Positions 1 through 64,000 of a stretch of DNA of 64,000 nt are shown piece after piece; position 1 is the stretch's first letter; each line of letters begins with the position of its first letter. This DNA is from Bacteroidia bacterium. GTDB taxonomy: Bacteria; Bacteroidota; Bacteroidia; M30B66. The stretch covers positions 1,408,001 to 1,472,000 of the forward strand of contig OZ257142.1 of the NCBI GenBank assembly GCA_965279035.1, written 5' to 3'. A model generated the notes under the pieces. It worked only from the letters and a program-made list of their open reading frames with translations. It did no database searches and was not told the DNA's origin. The position numbers and the translations under genes were made by a program.

Positions 1-2
1 CG

Positions 3-815
3 GCAGTTGTTTCACAAGTGAACTCTATTACAATTAATCAACTGAATCTTCGGGTTGATGAAGGGGAAAACACCGATGAAATTTCTCTGATGGCTTCTAC
101 GTTTAATCGATTACTTGATCGTATTGAAGAAGCATTTCAAATGCAAAAACAATTTGTTGCCAATGCATCACATGAAATTAGAACACCTTTAACGGTATTG
201 TCGGGACAGCTCGAAGTTGCTTTACTAAAAGATAGATCTATTGAACAGTATCAAAAGATTTTAAGTTCGTTGAAGGAAGATTTAGGAAACCTCAATTTAA
301 CTGCTAACCGACTTCTATTATTAGCTCAAGCAGATGCTCAATCTGAAAATCTTGATTCAAAGAGTTTTAGATTAGATGAAACCTTATGGCAAATTCAATC
401 CGAAATGATGAAGCGATTTCCGAAAGCTGAAATTGATATTCATTTTGGTAAAGTGCCCGAATCAGAATCCGATTTTATGGTTTTAGGAAATGAACAACTT
501 CTTCGAGTGGCAATAAGTAATGTTATTGAAAATGCTTTAAAGTATTCTAATCCACCTCATTGCACTGTTATTTTTGATTCCGCAGAAAATCATAAATCCA
601 TCACTGTTATTGATCAAGGTGTAGGAATTCCATTAGAAGAGCAACAGAAAATATTTTTGCCTTTTTATAGGTCTTCTTCCGTTATGAATGCTCCTGGTCA
701 TGGACTGGGATTGGCTATGGTGAAAAAGATTATTCAACTTCATCATGGCGAAGTACAATTAAGCTCCACTTTAGGCGTTGGTACTGAGTTGAAATTGATT
801 CTTCCAAATTCTTAA
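3..815 (+). CDS. Sensor histidine kinase, 5'-truncated by the window edge (HAMP-HisKA-HATPase_c)
   Basis: Frame is open from position 3. H-box FVANASHEIRTPL, N-box NVIENALKYS, G boxes DQGVGI and GHGLGL. Confidence 0.93.
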   Translation, partial: AVVSQVNSITINQLNLRVDEGENTDEISLMASTFNRLLDRIEEAFQMQKQFVANASHEIRTPLTVLSGQLEVALLKDRSIEQYQKILSSLKEDLGNLNLTANRLLLLAQADAQSENLDSKSFRLDETLWQIQSEMMKRFPKAEIDIHFGKVPESESDFMVLGNEQLLRVAISNVIENALKYSNPPHCTVIFDSAENHKSITVIDQGVGIPLEEQQKIFLPFYRSSSVMNAPGHGLGLAMVKKIIQLHHGEVQLSSTLGVGTELKLILPNS

Positions 816-871
816 TGGAATTTAAATCTCCTTGGAATTTTCCTTTCAAAAAAAATCATCAGATTTGAAGT

Positions 872-1765
872 ATGTTCAAAAAGGGGGGATCACAAATCAA
901 TACAACAAACAAATCATTTTTGTTGTCTATTTCTGCAATTAGTGCTTTAATTATCGGCACTGGTATTTTGTTTTTCAATAATCGCAAAATGCTAGATGAT
1001 ATTCGGGCTGAACGAGTAAATTCAGAATCGATTATTCATGATCGTAATTTTGCACTTCAAGAGATTAAAGTCCTTAAAAAGGAAAACGCTCATCTAAAAG
1101 ATGAAAATCAAAAGCTCGAAGAAGAATCAAAATTTGAGCATCATTCGCTTGAACTTGCTAATTCCAAATTGAATTCATTTCAAACGAAAGTGAATGAAAT
1201 CAAACTTCTGGAGAAGCAAATTGCACAATTTCAAACGATAAAATTTAATAGCGAAGCGGATAACATTCGGCTCAATGATCAATTCCAGGCTTCCCAAAAA
1301 TTGAATCAAATTCAAGATCAAATTATTCGATCCAAAGAGAAAGAAATTGAAGTTCTTTCTGCAAGAATTAAAGAACATGCAAACAAAGCCATCTTGTTTG
1401 ATGTTGAAGCTCGTAAATCTTTAAAGGGTAATTTAACAACGAAAGCACGAAGCACTCGATCGATACATATTGAATTCTCAATCTCTCAGGGAACAATTCC
1501 GTTGAATGCGCCTTTGTATGTTACACTCACAGATTTACAACTTGGAAAGGGGATTTCAGGAAATGAACTACCGATATCAATTCAGGTTGATGGTGAAAAT
1601 ATTACTTTAAATCCTGTCGCTTTTGCTCGCTGGGAAGGAAAAGGAATTGCAGATCGGATGGAATTAGATGTTGAATTGATGCAAAAACTTTCTAAAGGTC
1701 AATATCAAGTAGATGTTTATTCCGATACACGTTATTTAGGTGGTTCAAGATTGAGGTTACAATAA
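872..1765 (+). CDS. Membrane-anchored coiled-coil hypothetical protein with C-terminal beta-rich domain
   Basis: N-terminal hydrophobic helix, about 130 aa of coiled-coil-like E/K/Q/L sequence, C-terminal GQYQVDVYSD strand pattern; followed by a terminator. Confidence 0.75.
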   Translation: MFKKGGSQINTTNKSFLLSISAISALIIGTGILFFNNRKMLDDIRAERVNSESIIHDRNFALQEIKVLKKENAHLKDENQKLEEESKFEHHSLELANSKLNSFQTKVNEIKLLEKQIAQFQTIKFNSEADNIRLNDQFQASQKLNQIQDQIIRSKEKEIEVLSARIKEHANKAILFDVEARKSLKGNLTTKARSTRSIHIEFSISQGTIPLNAPLYVTLTDLQLGKGISGNELPISIQVDGENITLNPVAFARWEGKGIADRMELDVELMQKLSKGQYQVDVYSDTRYLGGSRLRLQ

Positions 1766-1795
1766 TGAAGATTTGTTTATTGGTTAATTTCAACG

Positions 1796-1827
1796 AAGCC
1801 AGTGCTCATTTGAGTCCTGGCTTTTTT
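1796..1827 (+). terminator. Intrinsic terminator
   Basis: AAGCCAG...CTGGCTT stem followed by a T-run after the 1765 stop. Confidence 0.7.
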
Positions 1828-1912
1828 GATATGTAAGGTTGATAGTACTTTTCTAGCAACTAAAAATCAACAGAACAGTAAAGTGATTTATCGAAATGAA
1901 TAATTCAGACTT

Positions 1913-2767
1913 ATGCTGGGATTTTACCAACCGATATCGAGCTGGACTCATCTACTGGGAGCCCTGATAACACTATGTACTGGAGCTATCTTAATTCGAC
2001 GTGGTTGGGGTAATCAAATTCGAGTAGGCTCGCTCATTGTTTTTATGATCGGTATTGTTCTGATGTTTACGATGAGTGGAATTTATCATGCACTTGAGCC
2101 TGGGCTTGGTCGTCAAGTTTTTAGACGCCTTGATTATGCTGCAATTTTTGTCATGATTGCAGGAACTGCAACACCTATCCATGTGATCTTGTTTAGAGGA
2201 TGGTGGCGCTGGGGAATGTTAATCTATTTATGGGTTGTTGCTATTGTTGGATTATTATTAACGGTAATCCTTATCGATCAAATCCCCGAATGGGCAACTC
2301 TAACGGTTTTTATGGCTTTGGGTTGGACAGCGCTTGCATCCATATTGAAAGCAGGAAGATTATATGGTTTTATAGCTATTCGATTGGCTTTACTAGGCGG
2401 TTTGTTTTATTGTGTTGGAGCCGCAATTGATTTTCTTCGCTGGCCTGTTTTAATACAGGATTTTATTGGACCTCATGAAATATTTCATGTGTTTGTCATG
2501 CTTGGTGCAGCAGCACATTGGAAACTCATTTACAATTGGGCTGATCAACCAACCCATTCTCGCTTGATTTTTTTAGTGAAAGAACGGTCTGAAAATGAGC
2601 TATTTGCAAGAGCTGTTGGTGAATCTATTTTCGTTTCTGCAACCTCACGTCATGAATTACGTATTCGAGTAAAGGAAAAGTTAGATCAACAATTTCATCC
2701 TCGACTTATTCCCTCTAAAATCAGGTTTCGCTATTACAGAGATGTGGTAATGAAACTAAGTGCATAA
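1913..2767 (+). CDS. Hemolysin III / PAQR (TrhA-like) membrane protein with extra C-terminal HicB-like domain
   Basis: Motifs SSWTHLLG, SGIYH, RRLDYAAIFVMIAGTATP, HEIFHVFV..GAAAH; about 7 TM helices; 68-aa soluble tail. Confidence 0.88.
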   Translation: MLGFYQPISSWTHLLGALITLCTGAILIRRGWGNQIRVGSLIVFMIGIVLMFTMSGIYHALEPGLGRQVFRRLDYAAIFVMIAGTATPIHVILFRGWWRWGMLIYLWVVAIVGLLLTVILIDQIPEWATLTVFMALGWTALASILKAGRLYGFIAIRLALLGGLFYCVGAAIDFLRWPVLIQDFIGPHEIFHVFVMLGAAAHWKLIYNWADQPTHSRLIFLVKERSENELFARAVGESIFVSATSRHELRIRVKEKLDQQFHPRLIPSKIRFRYYRDVVMKLSA

Positions 2768-2920
2768 ACAGTTTATACAAAATTTATTGAGCAGATTTTA
2801 CTATCCAACGTACGTGAAATTGACAAGGTGTTAATCTTTGTGAAAAGCATCTTTTCCGGACAATTTTCCGGCAATTCAACGTTTAAAGTTGGCTTGTTGA
2901 ACTTCTTAATATTTTGTTGT

Positions 2921-3082
2921 ATGTCTATGTCAATGCTTGAATACAGTAAAGTGATTTTGGAAAATGTAAGTTTTGATCCATCCTTATTTATCAAAGAACT
3001 TCGAAAAGCGTTTAAACGACTCATGGAGCCCGAGGCAGAAGAACTTATGATTTGGTGTATTGCTCGATATAATTTCCCATAA
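2921..3082 (+). CDS. Small conserved Bacteroidota hypothetical protein (start at 2921, 2927 or 2933 rather than 2828)
   Basis: MLEYSKVILENVSFDPSLFIKELRKA resembles a recurring Bacteroidota small-protein family (recalled); followed by a terminator. Confidence 0.7.
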   Translation: MSMSMLEYSKVILENVSFDPSLFIKELRKAFKRLMEPEAEELMIWCIARYNFP

Positions 3083-3105
3083 TTTTTAGGAATATTGAAT
3101 TTATG

Positions 3106-3139
3106 AAAATGCCGACTTATTCAATTAGGTCGGCATTTT
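3106..3139 (+). terminator. Intrinsic terminator
   Basis: AAAATGCCGAC...GTCGGCATTTT inverted repeat. Confidence 0.75.
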
Positions 3140-3160
3140 ATTTTAAACCGTGAAAGAGTG

Positions 3161-3168
3161 TATTTTTG
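3161..3168 (+). promoter_or_regulatory. Bacteroidota -7 promoter element for lhgO
   Basis: TATTTTTG matches TAnnTTTG, 19 nt upstream of the ATG. Confidence 0.5.
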
Positions 3169-3187
3169 CGCATTAATAAAGTAGGAA

Positions 3188-4390
3188 ATGAATTACGATT
3201 GCATTGTTATAGGTGGCGGAATAGTTGGACTTGCCACAGCATATACTTTACTCAACGAAAAACCAGAATTGAAAATACTCCTCTTGGAGAAAGAAGAAAA
3301 ACTAGCACAACATCAAACTGGAAATAATAGTGGTGTAATTCATTCAGGACTTTATTATAAACCCGGATCTTTAAAAGCAACAAACTGCATTCAAGGATAT
3401 CAAATGTTACTGGAATTTGCCAAAATACATGGGATTCCATTTGATTTATGTGGGAAGGTTGTCGTAGCAACGAACGAGGCTCAAAGGCCTTTATTGCAAA
3501 ATTTATATCAACGAGGCATTGAGAATGGTTTGAATGATATTCGAATGATTACTGAGGCGGAACTCAAAAAAATTGAACCCCATTGTAGAGGAATTGAAGC
3601 CATTCAGGTTCCATATACTGGGATTATCGATTATACTGCAGTGTCAATCAAATTAGGTGAATTAATTCAGCAATTCGGAGGTAAAATTCAAACCAATACA
3701 AAGGTTACTGGGATTCAATTAAAAGCTGATACAGGAGCTACAATACAAACCAATCTGGGTGATTTTTCCTGCAATCTCGTTATAAACTGTGCTGGATTGT
3801 ATTCAGATAAAATAGCTTCTATGACACATCCAGATATAGATGTGCGCATTATTCCATTTCGTGGGGAGTATTTTATGTTGCGAGAAGATCGACGCTCCTT
3901 GGTGAATACTTTAATCTATCCAGTTCCTGATCCTAATTTTCCATTTCTTGGTGTTCATTTTACTAAAATGATAGATGGTGGAGTTGAGGCTGGACCGAAC
4001 GCCGTTTTTGCATTTAAGCGTGAAGGGTATACTCGAAGTTCATTCAATGTTTCAGAACTATGGGAATCGCTTAGTTGGCCTGGCTTCCGTAAAGTAGCTA
4101 CCAAATATTGGAAAACTGGAATGGGTGAATATTATCGTTCATTTAATAAATCAGCTTTTACTAAAGCTCTTCAAGAATTAATTCCTGAAGTAAATCAAAA
4201 CGATTTGATTCCAGCTGGAGCAGGAGTTCGTGCCCAAGCATGTGATCGTTCAGGTGGATTAATAGATGATTTCGTTTTTTTAGAGAAAGAATCTGTGATT
4301 CATGTGTTGAATGCGCCTTCACCAGCAGCAACATCCTCTCTTTCTATTGGGAAAACCATTGCCAACATGGGATTGAAAAGATTTGAGTAA
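3188..4390 (+). CDS. lhgO: L-2-hydroxyglutarate oxidase
   Basis: GGGIVG FAD motif, HQTGNNSGVIHSGLYYKPGSLKA, PFRGEY, YPVPDPNFPFLGVHFT, AGVRAQA, NAPSPAATSSL. Confidence 0.93.
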   Translation: MNYDCIVIGGGIVGLATAYTLLNEKPELKILLLEKEEKLAQHQTGNNSGVIHSGLYYKPGSLKATNCIQGYQMLLEFAKIHGIPFDLCGKVVVATNEAQRPLLQNLYQRGIENGLNDIRMITEAELKKIEPHCRGIEAIQVPYTGIIDYTAVSIKLGELIQQFGGKIQTNTKVTGIQLKADTGATIQTNLGDFSCNLVINCAGLYSDKIASMTHPDIDVRIIPFRGEYFMLREDRRSLVNTLIYPVPDPNFPFLGVHFTKMIDGGVEAGPNAVFAFKREGYTRSSFNVSELWESLSWPGFRKVATKYWKTGMGEYYRSFNKSAFTKALQELIPEVNQNDLIPAGAGVRAQACDRSGGLIDDFVFLEKESVIHVLNAPSPAATSSLSIGKTIANMGLKRFE

Positions 4391-4576
4391 CATACCAAAT
4401 CAAGCATATTTTCGTTAACTTCATTCGATGGAATTTTACTAATCATCGCTACATTGTTAATATTTTGACGATTTTTTTAATCTATACATGGATTGAAATT
4501 TAATTCAGTTGTTAGTTTTGCATTTATTCTAAACATCTACCCAACGAGTTCCTATAAAATGGAGCATTAGAATGAA

Positions 4577-7500
4577 ATGAAGTTTACTCGAATACTTTTT
4601 ATAACCCTTTTCATTGTTTCTTCTTTTACCCATGTTTATTCACAAGGTAGAAGAGAGTATATCGTGTTTGATGGCTTTTTAACTACTGAAACAGGTTCTT
4701 TATCAGATGGCGCATCTGTTAAATTGCTATGTAATGGTAGAAATGAGTATTTGAAATTTGATCCATTAACCGGAAAATTTCAAGTACGTGTTGGTTTAAA
4801 TAAAGAATGCGAAATTAGTTTTACAAAGCCAGGTTGCATTTCAACTATCGTTTCGTTGAATACAATTTGTCCCAAAGAACGCGTTGATGAAGGCTTTCCC
4901 GATTACGAACTCAATGTGGTTTTAAAGCCTGAAATTGAGAAAGTTCCATTTACAGTAAAGCATGAAGTTGTATACGATGATGATGTATATAATTTTGATT
5001 TTAAAGAAGATTTTGGTCGATCTACTAATCGACAATTAAAGGAATACAAAGAATTAACAAGTAATTCTAAAGCAAAAGCTGAAGAACAAGCTCGACTTGC
5101 AGAAGAGAAGAAAAAAGCAGAAGAGTTAAAAAAGCAACAATTAGCTGAACAAAAAGCAGCTGCAGAACGAGCAAAAATTGTTGCAGATTCATTAGCTTCA
5201 GCTCAATCATCAGCCGAAAAAGCTAAGCGAGAAGCTGAAGCGAAAGCCAAGGCAGAGGCTGAAGCTGCAGAAAAAGCGAAACTAGAAAATGATTTATTGG
5301 CTAGAAAAGCGGCAGAAGAGAAACTCCGTTTAGAAAAAGAAGCAGCAGAGAAAGCTCGAAAAGAGGCTGAGGAAAGAGCAAAATTGGATGCTATTGCTCG
5401 GGAGAAATTAGATAGAGATGCAAGAGAAGCGGCTGAAAAAGCCAAACGTGAAGCAGATGAAAAAGCACGTTTAGATGCTATTGCAGCAGATAAAGCTCAA
5501 AGAGAAGCTGCTGAGAAAGCAAAGTTAGAAGCTGAGAAAGCAGAGAAAGCACGAATTGCTGCTGAAGAAAAAGCCCGTTTAGAAGCTTTGGCTAGAGAAA
5601 AAGCGCAGAAAGAAGCTGATGAAAAAGCTCGGAAAGAAGAAATTGAACGAGCTCGATTAGCTGCAGAAACTGCGAAACTAGCGGAAAAGGAGACAAACAA
5701 AAGAAAGAAAGATTCTTTAGAAGCTGTGATGAAGCAACAACAACTTGCAGAGATTAAAGCACAGCAAGAGTTGGATGCTCGTCGTAAACTGGAGCAAGAA
5801 GCTGCTGAAAAAGCTCGATTAGAAGCAATAGCAAGGGATTTAGCTGATAAAGAAGCAGCATTAAAAGCAAAAAAAGAAGCGGAGGCCAAAGCGAAAGCAG
5901 AAGCGGAAGCTAAAATAGCTGCGGATAAAGCAGCTGCAGAGAAAGCACGATTAGCTGCAGAAGAAAAAGCGAAACAAGATGCTCTTACGAAAGCAGCCGA
6001 AGAAAAAGCTCAAAAGGAAGCTGCTTTAAAGGCCAAATTAGAAGCAGAAGCGAAAGCGAAAGCGGATTCCGAGGCGAAAGCCAAAGCTGAAGCTGAATTG
6101 CAAGCTAAAATTAAAGCAGATGCAGAGAAAGCTCGTTTAGAGGCTGCAGAAAAAGCAAAACAAGACGCACTAGCGAAAGCAGCTGCTGAAAAAGCACAAA
6201 AAGAAGCAGATCTAAAAGCAAAAGCAGAAGCAGATGCTAAATTAAAAGCAGAAGCAGATTCAATTGCAAAAGCAGAAGCAGAAGCTAAAGCAGCTGCAGA
6301 GAAGGCTCGTTTAGAAGCAGCCGAAAAAGCGAAACAAGACGCACTTGCCAAAGCAGCAGCCGAAAAAGCTCAAAAAGAAGCTGAGTTAAAAGCGAGAGCA
6401 GAAGCAGAAGCAAAAGCGAAAGCAGAAGCGGATTCATTGGCTAAATTGGATGCAGAAGCAAAGGCAGCTGCTGAGAAGGCACGTATTGAAGCAGCTGAAA
6501 AAGCGAAACAAGATGCCATAGCAAAAGCAGCAGCCGAAAAAGCCCAGAAGGATGCTGAATTAAAAGCAAGATCTGATGCCGAAGCAAAAGCGAAAGCCGA
6601 AGCTGAAGCCAAACTAGCTGAAGAAAAAGCCCAAAAAGCAGCAGCCGAAAAAGCACGTTTAGAAGCAGAAGCAGCTGAAAAAGCTCGATTAATTGCTGAA
6701 GAAAAAGCTCGTATTGAAGCTGAAGCAAAAGCAAAAGCGGAGAAAGATAGCCTTACTAAAGCTCAAAAAGAGGCTGAAGCAAAAGCAAAATTAGAAGCAG
6801 AAGCTGCAATCAAAGCGAAGAAAGAAGCCGACGAAAAAGCGCGTAAAGAGGCAGAGGAAAAAGCAAGAATTGAAGCAGAAGCACTTGCAAAAGCGAAGAA
6901 AGAAGCAGATGAAAAAGCGCGTATAGAACGTGAAGCAACAGAGAAAGCAAAGCGTGAAGCAGAACTAAAAGCGAAGCTGGAAGCCGAAAAATTAGTGGCT
7001 GAAGAAAAAGCGGCTGCTGAAAAATTACGTTTGGAAGCTGAAGCTAAAGCAAAACAAGAGGCAGAAATGCAGGCTAAAGCTCGTGCTGAGGCTGAATTGA
7101 AAGCTAAACAAGAAAAAGAAGCTGCAGAGAAAGCGAAAATAGAAGCTGAAGAAAAAGCGCGTCAAGAATCTGTAGCAAAAGCAGCTGAAGAAAAAGCGAA
7201 ACGCGATGCTGAAGAAAAAGCAAAACGTGAAGCAGAAGAAAAAGCCCGTTTGCAAGCTATAGCAGATGCAGCGAAAGAAAAAGCTCGTAAAGAAGCTGAA
7301 GAAAAAGCAACTCGTGAAGCAGCAGAAAAGGCTAGACAAGAAGCTATAGCCAAAGCAGCAGCAGAAAAAGCACGCGTAGAAGCTGAAGCAAAAGCGAAAG
7401 CCGAAGCTGACGAGAAAGCAAGACGCGATGCAGCAGCAAAAGTATTGGCTGATAAAGCAGCAAAAGAAGCTGAAGAGGCCGCCGAACGCGCTAAACCTAC

Positions 7501-7714
7501 AGAGCAACGCGTACGTGAACGCATCGAAAAGATGATGAAGGAGGGCTTGAAAGACGAAAACGTTATTCTTCGTCCTTATGAAGCCGCTCTTCAAGGATAT
7601 GCCACTAAATTTTATGGCTATATCAACTTTGGAGACGGTAAAGGAAACATCGAATTAACAAAAGAGGAATTCCTCGAATATGCGAAACGATTCAAGATTG
7701 CACAGGGCAAGTAA
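4577..7714 (+). CDS. Exported Ala/Glu/Lys-rich (TolA-like low-complexity) rod protein
   Basis: Signal peptide (VYS-Q), about 140-aa beta-rich N-domain, about 810 aa of AEKAK-type helix, short globular C-domain. Confidence 0.85.
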   Translation: MKFTRILFITLFIVSSFTHVYSQGRREYIVFDGFLTTETGSLSDGASVKLLCNGRNEYLKFDPLTGKFQVRVGLNKECEISFTKPGCISTIVSLNTICPKERVDEGFPDYELNVVLKPEIEKVPFTVKHEVVYDDDVYNFDFKEDFGRSTNRQLKEYKELTSNSKAKAEEQARLAEEKKKAEELKKQQLAEQKAAAERAKIVADSLASAQSSAEKAKREAEAKAKAEAEAAEKAKLENDLLARKAAEEKLRLEKEAAEKARKEAEERAKLDAIAREKLDRDAREAAEKAKREADEKARLDAIAADKAQREAAEKAKLEAEKAEKARIAAEEKARLEALAREKAQKEADEKARKEEIERARLAAETAKLAEKETNKRKKDSLEAVMKQQQLAEIKAQQELDARRKLEQEAAEKARLEAIARDLADKEAALKAKKEAEAKAKAEAEAKIAADKAAAEKARLAAEEKAKQDALTKAAEEKAQKEAALKAKLEAEAKAKADSEAKAKAEAELQAKIKADAEKARLEAAEKAKQDALAKAAAEKAQKEADLKAKAEADAKLKAEADSIAKAEAEAKAAAEKARLEAAEKAKQDALAKAAAEKAQKEAELKARAEAEAKAKAEADSLAKLDAEAKAAAEKARIEAAEKAKQDAIAKAAAEKAQKDAELKARSDAEAKAKAEAEAKLAEEKAQKAAAEKARLEAEAAEKARLIAEEKARIEAEAKAKAEKDSLTKAQKEAEAKAKLEAEAAIKAKKEADEKARKEAEEKARIEAEALAKAKKEADEKARIEREATEKAKREAELKAKLEAEKLVAEEKAAAEKLRLEAEAKAKQEAEMQAKARAEAELKAKQEKEAAEKAKIEAEEKARQESVAKAAEEKAKRDAEEKAKREAEEKARLQAIADAAKEKARKEAEEKATREAAEKARQEAIAKAAAEKARVEAEAKAKAEADEKARRDAAAKVLADKAAKEAEEAAERAKPTEQRVRERIEKMMKEGLKDENVILRPYEAALQGYATKFYGYINFGDGKGNIELTKEEFLEYAKRFKIAQGK
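5935..6640 (+). repeat. Four intragenic tandem repeats of 174-186 bp (58-62 aa)
   Basis: The AEKARL(I)xAxEKAKQDA unit starts at 5935, 6121, 6295 and 6469. Confidence 0.8.
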
Positions 7715-7747
7715 TTTCAAACTTTCGTTGAGGTAAAACCTAGAAAT

Positions 7748-8755
7748 TTAATTGAGGTCTTGAATATCTAGCATACCAATCAACTGCCCATCTTCTATCA
7801 CGAGAATATTGTCGATACGTTTTTCTTTGAGAATTCGAGATGCCTCAATAAGTAAGGCACTTGCTTCTATAGAAATCGGCTGTTTGAATTGGATTTCAGA
7901 AAGTTTCATCTGAAGGATATCTTTACCTCCTCCTTGTAGCAATCGTCTCAAATCACCATCGGTAAAAACACCAGCTACCGATTCCTTTTCATCCAAAACC
8001 GCTACAGCACCAAATCCTCCTTGACTCATTTGTACCACTGCGTCCAAAATGCTGTCTTTCAAATGCACTATGGGATTATTTCCACGCAAAGCATCTTTCA
8101 CTTGTACAGTAATCATACGAGTATGTTCTGAAAATTGCTGATTACTTTGACTTGAATAATCATTCTCTGTTAATCCTTTTAAAATATTCCAAGGAAGTGC
8201 AATTGCCTGAACACCGATGTTTATAGCATTTCGAACATGTTCTGATGAACGAACTGCTGTCATCATGATGCGTGTAGGGTAGTTGTATTTTAACCCACAT
8301 GCTATGGATTGCTCAAACAATGCAGTAGAATCATAGCCATGATCTTGTAAACGTCCAGTTGGAATGCTCACATAAGAAGCTCCAGCCTGCATTGAAACAT
8401 ACGCTTGTTGTAAAGTAAATACAGATTGAATATTCACTTTTATACCTTCTTTGCTCAGTAGTTTACAGGCTTTAATACCTTCCATCGAAACAGGAATTCT
8501 GAAAACGGTATTGTCGGAAGTCAAACCTAAATCCATCAATCGATGTGCATCATGCACGATGGTTTCAGCTTTTTCACCAATAGCATCAATCTGAATAACC
8601 GGAGCTAAACGAGTGAGCTTTTGGAGTAATGTCTTTTCATCCGTTGTGACTGTGCGATGGATAAATGAGGGTGTTGCAGTTAATCCAGCTGGGATTCCTG
8701 ATTTAAATGCTTCTTCAATCTCTTTCAGATCGTGTGATTCGAGGTACAGTTCCAT
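7748..8755 (-). CDS. Transaldolase/FSA-family barrel fused to a CBS pair; catalytic residues substituted
   Basis: FSA/TalC pattern (IPVSMEGIKACKLL, VFTLQQAY..MQAGASYVS..GRL.D) plus KdsD-like CBS motifs GVFTDGDLRR and IGMLDIQDL. Confidence 0.85.
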   Translation of the reverse strand: MELYLESHDLKEIEEAFKSGIPAGLTATPSFIHRTVTTDEKTLLQKLTRLAPVIQIDAIGEKAETIVHDAHRLMDLGLTSDNTVFRIPVSMEGIKACKLLSKEGIKVNIQSVFTLQQAYVSMQAGASYVSIPTGRLQDHGYDSTALFEQSIACGLKYNYPTRIMMTAVRSSEHVRNAINIGVQAIALPWNILKGLTENDYSSQSNQQFSEHTRMITVQVKDALRGNNPIVHLKDSILDAVVQMSQGGFGAVAVLDEKESVAGVFTDGDLRRLLQGGGKDILQMKLSEIQFKQPISIEASALLIEASRILKEKRIDNILVIEDGQLIGMLDIQDLN

Positions 8756-8829
8756 GCAATCTTTAATAGCGAAATTCTAAATACAAAGGAAACAGAAATT
8801 CAGGTATCCTTTCCAATCAATTCTATTCC

Positions 8830-10563
8830 TTAAATCGGGTAATCTTGCTTAGCCCATTTTTTATAATTGGACTTTTGGTTTTCACTTGCAGCAGAATCAA
8901 ATTCAATTTCTCGACTTACAAACCAATTTTTTCCTGAAGATTCAAGCTCCACTACTTTCAACTGTTCTCTTGAAAATACATGAATCATCAGTCGCTCCTT
9001 ATTAGAGGAAACAATTGACCAGTTTTGATTAACTCTTCGATTATCGCAAGCAAGAACGATATCTCCTACCATGAGACCTGATTGTTCGGCTGGCGAACCT
9101 GGTGCAAGTAAGGCGATGCTTGTTTGTCCAGCGTTTTCTAAAATCTTAAATCCAAATCGATGTTCTGCATCTGAAAATGGAAACTGCATTTTCAAATTCA
9201 TTCCAATACGTTCAAAACAGCGGACTAATTCAGGTTCAAAGTCTTTGGTTCCATCAATATAATCCGAATAAAAAGCACTGAAATCGATAGTGGAAATTTC
9301 CTTCAGATGGTTTAAAATACTTTCCTTCGAATAAGAAATCCCCTTTTGGGCATCCTGATATAAACGTCGAATAAGTTCATCCACACAAACTTCATCGATT
9401 GTTTTTTCACGAATCAAACTATCAATCATAAAAGTAATGAGACTTCCTTCCACATAAATGGATGTTTTACGGTTAGGAATTCCTGGTACATATCCATCGA
9501 GCCATGTATCAAACGAAGCTTCCGCAACGGGCTGGTTGAATCGACCATAATTGGTGAAATGACGTTTCAGTTTATCGTTGAGCGTTTTTAAATAACGTGT
9601 GCTATCGAAAACTCCCGATCGCAATAAAAATTGATCACCATACCATGTGGTGATTCCCTCATAAACCCATCCTAAACGACTATAGTTTTCATAGGTAAAA
9701 TCATAGGGTGACATTTCACTTGGACGAATCGTTTTGATGTTCCAAGCGTGAAACAATTCATGAGAACTCACTCCCAATAATTCATCATAAAAATCGGTAC
9801 TGAACACCTTGTTTCCAGGACCTAAAGCGCAAACCGTGCTGTATGTATGCTCAACACCATGGTAAAAAAATACAGGAAGAATTTGAAAAAGAAAATGATA
9901 ATCTCGTCCCGGTAAATTGCCTACAGTGAGGAGTTGTTCTTTGCAGAATTTTCTAAAATCAATGCTCAGTCTTTGCCAATCGGGTTGAACATCACCCATA
10001 AACCAGAGGTGAAAAATATGTTCCGACTCATCGAGTTCGAGGTGTTGTAATCCGGCAGATGCGATAAAAGGAGAGTCGGCTAATTGATCGAAATTTTCGC
10101 ACTCAAATGCAAATAGGTTCTCCAATGGTTTTAAGTTCGTAGCAATTTGATAAGAACTAGGAACGACAATTTCCAAACGGCAGGCTTCATTCATTCGTTC
10201 TGGAATAAAGACGCAACAGTTCACTGGATTCACATACAATTGTGCATCATCGAGGTAGCTCGATCCAGCATTTAATTCGGCAGCATAATAAGTGTAAATC
10301 ACACTGAATTCAGACGTTTTGCCACATTCTACTTCCCATAAATCTTTCTTGATTTTGTGAAAATGAATTGCTTTTCCATCAACATCTTCCACCCGAAAAC
10401 TCCGAATATTCTTAGCAAAATTTCCTAATTCATAACGACCTGGACGCCATGATGGAAGCTGAACTTGCACTTTTTCATCTGAATTTCCCTTCACAGTAAA
10501 GGTGATTTCAATTAACTGTGAACCTGGATTACTATACCCAATTTTATAGAGAAGTTGATGCAT
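8830..10563 (-). CDS. M61 family (glycyl aminopeptidase) metallopeptidase with PDZ domain
   Basis: LPSWRPGRY, GVEH, HELFHAWNIKTIRP, WVYEGITTWY, PGSPAEQSGL.GD. Start moved to 10563 (MHQLLY) to avoid overlap with the phosphatase gene. Confidence 0.9.
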   Translation of the reverse strand: MHQLLYKIGYSNPGSQLIEITFTVKGNSDEKVQVQLPSWRPGRYELGNFAKNIRSFRVEDVDGKAIHFHKIKKDLWEVECGKTSEFSVIYTYYAAELNAGSSYLDDAQLYVNPVNCCVFIPERMNEACRLEIVVPSSYQIATNLKPLENLFAFECENFDQLADSPFIASAGLQHLELDESEHIFHLWFMGDVQPDWQRLSIDFRKFCKEQLLTVGNLPGRDYHFLFQILPVFFYHGVEHTYSTVCALGPGNKVFSTDFYDELLGVSSHELFHAWNIKTIRPSEMSPYDFTYENYSRLGWVYEGITTWYGDQFLLRSGVFDSTRYLKTLNDKLKRHFTNYGRFNQPVAEASFDTWLDGYVPGIPNRKTSIYVEGSLITFMIDSLIREKTIDEVCVDELIRRLYQDAQKGISYSKESILNHLKEISTIDFSAFYSDYIDGTKDFEPELVRCFERIGMNLKMQFPFSDAEHRFGFKILENAGQTSIALLAPGSPAEQSGLMVGDIVLACDNRRVNQNWSIVSSNKERLMIHVFSREQLKVVELESSGKNWFVSREIEFDSAASENQKSNYKKWAKQDYPI

Positions 10564-10565
10564 AA

Positions 10566-12194
10566 TCAATGTTGTAATGGAAGAGGAATTGGGTTGCCCG
10601 ATGTGGCATTGGGAAACGGAATATTGAGTAGCCAGCTTACTGTTGGTGCAATATCGTCGATGTAATATGGAAGAGCTGTTTCTCCATGTGCGATTTTCCA
10701 ACCATACCAGAGCATTGGTACGCGTGTATCGTAATTGTAGGATGTTCCGTGTGTTGTACCGGTTGGATGATATTCCATCCAATTAGGCTCCATCGTGATA
10801 ATCACATTTCCAGATCGTTTGGGATGAAATCCTTTTTGGACAAGGTGATTGCTTCCAGTAGTGAATTCGTTTCGTCGTAAATCGCCAGCTGTGATGGTAC
10901 TGTGAATTCCTTTTACTTTAAGTAACCAATCAGCAACAAGCAATTCGGTTTCAGAGATATTTGTCCCATTGGCTTTCAACGCCTCTTCATTCAAATACAC
11001 TTGATCGTTGAATATGCCAATGATGTTGCTATCGATACCGGTTTGAGTTTTCAACCAGGTTTTCAATTCAGCTTCTACAGGAACATAATTCATATAACCT
11101 CCGGGTGCACGTAGATCCATCAAATACTTGGGAACCGTTGCACCACCGTGGTCAGCAGTTAGAAATACTACAAGATTTTCCTTCCCCACATACGCTTCAA
11201 TTGAATCTAACATGTAGTTCAAATCAGCATCAAGGCGCAAATACACATCTTCGGTTTCAACGGCATCGGTTCCGAAATAATGTCCAATGTAATCGGTTGA
11301 TGAAAAGCTCACACAAAGCATATCGGTAAAAGCACCTTTGCCCAATTTCTCTTGGGAGATGAGTTCAAGTGCTAAGTCCTTAGTTAAGCTATTTCCAAAC
11401 GGTGTAGCACGAATCAAATTCTGTCCATCGTTGGTTGCCATAAGTTGTTTTAGATTGTATGGAAACGTGACGGATGTTGTGCCTTTGTATGGTGATTCGT
11501 AAGGTGTTTGATCAGGGAGACTTTCGGTGTATTGATCAATGGGTAAAAACGTAGTCCAAGGTTGAGAAAGATAGGCGAGTGCTTTTTGTTTCTTATTGAA
11601 TTCTACCAACCATTTTGGGAGTTCTTTACAATAAAAACTGCTACTTACAAAATTCCCAGTAGCTCCATCAAACCAATATGCTGCATTAGCAATATGACCA
11701 GCCGGGAGAATGGCTGCTCGATCTTTCAACGCAATTCCATACACCCGTGAACCTAGTTTACTGGCCACGCGCAATTCATCGCCAACCGTGGTGCTCAGCA
11801 AATTGCGAGGCGACATTTGTCCCACTTTTTCGGTAGAGCTTCCTACTGTTTTTACACTTGGATCTTCGGAGCAATAAATCGAGCGATTGGTTTCACGGTT
11901 GAACCAATCGTTGGAGATGATTCCATGACGTTCGGGTGTTGTGCCGGTGTATATGGATGAATGCCCGGGGCCGGTATAGGTAGGTACGTAATTGTATTGC
12001 AAATTTTTACACTGAAAGCCTTGATTGACGAGACGCTTAAATCCTCCATCGCCGTATTTATTCCAGTATTTATAAATGTAATCGAAACGCATTTGGTCAA
12101 CGACAATTCCCACAATGAGTTTAGGAGCTTTGTTGTTTTGAGCTGAAAGGAAATGCGATATGAAAAGGAAAATAGTAAGAAATCGGATAGCCAT
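10566..12194 (-). CDS. pafA: PafA-type alkaline phosphatase
   Basis: PKLIVGIVVDQMR, PTYTGPGH (Thr nucleophile), SFSSTDYIGH, LTADHG, GTTHG..Y.YDT.VP; signal peptide. Confidence 0.88.
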   Translation of the reverse strand: MAIRFLTIFLFISHFLSAQNNKAPKLIVGIVVDQMRFDYIYKYWNKYGDGGFKRLVNQGFQCKNLQYNYVPTYTGPGHSSIYTGTTPERHGIISNDWFNRETNRSIYCSEDPSVKTVGSSTEKVGQMSPRNLLSTTVGDELRVASKLGSRVYGIALKDRAAILPAGHIANAAYWFDGATGNFVSSSFYCKELPKWLVEFNKKQKALAYLSQPWTTFLPIDQYTESLPDQTPYESPYKGTTSVTFPYNLKQLMATNDGQNLIRATPFGNSLTKDLALELISQEKLGKGAFTDMLCVSFSSTDYIGHYFGTDAVETEDVYLRLDADLNYMLDSIEAYVGKENLVVFLTADHGGATVPKYLMDLRAPGGYMNYVPVEAELKTWLKTQTGIDSNIIGIFNDQVYLNEEALKANGTNISETELLVADWLLKVKGIHSTITAGDLRRNEFTTGSNHLVQKGFHPKRSGNVIITMEPNWMEYHPTGTTHGTSYNYDTRVPMLWYGWKIAHGETALPYYIDDIAPTVSWLLNIPFPNATSGNPIPLPLQH

Positions 12195-12315
12195 AAATTT
12201 GAAGATTGTGGTAAAAGTAGGGAAAGCGAATTTTATAAAGAATGGAAAGGCTTTGCTTTATTGAATAGGATTTTAAAGCATTATTTCAATCCAGTCTGGG
12301 TTGGACTGAAAACAA

Positions 12316-12340
12316 AAAATCCCGGCAGAACCAGGATTTT
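12316..12340 (-). terminator. Intrinsic terminator of the DUF2911 gene
   Basis: AAAATCC...GGATTTT hairpin with a minus-strand U-tract. Confidence 0.55.
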
Positions 12341-12358
12341 CAGTAGAATCATGAAAAT

Positions 12359-13231
12359 TTATTTTTTGCTTTTCATTCCCGTTGGAATCTTTGGCGTCCA
12401 CTCAGTAATGCGATCAGTATTCATTTTTACATAAGCATCGTCTTCGTCTGTTAAAGCAAGAGCTTTTGCTTTTCCTGCTGTTTCAACGGCTCCTTTATAA
12501 TCTTTTAAGCCTGCTTGAATTTGAGCTTTCAAACTCAAAATCCAGTACTTCTCTCCACCTTTTTCGAGCGCTTTATTCACATATTCCAATGCCTTGTTGA
12601 GGTCTTTTCCATTGTTGAAATAATACGAAGCAGCACTATTGTAAGATCCTGCCGAAGGACCAGCCATCACATCGTCAATTTGTTTCATGACACGCGCATC
12701 AAATTCTACCTGAACCTCGAATGAAACTCGTGTGTTTTCCCAAGTCAATTCAATGTTAGCAGCATTGTCGCGAAGATTCCCAAAACCGATAGTGAAGCTT
12801 TCTACCGAAGGTGAAATAGCTACTGGTTTTGCTTTAAAACGTATTTGATCATCGGTTTCTTTATACTCACTTGTACCCGATTGTTTGGCTTTTTTATTTA
12901 GAATGATAGTCCACTCCGTTGCTCCTGGAATGGTGAAGAATGAATATTCTCCTGCTGGAATTTTTGTTCCATTGATACTAAATTCATCGGTCGACTTAAA
13001 TACAGTTGCCATATTAGCGCCTGTTCTCCAAAGTTTATCGAAAGGAACAACATCGCCCCATACTTTGCGTCCTTTAGCACTTGGACGAGAATAGGTAATG
13101 GTGAATTCTGACAATCCAACTTTTTGTGTTACTGTGCTGAGAGGACTTGGACGAGGTGTTTCAATTTGCTGTGCTGAAAGAGAACTAATACCTGCGAAAA
13201 AAGTAAATGCAATGAGGAGATGTTTTTTCAT
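12359..13231 (-). CDS. DUF2911 domain protein with C-terminal TPR-like helices
   Basis: PRPSP..TVTQKVG, ITYSRP..KGR.VWG..VP..LWRTGAN; signal peptide. Confidence 0.88.
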   Translation of the reverse strand: MKKHLLIAFTFFAGISSLSAQQIETPRPSPLSTVTQKVGLSEFTITYSRPSAKGRKVWGDVVPFDKLWRTGANMATVFKSTDEFSINGTKIPAGEYSFFTIPGATEWTIILNKKAKQSGTSEYKETDDQIRFKAKPVAISPSVESFTIGFGNLRDNAANIELTWENTRVSFEVQVEFDARVMKQIDDVMAGPSAGSYNSAASYYFNNGKDLNKALEYVNKALEKGGEKYWILSLKAQIQAGLKDYKGAVETAGKAKALALTDEDDAYVKMNTDRITEWTPKIPTGMKSKK

Positions 13232-13238
13232 TTGAAGA

Positions 13239-14858
13239 TTATGGGTTTACTATGATTGATAATGCTTTTGAAACACCATTCATGCGAGCACGAACGTAAT
13301 AAACGCCCGCAGAAAGATGAGCTGTTGACCAAGAAATGCTGTGTTTTCCAGCATCTAATTCTTGGTTTGTAATAAGTTGAACAAGGGTGCCTTTTCGATC
13401 GTAGGCAGCAATTTGAACTTTACCAGCTGTTTTCAAATCAAGCAATAATGATGTTGAATTACTTGCCGGATTGGGTGAGCACGAAAAGGAAGAAAGTGAC
13501 AAACGTGCTTCGAGCATATGAGTTACAATGCCAGTATCGGAAGAAGTACGAACAATATATACTGCATACACTTGCGTATTCGCCGAACTCATACTCGCAT
13601 CAATGGAACTAATATTGGCCATTGGACTCCAAATGCCTCCAACGAGATAGCCAGCTAATTGTCGCTCTTCTTGCAATTTATTTACATCGATAATCGCATC
13701 CATTTTTAGTGGTAAACCCGGTGCGGGAATGAACTCCATGTTGGAACCAAGAAACTCCGGAAAATGAATAGGTAACTGCTCTTCCACAAGCGTTCCATCA
13801 CCATATCGGCTAATTCGACTGATGGTTTTAACAAATGGTACGAGTGTATCATCAACCAGATCTCCACTGGTTGAATCGATCGTAAATCGACTCATTCCGC
13901 CGAAGAAGTAGGAATGCATCACGTTTCCTGTCGAATCGTACACCGGCATTACAGCACTATGATATTGGCTCAAATGCTGATCAAAGTTGGGTACTACATT
14001 CGCCGAGGTCGGTGTAATATCGATAGTGTTGAGGTAAGGAAGATTTGCTTGGTATTGAAACACTCCAGAAAATGCAGTAAAACCCTTATCGCCATTTGGG
14101 AAAATCTGAGGAATTAAGTTATAATCGCGACGATGAAAATTGACTGAATCTCGAATTGCAGAATAATCGCTAATGGAGAGATTTGTTCCATCATCATTAA
14201 TCAAAAACGAGCGTATTTCATTGCTATATTTTTGAACGAAAAAAGCATTATTGGGATTGTTTACCGCATAAATACCATCGAATCGATGTCCAAATACCAA
14301 GTAAAAACGATCATCAATTTTTTTCAAATGTGATCCACTGATTGCTAAAACCGAATCGCTTATTTGGCGAAAGCAGGATTCGATCTCCGAGCCGTTTACA
14401 ACAGCATCATGCAAGCAACTTAGGTCGATGGAAGTTAGGGTTGAAAAGGTTTTGAAGTCATTCACTGATTCGCTCCAGCCATAACCACCTACCATGTATA
14501 GTCGATTTCCTTCTTGGTAAAATGGAATATTAGATGAACTTAATGGTTCGTATAAATTGATTGGTAGATTCGATAAAGAAGCTGACCATTTTTCTCCAGA
14601 AATTGGATCTATCACCCATACGCTTTCGTTTTTTCCGCTGTTAGGAAAAGCAAAAGGTGATTGAAATCCATGAAGTCCATTGATTCTTCCTCCTACAAAA
14701 ATCCATCTTCCATTATACGTTGCAACAGCGCCTGAATGAATTCCGGGCATTTCGGCAAGTGCAAAAGAGTCGATTTCAATACGAAATGAATCGATCTGTG
14801 CCGGAAGTGTCAATGGTAAACCAAGGAAACACAGAATTTGAAATAAGCGGAGAATCAT
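13239..14858 (-). CDS. T9SS type A sorting domain protein with Kelch-like propeller
   Basis: Signal peptide; repeated FVGG/MVGG/FFGG/LVGG motifs; CTD with SPNP..., LSAGVYYVR. Confidence 0.8.
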   Translation of the reverse strand: MILRLFQILCFLGLPLTLPAQIDSFRIEIDSFALAEMPGIHSGAVATYNGRWIFVGGRINGLHGFQSPFAFPNSGKNESVWVIDPISGEKWSASLSNLPINLYEPLSSSNIPFYQEGNRLYMVGGYGWSESVNDFKTFSTLTSIDLSCLHDAVVNGSEIESCFRQISDSVLAISGSHLKKIDDRFYLVFGHRFDGIYAVNNPNNAFFVQKYSNEIRSFLINDDGTNLSISDYSAIRDSVNFHRRDYNLIPQIFPNGDKGFTAFSGVFQYQANLPYLNTIDITPTSANVVPNFDQHLSQYHSAVMPVYDSTGNVMHSYFFGGMSRFTIDSTSGDLVDDTLVPFVKTISRISRYGDGTLVEEQLPIHFPEFLGSNMEFIPAPGLPLKMDAIIDVNKLQEERQLAGYLVGGIWSPMANISSIDASMSSANTQVYAVYIVRTSSDTGIVTHMLEARLSLSSFSCSPNPASNSTSLLLDLKTAGKVQIAAYDRKGTLVQLITNQELDAGKHSISWSTAHLSAGVYYVRARMNGVSKALSIIVNP

Positions 14859-16984
14859 TATTGGTGAACAAGTTTGATGACGTGTTGATCTGCTATCCCA
14901 TTTAAGCGTAGAAAATAGATACCTGCTGGTTGAGAAGATAAATCAATGTCGATGTTTTGGATTTCACTTGAAAGTTTCAAAGTTTTTGAAAAACACTTCT
15001 GTCCAGTAACTGTAAACACATCAAAACTCTTCCACGATGATGAAGACGTATTTAAACGCAACATCGTTTTTTCATGAAATGGATTAGGAAGCACATGAAT
15101 TTCAGGATTAGTCAAGTCGTTTATGCTCAAACAAGATTCAACCGTTAAAGTAACTGAAGCAATAGCTGAACAGGAATTCGCATCCGTATAGGTGTATGAA
15201 ATAACATGTTGACCTATGCCTGCAAGGGCTGGATCGAAGGTATTTCCAGAAACTCCAGTTCCCGATAATGCTCCTCCTTCTGGAGAAACTTGAGGTGTTT
15301 CTATTGCAGAGTCAATACAAAAACTCGCAGCAGAAACAGCTATGGATGCGGATGGTAATGGATTAATAGTAATATCTAAATCAACAGGATTCGCAACACA
15401 TCCATCACTTGTTGTATAGTTATACGTTACAACATAAGTTCCTGGTGCAACGGATGTTGGATCGAAGCTTCCTTCAGTTACACCAGTTCCGGTGAAATTT
15501 CCGCCCGATGGTGTTCCTGTTAATGCAATAGGTGCAAATGAATCTGAGCAAACAGTACTATCTTCAGCCGAAGCTGATAATACTGGCACTGCATATACAA
15601 TTAAAGTTAGAGAATCTGAAGTTGATGTTGGAACACCAGTGCGAGTAACTTCGACTTTATATATACCCGATTCTGTCGCACCATATTGAAAAGAAGTTGC
15701 TCCAGTAATGGCAACATCGTCTTTATACCATTGATAGGTCAATAATGGATTGTAACCAGTTTTAAATGTTCTTGTTTCACCTTGACAAATGGCTAAATCA
15801 CCATCTGCATTGATGAGTGCCATTGGGCTGCCATCGGGACTTGTTAAACGATTAATTTTCCCAGTTTGTTGAGCCAAATAGACTTCACCATAAGCATCTT
15901 CGCCAAAAGTGGTAAAGCTATTTGTTACATATACGCCGTGATCGGTAGAAGTTGCTAATCCATTTCCATTAGGTATCAATGACCAAATGCGGCCGCTGCA
16001 ATAATCTGTTACGAAATAACGCCCATAAAGGGATGCATATAAATTTCCTCGATCAACAAATCCTCCTGTAATGGAGCATCCATTTGTTGCTCCATGTTGA
16101 TATTCGAAAACAGGATCGGTACGATTGGGTGCAGTACAGGAAGAAGAGAAAGAATGCAATCCTTCGCGACATTTCCAACCATAATTTTGCCCACCAGTAT
16201 CGGGTGCTTGAATAAAATCTACTTCTTCATACGTGTCTTGTCCAACATCACCAATCCATAAATCACCTGTTAAACGGTCGAAGCTATAACGCCATGGGTT
16301 TCGAACTCCAATAGCCCATATTTCATCGAGAATATTGTCGCCAGCTTCAAGAAATGGATTTGTAGGAGGAATTGAATATCCTGTAGCTCCACTTACATCA
16401 ATACGTAACATTTTCCCCAAACGAGTTGCTCCATTTTGTCCATTTCCAGATGGATCACCAGCACTACCGCCATCTCCCATTCCGATGTATAAATAACCGT
16501 CTGGACCAAATGCGATATTCCCACCATTGTGATTGGAATACGGCTGTGTTACTGTAAATAAAATCTCTTCAGAAGCCGCATCGCCTGCATTGGGATCGGA
16601 AGAAACAGTAAAGCGCGATACAGTTGTATTTCCAGTCCCAGTTTGGTTGGTATAATTCACATAAAATCGACCACTTGTAGCATAATCAGGAGCGAAAGCA
16701 AGACCGAGTAAACCTTGTTCATTGCCAGTGCTTTTTACACGTGAAACGATATTGAGAAATGTTGTTGCTGTAGTAACACCTCCAACTGCGTATGGATCAA
16801 AAAATTTGATTCTACCAGGAGCTTCTGTGAAGAATAGTCGAGCATCGCCGCAATGGGTGATGCAGGTAATTTTATTCGTAGGTGAAGTGGTGATATTGGC
16901 AACTTGCGTTAAGACAACAGTGGGTGTTTGAGCAAACAAACCTGTTGATGTACAAATCAGAATTGAAAGGAAAAGTTGTTTCAT
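14858..16984 (-). CDS. PQQ-dependent sugar (glucose/sorbosone) dehydrogenase with Ig-like domains and T9SS CTD
   Basis: EQGLLGLAF, NHNGG.IAFGPDGYLYIGMGDGG, GVRNPWRYSFD, GDVGQ..EEVD, SITGG; CTD PNPF...QPAGIYFLR. Confidence 0.9.
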   Translation of the reverse strand: MKQLFLSILICTSTGLFAQTPTVVLTQVANITTSPTNKITCITHCGDARLFFTEAPGRIKFFDPYAVGGVTTATTFLNIVSRVKSTGNEQGLLGLAFAPDYATSGRFYVNYTNQTGTGNTTVSRFTVSSDPNAGDAASEEILFTVTQPYSNHNGGNIAFGPDGYLYIGMGDGGSAGDPSGNGQNGATRLGKMLRIDVSGATGYSIPPTNPFLEAGDNILDEIWAIGVRNPWRYSFDRLTGDLWIGDVGQDTYEEVDFIQAPDTGGQNYGWKCREGLHSFSSSCTAPNRTDPVFEYQHGATNGCSITGGFVDRGNLYASLYGRYFVTDYCSGRIWSLIPNGNGLATSTDHGVYVTNSFTTFGEDAYGEVYLAQQTGKINRLTSPDGSPMALINADGDLAICQGETRTFKTGYNPLLTYQWYKDDVAITGATSFQYGATESGIYKVEVTRTGVPTSTSDSLTLIVYAVPVLSASAEDSTVCSDSFAPIALTGTPSGGNFTGTGVTEGSFDPTSVAPGTYVVTYNYTTSDGCVANPVDLDITINPLPSASIAVSAASFCIDSAIETPQVSPEGGALSGTGVSGNTFDPALAGIGQHVISYTYTDANSCSAIASVTLTVESCLSINDLTNPEIHVLPNPFHEKTMLRLNTSSSSWKSFDVFTVTGQKCFSKTLKLSSEIQNIDIDLSSQPAGIYFLRLNGIADQHVIKLVHQ

Positions 16985-17002
16985 TCGGGTTGGGTTGATT
17001 GC

Positions 17003-17623
17003 TTATTTATTTAATTCAGCAAATATCTTTTTCGCATCAAATTTCTTTGCTGCTTTTCCTTTACGAATGATCTTGATTGATTCAATCGTATCTCCTTGAA
17101 CTATGGCATCTACTACTTCTTGTCCAGTAATAACATGACCGAAAATAGTATGTTTCCCATCTAACCAAGGTGTCGCTTTGTGAGTGATAAAGAATTGACT
17201 ACCATTCGTTTTAGGACCAGCATTGGCCATCGACAAAATTCCAGGACCGGTATGTTTTAATTCTGGTACAATTTCATCTTTGAATTTATATCCTGGACCA
17301 CCAGTTCCATTTCCTGCAGGATCTCCACCTTGTATCATGAAATCTTTAATCACACGATGAAACTTGAGTCCATCGTAAAAAGGCTCTCCCGGTTTTTTCG
17401 CTGTATTCTCAATTTTTCCTTCAGCCAAGCCAACAAAATTAGCCACTGTTAAAGGTGTTTTTTCGAATTCAAGTTGTAGGAAAATAATACCCTTGCTGGT
17501 TTTAATTTCAGCATACATCCCATTTTCTAATTTTGGTTTTTTGGGTTTGTTACCTTTTGCATCAAGGGTTGCAGGTTGTAAAAGTAAGAGAGTAAATAAA
17601 CTTAGAAGAACTGTTTTAAACAT
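17003..17623 (-). CDS. Cyclophilin-type peptidyl-prolyl isomerase (exported)
   Basis: [44 protein letters not shown]. Confidence 0.95.
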
Positions 17624-17654
17624 GGATTGATTCGATTGATGGGTGAGTAAAAAG

Positions 17655-17686
17655 AAAAAGCCTATCCGATAATTCAGACAGGCTTT
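17655..17686 (-). terminator. Intrinsic terminator after the Bax inhibitor-1 gene
   Basis: AAAGCCT...AGGCTTT stem with a minus-strand U-tract. Confidence 0.65.
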
Positions 17687-17701
17687 CGAATGAATGATGA
17701 A

Positions 17702-18409
17702 TTAGTCGCGACGTCCGAACAAACGGAGAAGGAATAAGAAGAGATTGATAAAATCGAGGTAAAGTGTTAGCGCTCCAATGATAGATGCTCGTTTTCCTTC
17801 GGATGAATTAACATCCATGGAAGCACTTATATTTTTGATTTTTTGAGTATCATAAGCAACCAATCCTACAAAAATGGCAACACCTACATAGCTGATAATC
17901 CAGTAAAGTGTTTCACTTTGGAGGAAGAAATTTGCAATGGAAGCAATGATGATTCCCACTAAAGCCATTAATGCTAAATTTCCAATGCGTGTTAAATCAG
18001 CTTTAGTTGTGAAGCCATATATGCTCATCACTGCAAAGGTTCCAGCTGTAATAAAAAAGGTAAGTGCAATGGAGCCAGATGTAAATAGGAAGAATATCGA
18101 AGCCAAGGTTAAGCCATTGATTGCTGCATAGGCAATAAAGACAAGGGATGCAACAGTTGGCGACATCTTTTGAACGGCCACTACAAGTGATCCAACAAGT
18201 AAAAGCTCTCCGATGATTAATCCGTAAAATACAAGCTTGCTGCTGAAAATAAATTCGGTAAGCGCTGGAGTCATTGCTGTATACATTGCAGCAAAGGCAG
18301 TAATAACCAAGGCAATGGTCATCCATCCATACACTTTTGTCATAAAAGCTGCCGTGGCAGTTTCGCTACTTTGACTTAGAGTAAGTTGATCGATTGGGTC
18401 TTGATACAT
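17702..18409 (-). CDS. Bax inhibitor-1/YccA family membrane protein
   Basis: FMTKVYGWM, AYDTQKIK, GALTLYLDFINLFL.LLR; start at 18409 or 18448. Confidence 0.92.
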   Translation of the reverse strand: MYQDPIDQLTLSQSSETATAAFMTKVYGWMTIALVITAFAAMYTAMTPALTEFIFSSKLVFYGLIIGELLLVGSLVVAVQKMSPTVASLVFIAYAAINGLTLASIFFLFTSGSIALTFFITAGTFAVMSIYGFTTKADLTRIGNLALMALVGIIIASIANFFLQSETLYWIISYVGVAIFVGLVAYDTQKIKNISASMDVNSSEGKRASIIGALTLYLDFINLFLFLLRLFGRRD

Positions 18410-18565
18410 GGTGTTTAATTTTGGATAAAGGTAAACAGATTGATTCAATTGATTTTTTCAAAACGAAATTTGAAGGAGTATTTTAGTTCCAATTCAATGT
18501 ATGATATACTGTATTAAGCACAGGAATATTTTGAATAACATAAAACCTCCGAATGACAGGAAAAA

Positions 18566-19849
18566 TCAATAACCATATTTTTCTTTCCATAATCGTTTTA
18601 AACGTTCGCGCATTTCATTTTCACGTGCATTGATACCCGGTTCAAACAAGGTATTACCTTTAATCTGTTCAGGTAAAAACTCCAAATCGATGAAATTGTT
18701 TTCGAATTGATGAGCATACTGATAGTCTTCACCATAGCCTAATTCTTTCATCAATTTGGTTGGTGCATTTCGAAGATGCAGAGGGATAGGTAAATCTCCC
18801 GTTTCATCAACCAACTTCTTGGCAGCACCAATCGCTTTATACGATGCATTGCTTTTGGGTGAACATGCTAAATAAATAGCAGTTTGACTCAAGATGAGAG
18901 TACATTCAGGATAGCCTATCACACTGATTGCTTGAAAGCAGTTATTGGCCATGATCAAAGCGGTTGGATTGGCATTTCCAATATCTTCAGAAGAAAGAAT
19001 GAGCATTCTGCGAGCAATAAATTTAGGATCTTCACCACCTGCAATCATGCGTGCTAAGTAGTATACCGCCGCATTGGGATCGCTTCCTCGCATACTTTTA
19101 ATAAAAGCCGAAACGATATCGTAATGCTGCTCTCCCGATTTATCGTAACGCGCTTGATTTTCTTGTAATACCGAAGTTACTGATTGATTATTGATCAACA
19201 CAGGATCATCTCCCGTATGTGTATTGACAACCAATTCGAATAGATTCAGCAATTTGCGCGCATCGCCACCCGAATAACGCATCAAAGCATCAGTTTCTAT
19301 CAATTCAATTTCTCGATGTTTGAGATAACGATCTTCTTTCATCGAGCGTTCGAGCATTCCTAAAAGATCCTCTTTTCCCAAGGATTGAAGCACATACACT
19401 TGGCATCTGGAAAGTAAAGCCGGAATAACTTCAAACGAAGGATTTTCGGTTGTAGCACCAATCAATGTAACAATGCCGCGTTCAACAGCACCTAGCAATG
19501 AATCTTGTTGGGATTTACTAAAACGATGTATCTCATCGATAAACAATACAGGCTTTCTAAGTAAACCACCTTGTTTAGAGGCAAGATCAATAATTTCTCT
19601 CACTTCTTTCACACCTGAGGCAATGGCACTTAAGGTGAAAAATGGAGCGTCACTGGCTTCGGCTAATAATCGAGCTAAGGTAGTTTTTCCCACTCCGGGC
19701 GGTCCCCAAAGTAGTAAGGAGGGAAGTGGAAGCTTTTGTTTGATCAGTTTTGATAATACAGAACCATCACCCAACAAATGAGATTGACCTACATATCCTT
19801 CGAGCGTTGTAGGTCGCATACGTTCAGCTAATGGTTCGTTTGCGCTCAT
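18566..19849 (-). CDS. rarA: Replication-associated recombination protein A (MgsA)
   Basis: PLAERMRP, GPPGVGKTT, FIDEIHRF, GATTENPSF, SAFIKSMRGSDP, PLHLRNAPT. Confidence 0.96.
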   Translation of the reverse strand: MSANEPLAERMRPTTLEGYVGQSHLLGDGSVLSKLIKQKLPLPSLLLWGPPGVGKTTLARLLAEASDAPFFTLSAIASGVKEVREIIDLASKQGGLLRKPVLFIDEIHRFSKSQQDSLLGAVERGIVTLIGATTENPSFEVIPALLSRCQVYVLQSLGKEDLLGMLERSMKEDRYLKHREIELIETDALMRYSGGDARKLLNLFELVVNTHTGDDPVLINNQSVTSVLQENQARYDKSGEQHYDIVSAFIKSMRGSDPNAAVYYLARMIAGGEDPKFIARRMLILSSEDIGNANPTALIMANNCFQAISVIGYPECTLILSQTAIYLACSPKSNASYKAIGAAKKLVDETGDLPIPLHLRNAPTKLMKELGYGEDYQYAHQFENNFIDLEFLPEQIKGNTLFEPGINARENEMRERLKRLWKEKYGY

Positions 19850-20763
19850 TTTTTATCAAAGATAAGAGCATCCGATGGACGATTGTGTTTCCACCGTTTA
19901 TGCGACCAAAGCCAATATTCGGGTTGTTCGAGGATAGTTCGTTCTAGAAAAGAAACATGTTTATATGTAACATCTCCTTCATTTTCTAAAGCAGCATTTT
20001 CAGTAACTAGTTCGTATTTAAGCGTGTAATAGCCCCGTTTTACCTTATTTATTTTACCAAAAGCTACAGCCATTTCGTATTGGGCAGCATATTTTTCTGT
20101 CCCTTTAGCGAATACCGTTTCCTGATGAAGAAAATGCAACCACATTCCTTTCTCCGGTTTCGAAGGGCTTTGATCGGCAATAAAACCTGTAATGGACAAT
20201 CGATTTTTTCGGGCTTCTAGTTCTTGGAAAATTTTTCCTGCCTCAAGTAAATCGATTCCGAAGCGACTTCTCGAACGAATCATAGCTTTATTCATAACAG
20301 GATCTTTGATTGCCAGATAAACACCTTGAGGAATATATTGACTTTGAAGAGGTAAAGTAATCGCTGCCCATTCCCAATTTCCATAATGCCCAGTAACAGC
20401 AATCATCTTTTTCCCTTTTAGAAAATGTTCCTGCAATAATTCCGGATTGATCAATTTCATTCGTTTACTTAATTGGCTAGGTGAAATTGTAAACGACTTA
20501 ACGGTTTCTACAATCACATCACACAAATGGCGGTAGAATTTTTTCTCTATGAGCAGAATTTCTAATTCATTCAAATGAGGAAGTGCCGCTTTTAAATTTC
20601 GTCGCGTTACGTGTATACGGTATTTTGCTAAGCGATAAATGAGCACATACATCGCATCCGAAATAAAATATAAAACCGGAAAGGGAAGGATTGAAATAGT
20701 ATAAATCAAACCCAATAACGGATAGGAAAATATGCCCGTTATGCGGCTCCTTTTCTTCTTCAT
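19846..20763 (-). CDS. Lipid A / lysophospholipid acyltransferase (LpxL-like)
   Basis: GHYGNWE, ADQSP, PEYWLWSHKRWK. Confidence 0.88.
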   Translation of the reverse strand: MKKKRSRITGIFSYPLLGLIYTISILPFPVLYFISDAMYVLIYRLAKYRIHVTRRNLKAALPHLNELEILLIEKKFYRHLCDVIVETVKSFTISPSQLSKRMKLINPELLQEHFLKGKKMIAVTGHYGNWEWAAITLPLQSQYIPQGVYLAIKDPVMNKAMIRSRSRFGIDLLEAGKIFQELEARKNRLSITGFIADQSPSKPEKGMWLHFLHQETVFAKGTEKYAAQYEMAVAFGKINKVKRGYYTLKYELVTENAALENEGDVTYKHVSFLERTILEQPEYWLWSHKRWKHNRPSDALIFDKK

Positions 20764-20778
20764 AATTCAGATTCGCAC

Positions 20779-21390
20779 TTAACGACAATAAATTCTGATA
20801 ATGTCAAATGATTCAGGAAATCCCAAATCGGATGATTTACCTAAGTCGATGCAAGCTGCTTCTTTATAACCAGCAACGTATTCAATTACGCCACGTTTGT
20901 AATAGGCTTTTGCATTTTTAGGATCTAATTCAATACAGATATTGAGATCTGCAATAGCTTCTACTAAAAAGCCCGAAGCATAATTTGATAATGAGCGATT
21001 GAAATAAAATGCAGGATCATTATTTTGTAGTGAAATAGCATCATTAAAATCTTTTATCGCACCTACATTATCACCTAAAGCAGCTTTAATTAAACCTCGT
21101 TGATTGTATGATCGAGCGCTTTCGGGGTTTTTTAAAATGATGGCATTAAAATCCAAAATCGCTTTTTTATACTGCTGTTTTCTCGAAAGGCATAAACCCC
21201 GATTATACAAAGCGTCTTCAAAATCTGGTTGAATTTTCAAGGCTTTCGAAAAGCAATCAATAGCATCCAAATATTCCTCAGCAAGACCTTTTGCAGTGCC
21301 TTGATTATACCAATCGGCTGCAGTAGTTTGAGCAGAGGAAATAACTGATGAAAGAAGAAAAAAGGCAATGATTATTTTACTTCGTAACAC
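20779..21390 (-). CDS. Exported tetratricopeptide repeat protein
   Basis: Signal peptide; repeated A.YNRG / AI.DF..AI TPR units. Confidence 0.88.
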   Translation of the reverse strand: MLRSKIIIAFFLLSSVISSAQTTAADWYNQGTAKGLAEEYLDAIDCFSKALKIQPDFEDALYNRGLCLSRKQQYKKAILDFNAIILKNPESARSYNQRGLIKAALGDNVGAIKDFNDAISLQNNDPAFYFNRSLSNYASGFLVEAIADLNICIELDPKNAKAYYKRGVIEYVAGYKEAACIDLGKSSDLGFPESFDIIRIYCR

Positions 21391-21754
21391 CCGTTTTTTG
21401 ATTTGGTTGAACTGGTTTTACTTTTCTACCTACAGCATCTGCTGCACAGTATTTTTGTATGTATTCATTGGCTGGCTTCCAACCTAAAGCAGAGGCTTTT
21501 GAAAAATCCAAACAGGCTTTATCACGTTCTTGAAGCATCAAACTACACGTGCCACGCGCAAAAACGGCTTCGGCATAATCGGATTTTAAACGAATAGCCT
21601 CGTCCATTTTCAATCGTGCTTCGGCATATTTCTTCTCACCAATCAATCGAACTCCATCATTATATAAGGTGCTTATAAGAGTGGATTTGTCTTGAGCACT
21701 TGCACTCAAACTCAATAAAATGAGTCCAAATAAAATTTGCGAAATTTTTCTCAT
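21377..21754 (-). CDS. Exported tetratricopeptide repeat protein
   Basis: Signal peptide; TPR units; ACLDFSKASALG motif. Confidence 0.82.
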   Translation of the reverse strand: MRKISQILFGLILLSLSASAQDKSTLISTLYNDGVRLIGEKKYAEARLKMDEAIRLKSDYAEAVFARGTCSLMLQERDKACLDFSKASALGWKPANEYIQKYCAADAVGRKVKPVQPNQKTGVTK

Positions 21755-21757
21755 GGT

Positions 21758-22579
21758 TTATTGTTCAGTACAGTTAGCTTCAATATATAGTGCTGCTTCA
21801 TCGTTTCCTAATTCAGCTGCTTTTTTCCAATCATTACATGCTCCTTTTTTATTCCCAGAAAGTAGTTTGGCTGCTCCACGGCGACATAAAGCTTCATCAT
21901 TTTTAGGATTCATTTGGAGTGCTTTGTCAAAATCAGCAATCGCCTTTTCATGATTTCCGCTACTTCCATTCGCCATTGCACGATAAAAAAAGGCTTCAGA
22001 ATTTAAAGGCATTAAAGCAATAACTTGATCACAATCTTTAATGCAAAACTGAAAATGTTCATCTTCAAAACTAATCATCGCCCGATTCAAATAGGCTTCA
22101 GCAAAATCGTTTTTTAATTCTACTGTTTTATTTAAATCCTTCATTGCATCATCAGGACGTTCTAATTCAAGCCATGCAAGAGCGCGATTATAATACAATT
22201 CATAATTTTTAGGATCGGCTAGAATTCCTTTATCGAAAAAAGTGAATGCTTCCTTGTTTTTTCCATCATCAAAAAGAGCAATCCCATATTGAAGATAAAA
22301 TTCAGCTGTGGCAAGTTTCAAAGAATCCGCTTTGCGATAATCAAGTAGCGCTTCTTTCCGATTGTTCATTGCAATGTAAGCCTTTCCTAAAATGAACCAA
22401 TTCTCTGCAATTTCGGGTGAAATACTCACCGCTTTTTTCATTTTTTCTAAGGCTTTGGCTGCTTCTCCATTTTTCAACAGTTCAATGCTTTCAGTTCGGA
22501 ATGCATCAGTTTGAGCAATCAAAGTACATGTTGAAAATATGAATGCGATAGAAAGTATCAGGTATTTACTTGAATTCAT
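21758..22579 (-). CDS. Exported tetratricopeptide repeat protein
   Basis: Signal peptide; multiple TPRs; ACNDWKKAAELG motif. Confidence 0.88.
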   Translation of the reverse strand: MNSSKYLILSIAFIFSTCTLIAQTDAFRTESIELLKNGEAAKALEKMKKAVSISPEIAENWFILGKAYIAMNNRKEALLDYRKADSLKLATAEFYLQYGIALFDDGKNKEAFTFFDKGILADPKNYELYYNRALAWLELERPDDAMKDLNKTVELKNDFAEAYLNRAMISFEDEHFQFCIKDCDQVIALMPLNSEAFFYRAMANGSSGNHEKAIADFDKALQMNPKNDEALCRRGAAKLLSGNKKGACNDWKKAAELGNDEAALYIEANCTEQ

Positions 22580-22588
22580 GCGCTTGAA

Positions 22589-23164
22589 TTAGGAATGTGC
22601 GGCGATTGTCACTTTTATGCTGTCTTCAATATATCCGATTTCATAATGAAAACCGGCAAATTGGTTCTGACTTTTTACGACTTGATAACGTTGAACATAA
22701 GCATCATCAGCTTCTATATAACTTAAGTTTTTACCGAAGAACAATATCGGACGAACTTCCGATAGGCATGAATACAATGGATCAATCTGTTTGCTGAGTT
22801 CGTTTTTATCATTAGAAAGTTTACTCAAGTATGTCTCGCTACTAAAATGAACCAAACGTTGATTTCGGAAAGTGCAACGTAATATGGAATCACAACCGCT
22901 TATTGCATCGTGTTCTTTCCATTCAAGTGTGCTGTAATTCTCTAATCCGGTGGAATTTGTTTCTGAATAAACCAAGGTTTTTTCACGCACTTCTTGAAGC
23001 GTATCACCCAAAGCTAATGGATGGAGTGACATGCAAATTGGAATGGATGCATACAATCCTTGATCTGGACTGCCTTGATAACCTGACAATTGTACTGTAT
23101 CAGGAGAAGTGCACGAGCACATCGAAAGGATACTAATACCTAAAACTAGAATGATGTTTCTCAT
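22589..23164 (-). CDS. Hypothetical lipoprotein
   Basis: N-terminal hydrophobic stretch with lipobox-like MCSC; promoter TAGGTTTG at 23183-23190. Confidence 0.65.
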   Translation of the reverse strand: MRNIILVLGISILSMCSCTSPDTVQLSGYQGSPDQGLYASIPICMSLHPLALGDTLQEVREKTLVYSETNSTGLENYSTLEWKEHDAISGCDSILRCTFRNQRLVHFSSETYLSKLSNDKNELSKQIDPLYSCLSEVRPILFFGKNLSYIEADDAYVQRYQVVKSQNQFAGFHYEIGYIEDSIKVTIAAHS

Positions 23165-23182
23165 TGTCTAAAAATCAACTCC

Positions 23183-23190
23183 CAAACCTA
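23183..23190 (-). promoter_or_regulatory. -7 promoter element
   Basis: CAAACCTA on + strand = TAGGTTTG, upstream of the 23164 start. Confidence 0.5.
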
Positions 23191-23239
23191 CAAAAAACAG
23201 GGTGAATTATGAAGAAAATTGAATGGTTTGATGAAGAAA

Positions 23240-23761
23240 TTATTCAAAACCATCTTCTAAGGCTTCCATCTTCTTTTCGCTGAATTCGCCTTGAATCTGT
23301 TTCACAATTTTCCCTTCATTATTCAAAAGGATAAGTGTTGAAGTTGATTTTGCATTTTCTCCTAAAACAGAAAGCAACGGTGTGCAATCACTTGTACTAT
23401 AAAGCACATTGTTGATTATTTCAGAAGGGATTTCGGATTTTATTTTCGATTCTTGCGAGCGAATTATATTCCATTCAGCAGCATTTACCATAGTTAATGC
23501 ATAAAGATCGGCATCAAAAAAAGCATCCAACATGCCTGATTTCCGAATGAATTTTTGAACCAAAGGATCAATCCAGGTGCTTGCCGATTCCGTTCCTTTT
23601 TTTCCAAAAGTGATGAGTAGAACCGTATATTTTTTAGTGTTTCTGGGAAATTCAACACGACTCTCATCAAAACGATTTCCAGTTAAGTTGGGGAATTGTT
23701 GAGTAAAACCTTGAAACGAATATCCCAAAAGGAAGCAGAGAAAAATCCAGCGTGTAAACAT
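23240..23761 (-). CDS. Exported thioredoxin-like-fold hypothetical protein (no CxxC)
   Basis: Signal peptide; FPNLTG... N-terminus and LILLNNEGKIVKQIQG C-terminus typical of TlpA/AhpC-like folds. Confidence 0.6.
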   Translation of the reverse strand: MFTRWIFLCFLLGYSFQGFTQQFPNLTGNRFDESRVEFPRNTKKYTVLLITFGKKGTESASTWIDPLVQKFIRKSGMLDAFFDADLYALTMVNAAEWNIIRSQESKIKSEIPSEIINNVLYSTSDCTPLLSVLGENAKSTSTLILLNNEGKIVKQIQGEFSEKKMEALEDGFE

Positions 23762-23806
23762 GGTAAAAAACTGATTTTTCAGAACGTGGATTTAAACGCT
23801 TTATTA

Positions 23807-24976
23807 TCAACGCACAGATGAACGTCGCGCCTTTTCTTTGCTTAATAAACTCAACTCGCGACTGGTTTGTCCGGCTACAGAAGTATTCTCATCAGCACGG
23901 CGAATCAAATACGGAAGCACATCTTTCACCGGTCCATAAGGAACATATTTAGCCACATTGTAACCTGCATTGGATAGGTTAAAGCTAATATGATCACTCA
24001 TTCCAAGTAATTGAGAAAAATACACTCGGCTGTCGTTTTTAGGAATCTTGTTTTCATCCATCAATTTCACCAAAACGCCTGCGCTGTTTTCGTTATGTGA
24101 TCCAGCACAAATGGAAAAACGATCAATATGTTCAACCATAAAACGTAAAGCATCATCATAATCTCGATCGGTTGAGGCTTTGTCTTTTTGTATGGGTGAT
24201 GGATAGCCTTTTTCCAGAGCACGTGCACGTTCTTTTTCCATGTAAGCACCACGAACCAATTTGATTCCTGGATAAAATCCGTCTTTCTCCGCTTGTTGCT
24301 GAAGCTCTTTTAATTTCTGAAGTCGATCGTGTCGATACATTTGGAATGTATTGTAAACCACCGCCTTTTCTTTGTTAAATCGATGCATCATTTCCAACAT
24401 CAATTCATCCATGATTGGTTGAATCCAGGTTTCTTCGGCATCCATCATAACGCTGCGTTCAAGCTCTGATGCACGTTTGCAAATGCGTTCAACACGATGT
24501 CGCACTCGGTCGTATTCGCTTCGTTCCGATTCTGTCATTGTTTCGCCCGAACTGGCTTTTTCTAATAAAGCAAAACGAGCGATTCCAGTTAATTTGAAAA
24601 CGGAAAACGGAATATGATCATCCAATACGGACCGCTCTTGAGTATCAATGATTTCTTGAGTAGTACGGTCGAAATCAGCTTCAGATTCTTTTCCTTCTAC
24701 CGAATAATCTAGAATCGTATGCACATTATACTGAGCTAAATGTGCAATGGTTTGCTCACAATCCCGAATGTTTTCCCCACCACAAAAGTGTTGAAACAGG
24801 GTTTTCTTTATCATGTAACGAAAAGGAAAACCGATGCTTACGGCTATTCCAGCGAATGGCTTGGAAAATTTTACCAGTTGATTATTTCCTATAAAACGGA
24901 ACAACCACCAAGCTTTACTCAATTCATTATTGCTTTTACTTTTAAAAGCGATTTCTGTATTTTCAAAGGACACCAT
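23807..24976 (-). CDS. Monofunctional proline dehydrogenase
   Basis: SFENTEIAF, HFCGGE, MDAEETWIQ, KLVRGAYMEKER, QLLGMSD, KYVPYGP..PYLIRRADEN. The -7 element at 24995-25002 favours a start at 24976. Confidence 0.93.
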   Translation of the reverse strand: MVSFENTEIAFKSKSNNELSKAWWLFRFIGNNQLVKFSKPFAGIAVSIGFPFRYMIKKTLFQHFCGGENIRDCEQTIAHLAQYNVHTILDYSVEGKESEADFDRTTQEIIDTQERSVLDDHIPFSVFKLTGIARFALLEKASSGETMTESERSEYDRVRHRVERICKRASELERSVMMDAEETWIQPIMDELMLEMMHRFNKEKAVVYNTFQMYRHDRLQKLKELQQQAEKDGFYPGIKLVRGAYMEKERARALEKGYPSPIQKDKASTDRDYDDALRFMVEHIDRFSICAGSHNENSAGVLVKLMDENKIPKNDSRVYFSQLLGMSDHISFNLSNAGYNVAKYVPYGPVKDVLPYLIRRADENTSVAGQTSRELSLLSKEKARRSSVR

Positions 24977-24994
24977 TAGGCGCAGATTATTTGG

Positions 24995-25002
24995 CAAACC
25001 TA
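24995..25002 (-). promoter_or_regulatory. -7 promoter element for proline dehydrogenase
   Basis: TAGGTTTG on the minus strand. Confidence 0.55.
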
Positions 25003-25071
25003 ACAGATTTTATCATACGTCTCTATGATGTTTCTCAGCTTCTTCATACGGGATTGTGCTAATTTAGCCCC

Positions 25072-26154
25072 ATGATTTCAGAGATTCTTTCATCCAGTCC
25101 ACGCATTGTTTGTGGCGATAATGCCATCGAGTCCTGCATTTCGTTTGTGGAAGAACTTCATCCAGATCAGGTTTTTCTGCTCTGTGATAGGAATACAAAA
25201 ATTGCTTGTCTACCTCTATTTTTAGATCATAAAAGCAAGATTCAATTTCAGATTTTTTGCATCGATTCCTTGGGAGAAATCAATAAATCGCTCCTTGTTG
25301 TTGAAGAAATCTGCCGTTTTTTTCTCGAGAAAAATGCAAGTCGTAAAAGTCTTGTACTTATTTTGGGTGGTGGAATTTTAGGCGACATGGGTGGATTTGC
25401 TGCATCAATTTATAATCGGGGGATGCGTTTTATTCAAGTACCGACAAGCCTTTTAGCGATGGTTGATGCTTCAGTAGGAGGGAAGACTGGGGTGAATTTT
25501 CAAGACAGAAAAAATTTGTTGGGTCTTTTTCTATTGCCAGAAGCTGTTTTTATTTATCCACCTTTTATTCAATCATTACCAAACGAAGAACGCCTTTCAG
25601 GTTTTGCCGAAATGGTAAAGCATGCACTTTTGTCGAGTAGAAACGATTGGGAAAAAATACAGTTCATAAATCCTTTCGAAGAAACTCTTTGGGAACCTTG
25701 GATTATCCATAGTGTGAAATTCAAAAAACAAATCACGGAGAATGATTTTCGGGAACAAGGTATTCGTGAGCAACTCAATTTGGGACATACAGTGGCTCAT
25801 GCAATCGAAGCATGGTCAATGCAAAAAAACGAAATCCTTCATCACGGATATGCCGTTGCTGCAGGTATTCTAATTGAATTATCTCTTTCAAAACTTTGTG
25901 GAGTACTTCAAGACGATCAAATTCTTGATGAATACAGCAATTTTTTAAACAAGAATTTTCCACATCTGTTGTTTACTGAGTCCGATATCGACCAAATCAT
26001 AGAGGAAATGGGTCACGATAAAAAAAATTCTGCTGGGAAAATTACTTTTTGTCTTCTAGCAAAACCAGGTAAAGTGCTTTATCAACAACAACCAGATCGA
26101 TCTCTCATTCAGGCCGCACTCCTTCACTATATAGAGTATGCACGACGTTCTTGA
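25072..26154 (+). CDS. aroB: 3-dehydroquinate synthase
   Basis: GGGILGDMGGF, PTSLLAMVDASVGGKTG, LNLGHTVAHAIE, HDKK. Confidence 0.93.
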   Translation: MISEILSSSPRIVCGDNAIESCISFVEELHPDQVFLLCDRNTKIACLPLFLDHKSKIQFQIFCIDSLGEINKSLLVVEEICRFFLEKNASRKSLVLILGGGILGDMGGFAASIYNRGMRFIQVPTSLLAMVDASVGGKTGVNFQDRKNLLGLFLLPEAVFIYPPFIQSLPNEERLSGFAEMVKHALLSSRNDWEKIQFINPFEETLWEPWIIHSVKFKKQITENDFREQGIREQLNLGHTVAHAIEAWSMQKNEILHHGYAVAAGILIELSLSKLCGVLQDDQILDEYSNFLNKNFPHLLFTESDIDQIIEEMGHDKKNSAGKITFCLLAKPGKVLYQQQPDRSLIQAALLHYIEYARRS

Positions 26155-27379
26155 ATTGGTTTCTAGCACACGTCGTATCAAAGGAACGATCGAATTACCT
26201 GCTTCTAAAAGTATCAGCAATCGCTTATTGGTGCTCGAGAAAATGAGTAGTGGCAGAATTACAGGGATCGGGTATTCAAATGCTGATGATACATTCATTC
26301 TGAAGCAAGCACTTGAGCAAATGCCTAGTGAAATTCACGCGGGTGCTGGTGGGACAACCATCCGTTTTTTATTGGCTGTATTAGCATCTACACCCAATTA
26401 CGAAGGGGTTTTGCGCGGTACTGTACGTCTCATGGAGCGTCCAATTTCTCCATTAGTAGATGCACTTCGTTTAGCCGGAGCTGAAATTGAATACACACAA
26501 CGTGAAGGTTTTGCACCACTTTTTATTCGTGGAAAGAAATTGAAAGGAGGAAAAATACCAATTGATCCATCCTTCAGTTCTCAGTTTTTATCGGCCATGT
26601 TGCTCGTTGCTCCAGCCATGGAATCAGCACTTGAGTTAATTCCTCAAGGTGAAATTAGTTCTGCTCCTTACTTACAAATGACTGTTCAGTTAATGCAGCA
26701 ATGCGGATTTGAAATTGAATATTCAAAAGATAAAATTGTAGTTCAACCTGGCTTTCCGAAAAAAGAAATTCAAATCGAAATAGAGCGTGATTGGTCGGCT
26801 GCTTCCTATTGGTATTCATTTGTTGCATTATCTGATACGGCAAGCATCGAACTTCCAGGCTTGCATTTGAATTCTTTGCAAGGTGATGTGGATTGTGCTC
26901 GTGTTTTTAGTGAAATGGGTGTTCAAACCATCACTACTTCAAATGGTATTCAGTTGTTGAAGACTCCTGTTACGAAGAAAGAATTCCAACTGAATTGTCT
27001 TCATACACCTGACTTATTTCAAACGTATGCAGTTTGCATTGCTGGTTTGGGTTTAAAAGCTCAATTCACTGGATTACATAGTCTCCTTCACAAAGAAACG
27101 AATCGGCTGAAAGCAGTTGTGGATGAGCTTTCGAAGATTCAAGTACATTTCCAATTTCTTGAAAACAACGTACTTCAATTGGATGCATCAGAGATCAATA
27201 CGAATACACTTTTAATTGTAAAAACGTATGAAGATCATCGCATGGCCATGGCATTTTCGCCTTTGTCGCTTGTGTTGAAGAAAATTGCTATTCGGAATTC
27301 GGATGTGGTTTCGAAATCGTATCCCAATTTTTGGTCAGATGTGCGGAAGTCGGGGGTTTTAATAGCCGAATGGCATTGA
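26138..27379 (+). CDS. aroA: 3-phosphoshikimate 1-carboxyvinyltransferase (EPSP synthase)
   Basis: LPASKSISNR, GTTIRFL, SSQFLSA, KETNRL, YEDHRMAMAF, VVSKSYPNFW. Confidence 0.95.
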   Translation: MHDVLELVSSTRRIKGTIELPASKSISNRLLVLEKMSSGRITGIGYSNADDTFILKQALEQMPSEIHAGAGGTTIRFLLAVLASTPNYEGVLRGTVRLMERPISPLVDALRLAGAEIEYTQREGFAPLFIRGKKLKGGKIPIDPSFSSQFLSAMLLVAPAMESALELIPQGEISSAPYLQMTVQLMQQCGFEIEYSKDKIVVQPGFPKKEIQIEIERDWSAASYWYSFVALSDTASIELPGLHLNSLQGDVDCARVFSEMGVQTITTSNGIQLLKTPVTKKEFQLNCLHTPDLFQTYAVCIAGLGLKAQFTGLHSLLHKETNRLKAVVDELSKIQVHFQFLENNVLQLDASEINTNTLLIVKTYEDHRMAMAFSPLSLVLKKIAIRNSDVVSKSYPNFWSDVRKSGVLIAEWH

Positions 27380-27458
27380 ATCGATTTATCTTTCTTTAGT
27401 TTCCTCATTTTTATTTGTCGACTTTCAATAAAAAAAATCGACGGCTTATAAAAAGGAT

Positions 27459-27466
27459 TACCTTTG
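27459..27466 (+). promoter_or_regulatory. -7 promoter element for the cold-shock gene
   Basis: TACCTTTG, 19 nt upstream of the ATG. Confidence 0.6.
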
Positions 27467-27485
27467 CCGAAATAATTTTTTTAGA

Positions 27486-27680
27486 ATGAAAAATGGAACA
27501 GTAAAGTTCTTCAATGATGCGAAGGGATTCGGATTTATTAAGGACGATGAATCAGACAAAGAATACTTTGTACACGTATCAGGTCTAGTAGACGAAATTC
27601 GTGAGAATGACAAAGTTAGCTTTGATCTTCAGGAAGGAAGAAAAGGATTGAATGCAGCTAACGTACGTCGTACAGCATAA
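27486..27680 (+). CDS. Cold-shock protein (CspA family)
   Basis: GTVKFFNDAKGFGFI, YFVHVSGL, GRKGLNAANV. Confidence 0.96.
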   Translation: MKNGTVKFFNDAKGFGFIKDDESDKEYFVHVSGLVDEIRENDKVSFDLQEGRKGLNAANVRRTA

Positions 27681-27708
27681 GCTGATAATCACCATTTCAA
27701 CACATTAT

Positions 27709-27733
27709 AAGTCCTGCTTCGGCGGGACTTTTT
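27709..27733 (+). terminator. Intrinsic terminator
   Basis: AAGTCCTGC-TTCG-GCGGGACTT followed by TTT; UUCG loop. Confidence 0.85.
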
Positions 27734-27785
27734 CGTTTTATACATTCTTGACGAATCAATCAGTTTCATTGATTAATCTTGTAGT

Positions 27786-30197
27786 ATGATTTTATTCAGA
27801 TGTTTATGTAGCATTCTGGGCTTGTTTATTCTCAATACAAGCTTCGCTCAAACATTTGTCAATGTAGCACCTACTCAAGGAATCCAAGCCTTAGCATCCG
27901 GAAATTATGGCAATGGTGTTAGTTTTTATGATTGGAATCAAGATGGATTTGATGATATTACCTTGACCAATAAAAACGTACTTCCACGATTTTTTCAAAA
28001 TAACCAAGGGACATTTTCGGAAATATTCTTTGATGGAATTGTTACGATGGGCGATGTGAAATCGGTCAACTGGGTAGATATTAATAATGATGGTGCGCCC
28101 GATATATCTTTCAATTCTTATTTAGGGAAAGTGTATCTGTATTTGAATGATGGCAATTTCCATTTTACAGATATTTCAGCAAGTAGCCATATCATTCAAG
28201 ATCCTATTTGGGGCTATGCCTTAAGTTGGGCAGATTATAATAAAGATGGTTTTGTTGATCTGTATGTTTCCAATTACATGGATTCACTCATGGTGGGTGC
28301 ACGAACTAACTATCTGTACAAGAACAATGGTGATGGAACATTTGAAGATGTAAGTGTTTCTTCTGGAACTTCAAACGGCTATCATTATTCCTTTCAATCG
28401 GTATGGTTCGACTACGATAACGATTCTTGGGTGGACCTTTTTGTAATAAACGACAGAGTTATCAATCGTAATTATCTCTATCACAATAATGGAGATGGAA
28501 CATTTGCAGAACGAGGTATTGAATCAGGACTTGGCGTTTTTATCGATGCTATGTCGGCTTCTGTAGCAGATTATAATAATGATGGTTGGTTTGATATTTA
28601 CATTTCGGATACTCCAACACAAGGGAATTTCTTTTTCAAAAACAATGGAGATGGAACATTCTCGAATGTATCAGCGATCAATGCTGTGCAGATGTTTCAA
28701 TTTTGTTGGGGAGCTGTTTGGCTCGATGCAGATAATGATCGATTGCAAGATTTGTTTGTTCCTACAATTCCTTATTTACCTGTAAGTGCTCTTGGTTACA
28801 ACAGCTACTTTAAAAATCAGGGAAACACGTTTGACATTCAATTTTCTACAGGACTTTCGGCTGAATTTGGTTCTACATTTTCCTGTGCACGTGGTGATAT
28901 CAATAATGATGGTTTTTTCGATTTGCTCACACATAGTTATGCACCAATCGGAACACAAGTATGGCAAAACACTGGTATTGGTGGGAATTATCTTAAAGTT
29001 AAATTGGAAGGTGTTATTTCAAATCGCGATGCAACGGGTGTTCGACTTGAACTTTATTCCGGAGCGAATAAGCAGTATCGCTATACCCTAAATGGAGAGC
29101 AATATGTTAGTCAAAATTCTCAATGGCAGATTTTTGGACTCGGTTCAGATACTCACATAGATAGTCTTGTAATCAAATGGCCGAGTGGATGGCGTGATGT
29201 TTTTTATCAACCGGCAATAAACCAAAATTTCATTATTCGCGAAGGTTCTTCGATTACAAATCAAATTACTTTTTCAGGGAATGTTCGTTTTTGCCATGGC
29301 GATAGCTTGGTTTTAGATGGCGGTATTTGGGATTCATATGCTTGGTCGAATGGTTCTACTGAACGTTTTCTTACCGTAAAAGAATCGGGAAACTATACAG
29401 TTGATATTCAAAGTAACGGCTTTACTATTCCTGCTGATACGATTGCCATTATTGTTGATTCATTGCCACAAGTAAATGAAATCATATCGCAACCAAGCTG
29501 CTTTCAGTCAAACAATGGTTCAATTATCCTCGAGCATTTTTCAAGCAATTCGAAAGAGGTAATTTGGTCGGATGGGCAAACAGGGCTAAGTCGGGATAGC
29601 TTGACTGCAGGAGATTATCAATTCCAATTGACCGATATTCATGGATGTGTATTGAACGATACAATTCATTTAACTCAACCCGAAATACTGCAAGCATATA
29701 CAGAATTTAATCAAGATACCTGTTTGGGAATGTGGTCGGGTTCTGCTTTAGCAAGTGGTGGAACACCTCCTTATGTTAATCATTGGGAGTTTATGCAATC
29801 GGTCAGCGGTGTTCCCTTTTTAATCATAGAAGATTCTGCTTTTACTTGTTTAGATGCATCTCAATCAATCCATGTTGAATATGTAATTTCCGACAGTTTG
29901 GGTTGTACTCTGTCAGGCGATTATGATCTTGGAATTATTTTAGGTTTAGAAACCGAGTTAAACGAATCAGCAATACAGATTTTCCCTAATCCTGCAGAAG
30001 CTGTTCTAATTATCAATACGAAATCTTATCCTTGGCAAGTTGAAATTTTGGATGCACTAGGACGCATCGTTCGAAACAACATTCTTATTCAATCGAGCAA
30101 CTCGCAGCTTGATATTTCGGACTTAAATTCCGGTTCCTATGTGATCGCATTTCAAAATTCGAGAACAAGAACTTACCGGTCCTTTATAAAAAAATAG
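27786..30197 (+). CDS. FG-GAP repeat / ASPIC-UnbV (CRTAC1-like) protein with SprB-like repeat and T9SS CTD
   Basis: Seven D.[N/D].D repeats, SNRDATGVR...QIFGLG...IKWPSG (ASPIC/UnbV), PSC..NNGSI...LTAGDY..TD.HGC, CTD IFPNPA...LNSGSY. Confidence 0.88.
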   Translation: MILFRCLCSILGLFILNTSFAQTFVNVAPTQGIQALASGNYGNGVSFYDWNQDGFDDITLTNKNVLPRFFQNNQGTFSEIFFDGIVTMGDVKSVNWVDINNDGAPDISFNSYLGKVYLYLNDGNFHFTDISASSHIIQDPIWGYALSWADYNKDGFVDLYVSNYMDSLMVGARTNYLYKNNGDGTFEDVSVSSGTSNGYHYSFQSVWFDYDNDSWVDLFVINDRVINRNYLYHNNGDGTFAERGIESGLGVFIDAMSASVADYNNDGWFDIYISDTPTQGNFFFKNNGDGTFSNVSAINAVQMFQFCWGAVWLDADNDRLQDLFVPTIPYLPVSALGYNSYFKNQGNTFDIQFSTGLSAEFGSTFSCARGDINNDGFFDLLTHSYAPIGTQVWQNTGIGGNYLKVKLEGVISNRDATGVRLELYSGANKQYRYTLNGEQYVSQNSQWQIFGLGSDTHIDSLVIKWPSGWRDVFYQPAINQNFIIREGSSITNQITFSGNVRFCHGDSLVLDGGIWDSYAWSNGSTERFLTVKESGNYTVDIQSNGFTIPADTIAIIVDSLPQVNEIISQPSCFQSNNGSIILEHFSSNSKEVIWSDGQTGLSRDSLTAGDYQFQLTDIHGCVLNDTIHLTQPEILQAYTEFNQDTCLGMWSGSALASGGTPPYVNHWEFMQSVSGVPFLIIEDSAFTCLDASQSIHVEYVISDSLGCTLSGDYDLGIILGLETELNESAIQIFPNPAEAVLIINTKSYPWQVEILDALGRIVRNNILIQSSNSQLDISDLNSGSYVIAFQNSRTRTYRSFIKK

Positions 30198-30201
30198 GCA
30201 T

Positions 30202-30237
30202 AAAAAAGCAGCATTGACAATTCAATGCTGCTTTTTT
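30202..30237. terminator. Bidirectional intrinsic terminator between convergent genes
   Basis: AAAAAAGCAGCATTGA-CAAT-TCAATGCTGCTTTTTT perfect inverted repeat. Confidence 0.88.
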
Positions 30238-30245
30238 GGTTTTTC

Positions 30246-33200
30246 TTATTCAAGAATATTCAGCTTAAATACGGCTTGTTTTGATGTATCTGAAACCTGA
30301 ATAAAATAAATTCCACTTGAGAGTTTCTGCGTGCTTAAATAATATAAGCCTTTGTTGGTAGGCGACAATTTTTCGCTTCGAACCAATTGTCCACTCATCG
30401 AGTACATATTCATTGTGAGTATTCCATCAGAATTCAGCACGTTGAAATTCACATTTTCTCCTGATAACACAGGATTGGGATATACTGTTGAGATGGATAA
30501 AGAGTGTATGATCGATTCTATTCCAACGCTGCTTGTATCCAGCAGTATGGCGAAATAATTTGTATCAGTCCGGATTATCTGAATATTCCCATGAATGTCT
30601 TTGGCTTGATCAATCGAAACGGAAATGTTCTCTATATCGATACTCTGAAATGCCAAATTAAACCAAGCATAATAGGTTTGTGAATTTAACCAATATGATT
30701 GTGCTGCATCAAAAGTAAGTAGCGTTTGCGCTTCAACATGATTAGGGAAACTGAATACCGGAGCAATTGTCTCATCCATTGGTTCAGAATAAACGGCAAC
30801 AAACGATAGCGCATTTGGACCAACATCTTCTGGAATTAAAGTATACGAGTTAGCAGCTAATGCTGCTACTCCCGGTTGGCGAGTATCGACATAAACCTCA
30901 TTCACCGAAGTGGAACCAAATTGATAATTCCCTGCAGCATCGCGAGCGAATGAATAGGCAAACTGGATATTTCCTGGAATGCCAACATTTCCAATTACAT
31001 CGAATTGAGCACTAAAGGTTGTATCATTTATCCATTGACTTTGTGTTTGGTTGTAAACCAAGGCTTGAGCAACATTCGCAGGAGAAACCACAATCGAAGG
31101 AGGCAATGACATATTCATTGGTTCGTCATACGTCATCAAAATGGTAAAAGTAGCATCACCTTGAAGATCAATATTTACCAATGAATTACTTACTACATCA
31201 GCAATTAAATGGGGGTTTTGTGTGTCGATCGAGAATAAATTTTGACGGAAATAAAATTTCTGCTCATTTCCAGCTAAATCTTTTGCGCCAGATATTCTAA
31301 TACCAATATTGTAAATCGTTGTGTCTACATCCGAAACTAGGAAAAGAACATCGCAGGTTCTACTATCTTCCCAAATTACAAATGGATTACTTAACGATTG
31401 TGATGCTGAACTATCAAGGAAACTAATCACAGGTTGAGAAAGAGGATCCATGTCCTCATTAAACGTAAAAGTGAACGTCACCAAATCTTCCGCTTGCTGA
31501 TCCGAAATAACAGAATGATTGATGCTCACATTCATCACATTGGGTAGTCCCGCGTTGATTAATTCATTCGCATGATTAAACGCATTTGGTCCGAGAAACA
31601 TTCCCATATGTCGACCGGGTAAATCGTCCTGTGGTGGATGAATTCCTCCATAAATACGCGATAAACTGCATTGGTCAGAAGCATCTTGATAAGTAGCCCA
31701 TTGAATAGTAATGTCCTCGCTTGGTCCTTCTTCAAAAACGAGATATTGATTTTGTGTCGTATGAAATTCACACATTCCACCAGGGAAAAAATTATCTCCA
31801 GTCATGATAGTCATAACCTCTGCAGCAGTTCGAGAAAAAGTGGAATGTCCTGAAACAAACCCTGCAAAAGGTGGAGTTACAAAACTGGAACGTTGATATG
31901 GCCACCAGTTTTCTGATAATATCCAACCGGCACCAGCCATATCAACTAAAGGATCTGGAATGTATGAATGTCCTCTCCAAGTGTACAATTTGATTTTATA
32001 AAGGTTTTCATTATTGGGTCCAGCCAAAGGATCGCCCGGCATAACCATTTCAACGTATCCAGGAATTAAAGGTGTTCCAGCAGCATGATAGTTCGGAAGG
32101 TCAGGATCAGAACATTGTCCTTTTCCACACATCCAACGAATAATTGAAATTGGACGAGGAGAATCATACCAACCTTTGTTACTCCATGCTGTAATTGCCG
32201 CATCATGCAATGCGCCTGATAAAGTAAAATACGATCGAATATTCCAATCCAAATCTGAAAGTTCTTCTCCTTGTCCTCCCCATTTTTGAACAAATTCTGG
32301 ATGATCACTCACATAATTCAATATGGTAAACCAATGTCCAGGAGGTGTTTCTGAATTCGGACCATCAGCCCAAAACTCTGCTAGTACACGAGCATAATCG
32401 CCACGACGAACAATGTTGGGAGCATAGGGTTGACCTGTTTTCGGATTCAAAGCTCGGCCAGTCCCAATATCGCCCCCATTGTAGTAATTATAAAAGTTTG
32501 TACCCGTTGTGTAATTACTCGGATATGATTGAATATTACCAATAGCTCCGGGTGAAATATCGCGCATCACTTGATCTGCCGTATCGAGATGTGATTGCCA
32601 AATACTCACCATTAGATATCCGGTTTTATAATCGGATGACATGCCTGCAAAATCGTTTGTATCTAATTGTGGTGGTGCTCCAGCATCGAGATATACATTG
32701 TAATCGTGACCATTTCGGTTGTAAACTGTTTTGTTTCCATCGCTTAATGCAAATGGATGCACATTTCCCCATTCTGCTCCTAAAAAGGGAGGTGAAATAT
32801 TATATACATTTCCATTTTGATCGATATACTGATCTAAAAATATCTGTTGCCAACGATTCGGATTCACCAAATTACTATCGCCCACATGATTCGCATAAAA
32901 GGGCGGATTTACAGGTTGAAAATATTGGTTTGCATAATTTCCTTGTTGATTTGCTCCGTCAGTAAAACCATATGCTATATAACTTGATGCGATAAAATTT
33001 CCTAAAGCAGCAGGCGAACCAGTAGAATAGTCGATTGATGTATTAGTGATATCATAACCTAAGAAATTCATCAAGGTATCGAGCGGAGGTAATGTAATAG
33101 CTGCTCCAGGTGAATTCTGAAAACGAGCTCGAATCATACGATATGCTGCATAACTTACTGCTTCTTTTTGAGCTGCAACGCGATCAACTGGCTGTATAAT

Positions 33201-33488
33201 TCCATTGAACGGGCAGGTATATGAACCTACCGTTTTGCCTAATAAAAATGGTGTTGCGCTGGTGTCATAAACCGACCAAGCATCGTACATCGAAGCGGAA
33301 ATATGAAAGATGTTCCTGGCATGAATCGTAGGACGAGCAAAATCCTTACGAATGCATTGGAGCATGGCTTCATTCCAACGCCTTGCAACACTTTGCTGTG
33401 CTGAAATACTATTGGAAAAAGGGAGGAAACAGACAATGCAAAGAATTCGAATGACGGATTTTGAATTTTTGAAGTATATGTTCTTCAT
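30246..33488 (-). CDS. Vanadium-dependent haloperoxidase-like (PAP2 superfamily) protein with Ig-like domains and T9SS CTD
   Basis: AW..K.WYD..RP, TPPFAGFVSGHSTFS, SRIYGGIH motifs; signal peptide from MKNIYF (33488); CTD VYPNP...LSSGIYFI. Confidence 0.82.
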   Translation of the reverse strand: MKNIYFKNSKSVIRILCIVCFLPFSNSISAQQSVARRWNEAMLQCIRKDFARPTIHARNIFHISASMYDAWSVYDTSATPFLLGKTVGSYTCPFNGIIQPVDRVAAQKEAVSYAAYRMIRARFQNSPGAAITLPPLDTLMNFLGYDITNTSIDYSTGSPAALGNFIASSYIAYGFTDGANQQGNYANQYFQPVNPPFYANHVGDSNLVNPNRWQQIFLDQYIDQNGNVYNISPPFLGAEWGNVHPFALSDGNKTVYNRNGHDYNVYLDAGAPPQLDTNDFAGMSSDYKTGYLMVSIWQSHLDTADQVMRDISPGAIGNIQSYPSNYTTGTNFYNYYNGGDIGTGRALNPKTGQPYAPNIVRRGDYARVLAEFWADGPNSETPPGHWFTILNYVSDHPEFVQKWGGQGEELSDLDWNIRSYFTLSGALHDAAITAWSNKGWYDSPRPISIIRWMCGKGQCSDPDLPNYHAAGTPLIPGYVEMVMPGDPLAGPNNENLYKIKLYTWRGHSYIPDPLVDMAGAGWILSENWWPYQRSSFVTPPFAGFVSGHSTFSRTAAEVMTIMTGDNFFPGGMCEFHTTQNQYLVFEEGPSEDITIQWATYQDASDQCSLSRIYGGIHPPQDDLPGRHMGMFLGPNAFNHANELINAGLPNVMNVSINHSVISDQQAEDLVTFTFTFNEDMDPLSQPVISFLDSSASQSLSNPFVIWEDSRTCDVLFLVSDVDTTIYNIGIRISGAKDLAGNEQKFYFRQNLFSIDTQNPHLIADVVSNSLVNIDLQGDATFTILMTYDEPMNMSLPPSIVVSPANVAQALVYNQTQSQWINDTTFSAQFDVIGNVGIPGNIQFAYSFARDAAGNYQFGSTSVNEVYVDTRQPGVAALAANSYTLIPEDVGPNALSFVAVYSEPMDETIAPVFSFPNHVEAQTLLTFDAAQSYWLNSQTYYAWFNLAFQSIDIENISVSIDQAKDIHGNIQIIRTDTNYFAILLDTSSVGIESIIHSLSISTVYPNPVLSGENVNFNVLNSDGILTMNMYSMSGQLVRSEKLSPTNKGLYYLSTQKLSSGIYFIQVSDTSKQAVFKLNILE

Positions 33489-33628
33489 AGAGTAGCAGTT
33501 ATTTCTCAAGTATGAGAAAGATTGGGTGCGTAAATATTGGGGAGAATTCGATATCAAGCAAATTAAAATTCATAAAATCAATATTCTAGAAGCACTGGAT
33601 AAGAAAAATGTAAAAAATTATTTTTTGA

Positions 33629-33641
33629 TAAACAGTGTTTA
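33629..33641. promoter_or_regulatory. Putative TetR operator 1, adjacent to the -7 element TATATTTG (33643-33650)
   Basis: Palindrome TAAAC-AGT-GTTTA, repeated twice more in the operon. Confidence 0.7.
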
Positions 33642-33679
33642 GTATATTTGCCTCGTTCATAAAATTCAATTTGATCACC

Positions 33680-34294
33680 ATGGGAATTTCAGAAAGGAAA
33701 GAGCGGGAGAAATTGGAAATGAGAGACTTGATTCTCCAAGCCGCCACCGAATTATTTGTGGAACGTGGGTATGACGACACCTCCATTCGCACAATTGCTG
33801 AGAAAATTGAATACAGTCCAGCAACGATTTACCTGTATTTCAAAGACAAACCAGAGTTGTTCCATGCTATGATGGATCATGCGTTTGCTAATTTGATTGA
33901 TAAATTTCGTCAAGTAGATTTACAAGCCGCTCCACTCGATCGCCTTCGTCAATTAGGAGAAGTATACATGAAGTTCGCACTTGAAAATCCTGCTTTGTAC
34001 GATCTCATGTTTATTATGCGCAAGCCAATGGATCATGTAGAATGTGCTGAGGATTTTGATTGCGGATTTCAAGCTTACAACTTTCTTCATCAAATCATGC
34101 TCGATTGCATGGAGCAGAATCTAGTCAATTTTACGGATGCTCATGTTGGCGCAATCACCGTTTGGAGCCATTTGCATGGATTAGTTGCTCTTCATCTTCG
34201 TGGTCGCTTTGTGATGATACCGGAAGAAATGCATGCTCCTTTAGTTCGTGCTTCATTCGAAAGCTTGCTTCACATTATTTTAAAACCACATTGA
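33680..34294 (+). CDS. TetR/AcrR family transcriptional regulator
   Basis: MGISERKEREK, TSIRTIAEKIEYSPATIYLYFKDK HTH, WSHLHG (WHG-type C-domain). Confidence 0.95.
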   Translation: MGISERKEREKLEMRDLILQAATELFVERGYDDTSIRTIAEKIEYSPATIYLYFKDKPELFHAMMDHAFANLIDKFRQVDLQAAPLDRLRQLGEVYMKFALENPALYDLMFIMRKPMDHVECAEDFDCGFQAYNFLHQIMLDCMEQNLVNFTDAHVGAITVWSHLHGLVALHLRGRFVMIPEEMHAPLVRASFESLLHIILKPH

Positions 34295-34311
34295 GTTTTT
34301 TCACCCTTCTA

Positions 34312-34326
34312 CTAAACGCTGTTTAG
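34312..34326. promoter_or_regulatory. Putative TetR operator 2
   Basis: CTAAAC-GCT-GTTTAG. Confidence 0.6.
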
Positions 34327-34329
34327 CTT

Positions 34330-34632
34330 ATGCACGCCATATATCTTCATCCCAAGCCCATTCGCAATCACTTAAATTCCAATGAATCGATTGATCATCT
34401 TTCAGAAAAAATTCAAGGGCTAATTCGACGAAATTTTGCCCCTCAGTTAGGGCGAAATGCGTTGTTAAATAAGCAATTGTCGCTTAGGGATTTAGGGATT
34501 GAAAATGAATTTTGCACCTTATTAGGTTTCATCATCGAAAACCAATTCAACATCGTGTTTCCTACAAACCTAAATGCCGACACTAAACTCCTCGAGATCG
34601 AATCGAGCATTCAAGTTCTCTTTCAACGCTAA
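34330..34632 (+). CDS. Small acyl-carrier-protein-like hypothetical protein lacking the DS serine
   Basis: LSLRDLGIEN...IIENQFNIVFP aligns by eye with the ACP pattern L..DLG.DS...IE..F.I.IP. Confidence 0.55.
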   Translation: MHAIYLHPKPIRNHLNSNESIDHLSEKIQGLIRRNFAPQLGRNALLNKQLSLRDLGIENEFCTLLGFIIENQFNIVFPTNLNADTKLLEIESSIQVLFQR

Positions 34633-34646
34633 TTTTTGCCTTTCAC

Positions 34647-34659
34647 TAAACGTTGTTTA
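34647..34659. promoter_or_regulatory. Putative TetR operator 3
   Basis: TAAAC-GTT-GTTTA, 11 nt before the TolC start. Confidence 0.6.
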
Positions 34660-34670
34660 TACTATAATCT

Positions 34671-36014
34671 ATGGTTAATATCAAGGCTTTCAGCTTCTTC
34701 TTCCTTCTCGGTGGAATAGCTATGGCTCAACCTTCAGTTATCGATCAACTCATTCAAACGGGTCTCGAAAGCAATCACAGTTTGAAGCAACACCAAATTC
34801 AACTCGATAAAGCCAACGCTGCTTTACATGAAGCCCGCGGACTTTTCTTGCCTTCCATAAGTTTTCAAGCCGATTACACCTATGCTCAAGGTGGACGGAA
34901 ACTTAATTTCCCCATTGGTGATCTCCTCAATCCAGTGTATGGAACGCTCAATCAACTCACCGCTTCCAATGCTTTTCCACAGGTGAATAATGTGGATATC
35001 CAATTTCTACCCAACAACTTTCACGATACACGTTTGCGTTCTTCTCTACCCATCGTAAACGCTGAAATCTGGTACTTAAATAAAATCAAGAAAGAAGCTA
35101 TTCAAGGCCAACAAGCCGAACTCATGGTATATAAGCGGAATGTGGTTCGTGACATCAAATCGGCCTACGCCAACTACCTGAAAACTCTACAAGCTATCTC
35201 TATTTATAAGTCTGGAGTTGAATTACTGGAGAAAAATCTCAAACTCACACAAGCACTGGTTCGTCAAGATAAGGCCTTGCCAGCTGCCGTTTATCAAGTG
35301 AAAGCGGAACTCAGCGCTACACAATCCAAACTCGAAAGCATGAATAACGATAGCCGAAATGCTGCAGCGTATCTCAATTTCTTGCTCAATCGTGATTTAG
35401 CTACCGAACTTCCTATCGATTCAACGTGGTTGAAAACGGCCGGTAATCAACCTGCTTTCAACTCCTTTGTCACCCAACGCGAAGAACTCCTGCAACTGCA
35501 ATCGGGATTGAAACAAACCGAATCGCTGCTCAACATGAAGAAAGCCTTTTATGTTCCAACAATAGGAACTTTTTTCGATGTCGGATATCAAGGATTTGGT
35601 TATAAGATGAATTCCGACCAACGCTACTATTTAGGTGGTTTTCAACTCAAATGGAACCTCTTTTCAGGCCGACAAAATACCTGGAAAGTCAAGCAAGCAA
35701 CTTCTGATGTTTTACTACTCAACGACCGTATTTCGGAAGCCGAAAGTCAGCTACGCTTGCAATTAACCACTTCCCAAAATGCACTTGCATCAGCACTCAA
35801 ACAACTCGAAAGCAGCAAGGAATCGCTCACGTTTGCCCGCGAAAGCTATCGACTAACTGCCATTCGTTACGAAAACGGACAAGCCATTCCACTCGAACTT
35901 ACTCAAGCTTTACAACAACTCACACAAGCTCAATTAACACTGGCCATTCAGCAATCGGAAGTGCGCATACGCGAAGCCGAACTCGAACGTGCTGCTGCCA
36001 GCTTCACCTTTTAA
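34671..36014 (+). CDS. TolC family outer-membrane efflux protein
   Basis: Signal peptide, EARGLFLPSISF, QLKWNLFSG, RYENG; operon context. Confidence 0.92.
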   Translation: MVNIKAFSFFFLLGGIAMAQPSVIDQLIQTGLESNHSLKQHQIQLDKANAALHEARGLFLPSISFQADYTYAQGGRKLNFPIGDLLNPVYGTLNQLTASNAFPQVNNVDIQFLPNNFHDTRLRSSLPIVNAEIWYLNKIKKEAIQGQQAELMVYKRNVVRDIKSAYANYLKTLQAISIYKSGVELLEKNLKLTQALVRQDKALPAAVYQVKAELSATQSKLESMNNDSRNAAAYLNFLLNRDLATELPIDSTWLKTAGNQPAFNSFVTQREELLQLQSGLKQTESLLNMKKAFYVPTIGTFFDVGYQGFGYKMNSDQRYYLGGFQLKWNLFSGRQNTWKVKQATSDVLLLNDRISEAESQLRLQLTTSQNALASALKQLESSKESLTFARESYRLTAIRYENGQAIPLELTQALQQLTQAQLTLAIQQSEVRIREAELERAAASFTF

Positions 36015-36047
36015 TCGCCCCTTACCCAACCTCAAAATAGTTCAATC

Positions 36048-37103
36048 ATGCTTAGATATTTCCTTCCTCTCAGTTCCATCTTCATTGTGTTTTTTGCAGC
36101 CTGCTCCGCGAAATCGGAACCCGAAAAAGCCGAAAAAACAGCGGTCAATGTTGAGGTTCAAATCGTTCAATCGAGCTTATTAGCTGTTCCTGTTCAAGCA
36201 AGTGGAATTATTACTTCCGATGCTGAAGCACGATTATCCTTCAAAACTGGAGGACTCATCTCCAGAATGCTTGTAGAAGAAGGACAGCAAGTTCAAAAGG
36301 GACAACTTTTAGCCAGCCTGCAATTGACCGAGATCAATGCTCAGGTAAATCAAGCACAACAAGGACTCGATAAAGCCAAGCGCGATTTTAGTCGTGTAGA
36401 AGCTTTGCGTCGCGATAGTGCTGTAACACTCGAGCAATTCCAAAATGCGAAAACGGCTCTTTCTTTAGCGGAAGAAACGGTTCAGATTGCTCGTTTCAAT
36501 CAACAATATTCTTCCATAGTTTCACCTGTTTCTGGAAAAGTGATACGTAAGCTGATGAACGAAGGCGAACTAGCTGGTCCCGGTATGCCTGTTTACTTTA
36601 TCCAGTCAAATGCTCAAGCCGATTGGGTAGTGAAATTAGGCGTAGCCGATGTGGATTGGACTAGACTACAAGTAGGCGATTCCGCTTCAGTTTATGCAGA
36701 TGCTTTTCCGGGTGAAGTCATCCCTGCTATTGTGGATGAATTAGGTTTTGCTGCCGATCCTATGACTGGAACATTTCCTGTAAAACTTCGACTGGTAGCG
36801 GGAAACCGTTCATTAGCAAGTGGCATGGTGGCTAAAATGACCATTCATCCGCATGCGAAAGACGCACATCTCGTTTTGCCCATGCAGTGTTTATCGGAAG
36901 CACAAGAAGATCGCGCTTCAGTTTTTGTTTTGAGTAAGGACAGAAAAACAGTGAGTAGGGTAGAAGTGAAAATTCTTCAAATACTACCCGAAGGTGTTGT
37001 GGTGACTGGTGTTCCCGAAAATTCGAGCATTGTTACCAAAGGTGCAGCTTACCTGCATGATCAAAGTCAAGTGATTGTTTCATCCGCCTCAGCTAAAAAC
37101 TGA
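36048..37103 (+). CDS. RND efflux periplasmic adaptor (MFP) lipoprotein
   Basis: Lipobox FAAC; LSFKTGG.I..MLVEEGQ.VQKGQLLA; SPVSG.V. Confidence 0.93.
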   Translation: MLRYFLPLSSIFIVFFAACSAKSEPEKAEKTAVNVEVQIVQSSLLAVPVQASGIITSDAEARLSFKTGGLISRMLVEEGQQVQKGQLLASLQLTEINAQVNQAQQGLDKAKRDFSRVEALRRDSAVTLEQFQNAKTALSLAEETVQIARFNQQYSSIVSPVSGKVIRKLMNEGELAGPGMPVYFIQSNAQADWVVKLGVADVDWTRLQVGDSASVYADAFPGEVIPAIVDELGFAADPMTGTFPVKLRLVAGNRSLASGMVAKMTIHPHAKDAHLVLPMQCLSEAQEDRASVFVLSKDRKTVSRVEVKILQILPEGVVVTGVPENSSIVTKGAAYLHDQSQVIVSSASAKN

Positions 37104-37122
37104 TTAAACCTAATCTGAAGCG

Positions 37123-40100
37123 ATGAATATCTCCGAATTTTCCGTTAAGAATTACCAATTCACCATCGTCATTTCCTTGCTATTGCTAGGATTGGGCTTG
37201 TCGGCATTATTTACCATGCCACGGGGTGAAGATCCTCCATTCAATGCACCCTTGTATTTTATCATAGCTGTGTATCCCGGAACAAGTCCGAACGATATGG
37301 AGAAACTGGTTGCCGATCCTATCGAAGAGAAACTCAACGAGCTCAATGATATCAAACGTATCCGCTCAACCATAGATGATGGGTTGCTTGTGACGCAGGT
37401 TGAATTTACCTACGGTTCCGACATCGATAGTAAATACAATGAAGTCGTTCGAGAAGTGAATGGAATACGCGCCAATTTACCAGCCGACATGCTCAGTTTA
37501 GACATCCAAAAAGTGACCTCCTCGGATGTGAGCACATACCAGCTAGCATTGGTAAGCGAAACGGTTCCTTATCATATTATGCATGACAAAGCCGAAGCCT
37601 TGAAAAAGGATTTGGAAAAGATTAAAACCTTGAAAAAGGTCAAACTTCACGGGTTTCCGGAAGAAGAAATTCGGGTTCAGGTCGATTTGGAACGCATGGC
37701 ACAGCTGGGCATTCCGCTGAATCGGGTTTTGGGTGCAATTCAAACAGAAGCTTCTAATATTCCCGGTGGAAGTATTGATGCTAGTGCGCGAAAATTCAAC
37801 ATCAAAACCAGTGGAGATTATGGTTCCATTGAAGAAATTCGCAATACGGTCATTGCTACTTCGGGTGAGAAAATTGTCCATCTGCGCGATTTAGCTGAGG
37901 TGCAACTCGAAGAAGGCGATCAAGCATACCGTGCTCGGTTCAATGGAAAACGTGCTATGTTCATTTCCATCACAGAAAAGGAACATACCAACATCATCGA
38001 AACATACGGAAAGGTCATGCCCGTGCTGAATGCCTTTCAACAAAAACTCGATCCATCCATCAAACTCGAAAATGGATTTGTTCAAGCCGAAGATGTATCG
38101 AAACGCCTAACTGGATTTTCACGCGACATCACCATTGCGATTTTTCTTGTTTTGTTAACGCTGTTACCATTAGGAACGCGTGCATCCATTGTGGTAATGA
38201 TTAGCATTCCACTTTCCATCGCCATTGGATTAACTGCACTCAATCTCTTAGGTTATACAATCAATCAATTGAGCATTGTAGGTTTGGTTATCGCACTTGG
38301 TTTATTGGTGGATGATAGTATTGTGGTGGTCGAAAATATCGAACGATTTTTACGGAATGGTTACTCCCGGAAAGAAGCGGCTATTGCGGCAACCAAGCAA
38401 ATTTCACTAGCAGTTTTAGGATGTACTGCAACCTTAATTGTAGCATTTCTTCCAATTCTATTCTTGCCTGAAGGTTCTGGCGATTTCATCCGAAGCTTGC
38501 CTATGGCTGTAATCACAACCGTTCTAGCTTCTCTGCTGGTTTCCTTGACCATTGTACCTTTCCTTTCCAGTAAAATTTTGAAGCCACACGAAAATCCTAA
38601 GGGCAATATTTTTCTCCGCGGTTTACAGCGCTTGATTAGTGGCTCATATCGTGAATTATTAGTAAAAGCACTTAAGCGACCTATTCTTACTATTATTCTA
38701 GCCGTAGCAGTTTTTGTGGGAAGTGTGATGTTGTTCCCTGTGGTTGGATTTAGCTTATTTCCGAAATCCGAAAAACCCATGTTTTTGGTGAATGTCGAAA
38801 CACCTCTTGGAACCAACCTCGATGCGACCGATTCGGTTGCTCACGATGTGGAAAAAGAACTGCTTCAGGTGAAAGGTGTGAAAGCTGTTTTCGCCAATGT
38901 GGGTAAGGGAAATCCACGTGTGTATTACAATATTGCTGGCAAGAACGAATCAGCTAATACCGCTCAGTTTTTTGTCCGCATGGAAGAAATGACTCTTCCC
39001 GAAATTGAAGAACGAGTAGAAGCACTTCGGAATAAATTCACCGGCTACCCAGGCGCACGTATCGAAGTGAAGCAATTTGAACAAGGTCCGCCCATTGAAG
39101 CACCTGTGGCCATTCGTGTTTTTGGAGAAAACCTCGACACACTTCGCACATTGGCAGCACAGGTGGAAGCACGTATGAAGCAAACCGATGGAACCATCTA
39201 TACAAACAATCCGCTCGAAACCTACAAAACCGATATTCGTGTCAACATCAACCGCGACAAAGCATCGCTCTATGGTGTTCAAACATCCGAAATCGATCGC
39301 ACGGTGCGGATGGGAATTGCCGGATTGAAAGTAAGTTCATACAAAGATGCTTCTGGTGATGATTATGCGATTAATGTGACTTTATCTCATGATCGTACTC
39401 AAACCCTTGAGGTATTTAATAAGCTGCAAGTTTCTTCCTTAATAGGCAAACTCATTCCGCTCCGACAAATAGCAAGCTTGAGTTTTGAAACATCAGTTCC
39501 AACCATCAGTCACTACAATAAAAATCGGTATGTAACGGTGACTAGCTTTGTCAAGAAGGGTTTCAACACTATGAATGTGACAAACGATTTGCTCAAGAAA
39601 ATGGAAGGCATCAAACTACCCGAAGGATTTAGTTTTCAAGCTGCTGGTGAGGTAGAAAGTTCACAAGAAAGTTTTGGTGGATTAGGAACGATTATCCTCA
39701 TCACCATATTTGGTTTCTTAGCGATTTTGCTATTGGAATTCGGTACGTTTAAAAGTACGATGATTGTGCTTTCGGTTATTCCTTTGGGTATTATCGGAGC
39801 GGTGCTAATTCTCTTGCTTACCGGCAATACACTTTCGTTTGTTGCAGTTGTGGGGATGATTGCATTAGCTGGAATTGAGGTGAAAAATTCAATTCTGCTA
39901 GTCGACTACACCAACTATCTACGTGAACAAGGCATGGAACTCAACGAAGCCATCATGGAAGCAGGTGAAACACGGTTTCTTCCAATCATTTTAACTACAA
40001 TGACTGCCATTGGTGGGATGATTCCTTTGGTATTGGAAAATTCACCTTTGTATTCTCCATTAGCTTGGGTTTTAATTGGCGGATTGATAAGTTCTACAGT

Positions 40101-40182
40101 TCTAACACGATTGGTAACTCCTGTTGTATATAAACTTCTTGCTCCCAAAGTGGTCGTGAAAAATGAAGGATTGGTTGATTAA
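37123..40182 (+). CDS. RND efflux permease (AcrB/AcrD/AcrF family)
   Basis: 1019 aa; ALGLLVDDSIVVVENI, GIEVKNSILLVD, RFLPIILTT, PLAWVLIGGL. Confidence 0.96.
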   Translation: MNISEFSVKNYQFTIVISLLLLGLGLSALFTMPRGEDPPFNAPLYFIIAVYPGTSPNDMEKLVADPIEEKLNELNDIKRIRSTIDDGLLVTQVEFTYGSDIDSKYNEVVREVNGIRANLPADMLSLDIQKVTSSDVSTYQLALVSETVPYHIMHDKAEALKKDLEKIKTLKKVKLHGFPEEEIRVQVDLERMAQLGIPLNRVLGAIQTEASNIPGGSIDASARKFNIKTSGDYGSIEEIRNTVIATSGEKIVHLRDLAEVQLEEGDQAYRARFNGKRAMFISITEKEHTNIIETYGKVMPVLNAFQQKLDPSIKLENGFVQAEDVSKRLTGFSRDITIAIFLVLLTLLPLGTRASIVVMISIPLSIAIGLTALNLLGYTINQLSIVGLVIALGLLVDDSIVVVENIERFLRNGYSRKEAAIAATKQISLAVLGCTATLIVAFLPILFLPEGSGDFIRSLPMAVITTVLASLLVSLTIVPFLSSKILKPHENPKGNIFLRGLQRLISGSYRELLVKALKRPILTIILAVAVFVGSVMLFPVVGFSLFPKSEKPMFLVNVETPLGTNLDATDSVAHDVEKELLQVKGVKAVFANVGKGNPRVYYNIAGKNESANTAQFFVRMEEMTLPEIEERVEALRNKFTGYPGARIEVKQFEQGPPIEAPVAIRVFGENLDTLRTLAAQVEARMKQTDGTIYTNNPLETYKTDIRVNINRDKASLYGVQTSEIDRTVRMGIAGLKVSSYKDASGDDYAINVTLSHDRTQTLEVFNKLQVSSLIGKLIPLRQIASLSFETSVPTISHYNKNRYVTVTSFVKKGFNTMNVTNDLLKKMEGIKLPEGFSFQAAGEVESSQESFGGLGTIILITIFGFLAILLLEFGTFKSTMIVLSVIPLGIIGAVLILLLTGNTLSFVAVVGMIALAGIEVKNSILLVDYTNYLREQGMELNEAIMEAGETRFLPIILTTMTAIGGMIPLVLENSPLYSPLAWVLIGGLISSTVLTRLVTPVVYKLLAPKVVVKNEGLVD

Positions 40183-40211
40183 AATGGAAGAGTGTGGAGT
40201 TTAATTTGTGG

Positions 40212-40251
40212 AAAAATGGAGTTGAATAAAAATTTTCATTCCTCCATTTTT
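40212..40251 (+). terminator. Probable terminator of the efflux operon
   Basis: AAAAATGGAG...CTCCATTTTT inverted repeat. Confidence 0.55.
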
Positions 40252-40313
40252 TCATGCAACTTGTTTCGGGTATGTAACGTTTCATACCTTACGCACATAA
40301 AAATAAACCGCCC

Positions 40314-40844
40314 ATGAATTGGTTCGAAACCGTTTTTGATCTTTTAAAATACACCATTCCACTCGTTGTTGTTTTTGGATTTATCTATTTTATCCTCAAC
40401 AATTACCTCGAAGAAAATTTCAAACTCCGTTCTCTCGACCTCAAGCTCACCAACCAAAATGCGATCACACCCGTTCGCATGCAAGCTTATGAGCGCATTG
40501 TCGTTTACCTCGAACGCATCACACCCAGCAACATGATTATGCGCATTCACAAAACCGGAATGAGTTCCCGTTTGCTGCATACTGAGTTACTTAAAACCGT
40601 TCGTAGCGAATACGATCATAATATCGCACAACAGATTTACATGTCGAATGCTTCTTGGGATTTGGTGAAAAGTGCCAAAGAAGAAATGATCAAGATTATC
40701 AACGCAGCTGCCCATAAAGTAGGCGAAAATGCCGATGGAGTTGAGTTAGCCAAAGTGCTTCTCGATATCACCATGAGCGTTGAAAAGCTCCCTACTCAAA
40801 TTGCGTTAGAATACGTGAAAAAGGAGATTCGTCAGTCGTTCTAA
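40314..40844 (+). CDS. Conserved Bacteroidota membrane-anchored hypothetical protein
   Basis: N-terminal TM helix; P.RMQAYERI..YLERI.P and R.EYDHN.AQQIYMS..SW family pattern (recalled). Confidence 0.85.
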   Translation: MNWFETVFDLLKYTIPLVVVFGFIYFILNNYLEENFKLRSLDLKLTNQNAITPVRMQAYERIVVYLERITPSNMIMRIHKTGMSSRLLHTELLKTVRSEYDHNIAQQIYMSNASWDLVKSAKEEMIKIINAAAHKVGENADGVELAKVLLDITMSVEKLPTQIALEYVKKEIRQSF

Positions 40845-40862
40845 TAAACCAAACATCTAAGC

Positions 40863-40903
40863 AAATGCTGCATGAATAGATCACACTCTATTTATGCAGC
40901 ATT
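40863..40903 (+). terminator. Long hairpin / terminator
   Basis: AAATGCTGCATGAATAGA-TCACAC-TCTATTTATGCAGCATTT. Confidence 0.7.
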
Positions 40904-40910
40904 TTCGTTA

Positions 40911-41044
40911 GACCTCACCCTAAATCCCTCTCCTCGAGGAGAGGGACTTTGAATTTCGTTAGAAAATAAAAAGCAGTTTATTTCAGCTTACTAGAATGTT
41001 TCTCCCCTTTCTCCCGAGGTGAAAGGGGCTGGGGGATTGAGGTC
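40911..41044. mobile_element. Short non-autonomous REP/MITE-like element
   Basis: Terminal inverted GACCTCA/TGAGGTC; each half has a GC-rich hairpin (TCCCTCTCCTCGAGGAGAGGGA; CCCCTTTC..GAAAGGGG). Confidence 0.6.
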
Positions 41045-41050
41045 CACGGA

Positions 41051-41085
41051 TTATCGTTTATCGTTTATCGAATATCGTTCATCGA
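41051..41085 (+). repeat. Heptamer tandem repeat x5
   Basis: TTATCGT TTATCGT TTATCGA ATATCGT TCATCGA. Confidence 0.75.
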
Positions 41086-41140
41086 TTTTCATTTTGTAGC
41101 CGCATTTTTAAAATTACCTTTCGCGCTTCAATCCCAGAAT

Positions 41141-43249
41141 ATGAAACTGATTCGTATTGCCGGTCTACTTATGCTTGGACTTACATCTCTGCCTGAAGCT
41201 CAGGCGCAAATTACCTATCCTAAAACTCGGAAAACTGATGTTGTGGAAGACTATCACGGAACTAAGGTTGCAGATCCATATCGTTGGTTAGAAAACGATA
41301 CTTCTGCCGAAACCAAAGCTTGGGTGATAGCCGAAAACGAAGTGACAAATTCATATTTGTCTAAAATTCCGTATCGAAATAAAATTCGTGATCGGATTAA
41401 CGAATTGCTCAATTATCCGCGTTATACAGCCCCTAATAGTGTTGGTAGATTTTACATCTACAGCAAAAACGATGGGTTACAAAACCAAAGCGTTTACTAT
41501 CGTCAAGATGGTTTAACGGGCGAACCAACCGTTTTTCTAGATCCGAATACCTTAGCAAAAGACGGCACTGCCTCAGCAGGGTTTGCAGGTGTTTCTACCG
41601 ACAAAAAATACATTGCTTACACAGTTAGTCGTGCCGGTAGCGATTGGTCCGAAATGCGTATTCGTGAAGTAGCAACGGGGAACGATTTGCCCGATGTGAT
41701 TCAATACGTGAAATTTTCGGGAGCTGCTTTCGTAGGAAATGGTTTCTATTATTCGCGTTATCCATCACCCGAAAAAGGACAAGAACTTTCGGGACAAAAT
41801 AAATTCCACTCGATATATTATCACCAATTGGGCGATAAACAAGAGCGCGATCGTTTGATCTTTGTCGATAAAGCCAATCCATTACGCTATCATAGCGCTT
41901 ATGCAACGGAAGATGAGAATTTCTTGGTTTTATCGATTAGTGAAGGAACCGATGGAAATGAAACCTGGATTCGGAATTTGAAAGCTGGCGAAGAATCATT
42001 TCATCCACTTATTAGCGGATTCGACTTTGTTAGCAATGTGGTCGATAATGAAGGAGATAAATTGCTTGTTCACACAAATATCGATGCTCCGAATTACCGC
42101 TTGGTATTGATTGATCCTAAGAATCCGGCAAAATCCAATTGGAAAAACATCATTCCCGAAAGTGTGAATTTGTTGAAAGGTGTTTCAACCTGCGGTGGGA
42201 AATTGTTTGCAGAATATTTGAAAGATGTGAATTCTCAAGTGTTTCAATACGATCGTTCCGGTAAAATGGAACACGAAATTTCGCTCCCTGGAGTTGGTTC
42301 AGCAGGCGGATTTGGTGGTTATAAAGAAGAGACATTCTGCTTTTATACTTATACTTCATTTAATTATCCACCAACAATTTTCAAGTATGATATTGCTTCT
42401 GGAAAATCGACAGTTTTCCGTAAATCAGAAGTGAAATTCAATCCCGAAGATTACGAGGTAAAACAAGTGTTTGCTCCTAGTAAAGACGGTGCAAAAGTGC
42501 CCATGTTTATAGTGCACAAAAAAGGCTTGAAACTCGATGGACAAAATCCAACCTTGCTCTATGCTTACGGAGGATTTAACGTGAGTTTAGAGCCCGGATT
42601 TTCGGCTACACGTATTCCGTTTTTAGAAAATGGTGGTGTGTATGTGATGGCTAATTTACGTGGTGGTGGAGAGTATGGTGAAACCTGGCATCGTGCCGGT
42701 ATGATGGAGAAAAAGCAGAATGTATTTGACGATTTTATTGCTTGTGCCGAATGGTTGCAATCCAATAAATACACTTCAAAAGATAAACTCGCAATTCAAG
42801 GTGGTTCTAATGGAGGATTGTTGATTGGTGCAGTTATGACACAGCGTCCTGATTTATTTGCTGCATGTATTCCTCAAGTTGGTGTGATGGACATGTTACG
42901 CTTTCAGAAATTTACTGTTGGTTGGGGTTGGGTTGATGAATATGGTTCATCGGATGATGCTAAAATGTTTCCGGTTTTACTTGGATATTCACCACTTCAC
43001 AACATTAAAGAAGTAAGCTATCCAGCCACAATGGTTATGACTGCCGATCACGACGATCGAGTTGTACCGGCACATTCCTTCAAATTCATTGCTACCTTGC
43101 AAGAAAAAAACAAAGGTGCCAATCCAGTGCTCATTCGTATTGAAACCAATGCAGGACACGGTGCAGGTACAGCGCTCAGCAAATCGGTAGAACAAGCTGC
43201 TGATATTTATTCGTTTATCTTCTTCGCTACTCATTCAACTGTCAACTAA
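41141..43249 (+). CDS. Prolyl oligopeptidase (S9A), exported
   Basis: VADPYRWLE, NLRGGGEYG, GGSNGGLL (Ser), ADHDDRVVP (Asp), AGHGAG (His). Confidence 0.96.
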   Translation: MKLIRIAGLLMLGLTSLPEAQAQITYPKTRKTDVVEDYHGTKVADPYRWLENDTSAETKAWVIAENEVTNSYLSKIPYRNKIRDRINELLNYPRYTAPNSVGRFYIYSKNDGLQNQSVYYRQDGLTGEPTVFLDPNTLAKDGTASAGFAGVSTDKKYIAYTVSRAGSDWSEMRIREVATGNDLPDVIQYVKFSGAAFVGNGFYYSRYPSPEKGQELSGQNKFHSIYYHQLGDKQERDRLIFVDKANPLRYHSAYATEDENFLVLSISEGTDGNETWIRNLKAGEESFHPLISGFDFVSNVVDNEGDKLLVHTNIDAPNYRLVLIDPKNPAKSNWKNIIPESVNLLKGVSTCGGKLFAEYLKDVNSQVFQYDRSGKMEHEISLPGVGSAGGFGGYKEETFCFYTYTSFNYPPTIFKYDIASGKSTVFRKSEVKFNPEDYEVKQVFAPSKDGAKVPMFIVHKKGLKLDGQNPTLLYAYGGFNVSLEPGFSATRIPFLENGGVYVMANLRGGGEYGETWHRAGMMEKKQNVFDDFIACAEWLQSNKYTSKDKLAIQGGSNGGLLIGAVMTQRPDLFAACIPQVGVMDMLRFQKFTVGWGWVDEYGSSDDAKMFPVLLGYSPLHNIKEVSYPATMVMTADHDDRVVPAHSFKFIATLQEKNKGANPVLIRIETNAGHGAGTALSKSVEQAADIYSFIFFATHSTVN

Positions 43250-43251
43250 TT

Positions 43252-43743
43252 ATGCAAGAACCCGAAGAATTTCAAGAACTCACTGATACTGATTTTTTCA
43301 GTGTTGCCGAAGTATATCAACTCACCGAAATGGTGAATGAAACCTTGGCGCGAGTTACCTATCATTACTGGGTAAATAGGGCAAATGGGCAATTATTTGA
43401 AGTTCTTGATTGGATCACGTTTCACTTTGATAGTGGTAAAACTTTATCCATTACAGCTGGTCCCGAAACCGATGGAATCAAAGTAACTGAGCCAGATATT
43501 GAAGCGGAACGCAAACGTATCGAAGAAGAGTTTAAAGGGGTGGTTACGATTGAATCTCGAGATGTTTCTAAAACGAAATATTGGAAAGAAACGATTGGTA
43601 AATCCATTACTCCATCTTTTATTAAACACGAAGGAAAGGTGTTAAACGATAGCATTGTTTTAAAATTTGAAGATGCCGAACCAGTTGAAATTTTCCTTGG
43701 ATTAGAAGGATTGGAAGTAGATGATTTTGATGAAGAAGATTAA
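43252..43743 (+). CDS. Acidic hypothetical protein
   Basis: 163-aa ORF with 2-nt spacing to both neighbours. Confidence 0.75.
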   Translation: MQEPEEFQELTDTDFFSVAEVYQLTEMVNETLARVTYHYWVNRANGQLFEVLDWITFHFDSGKTLSITAGPETDGIKVTEPDIEAERKRIEEEFKGVVTIESRDVSKTKYWKETIGKSITPSFIKHEGKVLNDSIVLKFEDAEPVEIFLGLEGLEVDDFDEED

Positions 43744-43745
43744 TT

Positions 43746-44081
43746 ATGACAAAAACTCGTAGACAACCCGCTCCCAAACAAGTAAGAAATTCCGTTTTTG
43801 ATGGAGTTTGCTTAGCTAGTGCTTATATCATGCAGGAAGGCAAACCTGTTGGATTTATGTACCGAGAAGAACCAGAAGAGGACTTGGATTCAGGCTGGCG
43901 CTTTTTATCGGGCGATGAAGACGATGCTTATCTCGATAATGAGGACAATTATGGTGTTTACGACGTTGAAGCAGTGATGCTTATTGATCCTGCTATCAAA
44001 CAATATCTCAAACTCCCATTCGGTTCAGAATTAGAGCGGAAAGACGATCATTTCGTTCAATTACCACCCGAAGAAGAGTAA
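43746..44081 (+). CDS. DUF2185 (Imm33-like) domain protein
   Basis: VGFMYREEP...DSGWRFLSGDE.DAY...IDPAI..YL.LP.GS. Confidence 0.85.
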   Translation: MTKTRRQPAPKQVRNSVFDGVCLASAYIMQEGKPVGFMYREEPEEDLDSGWRFLSGDEDDAYLDNEDNYGVYDVEAVMLIDPAIKQYLKLPFGSELERKDDHFVQLPPEEE

Positions 44082-44101
44082 GTAAAACGTAATATGCAGT
44101 G

Positions 44102-44131
44102 AGGCAGGAACATTATTTTCCTGCCTTTTTT
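44102..44131 (+). terminator. Intrinsic terminator
   Basis: AGGCAGGAA...TTCCTGCCT followed by a T-run. Confidence 0.8.
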
Positions 44132-44175
44132 ATTCTAATGGATGTTGAAATAGTGCTTTTCCCTATCATTGTGCA

Positions 44176-44472
44176 ATGAATCAATACCTCGTCGACTTAG
44201 ATCTCCCAATCGAGATGACCGAAGAGTTCATTGCACTGATTCCAGAACAACGGCGACAGATCAATGAATTAATGTCGGGAGGAATTGTTTTATCCTATGC
44301 CTTATCGCAAGATCGCACCAAAGTTTGGGCAACGATTAATGCCGAATCGGAACTGGAAGTGCAAGAGATTTTAGAATCCATGCCACTCATCGACTATATG
44401 GAACCTACCATTTACGAATTGGCATTCTACAATGCAACTGGTAACGGCTTACCAGCTATTTCCTTGAATTAA
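44176..44472 (+). CDS. Muconolactone delta-isomerase-like protein
   Basis: LIPEQR..INELM..G..LSYALS.DR.KVW...A.SE.EV..IL..MPL..YM pattern. Confidence 0.75.
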   Translation: MNQYLVDLDLPIEMTEEFIALIPEQRRQINELMSGGIVLSYALSQDRTKVWATINAESELEVQEILESMPLIDYMEPTIYELAFYNATGNGLPAISLN

Positions 44473-44483
44473 ATCTACGTATC

Positions 44484-44628
44484 GCTGGCTTCGACAGGCT
44501 CAGCCAGCGGTTGGTACTATTCTGTTCTAGTCGAATTGTTGGCTGAGCTAGTCGAATTGTTGGCTGAGCTAGTCGAATTGTTGGCTGAGCTAGTCGAATT
44601 GTTGGCTGAGCTAGTCGAAGCCAACGTT
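44484..44628. repeat. REP-like block L (145 bp): hairpin, 4 x 21-bp tandem units, inverted hairpin
   Basis: GCTGGCTTCGACAGGCTCAGCCAGC, then (GTCGAATTGTTGGCTGAGCTA)x4 at 44530-44613, then GTCGAAGCCAAC. Confidence 0.92.
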
Positions 44629-44900
44629 GGCAGCAAAAATAACTCCTGTCTAATTAATGCTTCTTTTTTTTCTCGCCTCCATTTTTGTACTTGCTTTTCT
44701 CTGTAAAAAGCTTGGTCAATTCTTTCAAATTATTCAATATAAACAATTGAAACCGGTAAGCGATTTTGTGTGTGTTTTGCACCATTTCCAGTCTGGTGTT
44801 CTCGTAAACGTTTTTCAATATTTATAGTGCTTCCCGTGTAATAAGTGCCATCTGAACAAAGCAAAATATACATGAATCCTAAATTGATATTTCTTTTCAT
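44517..44900 (-). pseudogene. Small GIY-YIG nuclease (UPF0213/YazA-like) with one in-frame TAA at codon 57
   Basis: Hand translation: MKRNINLGFMYILLCSDGTYYTGSTINIEKRLREHQTGNGAKHTQNRLPVSIVYIE*FERIDQAFYREKQVQKWRREKKEALI...; TAA at 44730-44732; the frame ends with TAG at 44517-44519 inside block L. Confidence 0.88.
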
Positions 44901-45003
44901 AATTTGTTTAAATAATTTTATAATAACTTTATATACACTAAAATAAGAAAAATATTATTTGCTTGGATTATAGTGGGTTCATAATGTAAAAAATTTATCA
45001 AAG

Positions 45004-45127
45004 GCTGGCTTCGACAGGCTCAGCCAGCGGTTGGTGCTTTTCTGTTCTTGTCGAATTGTTGGCTGTTCTTGTCTAATTGTTGGCTGAGCTTGTCGAATTG
45101 TTGGCTGAGCTTGTCGAAGCCAACGTT
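45004..45127. repeat. REP-like block R (124 bp): direct repeat of block L with 3 units
   Basis: Same 5' hairpin and 3' end as block L; units at 45050, 45071 and 45092 with substitutions. Confidence 0.92.
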
Positions 45128-45157
45128 TATTTTCTCTATTTTTATTTAAAATGTAGT

Positions 45158-45748
45158 ATGAAATTCTTTCAATTCATATCGCTAATCACTTATGTTTTTA
45201 TAAGTATATTCACTTCTTGTAAGAAAGATGAAGTAGCAGAATCAGCTGTACATTGTGTGGATCACATTAATTATATAGGGAATTATTTATTAGATTATTC
45301 TTCAGATGATAGTTTAAACTATGCAGCTTATCCAAGTTTTAACCGTGAAAAAATATTTATCCCATCAGCCTTCACACCTAATAATGATAATATCAATGAT
45401 CATTTTATAGCAATAATTAATTTGAAAGAAAGTACAAGTAACTACCAGGCTATTTTAACTATTTATTACCAAGGATTATTTAAACATGGCGAATTTGCAA
45501 GTTTTAAAAATGATTACTTTTTTAATTGGGAGTTTCCAGATGAAGCTTATACCAAGAGATTATATGATGTGTATTTAGTTATCAGTCAAAACGGACAAGA
45601 ATTAAATAATTTTCATATGCAATGTTGGGCGTTGAAACCAGATCAAAATGGGTTCTTGCCTAAGTGGTCAAGCTGCTTAACGTATGATGATCAATTTGAA
45701 TTACGTTATGGTTTAATTTTTCCAACTCAAGAGAAATTCAAACCCTAA
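45158..45748 (+). CDS. Lipoprotein with an internal gliding-motility C-terminal (T9SS type B CTD-like) motif
   Basis: Start MKFFQF at 45158; lipobox FTSC-KKD; FIPSAFTPNNDNINDHF. Confidence 0.7.
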   Translation: MKFFQFISLITYVFISIFTSCKKDEVAESAVHCVDHINYIGNYLLDYSSDDSLNYAAYPSFNREKIFIPSAFTPNNDNINDHFIAIINLKESTSNYQAILTIYYQGLFKHGEFASFKNDYFFNWEFPDEAYTKRLYDVYLVISQNGQELNNFHMQCWALKPDQNGFLPKWSSCLTYDDQFELRYGLIFPTQEKFKP

Positions 45749-45806
45749 TTTGACAAATTAATTTAGGGCAATATTCAGGATTAATTCCACAGAAAAATAA
45801 TCGTTC

Positions 45807-46274
45807 TTAATTGTTTTCTTTTTCCAATTCTTTATCACGAAGATTCTTAACATAATCATGATCTTTCTTCAATAATGATAATTGAAGGCTTATGATTTTG
45901 CGTTGAGTAGGAGTTAATTCGTCTGATCGATCTAATAACACACTCCTGTATACTTTTAAAGCCACATCTTCCCCGTATTCACATGAATTTAAAATTGTTT
46001 TACGATCATTTTTCCCTAATGCAACTTTTACATCCATCCAAACTCGAAAAAATTTACCTGAGATTTTAGTTTCATTGGTTGGTGTGCCTTTTAAACGAAG
46101 TATCTCAATCGACAATTCATTTTTACAATTTTCGCTTGTATGAATCATTTTTTGAAAAAGCGCTGATAAATCACTTTCTTTCGTTTCTGATTCAGCTGTT
46201 TTGTATCCTTCCATTCGATCATTGTTTATTTCTACCAATGAATTTAAAACGGCAATTGATTTTTCAGTTTCCAT
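45807..46274 (-). CDS. PA2169/DUF2383 ferritin-like four-helix-bundle protein
   Basis: LNSLVEINNDR.EGY, GKFFRVWMDVK, ILNSCEYGED.A..Y. Confidence 0.88.
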   Translation of the reverse strand: METEKSIAVLNSLVEINNDRMEGYKTAESETKESDLSALFQKMIHTSENCKNELSIEILRLKGTPTNETKISGKFFRVWMDVKVALGKNDRKTILNSCEYGEDVALKVYRSVLLDRSDELTPTQRKIISLQLSLLKKDHDYVKNLRDKELEKENN

Positions 46275-46661
46275 AGATGTTTAGTTAGTATTATTTGATT
46301 GATTTGTTTTATTAGTTCAAAATTAGGTCTAGGAATTCGTATTCTTTAATTTTCCCTTGTTCCATCTTTGTGGATTAAATCCCTGTATTAATTTCATTGA
46401 TCCATAGTTAAAGTATGGATACTAGTCAAATTTGTTTGAATTATTCTCGAACAACCATCCTCATTCCTTGCTTCATTTGTATACCATCTGCTTGGCTCAA
46501 AAAAAAATGGTTGAATTGTTAGATTCAACGTGGTCTGGGCTTCGCCTTATTTCATTTATATTTTGACGGTAAATAGTAAAATGGGATAGAATTAGAAAAG
46601 AAAGTTGAATTGCTTCTGCGCGATTTTTATTAAACGGAAATTTATTTCCCCCCAAGGTATT

Positions 46662-46946
46662 TTAGAAAAAATTTAACCAGGAATTCCTCTCAATATTTCG
46701 TTGATTTTCATGCTCATTATTTAAGTCATTTAGCTCGTTTGGTTCCTGATATAACGTATTGGATGATAAAGAATGTGAAGCATTTTGTTGATCGTCTAAA
46801 GGAATTTTATTTTCAGGTTGAAGTACATTCATATAACTAGATTTCGATTTTTGAAATAGAATTATCTCCCTGTTTTTATTTTTTACTGCATAGTGCATGC
46901 TATGCAAATCATTGATTTCAGTTTGTTTTTTTTTCGCATGAATCAT
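46662..46946 (-). CDS. Hypothetical protein
   Basis: 94-aa ORF co-oriented with the cluster; no recognisable motif. Confidence 0.3.
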   Translation of the reverse strand: MIHAKKKQTEINDLHSMHYAVKNKNREIILFQKSKSSYMNVLQPENKIPLDDQQNASHSLSSNTLYQEPNELNDLNNEHENQRNIERNSWLNFF

Positions 46947-46970
46947 GATTTCTATTTTTAGAATTAAAAA

Positions 46971-49379
46971 TTAGTTTGTTACCTTTTTAATTTTCCGCTC
47001 TATAGAATTTCGGAAATCATTTAAACTGTGTTTTTCTTTGTGAAAAGCCGTATCACTCTCTTCTGCAAACGGTTTTTTTCGTAATACATTTTCTATAGAC
47101 AAACGTGCAAGTAAATAACTGATTGTTGATTCAGCACCTTGGTTTAGGTTAATGTTATTTTCTTCTAAACCATCATAACATCCTCCTGTACATGGGTTGT
47201 AAATGATTTGGTGAAGATGATTCTCTCCTAAAAACCAATTAAATGAGCTAATTAATTTTTCTCGATATGAATTATCATCTAAAAATTCATTGAATTTCTC
47301 TAATGCTAGAATTGTATATGCAACATCAATTGGTTGTTCTCCTCCAGCTGTTATATGAATTGTATCAGACTCTTTATGCATCCAGTTTTTATTGGATATT
47401 ACGTGGATTTTGCCATTCTTGAAAATTTTTGAAAGCAGAAAGTCGAAAGATTCACATGCAATTTTTTTGTAATCCTGATTGTGAGTGATTTTCCAAGCAC
47501 AAAGCAAAGCTTCGGGCAAAATACTATTCGCATAGGTTAAATAACTTTCAAACCAGAACCAATTATCATTTGATTCATGTTGATACATTTTAACCAATCG
47601 TTCTGAAAACAATGAAATCAATTCTACTTCATTTTCTGAATAATAAAATCTATTTCTAAAGTATAGTCCTTTTATTATAAATGCCATAGCACGCGTTGAA
47701 TGGATTCCATGAATGTGAGAAATTGCTTTTTTGAAAATCAATTCCGCTTTTTCTATAAGTTCTTCTGGAAATATTGCCTTAAGTGATGTAAAATAGCCCA
47801 ATGCCCATATTGCCCGTCCATTTGAATCAGCTAAGTTTGTTGAGAAATTTTGCGATGTAAATTCTTTGTATTGATCTACATAATTTAAAAAACGACCATT
47901 TTCTTTTTGACAAAACTCAATAAAATCTAAATAGATAGTAATTAGTTTTAAATCTTCTTCTTTTCCAAATAACTCGTATTTCTGACTTATTGCAATCAAT
48001 GCACGTGCATTGTCATCCAAGGTATAGCCTGTTAAAATATCAGGTTGATTTATTTCTGAAAATTGAATAATTCCGAAATCAGTTGTCATTTGTAAAATAT
48101 GACTCAAATTAATTTCTGGAATTGAATATTTTAGTTGAATTGCGTTTGGATCCATGTTTTCAATTAGTCTTGCGTGTTGTATTGCGGAATTTTCCCAAGC
48201 TGTTGGTGCCATTTTGTGAATCCCATTCAATATTATCTTTTTACGAAGTTCTTCATTCTCAATTATTTCATTGAGACATTTTGTTAAAGCTGCTGAATCT
48301 TCAAATCCAAATAGAATTCCTGTACCATCTTTTAATACTTCTACTGCATGTGGAATGGGCGTCGAAATAATAGGACAGCCACTACTTATTGCATAAGAAA
48401 ATGTTCCACTAACGGCTTGATTCGGATCTTTTGATGTAAATAAATAAATATCAGTTAATTGAAGAAAATCAAGCAATTCATTTAATGGCAAAAAGTAATT
48501 TATAAAGCGAACGTGATTTTCTAAATTCAATTCTATTACTAGATCTTCTAATGACTTTCTGTATTTCTCTCCTTCCTGTTTCAAAACAGTCGGATGTGTT
48601 TTTCCTAATATCAGAAATACACTATCCGGATGCTTTTTCACTACCTCTGGAAGTGCCTTCAAAGTGCTTTCAATGCATTTTCCACTACTTATTAATCCAA
48701 AAGTCGATAAGACTATTTTGCCACTTAAATTAGCTTTCAATTTTAAATTCTCTTTATCACGATATTCCACCAAATGAGTGCCGTGAGGTATTATTGTTAT
48801 TAAATTTGGTGAAACTCCATAATCTCTAATTAATATTTCTTGTGAGTATTTTGTCATTACAATGATCGAATCTACCAGATTTGCTATTTCTTGAACATGG
48901 ACTAAATGTTTAGAGTTTGGATTGGGTAGAACAGTGTGAAATACTATAATTACAGGTTTTTTTATGTTTTTTATCAAATCACAAAACTCATTTTCCTTGT
49001 TCTCAAATAGTCCAAATTCATGTTGAATTAGTACCATCGATAATCGCTCATTTTGATTGATTTCTCTTTTGATTTTCAAGTAATCTTCTGGCTGATCTGT
49101 ATTTAATATACTACCAACTCCATTTGGATATGTATGTTTTTCGTTTTTTGATTCAAGTGGACAAATGGTTAATTTAAATGAATCTCCAAATTTCTTTTTG
49201 AGAGCATTTATTAAATCAGTCGTATACGTAGCAATTCCACATTCTCTTGGAGGATATGTACTAATAAATAATACTTCAGGAATTTGATTTAAATAGTGAT
49301 GAACCGATATGCCGTTTCTTAAGCTAGATCTAAATTCATTCATACTACGTAGGGAAAGTTCATTTCTACTTATTTTCAT
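46971..49379 (-). CDS. GT4 glycosyltransferase fused to a C-terminal glycoside-hydrolase-like helical domain
   Basis: STYPPRECGIATYT, IQHEFGLF, IPHG, LGKTHP, QAVSGT.SYA; C-domain GYTLDDNARA, EQPID, GGCYDGL..NLNQGAEST. Confidence 0.9.
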   Translation of the reverse strand: MKISRNELSLRSMNEFRSSLRNGISVHHYLNQIPEVLFISTYPPRECGIATYTTDLINALKKKFGDSFKLTICPLESKNEKHTYPNGVGSILNTDQPEDYLKIKREINQNERLSMVLIQHEFGLFENKENEFCDLIKNIKKPVIIVFHTVLPNPNSKHLVHVQEIANLVDSIIVMTKYSQEILIRDYGVSPNLITIIPHGTHLVEYRDKENLKLKANLSGKIVLSTFGLISSGKCIESTLKALPEVVKKHPDSVFLILGKTHPTVLKQEGEKYRKSLEDLVIELNLENHVRFINYFLPLNELLDFLQLTDIYLFTSKDPNQAVSGTFSYAISSGCPIISTPIPHAVEVLKDGTGILFGFEDSAALTKCLNEIIENEELRKKIILNGIHKMAPTAWENSAIQHARLIENMDPNAIQLKYSIPEINLSHILQMTTDFGIIQFSEINQPDILTGYTLDDNARALIAISQKYELFGKEEDLKLITIYLDFIEFCQKENGRFLNYVDQYKEFTSQNFSTNLADSNGRAIWALGYFTSLKAIFPEELIEKAELIFKKAISHIHGIHSTRAMAFIIKGLYFRNRFYYSENEVELISLFSERLVKMYQHESNDNWFWFESYLTYANSILPEALLCAWKITHNQDYKKIACESFDFLLSKIFKNGKIHVISNKNWMHKESDTIHITAGGEQPIDVAYTILALEKFNEFLDDNSYREKLISSFNWFLGENHLHQIIYNPCTGGCYDGLEENNINLNQGAESTISYLLARLSIENVLRKKPFAEESDTAFHKEKHSLNDFRNSIERKIKKVTN

Positions 49380-50412
49380 TGCTAACTGTATTAGATAGTA
49401 ATTCTTTTATTAATCCTGATAAACTCACTGATGCGCATGCAATTTGCTCATCAGCTGCCCCGTAATAAATGTAAAGGCTATCTTCGAAAATGGCTGTTCC
49501 CGTTGGAAAACAAACATTATTGACAACGCCCGTTAATTCCCATTGTTGATCAGGATAAAAAAGCGGATAAGGTAAGCGAGCAATTTCTTTTTGAGGATCT
49601 TCTAAATCAAGTAAAGCGGCACAACTGGTATACATATACCCATTAATTGTATCATGAACTCCATGATATATTAACAACCATCCACTTTCTGTTTCAATTG
49701 GTGGACAACCACCACCTATATAACTTACTTCATGTTTGTATTTTGGGGATAATACGATGAATTTGTGTAAGTGTAGAAAATAGTTTTGCCAAAATTCGGT
49801 TGTAAGTTCTTCAAATGAATGAAAACTAACAATTTGAATATCTGGTCTTACTCGATGTAAAAAATGAATTTTATCGTTTATCTTTCTTGGAAATAAAATT
49901 ACATTCTTATCCCATATTAATACTTTTTTCCCATTTATTTCTTGCACTTTATTGTGTTCATTATATCGCAAGTATTTCTCATTCAATGTACCTTTTGATT
50001 CAGCTAAATGACTGAATTCTTGATAGGTAATTTGTGGGACAATAATTCCCTTTTTTTCAAAATGAATTAAATCTGTAGATGTTGCTAATGCACCCATTGC
50101 ATTTACTCCATCGTAAGCTGTATAGGTTAAATAATAGATTCCTTCAATGCATACTATTCTCGGATCTTCTGTTCCTTTTGATTCATAGTCAAATTGGGGG
50201 AAAATTAACGGAGTATCGAGACGTTCTATTACCTGCAATGGCCCAGATAGTTTACAAAATCCAATGCTCGAATAATTACCCTTACTTACAGCTCTATAAA
50301 ACAGATATACTTCGCCTTCAACTTTGATAATTGCTGGATTCAGAACGCCCTCATTTTCAAAACCATTTCCAGTTTTTACTAATATAACACCTTCTTTCTT
50401 TACTTCAATCAT
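49366..50412 (-). CDS. GH130-family glycoside phosphorylase/hydrolase
   Basis: GVLNP, EDPRI, YLTYTAYDG, DKN..LFP, GGGCPPIET..GWLLIYHG, NVCFPTG, IYYGAAD. Confidence 0.88.
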   Translation of the reverse strand: MIEVKKEGVILVKTGNGFENEGVLNPAIIKVEGEVYLFYRAVSKGNYSSIGFCKLSGPLQVIERLDTPLIFPQFDYESKGTEDPRIVCIEGIYYLTYTAYDGVNAMGALATSTDLIHFEKKGIIVPQITYQEFSHLAESKGTLNEKYLRYNEHNKVQEINGKKVLIWDKNVILFPRKINDKIHFLHRVRPDIQIVSFHSFEELTTEFWQNYFLHLHKFIVLSPKYKHEVSYIGGGCPPIETESGWLLIYHGVHDTINGYMYTSCAALLDLEDPQKEIARLPYPLFYPDQQWELTGVVNNVCFPTGTAIFEDSLYIYYGAADEQIACASVSLSGLIKELLSNTVSNENK

Positions 50413-50900
50413 GGCCTTGTTTTGTATATGAATAATGCAATTACTCCCATTGAAATGAATGTTAAAATAAAAATGGCAATGTATCTACTCACTCCAAATT
50501 CTTCCACTAAAATTCTTAATGGATATCCTATTGTTGAGTACATTACTGAAAGGAGCGTTTTCCTTCCATTCTTACTTTTTATTATATATTCATCAGCACC
50601 ATGCTGAAATGCTTCAATTGATGCTGCAACGTGCTCGTTTGAAGTAAACATTATTACTTCTGTATTTGGATTAATTTCTTTTATTTTTCCAATGACTTCA
50701 TTCCCTTTATTCCCTTCTAAATAAACATCCATTATCACTATTTCAGTACTATTGTTGATGTTTTTTAATGCCTCTTGACTACTGAAATATTTAGAAATCG
50801 CAATCGTATTATTGAATTTATTTTTAAGAAAAAGTTCTAATTCAGAAGCCATCTTTAAATTATCATCAATAATGAAAACATTCGTAAATACTGGATTCAT
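50409..50900 (-). CDS. Response regulator receiver with C-terminal transmembrane helix
   Basis: IIDDN, IMD, MFTS, GADEYIIK; tail YIAIFILTFISMGVIALFIY. Confidence 0.82.
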   Translation of the reverse strand: MNPVFTNVFIIDDNLKMASELELFLKNKFNNTIAISKYFSSQEALKNINNSTEIVIMDVYLEGNKGNEVIGKIKEINPNTEVIMFTSNEHVAASIEAFQHGADEYIIKSKNGRKTLLSVMYSTIGYPLRILVEEFGVSRYIAIFILTFISMGVIALFIYKTRP

Positions 50901-50951
50901 GGTTTCTCGTATTGAAATGATTGAAAATATTTGTTAATTGAATTTGAAAGC

Positions 50952-51182
50952 TTAAACTTTTGAATTAGGCACTTGAATATGACTTAATTCATATTTATTC
51001 ATTAATTCATTCAGTGAATTCAAATATTCTTCAAGTGATTTATCTTGAATTTCTCCTTCTTTATATCTACTTGAATTTAGTGGCATTTCACCTATGTATA
51101 TTGAAAGCTCAGGAAATCGTTTTGTTATTTCCTGGGTTTTTTCTAAAATCTTCTTCATTAAAAATTCACTGGATTTAGTCAT
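50952..51182 (-). CDS. Small conserved hypothetical protein
   Basis: ILE.T..I...FPELS.YI.EMP...LEEYLNSL..L..KY resembles a recurring flavobacterial family (recalled). Confidence 0.65.
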   Translation of the reverse strand: MTKSSEFLMKKILEKTQEITKRFPELSIYIGEMPLNSSRYKEGEIQDKSLEEYLNSLNELMNKYELSHIQVPNSKV

Positions 51183-51203
51183 TCTATTTATGTTGTCTTG
51201 GAT

Positions 51204-51899
51204 TTACATTTTTTCACAAATCAGAATGCATTTTTCTACATGATCTAAATGCATTTTTAGTGTAAGAAGTGTTGTTTGAGCCCATATCTTAATTTCAATA
51301 TTGGATGTTTCTTTTATTTCCTTTTCAAATGAGTTTATAGCTTCTTTATGTCCAAGAGCCATCATTTCACAATAAGCCATGTCAAATGCTTTTCCTGAAT
51401 TCTTATTTAATTTTTCAAATGATGCAATTGCTTTATCACTAGCAGCTGACGGAACTATGATATTATTCTTTTGAGCAATTTCTGTCAGAGAATTCAAGGT
51501 GTTTCCATGCTCTAATACGAGCATTTGTGCTAATTCTCTTACTTCTTTAGTTTGAGTTTTCTGTTCTGCTAAATCACCCAGGCGCATTTCTTCCAAGCTT
51601 ATTTCAGCAGCATTTATTAAAAATTTTGAATCTACTTCGTTTATTGATTTAACTGGTGATTTTTCATCTCCCGAAACTGTATTTTCATTCGATTTTTGTA
51701 CATTATTACATGCACTTAGTATGATTAATCCAATTAAGAAGAGGAATGAATATTTTTCTTTTCTTAATTTATTTCCTAAAAATGCTGACCTCGAGTTTTT
51801 AATTTTAGGAGATGGAATTGAAATTAATTCATTTTCCTTTTTTTGATTTAATTTCAAATAGTTTTCAATCTCTTGAATGAAATTATTAATCGTTATCAT
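51204..51899 (-). CDS. DUF4142 (ferritin-like) domain protein, probable lipoprotein
   Basis: DSKFL..AAEISLEE..LG.LA, SGKAFD.AY..MM..GH, TL.TL..HL; lipobox LSAC near residue 64, so the true start may lie further into the ORF. Confidence 0.82.
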   Translation of the reverse strand: MITINNFIQEIENYLKLNQKKENELISIPSPKIKNSRSAFLGNKLRKEKYSFLFLIGLIILSACNNVQKSNENTVSGDEKSPVKSINEVDSKFLINAAEISLEEMRLGDLAEQKTQTKEVRELAQMLVLEHGNTLNSLTEIAQKNNIIVPSAASDKAIASFEKLNKNSGKAFDMAYCEMMALGHKEAINSFEKEIKETSNIEIKIWAQTTLLTLKMHLDHVEKCILICEKM

Positions 51900-52010
51900 A
51901 TTGAAACTTGTTCGTAAATGAATTATTACGATTCAAATTTCCTTCTATATATCTTATTATCTATTACATAAAAAGAGTACTTAATTACACTATTCTTAGG
52001 AACGAATTCG

Positions 52011-52445
52011 CTACATTCTATCTTTATACCAAGATAATATATTCTCCATTTTTTTAAAACGTGAAATCGAGTTAATGATTTTCTGAATTCTTAAAAACGC
52101 TGTTTCACTCTTTACAACATAATCAAATGCTCTGTGATGCATACATTCTATTGCAACTTCTATTTTGTCTTGAGACGATAACATAATTACAGGTATATCT
52201 GGATTATATTCCTTTATCTTATCTAATACCTGAATTCCATTCATGGCAAAGCGATCTAAACCATCTAAGTGATAGTCTAGAATGATAATATCAGGTGTTA
52301 AATTAAGTTCAACTAAACACAATTCACCTGTCTCAAATGTCTTGATTTCATATTCATTATGAAGTCTGAAATCATTTTCAAGTAGTTTTAGATAAATTGA
52401 ATCATCATCAACTAGGAATATTAATACCTTTTTCTCCGTATTCAT
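52011..52445 (-). CDS. Stand-alone response regulator receiver
   Basis: LVDDD, PDIIILDY, MNGIQVL, MLSSQ, AFDYVVK. Confidence 0.9.
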   Translation of the reverse strand: MNTEKKVLIFLVDDDSIYLKLLENDFRLHNEYEIKTFETGELCLVELNLTPDIIILDYHLDGLDRFAMNGIQVLDKIKEYNPDIPVIMLSSQDKIEVAIECMHHRAFDYVVKSETAFLRIQKIINSISRFKKMENILSWYKDRM

Positions 52446-54441
52446 TTTTAAATTTTAATTGTTTAATTTCCTCTTGTAATTCAATGCAAGATTGTTCACA
52501 GGTTTTTTCTATTAATTCAATTAAATCATGAATTCCATCATCCTGTTGTCGACTTCTTGCGAATTCTTGAATCTGTCTTGCCACATTCTCAATTTCTTTA
52601 TTAATTCCCATGATTGAAAAAGATGGAATCATTTTATGAACAGCCATTTGAAGGGATTTCCAATCTTCCTCCTTCAAACTTTTTTTCATTGCATTAATTA
52701 AAACCGGCGTCTGTTCCAAGTAAAGAGATATTATCTCTTTCATTAATATTGGATCTGATTTAGTTCTTTGATGTAAAAATTCAAGATTAATTAATTTTAG
52801 GGGTTTTAATATCACTTTGTCAAGCTCAAATATGTTCTTATTTATTTGACTTTTAGGATGAACTAACCCTATCATTTTCGAATACAAAATCCGTTCATCA
52901 ACCGGCTTTGCTATATAATCATTCATTCCTGCCGCTTTGCATTTTTGTATGTCAACGGTTGTCACATCAGCAGTTAATGCAATAATGGGGGTTTTTAGTT
53001 TCAATTTTTTTCTTATCACATTCGTAGCTTCAAAACCATTCATTTCTGGCATTTGAAGATCCATTAAGATAATATCATAATTATTTTTGTTTTTAAGCAT
53101 TTCTATTGCTACCTTTCCATTTTCAGCAATATCATAATCAAACCCAAAATCATCTAATAATGTTTTCATTAAAAGCTGATTAAGTTTAATATCTTCTACA
53201 ACTAAAATTCTAATATTCTTAATTTCACTATTATATTCTGGACCTTCTACTTCCAATTCAGGAAGTTCTATTGTTTTCTTAAAATTTAACTTGAAACTAA
53301 AAGTTGAACCATGTTTTAGCTTACTTGTTAGATGAATAGTTCCTTTCTGTGATTCAATTAACTGTTTCACTATTGCTAAGCCTAATCCAGTGCCTCCATA
53401 TATTCGAGAGGTTCCATTTGTTGCTTGTTGGAAATTTTCAAATATTTTTAGTTTTTTATCCTCAGGTATTCCGATTCCTGTATCTGACACTGAAAATAGT
53501 ACTGTTATAGTTTCATTTGTTTCTTCAACAAGTTTTAATTTAACAGTTATTGATCCTTCTTGTGTAAATTTTATTGCATTACTCAATAAATTCAGCATAA
53601 TTTGATTGAGTCGCATAGCATCCCCCAATACTATTTCTGGTATATATGAATCATATTTTTCATGTAACACCAAATTCTTTTCTTGAATTTTATTTTCAAA
53701 TAATTGCAAATTCATTTTAATTCCTTGAACTAAACGAAATGGCTTTTCCTCAAATACCATATTTCCAGAATCAACTTTTGCTAAATCAAGAATATCATTG
53801 ATTAAAACAACCATTGAATCTCCACTTGTTTTAATTGCATTCAAGTATTCTTTCTGTTTTGCACTAATTTCTGTCTTTAATATAACTTTTGTAAATCCGA
53901 TAATGGCATTCATAGGAGTCCTAATTTCATGACTCATATTCGATAAAAATTGTTGCTTTGACTTGAGGGCCTCTTCAGCTATTTTCATTGATTTCTCAGC
54001 CTTTTCACGTGCCTTCTCGGCCATTGTTTTTGCTTCTTCGGCCTTAATATTTGCATTCATTAATTCTCGTTCAATTCGCTTTTGTTCGGTTACATCTCTT
54101 GCTACCACAACTGCTCCAAGTGCATTCCCTTCTTCATCTTTATATAAAGATCCATTAAACAACACATCGGTCAGTTTCCCATCTCGAATTGTGAGAGGAT
54201 AATTCTTCACAAATCCTTTTAGAAATATTTTCTGATATACTTCCCGAGCTCTTTCTGGTTCAGTGAAATAATCATAAAAATGTGTACCAATTAATTCCTT
54301 TTTTGATACACCAGTTATGGTCGACATCGCTTCATTCGTATCCGTAATTTCTCCTGCAGAACTAATTGTGATTAGTGGGTCAAGACTGGCTTCAATCAAG
54401 CTTCGGGCATAATTCGATGTATACTGTTTTATTTTTATCAT
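52408..54441 (-). CDS. Cytoplasmic hybrid histidine kinase (PAS-HisKA-HATPase-REC-Hpt)
   Basis: YARSLIEASLDPL PAS, FLSNMSHEIRTPMN, NLLSNAIKFT, GGTGLGL, LMDLQMPEMNG, VHKMIPS (Hpt). Confidence 0.93.
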   Translation of the reverse strand: MIKIKQYTSNYARSLIEASLDPLITISSAGEITDTNEAMSTITGVSKKELIGTHFYDYFTEPERAREVYQKIFLKGFVKNYPLTIRDGKLTDVLFNGSLYKDEEGNALGAVVVARDVTEQKRIERELMNANIKAEEAKTMAEKAREKAEKSMKIAEEALKSKQQFLSNMSHEIRTPMNAIIGFTKVILKTEISAKQKEYLNAIKTSGDSMVVLINDILDLAKVDSGNMVFEEKPFRLVQGIKMNLQLFENKIQEKNLVLHEKYDSYIPEIVLGDAMRLNQIMLNLLSNAIKFTQEGSITVKLKLVEETNETITVLFSVSDTGIGIPEDKKLKIFENFQQATNGTSRIYGGTGLGLAIVKQLIESQKGTIHLTSKLKHGSTFSFKLNFKKTIELPELEVEGPEYNSEIKNIRILVVEDIKLNQLLMKTLLDDFGFDYDIAENGKVAIEMLKNKNNYDIILMDLQMPEMNGFEATNVIRKKLKLKTPIIALTADVTTVDIQKCKAAGMNDYIAKPVDERILYSKMIGLVHPKSQINKNIFELDKVILKPLKLINLEFLHQRTKSDPILMKEIISLYLEQTPVLINAMKKSLKEEDWKSLQMAVHKMIPSFSIMGINKEIENVARQIQEFARSRQQDDGIHDLIELIEKTCEQSCIELQEEIKQLKFKNEYGEKGINIPS

Positions 54442-55025
54442 TTCAATAAAATAGAATTCATTTCACCAATTTCTTCAATCGGACTCCTTCTTTTATCTTT
54501 TAGTTTTTTAAAGTGTGTTGGTGATAAACCTGTTGCTTTCTTGAATTGATTTGATAAATGCGCAACACTGCTATAATGCATCTTCCATGCTATTTCTGTT
54601 ATATTTAATTCATCATAAATAATTAATTCTTTAATCCTCTCTATTTTATTGGATATAATATATTGTTCTATTGTACTCCCTTGAACTTCTGAAAATAAAT
54701 TGGCTAAATAGGTATAATCATAATTTAATTTACTACTTAAATACTCTGAAAAATTAACCTTAATCCTCTCATCTGTATAATGAACCATTTCAATAATTGA
54801 ATTTTTAATTTTTTCGATCAATACTGACTTTTTATCATCCATTAACTCAAGACCTGATTTGAGTAATTCAGCTTTTAATTGCATTCGTGTTTCCTTATCA
54901 ATCTCCTCCATTATTTCTATTTCACCTAAGTCAACAACAACAAAATGAAGATCAAGCTTTTTAAGCTCCTCCTTCACCATCATCTTGCAACGATTACTAA
55001 CCATGTATTTTATATATAGCTTCAA
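54438..55025 (-). CDS. AraC family transcriptional regulator (Bacteroidota type), TTG start
   Basis: KLYIKYMVSNRCKM, YDYTYLANLFSE, ITEIAWKMHYSSVAHLSNQFKKATGLSPTHFK. Confidence 0.92.
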   Translation of the reverse strand: MKLYIKYMVSNRCKMMVKEELKKLDLHFVVVDLGEIEIMEEIDKETRMQLKAELLKSGLELMDDKKSVLIEKIKNSIIEMVHYTDERIKVNFSEYLSSKLNYDYTYLANLFSEVQGSTIEQYIISNKIERIKELIIYDELNITEIAWKMHYSSVAHLSNQFKKATGLSPTHFKKLKDKRRSPIEEIGEMNSILLK

Positions 55026-55287
55026 TGGAGTATATTTTTAACATTCAAATTTGATCACTAATGTTCACCTGAACCTTATGGTTTGAATTCAATTCTTTGC
55101 ATAATTCACACATTCAGATTTTGTTATAATTTACACATAATTACTATCTAAAATACATCCTACTATATTCAACTCAATTATTCTTATGCTCATATACACT
55201 AAGATACAAGACAAAGATTTTCATTTCAACCTGCAATGGTTTGGCTTTTTTGTCATTTCTTTTACTTTTACCACTTACCCAATTTCT

Positions 55288-58200
55288 ATGTTCAAACGTT
55301 CCCTTACATTTTTATCTCTTTTCATTTCATTTACAATTTCCGCCCAAAAAAAGCCTAACTCAAAATCTGAAACTAAGCCCGATTGGGATGTAAATATTCC
55401 TATTGGTCCAACCAAAAGTGTTTCGTTTGACCTCGATGAAGGAACTTGGATGAATTTAGATGTGAGTCCTGATGGGAAATCCATCGTCTTTGACTTGCTA
55501 GGTGATATCTATTCAATGCCCAGTTCAGGCGGAAAGGCACAATGCTTACGTGCTGGTTTAGCCTATGAAGTTCAGCCACGCTTTAGTCCTGATGGCAAGT
55601 TTATTTCTTTTACCAGTGATGCTGGTGGTGGTGATAATATTTGGATTATGAATTCAGATGGTACGAATTCTCGTCAAGTTACAAAAGAAGACTTTCGATT
55701 ATTGAATAATGCCGTTTGGACTCCTGACGGAAAATACCTCATCGCAAGGAAGCATTTTACTAGTACCCGTTCAGCTGGTGCTGGTGAATTATGGATGTAT
55801 CATATTTCGGGTGGAAGTGGAATTCAACTAACTCAAAAGAAAAATGATCAACAAGATTTAGGAGAACCATTCGTATCAACAGATAATCGTTATGTGTACT
55901 ATAGCGAGGATGTTTATCCAGGTGGATATTTTCAATACAACAAGGATCCCAATTCCCAGATTTATGTCATCAAACGACTGGATCGGAAAACAGGAACAAA
56001 CGATATTGTTGTTCGTGGTCCGGGTGGTGCTGTGCGTCCTACTTTATCGCATGATGGGAAACACATTGCTTTTGTAAGAAGAGTTCGTGAAAAAACAGTT
56101 CTCTTTATTCGTGAACTTTCAAGTGGTATTGAAAAACCGGTTTATACAGAGTTAAGCAAGGATCAACAAGAAGCATGGGCTATTTTTGGAGTCTATTCTA
56201 ATTTCAATTGGTCGCCCGATGATCAAGCTATTTATATTTGGGCTAAAGGGAAAATTCGGAAAATAGCTGTTTCCTCTGGACAATCAGAAGTAGTACCTTT
56301 CCAAGTTACCAGTTCACATAAAATATCAGAAGCACTCCATTTTCAACAAGAGGCAGCACCTGATTCTTTTGATGTAAAAACAATCCGACAGGCAATCACT
56401 TCTCCCGATAATAAATACATCGTATTTAATGCTGTTGGATATCTCTGGAAAAAAGACCTTCCATCTGGTAAACCAACACGTTTAACAAAATCTGAGAATT
56501 TTGAATTTGAACCAACATTCTCACCCGATGGGAAATCGCTTGCTTTTGTTAGTTGGAGCGATACTTCACTTGGAGCAATATGTGTTTTCGATATCAACAA
56601 TAGAACTGTCAAATCGGTTACGAAAGAAAAAGGAATTTATAGAACACCTTCATTTTCGCCCGATGCAAGCAAATTGGTTTACCTCAAAGAGGAAGGAAAT
56701 GATCATCAGGGCTTCTCTTATTGCAATGAACCTGGTATTTATATTTTGTCATTGAAGGACTTTTCCACAAGTAAAATCCAAATTGATGGTGAAAATCCTC
56801 GTTTTAGTGCTGACGGAAAACGAATCTTTTTTCAAACTGGAGGTTACCTTTTTGGTGCATTAGATAAAGCGTTTAAGAGTGTTGACTTGAATGGATTTGA
56901 TGAAAAAACGCACTATACTTCAACCTATGCAAATCTCTTTGTGCCAAGTCCCGACAACCAATGGTTAGCATTTACAGAATTATTTAAAGTGTATATCACC
57001 CCATTAATTCAAACAGGGAAGGCACTTAGCTTGAGCAATGGAACTGATTCGTATCCATTAAAAATGGTTTCGGAAGAGGCTGGAATTAATTTGCATTGGA
57101 CTGCAACAACGAATCAATTGCATTGGACGTTGGGGGATACATATTATAGTACAGATGTAAAATACTGGTTAGACTTAAACCAAGGAGTTGAAGCACCAAA
57201 GCCAGTAAGTTCAGGTTTGAAAGTGGGTCTTCGTTTAGCTCATGATAAACCACTTGGTTCAGTTGCATATATCAATGCACGAATTATTACCATGAAGGAT
57301 AGTTCTTCCATTATTGAAAATGGGACGATACTTACAAAAGGAAATCGCATTGTTCAAATTGGATTAAACGATGCTGTCTCTATTCCTATCGATGCTCAAG
57401 TGGTGAACTGTTCTGGCAAAACAATAATGCCAGGAATTATTGACGTGCATGCTCATCTTGGAACATTTCGCTATGGCTTGAGTCCGCAACAACAATGGTC
57501 ATATTTTGCCAATTTAGCTTTTGGTGTTACTACCACGCATGATCCATCCTCGAATACCGAAATGGTATTTTCACAAAGTGAGATGGTGAAAGCAGGCATC
57601 ATGACCGGTCCACGGATTTTTTCTACTGGTATTATTTTATATGGAGCTGATGGCGATTTCAAAGCGCAAATTAATAAGTTGGATGATGCTCGATTTGCAT
57701 TAAAACGTACCAAAGCTTTTGGAGCATTTAGTGTAAAAAGTTACAATCAACCACGTCGTAACCAACGCCAACAAGTAATTGCAGCAGCCAGAGAATTGCA
57801 AATGGAAGTGGTGCCTGAAGGTGGATCACATTTCTTTCATAATATGAGTATGATACTCGATGGTCATACGGGTATTGAGCATAACATACCTGTTGCGGAT
57901 ATATACAATGACGTAGTGAAACTTTGGAGCAATTCTAAAACGGGTTACACTCCAACATTGATTGTTAGTTATGGAGCAATTAATGGGGAATATTATTACT
58001 ATCAAAAAGATAAAATTTGGGAAAACGCACGTCTTCTCAATTTTACTCCAAGGGCTTTAGTCGATCCACGTTCACGTTATCGTACGGCAGTACCGGATGA
58101 AGAATATTACAATGGACACATGTTAATTGCTCGTTCTTGCAAAAAGCTAGTTGATGCAGGTGTTCGCGTTAATTTGGGTGCACACGGACAAATTCAAGGC

Positions 58201-58572
58201 TTAGGTGCACACTGGGAATTAAAAATGTTAGCCTCAGGTGGAATGAGTAATTACCAAGCTCTACAATGCGCTACTGTAAATGGTGCATATTATATTGGTA
58301 TGGAGAAAGATCTTGGAACACTCGAAGTTGGGAAATTGGCCGATTTCATTGTCTTGGATTCTAATCCATTGGATGATATTAATAATATAGGAACGATAAA
58401 ATACACTGTTGCGAATGGGACAGGGTATGATTCGATGTCAATGCAACCATTAAATCTGAAATTGAGAAAACGTATGCCTTTCTATTTTGAACAGCTCTAT
58501 GGAAATAACGATTTTCATTGGCATGATGAAACTCACAGTTTTCACGGATTGAATTGTGGTTGTAGAAAGTAG
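55288..58572 (+). CDS. Exported amidohydrolase with N-terminal PD40/TolB-like propellers
   Basis: Signal peptide from MFKRSL (55288); many [S/T]PDG repeats; MPGIIDVHAH, VKSYNQPRR, GIEH, GAHGQ, GTLEVGKLADF. Confidence 0.92.
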   Translation: MFKRSLTFLSLFISFTISAQKKPNSKSETKPDWDVNIPIGPTKSVSFDLDEGTWMNLDVSPDGKSIVFDLLGDIYSMPSSGGKAQCLRAGLAYEVQPRFSPDGKFISFTSDAGGGDNIWIMNSDGTNSRQVTKEDFRLLNNAVWTPDGKYLIARKHFTSTRSAGAGELWMYHISGGSGIQLTQKKNDQQDLGEPFVSTDNRYVYYSEDVYPGGYFQYNKDPNSQIYVIKRLDRKTGTNDIVVRGPGGAVRPTLSHDGKHIAFVRRVREKTVLFIRELSSGIEKPVYTELSKDQQEAWAIFGVYSNFNWSPDDQAIYIWAKGKIRKIAVSSGQSEVVPFQVTSSHKISEALHFQQEAAPDSFDVKTIRQAITSPDNKYIVFNAVGYLWKKDLPSGKPTRLTKSENFEFEPTFSPDGKSLAFVSWSDTSLGAICVFDINNRTVKSVTKEKGIYRTPSFSPDASKLVYLKEEGNDHQGFSYCNEPGIYILSLKDFSTSKIQIDGENPRFSADGKRIFFQTGGYLFGALDKAFKSVDLNGFDEKTHYTSTYANLFVPSPDNQWLAFTELFKVYITPLIQTGKALSLSNGTDSYPLKMVSEEAGINLHWTATTNQLHWTLGDTYYSTDVKYWLDLNQGVEAPKPVSSGLKVGLRLAHDKPLGSVAYINARIITMKDSSSIIENGTILTKGNRIVQIGLNDAVSIPIDAQVVNCSGKTIMPGIIDVHAHLGTFRYGLSPQQQWSYFANLAFGVTTTHDPSSNTEMVFSQSEMVKAGIMTGPRIFSTGIILYGADGDFKAQINKLDDARFALKRTKAFGAFSVKSYNQPRRNQRQQVIAAARELQMEVVPEGGSHFFHNMSMILDGHTGIEHNIPVADIYNDVVKLWSNSKTGYTPTLIVSYGAINGEYYYYQKDKIWENARLLNFTPRALVDPRSRYRTAVPDEEYYNGHMLIARSCKKLVDAGVRVNLGAHGQIQGLGAHWELKMLASGGMSNYQALQCATVNGAYYIGMEKDLGTLEVGKLADFIVLDSNPLDDINNIGTIKYTVANGTGYDSMSMQPLNLKLRKRMPFYFEQLYGNNDFHWHDETHSFHGLNCGCRK

Positions 58573-58660
58573 TAGTTAATACCTGTTTCGTCAAAAAGCC
58601 TAACAGTGTTCTTTTTGATGTTTAATATTTAAATGTTTGATTGACTATCGTATAAAAAAT

Positions 58661-58685
58661 GCTCTTCGTTTGAGGAGCTTTTTTT
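58661..58685 (+). terminator. Intrinsic terminator
   Basis: GCTCTTC-GTTT-GAGGAGC followed by T7. Confidence 0.7.
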
Positions 58686-58832
58686 GTTTACAGATGTATT
58701 TATTTTCCACCCCATTCGTTTAATATATTGATAATCAAATAAATAACTATCGTAGTTATTAACACTATCTAGTTCATTGCTTTTAATAAGGCAGCTGATT
58801 AACAGCAGTTTACTACCTCTATCTTCGACAGT

Positions 58833-59039
58833 ATGATACGGTTGTTCGGTTTACTTAGTTGTCTGCTCGCCTTGTTCTTGCTGCCCTTGAACCTTCGTTT
58901 GCTTTCAGATGCAATGGGGATGAGTTCAAATGGTTCACTTTCTGGATCTTGTTCTGGAAGTTGGATTCTTTTTGCTCTACTCTCATTAACAACTTTATTA
59001 TCAGCATTTGCTGGTATTAAAGTCATTCGTAGAGCATAA
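58833..59039 (+). CDS. Possible small two-helix membrane protein
   Basis: Two hydrophobic segments separated by a Ser/Gly linker; TATCTTCG (-7-like) just upstream. Confidence 0.35.
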   Translation: MIRLFGLLSCLLALFLLPLNLRLLSDAMGMSSNGSLSGSCSGSWILFALLSLTTLLSAFAGIKVIRRA

Positions 59040-59217
59040 GTTCATTTTCAGCCTGAAGAGAAAGTGATATTGAATGAGTTCTGGTTGTTCTCCATTCAAT
59101 GTATTTCTTTCTCTTCAGCAAGGTTTGCAATTTTTTCCAGCTGGCATTATTCTTGCTAAGCCCGCCGCTGCATTTTAAAAGCTACTTTTTCAAAACCATA
59201 TCGGTATTAAAAAAGTT

Positions 59218-59225
59218 TACATTTG
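59218..59225 (+). promoter_or_regulatory. -7 promoter element of the leader ORF / SulP operon
   Basis: TACATTTG, 4 nt before the ATG at 59230 (near-leaderless). Confidence 0.6.
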
Positions 59226-59229
59226 CCCC

Positions 59230-59577
59230 ATGAATTTCAGGTTGTTGCGGACAAGTCTGTTTCTCACTACATTCTTTTTATTACGATTTGGCTTTATTCA
59301 AGCCGGAGGATATTTTCATCCTACCAATGTCCCTGTTCAATCTATTCATGCAGCACAGCCTCTTTCGCACGATATTGTTTGTCTTCCGATTGAAATTACC
59401 GAGGACAATGAAATAACCGAAGCGCGCAAACGGGTTTTATCAGGTCATCAAGCTATATTATTAGCTTTTGAGTTATTTATTTCAACTCAAAATTTATTTG
59501 TTCGTTCAGTTCAACTCAACAACCCAGAAATTCCAGCATTTCCTAAATGGTTGTTGTTACGTGTTTTTCGAATTTGA
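59230..59577 (+). CDS. Hypothetical leader-type protein ending ...LLRVFRI
   Basis: Signal-like N-terminus, acidic EITEDNE core, C-terminal RVFRI; sits directly behind a promoter element. Confidence 0.6.
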   Translation: MNFRLLRTSLFLTTFFLLRFGFIQAGGYFHPTNVPVQSIHAAQPLSHDIVCLPIEITEDNEITEARKRVLSGHQAILLAFELFISTQNLFVRSVQLNNPEIPAFPKWLLLRVFRI

Positions 59578-59586
59578 AAACACCTC

Positions 59587-59760
59587 GATCATACTGATCT
59601 AATTTCTATTTTTCCCAGTATTGGCGACTCATGTGGAATTCTTATTTCCAATTTCATGAGTATGATTGATTTCCTCTAAATCATTTCCAATTCAATACTG
59701 ATCATTCAGCCTTTCAGGCAATCCCTTTTCATTATTCATCCCGATACTTTTTCGGGTTTT
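59587..59760 (+). promoter_or_regulatory. Candidate structured cis-regulatory RNA / attenuator upstream of the SulP gene
   Basis: Nested helices 59616-59623/59693-59700, 59627-59638/59646-59661 and 59662-59667/59679-59684; terminal hairpin CCCGA..TCGGG plus TTTT at 59740-59760. Confidence 0.4.
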
Positions 59761-59774
59761 AAATAAAAGTACCC

Positions 59775-61478
59775 ATGGATTCAACTTCATTGAAAAAATC
59801 TAATTCTATTTTCTCCACCTTGAAACAGTATTGGAAATCTGATTTATTATCTGGATTCCTTGTTTCACTTATTGCGCTTCCTTTGTGTTTAGGAATCGCA
59901 GGAGCCTCAAATTTCCCACCTATTATGGGTGTATTGACTGCCATTGTTGGTGGTATTATTGTCGCATTTTTTGCAGGTTCAGAATTAACAATTAAAGGTC
60001 CAGCAGCTGGATTAATTGTTATCTGTGCTGGATGTGTTGACGAATTAGGAAACGCAGCAGCCAAACTCGGACTTAATTTAGGCTATGATCCAGCAACACT
60101 TGTCAAAGCAGCTGCTGAAATGAAAATGCCTGTTGAACAATTTTTAGGCTGGCACCTTACCTTAGGAGTTGTTCTTGTTGCTGGTGTTCTTCAATTCATT
60201 TTAGGAAAATTAAAAGTAGCTAGCCTCGCAGATTTCTTCCCTCTTTCTGCTGTTCACGGAATGCTTGCTGCAATTGGAATTATCATTATGTCGAAACAAT
60301 TGCACCTTGCAGTTGGAATTATGCCCTCTGAATTAAAGGGAAAAGAACCATTGGAATTACTTATGATGGTTCCTCATAGCTTAATGAATATGGAATGGCA
60401 CATAGCTGCTATTGGTGGAGTTGGTTTAATCATACTATTTAGTTGGAAATACATCGGAAAAGGTTTCTTGAAAAAAGTTCCTCCTGCGCTTGTAGTTTTG
60501 GTTGTGGCAGTTATTATGGGACAGTTTTTTCATCTTTATGATCCAATCTATCAAGCAAGAAAACCACTTGTAAATCCGGGTGATTTCAAAATCAATTTGA
60601 ATGTTGATTTTAGTGGACTATTAAATCCAGAATTGATTGCAATTTTTCTCAAGTATTTGTTAATGTTCACCTTGATTGGATCTTTAGAATCACTTCTCAC
60701 TGGAAAAGCAATCGATTTATTAGATCCTCATAAAGTGAAGTCTGACTTAAGTAAAGATCTATCGGCTGTTGGTATTGGCAATGCTGTTTCTGGATTACTT
60801 GGAGGATTACCAATGATCTCCGAAGTAGCACGTAGTTCGGCCAATATCAGTAATGGAGGTAGAAGTCGTTGGGCTAATTTCTTTCATGCTCTTTTCCTTT
60901 TGCTTTTTGTTGTTGCATTAGTGCCTTTGATTAAAATGGTTCCTGTTGCCGCTCTTTCGGCCATGCTCATCTTTGTTGGTTTCCGTTTAGCTTCTCCTAA
61001 AGAATTCGAACATGTTTTTCATGTTGGGAAAGAACAGCTTATCATTTTCATCTCAACCATTATCGCAACACTTCTTACCGATTTGTTGATTGGAATTGCA
61101 GTTGGTATTATTGTGAAATTCATCATTCACTCAATTAATGGTGTGCCGGCTTCCAGCTTCTTTAAGCCTTTTCTCACCATGCATGTGGATGAAGTCAATG
61201 GGATTTATTCAATTGAAGTTCAAAAATCAGCGATCTTCAGTAATTTCCTAGGTTTCAAAAAACAATTAGAGAGAATTCCTGCTGGAAAACACATCATCAT
61301 CAACTTTGAACAAACGCGTTTAGTCGACCACAGTGTGATGGAAAATCTGCACAATTTCGAAAATGCCTATGTGCGTGGTGGTGGAACTTTCGTAATTACT
61401 GGTCTTGATGGACATACACCGCTTTCGAAACATGCTTTAGCTTCACGTAAAAAAGCTGCTTTTAAAACTGTAATCTAG
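59775..61478 (+). CDS. SulP/SLC26 family inorganic anion (probably bicarbonate) transporter
   Basis: DLLSGFLVSLIALPLCLGIA, TIKGPAAGL, IGSLESLL, GGLPMISEVARSSAN, STAS-like C-terminus. Confidence 0.93.
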   Translation: MDSTSLKKSNSIFSTLKQYWKSDLLSGFLVSLIALPLCLGIAGASNFPPIMGVLTAIVGGIIVAFFAGSELTIKGPAAGLIVICAGCVDELGNAAAKLGLNLGYDPATLVKAAAEMKMPVEQFLGWHLTLGVVLVAGVLQFILGKLKVASLADFFPLSAVHGMLAAIGIIIMSKQLHLAVGIMPSELKGKEPLELLMMVPHSLMNMEWHIAAIGGVGLIILFSWKYIGKGFLKKVPPALVVLVVAVIMGQFFHLYDPIYQARKPLVNPGDFKINLNVDFSGLLNPELIAIFLKYLLMFTLIGSLESLLTGKAIDLLDPHKVKSDLSKDLSAVGIGNAVSGLLGGLPMISEVARSSANISNGGRSRWANFFHALFLLLFVVALVPLIKMVPVAALSAMLIFVGFRLASPKEFEHVFHVGKEQLIIFISTIIATLLTDLLIGIAVGIIVKFIIHSINGVPASSFFKPFLTMHVDEVNGIYSIEVQKSAIFSNFLGFKKQLERIPAGKHIIINFEQTRLVDHSVMENLHNFENAYVRGGGTFVITGLDGHTPLSKHALASRKKAAFKTVI

Positions 61479-61486
61479 AAATAATC

Positions 61487-62818
61487 ATGAAAAAATTTCT
61501 TTTTCTCTTGTCTGCAATTGTGTGGACGGTTTCGGTTATGGGGCAAATGGATCCTTCGAATGGAACCGGAAGCACATTAAAGCTGAATGAAGATGGTAGT
61601 CATTACCTGAAGTTTACATTAACCAATCAAGTTTGGGCACGCTATAATCAAAGTAATCCAGGTACTACGGTAGAAGGAACACCGAAATCAGAAACATTCG
61701 ACATAGGAATACGCCGTAGCCGGATTCAAATGTATGGTGCTATAAATAAACGCTCTTTTATTTATGTTCAAATGGGGATGAATAATTTCAATCACCTGAG
61801 CGACCGAAAAGTAGGTTTCTTTTTTCACGATGCTATTGCTGAATATTCTATTGTAAAGGATAAGTTGAGCATCGGTGGTGGCTTAACCAATTGGGTTGGA
61901 CTTTCTCGCTTATCCAATGCAAGTGTTGTTACTTTCCTGCCTATGGATAGCCCTATTTTTCCTTTTGCAACAATCGATGCAACGGATCAATTTAATCGTA
62001 AACTCAGTTTATATGCAAAGGGGAAACTCGGCAAGTTGGATTATCGCTTAGCTGTTACCGATCCAATGAATATTGAGAAATCAACTTTGTACGATCCTAC
62101 CAAAGCTATATCGTCCTATTCTTCCTTTGCTCCCGGAGCTGCGAATAAGCAATTTCAAGGGTATTTAATGTGGCAATTTTGGGATCAAGAAAGTAATCTA
62201 ACTCCCTATACCGTTGGTTCTTATTTAGGAGCAAAACGAGTGTTTAATATTGGAGCTGGTTATATTTTCCAACATAATGCGATGTGGAGAAAAACAGGGC
62301 CTTCTGATACAGTGAAAACCGATATGGCTCTTTTAGGTGGCGATGTTTTTTTAGATATGCCATTACGCAAAGAAGCTGGTGATGCAATTACTGCTTATGC
62401 TTCGGTATACAGCAATAACTACGGAACGGGCTATTTAAGAAACAATGGGGTAATGAATCCTGCAACGGGAACTGTAGCTTCTCAAGCATCATTTAATGGA
62501 GCTGGAAATGCATTTCCGTTATTTGGAACCGGAACAGTCTACTATACTCAAATAGGATATCTGTTAGGAAAAGGTTGGACTAATCCAGAAAAACTGCGTA
62601 TTCAACCCTATTTTTGTTACATGCTGGGCGATTATAGTCGTTTAAGCAAACCGATGCAAATGACCAATGCGGGTATTAATTTCTTCCTCAATAACCACAA
62701 CACGAAAATCACACTCGACTGGCAACAACGTCCCATTTACATGAATGCGGTATCAGGACCTTTACCATTTAATGGCAGGAGAAATTGTGTTACGCTTCAA
62801 TTTCAAGTGGCTATTTAA
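61487..62818 (+). CDS. Outer-membrane beta-barrel / porin-like protein
   Basis: Signal peptide; FDIGIRRSRIQMYG (porin O/P-like first strands); alternating beta pattern; C-terminal strand TLQFQVAI. Confidence 0.72.
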   Translation: MKKFLFLLSAIVWTVSVMGQMDPSNGTGSTLKLNEDGSHYLKFTLTNQVWARYNQSNPGTTVEGTPKSETFDIGIRRSRIQMYGAINKRSFIYVQMGMNNFNHLSDRKVGFFFHDAIAEYSIVKDKLSIGGGLTNWVGLSRLSNASVVTFLPMDSPIFPFATIDATDQFNRKLSLYAKGKLGKLDYRLAVTDPMNIEKSTLYDPTKAISSYSSFAPGAANKQFQGYLMWQFWDQESNLTPYTVGSYLGAKRVFNIGAGYIFQHNAMWRKTGPSDTVKTDMALLGGDVFLDMPLRKEAGDAITAYASVYSNNYGTGYLRNNGVMNPATGTVASQASFNGAGNAFPLFGTGTVYYTQIGYLLGKGWTNPEKLRIQPYFCYMLGDYSRLSKPMQMTNAGINFFLNNHNTKITLDWQQRPIYMNAVSGPLPFNGRRNCVTLQFQVAI

Positions 62819-62842
62819 TTCAATGATTTGATTTCAATTCCA

Positions 62843-64000
62843 ATGAAAAAAGAATATTCTTCATTCGATGAGCACCGGGTGCTTCACGATTTGAAGCATT
62901 ACTTGCCCGCTCAGGCACCGCTTAAAGATTTCATCCACCACAATACCTTGCATGCATTTCAAGACCGCAAATTCCACGCGGCTATTCGAAGTGCATCCGA
63001 AATGTTTGGTTACCGAGTTTCCCTTAAACTGGAAGAGTACCATGAGCTTTATTCACAAAAACAAGTACGAGAAGACGTTCTTGAACATGTGATTGCTCGT
63101 CGTATGGGTGAATCGAATGTTCAAAAATGGAAAGATCGTATGCTAAATAAAGAGTACGATACAACTGTTTCTCCTCGTATTGGTAAGTTGCGCGCCAATT
63201 GGAAAAAACAATTTCAGATTGATCTCGACTCCCAAGTTCATCCAACGCTCTTTCGAATTCTTTGCAGCTATCTAGATCAGGGGATTTCAATGTGGCATTT
63301 TCCTGTGTGGGATAAAGGATTCCTTTCCTCTATTCGGGAAATTGAACGAAACAGCTACACCAGTTTTTTCAAAACATCACGTGCCAGAGATATACTCATG
63401 AAAGGGCATTGCTCGGTGAAGCATTTACTGGATATACTCGTGGGTGATGAATCTCTGTATGAACAATATCTTTTCGACCAACAGTTCGCTCATCAAGGAT
63501 GGTCGGGAATGGTATCGGCTGTAGAAACGGATCCAGGAACCTTATTAGATCACAAGAAAATCTCTCTTCATGATCTAATCATCTTCGAATTGATGATGGA
63601 GATTGATACGATTGATCAACATTTTGGTGAGAAATGGGAACCTCTCGCTAAAAAACTACAAGGCGATACTGTTGATTTATTTGCTTCCGTTCCTGACTCT
63701 GAACTCAGCGAGGTCTTTATTCTTTGGCAAGAAGCTTTCGAATGGACTTATTATGATGAAGTATTGAAGGGTATTGAACTTCAATCATTCAAACCAGAGA
63801 AAATAAAACCGCATAGTTTCCAAGCATTTTTCTGTATTGATGATCGGGAATGTTCTATTCGCAGACACCTTGAACATGCCGATCCAGAATGTGAAACGTT
63901 TGGTACTCCGGGATTTTTCGGTGTTGAATTTTATTACAAACCAGAACATGGAAGGTTTCACACCAAACTTTGTCCTGCTCCAGTAACTCCAAAATACTTA
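62843..64000 (+). CDS. dabA: Probable inorganic carbon transporter subunit DabA (DUF2309/UPF0753), 3'-truncated by the window edge; missing from the ORF track
   Basis: Hand translation: MKKEYSSFDEHRVLHDLKHYLPAQAPLKDFIHHNTLHAFQ ... YLDQG ... FQAFFCIDDRECSIRRHLE ... TFGTPGFFGV ... KLCPAPVTPKYL. CxD Zn motif starts at 63833, in frame. Confidence 0.9.
   Translation, partial: MKKEYSSFDEHRVLHDLKHYLPAQAPLKDFIHHNTLHAFQDRKFHAAIRSASEMFGYRVSLKLEEYHELYSQKQVREDVLEHVIARRMGESNVQKWKDRMLNKEYDTTVSPRIGKLRANWKKQFQIDLDSQVHPTLFRILCSYLDQGISMWHFPVWDKGFLSSIREIERNSYTSFFKTSRARDILMKGHCSVKHLLDILVGDESLYEQYLFDQQFAHQGWSGMVSAVETDPGTLLDHKKISLHDLIIFELMMEIDTIDQHFGEKWEPLAKKLQGDTVDLFASVPDSELSEVFILWQEAFEWTYYDEVLKGIELQSFKPEKIKPHSFQAFFCIDDRECSIRRHLEHADPECETFGTPGFFGVEFYYKPEHGRFHTKLCPAPVTPKYL

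Follow-up and report, generated by a model that had tools for sequence, protein, structure and literature searches.

A GIY-YIG nuclease pseudogene set between hairpin repeat blocks in a Bacteroidia genome: the probable remnant of an Ssn-like module

Within the window, by which we mean the whole 64-kb stretch of DNA analyzed here (64,000 nt), a single small gene lies between two direct-repeat blocks. The upstream neighbour is a muconolactone-isomerase-like gene (44176-44472, PF02426 E 5e-8), and block 1 starts 11 nt past its stop codon. The downstream neighbour is a 196-aa ORF without a Pfam match that begins at 45158, ~30 nt beyond the end of block 2. The features of the locus are the following.

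44483..44628, no strand assigned: block 1, consisting of hairpin 1, a 21-bp array and an inverted hairpin 2 (repeat search, folding)
44483..44509, plus strand: hairpin 1 of block 1, stem cgctggct/agccagcg (8 bp), loop TCGACAGGCTC
44527..44619, no strand assigned: 21-bp tandem array of block 1, 4.4 copies with 100% matches (TRF)
44601..44625, minus strand: hairpin 2 of block 1, stem gttggct/agccaac, loop TCGACTAGCTC (minus-strand reading)
44520..44900, minus strand: GIY-YIG nuclease pseudogene, the domain encoded by 44631-44900 and the frame continuing into block 1
44730..44732, minus strand: in-frame TAA at codon 57
44901..45003, no strand assigned: AT-rich spacer 5' of the nuclease gene, putative promoter region
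45004..45127, no strand assigned: block 2, with the layout of block 1 in direct orientation, 88% identity
45004..45028, plus strand: hairpin 1 of block 2, stem gctggct/agccagc, loop TCGACAGGCTC
45047..45118, no strand assigned: 21-bp tandem array of block 2, 3.4 copies, 92% (TRF)
45100..45124, minus strand: hairpin 2 of block 2, stem gttggct/agccaac, loop TCGACAAGCTC (minus-strand reading)

The overall architecture agrees with the first-pass annotation of this DNA, which had described two direct-repeat blocks, each with an inverted hairpin pair around 4 or 3 tandem 21-bp units. The repeat search recovers a direct repeat family of 128 nt (44471-44598 versus 44991-45118, 88% identity). The termini within each block form inverted arms of 24-27 nt that are 88-89% complementary, and a single-stranded block folds through these termini into one long hairpin (z −4.0 to −5.1), with a stability matched by 0 of 200 shuffles. 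The first hairpin had been called imperfect; in fact all four stems at the locus are perfect, with 7-8 bp around an 11-nt loop. On the opposite strand, the hairpin 2 loops of both blocks read TCGAC[T/A]AGCTC. The array units were rightly taken to be truncated copies of the second hairpin, the unit of block 1 being the 5' stem half of hairpin 2 plus its loop, cut off right after TCGAA. As regards the hallmarks of a MITE, the inverted termini of 24-27 nt are present, and by eye no target-site duplication is evident at the block edges. With up to two mismatches allowed, the 14-mer TTCGACAGGCTCAG has eight matches in the 64-kb window, every one of them at this locus. Only 0.27 would be expected by chance, eight were reached in 0 of 100 shuffles, and the hairpins recur in many genomes, which rules out a chance origin.

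The only gene between the blocks encodes a small GIY-YIG nuclease, as had been reported, and no HUH Y1 transposase is found there. Its minus-strand frame starting at 44900 matches PF01541 with E 7.9e-12, and the stop noticed earlier at codon 57 is present. At this codon the intact relative at locus L250 encodes Gln, and other homologues encode Glu, Thr or Gly. Because the stop removes the C-terminal half, which is conserved in all aligned homologues, the window copy is a pseudogene, predicted to be unable to act now. The frame had been thought to end before block 1; instead it runs through hairpin 2 and the array to a stop at 44520-44522. Each 21-bp unit thereby extends the nuclease ORF by exactly seven codons without shifting the frame, and the encoded tail reads (NSTSSAN)n. 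Likewise, the intact L250 ORF terminates inside hairpin 2. The family is that of single-domain GIY-YIG proteins of fewer than 150 aa, the L250 orthologue having 103 aa and the window copy being cut short by its stop. In NCBIfam no family scored above cut-off for the window protein or for four homologues; the group I intron endonuclease model reached 20.9 bits, below its cut-off of 56.

What is the history of the site? A metagenome scan with the upstream neighbour yielded 11 syntenic loci. At the same site, L250 carries a block, the intact gene and a second block, and L246 lacks the gene and has just one block, composed of hairpin 1 and hairpin 2. The flanks of these two loci are 98.4% and 99.8% identical, and the L246 block is the right-hand block of L250 minus one 21-bp unit, otherwise identical. 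The window shares ~88% identity with these loci in the left flank and 75-80% in the gene and right flank. Because the gene is at this site in both the window and L250 lineages, L246 is most simply read as a deletion between two direct blocks, in the manner of a solo LTR; alternatively, the gene may have been gained in L250. Comparison of these loci speaks for vertical inheritance followed by decay or deletion, and not for recent movement. The suggestion that this copy spreads or amplifies its own palindromes thus finds no support, the enzyme being dead and its relatives at the site indicating inheritance with decay or deletion.

A search of related strains for empty sites produced no clean pair of empty and filled loci. 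L246 keeps its solo block, and at the more distant syntenic loci L247-L249 and L251-L256 the downstream gene is a different one and hairpins are absent, which makes them unusable as empty sites. In metagenome X1, a relative ~90% alike up to 44474 lies on a contig that continues into hairpin-1-like sequence, and this contig represents neither an empty nor a filled site. Contigs X2-X4, which come from one sample, probably the source sample, and are not independent of the window, break at the repeats, and none contains a joint skipping the element. Their unitig depth is ~3x for the array and ~2x for hairpin 1. Because the exact hairpin-1 word stands at about 2x depth, the exact blocks are a two-copy feature of the source genome, not a high-copy family.

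Several further observations concern the surroundings of the site. In L247 (1770-1830) and L248 (4297-4360), whose upstream gene product shows 86% amino-acid identity, block 1 is replaced by a tandem repeat of 8 bp (ATTACGRA-like), after which comes a different gene. The window also contains an Imm33 immunity-protein gene (43746-44081, PF09951 E 2.6e-28) after a 163-aa ORF without a Pfam match (43252-44081 for the two); the pair is syntenic in L246-L249 and may be part of a polymorphic-toxin immunity cluster. In X2-X4, loose ends at window positions 44505 and 45025 show the hairpin core continuing into CGAACGG..., the variant of proteobacterial loci, and other organisms or other repeat variants seem to be present in that sample.

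We searched 401 Bacteroidota genomes for homologues of the nuclease (E up to 1e-5) and found one in 236. The best 30 loci were examined, together with 60 further loci taken nearly in list order, leaving aside rows that had internal stops and any second hit in a locus that was already included. A strict hairpin was taken to be one in which a loop of 9-40 nt, starting with TCGA and ending with CTC, is closed by a perfect stem of 5 bp or more. Such a hairpin lies within 500 nt of the gene in 23 of the 30 closest homologues and in 31 of the next 60, or 54 of 90 in total, and 26 of the 90 have strict hairpins on both sides. The enrichment of the palindromes in the flanks of homologues, raised earlier as a check, is therefore real. 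The density of strict hairpins is 3.65/kb within 250 nt of the gene, 1.31/kb at 250-500 nt and 0.07-0.5/kb farther out, and 1.08 Mb of mononucleotide shuffles contained none. No strict hairpin occurs within 500 nt of the remaining 36 of the 90 homologues, and by eye several loci of this kind show imperfect versions. Within the 64-kb window, strict hairpins are confined to the locus described above.

The loops fall into four subtypes: TCGACARGCTC, which is that of the window, TCGAGARCCTC, TCGACTNCGCTC and TCGATAC-[nested hairpin]-TACTC. When loops were picked without any stem criterion, at least four Watson-Crick pairs closed 73 of 94; when the 3' side was slid by 1-3 nt as a control, this was the case for 0 of 94. 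Among 46 hairpins there are 28 distinct stems, with GC, CG, AT and TA exchanged at the third and fourth pairs. Because loops chosen without bias are closed by pairs, and because so many different stems occur, we conclude that the structure of the hairpin is conserved and that its stem sequence is free. A check on co-variation between palindrome and protein was answered in part: loop subtype tracks the protein tree weakly (21 changes versus 26.4 in shuffles), and we claim no subtype-specific co-evolution.

These results bear on two other readings of the locus. The first is a purely local duplication of chance palindromes with no wider family, which would accord with the ~2 copies of the exact hairpin word in the source genome and with its absence from the rest of the 64-kb window. 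It is refuted by the presence of the same loop with other stems beside homologues in dozens of genomes, and in at least 116 stretches across phyla (below), so that we give it almost no credence; the repeat is not unique to this locus. The second assigns the hairpins a role at the RNA level, in which they terminate, attenuate or stabilize the transcripts of flanking genes, and takes their nearness to the nuclease gene to reflect its regulation. The close spacing of the two blocks to the neighbouring reading frames (11 nt and ~30 nt) and their stable folding as single strands are compatible with such a role. However, hairpin orientation relative to the nuclease gene is mixed (86 hairpins share its strand and 81 lie on the other, on either side of the gene), and conservation is strand-symmetric. 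The hairpins have no T-run, and Rfam, searched over 43000-46500 at E up to 1, returned solely a sub-threshold match to a microRNA family (19.9 bits versus a gathering score of 150). Moreover, the Ssn system of the sister clade is reported to act on ssDNA and not on RNA (PMC11893778). We regard an RNA role as distinctly improbable.

The concept of a GIY-YIG enzyme whose gene is flanked by its own hairpin repeats has already been published by Chenal et al. (Nat Commun 2025, PMC11893778). SsnA of N. meningitidis is there a 94-aa single-domain GIY-YIG protein (cd10448) reported to bind and cut ssDNA only, next to the NTS hairpin repeat. The Ssn-related motif (SRM) is found in the flanks of 71% of Ssn homologues and on both sides in 42%. 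Ssn proteins were delimited by cd10448 (GIY-YIG_unchar_3) as the best CDD model and by blastp against SsnA with E <1e-10 and at least 75% cover. The identity of the NTS loop was reported to be dispensable, the conserved part being the 5' tail. The authors liken NTS-ssnA-NTS to insertion sequences (IS200/IS605) and to REP/RAYT. The REP/RAYT-like layout to which attention had first been drawn here, with dispersed inverted doublets clustering at the enzyme gene, is indeed found, and the analogy is already made in that paper. Like the Ssn system, the present family pairs a single-domain GIY-YIG gene of ~80-100 aa with bracketing hairpins that are also dispersed genome-wide, and repeats and gene co-occur across phyla. 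Unlike the SRM, which consists of a conserved 5' GTC tag and a hairpin, the hairpins described here have a conserved loop and a free stem.

The protein tree adds a second difference. From 128 proteins and 80 columns (quick search; L121, without a 60-aa match, and L216, a duplicate of L125, were left out), a split with SH-aLRT 99 separates two sister clades. Clade 1 contains all 12 SRM-flanked genes and clade 2 all 59 genes flanked by TCGA...CTC hairpins, including that of the window, so that one change explains the two flank labels. A 15-row subclade inside the window's clade has no hairpins at all. The clade split largely coincides with a phylum split (Alphaproteobacteria versus Bacteroidota), and one genome breaks this confound: a Novosphingobium genome encodes two clade-1 paralogues (L124, L125) with CGTC-tagged hairpins and three clade-2 paralogues (L118, L120, L123) with TCGA...CTC hairpins. 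The published SRM pattern matches at L125 and at 11 of 29 alphaproteobacterial L125-like genes, and none of those 29 genes has a TCGA...CTC hairpin. In the window the same pattern has 0 hits (shuffle mean 0.1), and the 500-nt flanks of the 90 Bacteroidota homologues contain none. The window nuclease and L125 match at E ~9e-10 with 33% identity (tblastn). By sequence, the nearest PDB relatives of the window protein are the small GIY-YIG proteins of UPF0213, 1zg2 (BH0048, E 3.6e-14) and 1ywl (EF2693, E 4.2e-14), over residues 7-84; L125 matches the UPF0213 proteins in the PDB at E 0.01. Thus the window protein belongs to the sister clade of the SRM-flanked proteins and is much closer to UPF0213, for which we take COG2827 and YhbQ to be other names. 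To our knowledge, both PDB entries are structural-genomics depositions without a described function or repeat association.

Two further systems invite comparison. REP and REPIN elements with their RAYTs resemble the present family in their short hairpins, often paired in inverted doublets capable of folding into one longer hairpin, and in the many dispersed copies with a cluster at the presumed cognate enzyme gene. They differ in their enzyme, which is a HUH tyrosine transposase and not a GIY-YIG protein; we know of no transposition chemistry for the GIY-YIG fold. I-TevI-type homing endonucleases share the catalytic fold, and a selfish-element lifestyle is suspected here too, but the window protein has no DNA-binding extension, no intron or phage context, and a chromosomal intergenic site. 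Four 14-mer strings of the motif are absent from the searchable literature. Literature listings returned nothing relevant on GIY-YIG with REP and Bacteroidetes, only Chenal et al. on SsnA or GIY-YIG from 2024 on, and, for UPF0213, YhbQ, COG2827, cd10448 or cd10456, nothing on repeats besides that paper. Against this literature, what appears to be new is another class of hairpin, whose conservation follows the opposite logic and which goes with a sister clade of the characterized Ssn enzymes; the supplementary tables of PMC11893778 may already list TCGA...CTC motifs.

How far do the hairpins extend beyond the nuclease genes? Searching one genome per species, we found exact GGCTTCGACWRGCTCAGCC in at least 116 stretches, and the matches listed come from Alpha- and Betaproteobacteria, Chloroflexota, Actinomycetota and Bacteroidota. 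A nuclease homologue was detected by tblastn in one of these 116 listed stretches (L114); therefore, most hairpins lie far from such a gene. The genome-wide count proposed earlier shows the palindromes to be dispersed in homologue-bearing genomes. Five genomes that encode close homologues contain 29, 29, 43, 5 and 1 exact copies of TTCGASARSCTCAG, and a Ferruginibacter genome contains 96, which makes 203 in the six; the reversed-pattern control gave 0 in each. Of the 203 copies, 24 have a gene of the clade no more than 700 nt away, which is hundreds of times the genome-wide density. The other 179 (88%) lie elsewhere, often as inverted pairs 40-60 nt apart. With close homologues defined by a best E up to 1e-25, at least five motif copies are present in 11 of 27 genomes that have one, as against one of the first 20 listed genomes without a homologue (Fisher p 0.0067; Mann-Whitney on copy numbers in the same genomes, p 0.058). 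The other 16 of the 27 have fewer than five copies of this loop type, and such low-copy genomes carry other loop subtypes.

Two genomes count against a strict pairing of hairpin and nuclease. Oscillochloris trichoides DG6 (G003, the genome of L061) has 142 exact copies of TTCGASARSCTCAG, many in inverted pairs ~30 nt apart, and no small Ssn-like GIY-YIG gene was found in it; its only GIY-YIG matches are a 643-aa ORF, presumed from its length to be UvrC, and a homing-type gene without hairpins. Likewise, the Bacteroidales MAG G004 has 22 motif copies, and its sole GIY-YIG match lies in a 632-aa ORF. Such genomes lend weight to another explanation, in which the hairpins are an independent REP-like repeat, spread by other means or serving as terminators or structural DNA, and a selfish GIY-YIG gene homes to them, the hairpin being its landing site. 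The 88% of copies away from any gene of the clade and the gene-less solo block in L246 would also accord with it, and proteobacterial paralogues nested in a mostly Bacteroidota clade suggest that the gene moves between hosts. However, the gene is present at this site in both the window's species and L250, L246 is more simply explained as a deletion than as an uninvaded site, and no clean contrast between empty and filled sites was found. An independent repeat that serves as a landing site would also require recognition of the hairpin by the nuclease, and differs solely in causal direction from the Ssn-like module that we favor. We consider it unlikely, though deserving of serious attention.

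Three side observations concern other genomes. The Novosphingobium sp. genome mentioned above (G002, that of L114) has 226 motif copies, and its five small GIY-YIG paralogues come from both clades. At L127 (1058-1201; G128:C1:1140653-1140805), a truncated second copy of the nuclease gene is separated by ~300 nt from the complete one, and hairpins both surround the two and lie between them, a tandem duplication of the module. In Microbacterium mangrovi (L002:4447-6611), a GC-rich actinobacterial contig has eight motif copies arranged in 54-bp and ~72-bp tandem arrays.

The tandem arrays deserve separate consideration. The right-hand array has 0 extra units in L246, 1 in L250 and ~2.4 in the window, and the left block of L250 has a 57-bp duplication instead. 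Because unit number differs among these three loci, the 21-bp arrays evidently change quickly. Arrays of partial hairpins also occur at other GIY-YIG loci: 21 bp x 6 at L147, beside a 54%-identical gene; 15 bp x 3, twice, at L138; 24 bp x 4 at L140; and 16 bp x 4 at L163. Apart from the one 16-bp case, their periods (15, 15, 24 and 21 bp) are multiples of three. The unit is broken right after TCGA(A/T) in the window as well as in L250 and L147. This breakpoint would fit faulty repair after nicking at the loop's 3' edge, and it would equally fit slippage at a stalled hairpin. The idea that the arrays are products of a cut-and-repair cycle is thus unsupported: they are recurrent and strain-variable, and replication slippage would explain them equally well.

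We propose, with a probability of roughly 0.6, that what the locus preserves is an Ssn-like module in decay, a single-domain GIY-YIG gene among its own hairpin family. The hairpins of such a module would combine a variable, covarying stem with a conserved loop of 11-12 nt (TCGA...CTC), often as inverted doublets, and would be concentrated beside the genes of this nuclease clade, with tens to hundreds of copies elsewhere. By analogy with SsnA and NTS in the sister clade, we infer that an intact enzyme would bind the hairpin in ssDNA and cut nearby. Once the enzyme is dead, the blocks would persist as REP-like intergenic DNA, and recombination between the direct blocks could delete the gene, as presumably happened in the near-identical strain with one solo block (L246). 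Arrays of 21-bp half-hairpins would arise either from slippage at the hairpin or from repair of a nick made by the nuclease. Thus, of the original suggestion that a GIY-YIG enzyme acts on its own palindromes, the family-wide association proves to be real and extends to other phyla; the activity and recent movement of this particular copy do not stand. More tentatively, and somewhat against the odds, the conserved-loop hairpin (TTCGACARGCTCAG and its relatives) could be among the most widespread bacterial repeats and the ssDNA target of a separate, loop-reading Ssn-like clade, with the array breaks after TCGA(A/T) marking the nick site. In the present data, TTCGACARGCTCAG-type hairpins occur in Bacteroidota, Pseudomonadota, Chloroflexota and Actinomycetota.

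Finally, if the association is functional, a conserved loop on a free stem would constitute a second recognition logic for the only known family of site-specific ssDNA endonucleases, and more enzyme and site pairs would become usable as ssDNA tools. It would also provide an enzyme partner for an intergenic repeat that litters several phyla. The three states seen at one site, an intact gene, a dead gene and a solo block, show how decay of the module leaves orphan hairpins behind, and such decay may account for genomes in which the repeats occur without the nuclease.
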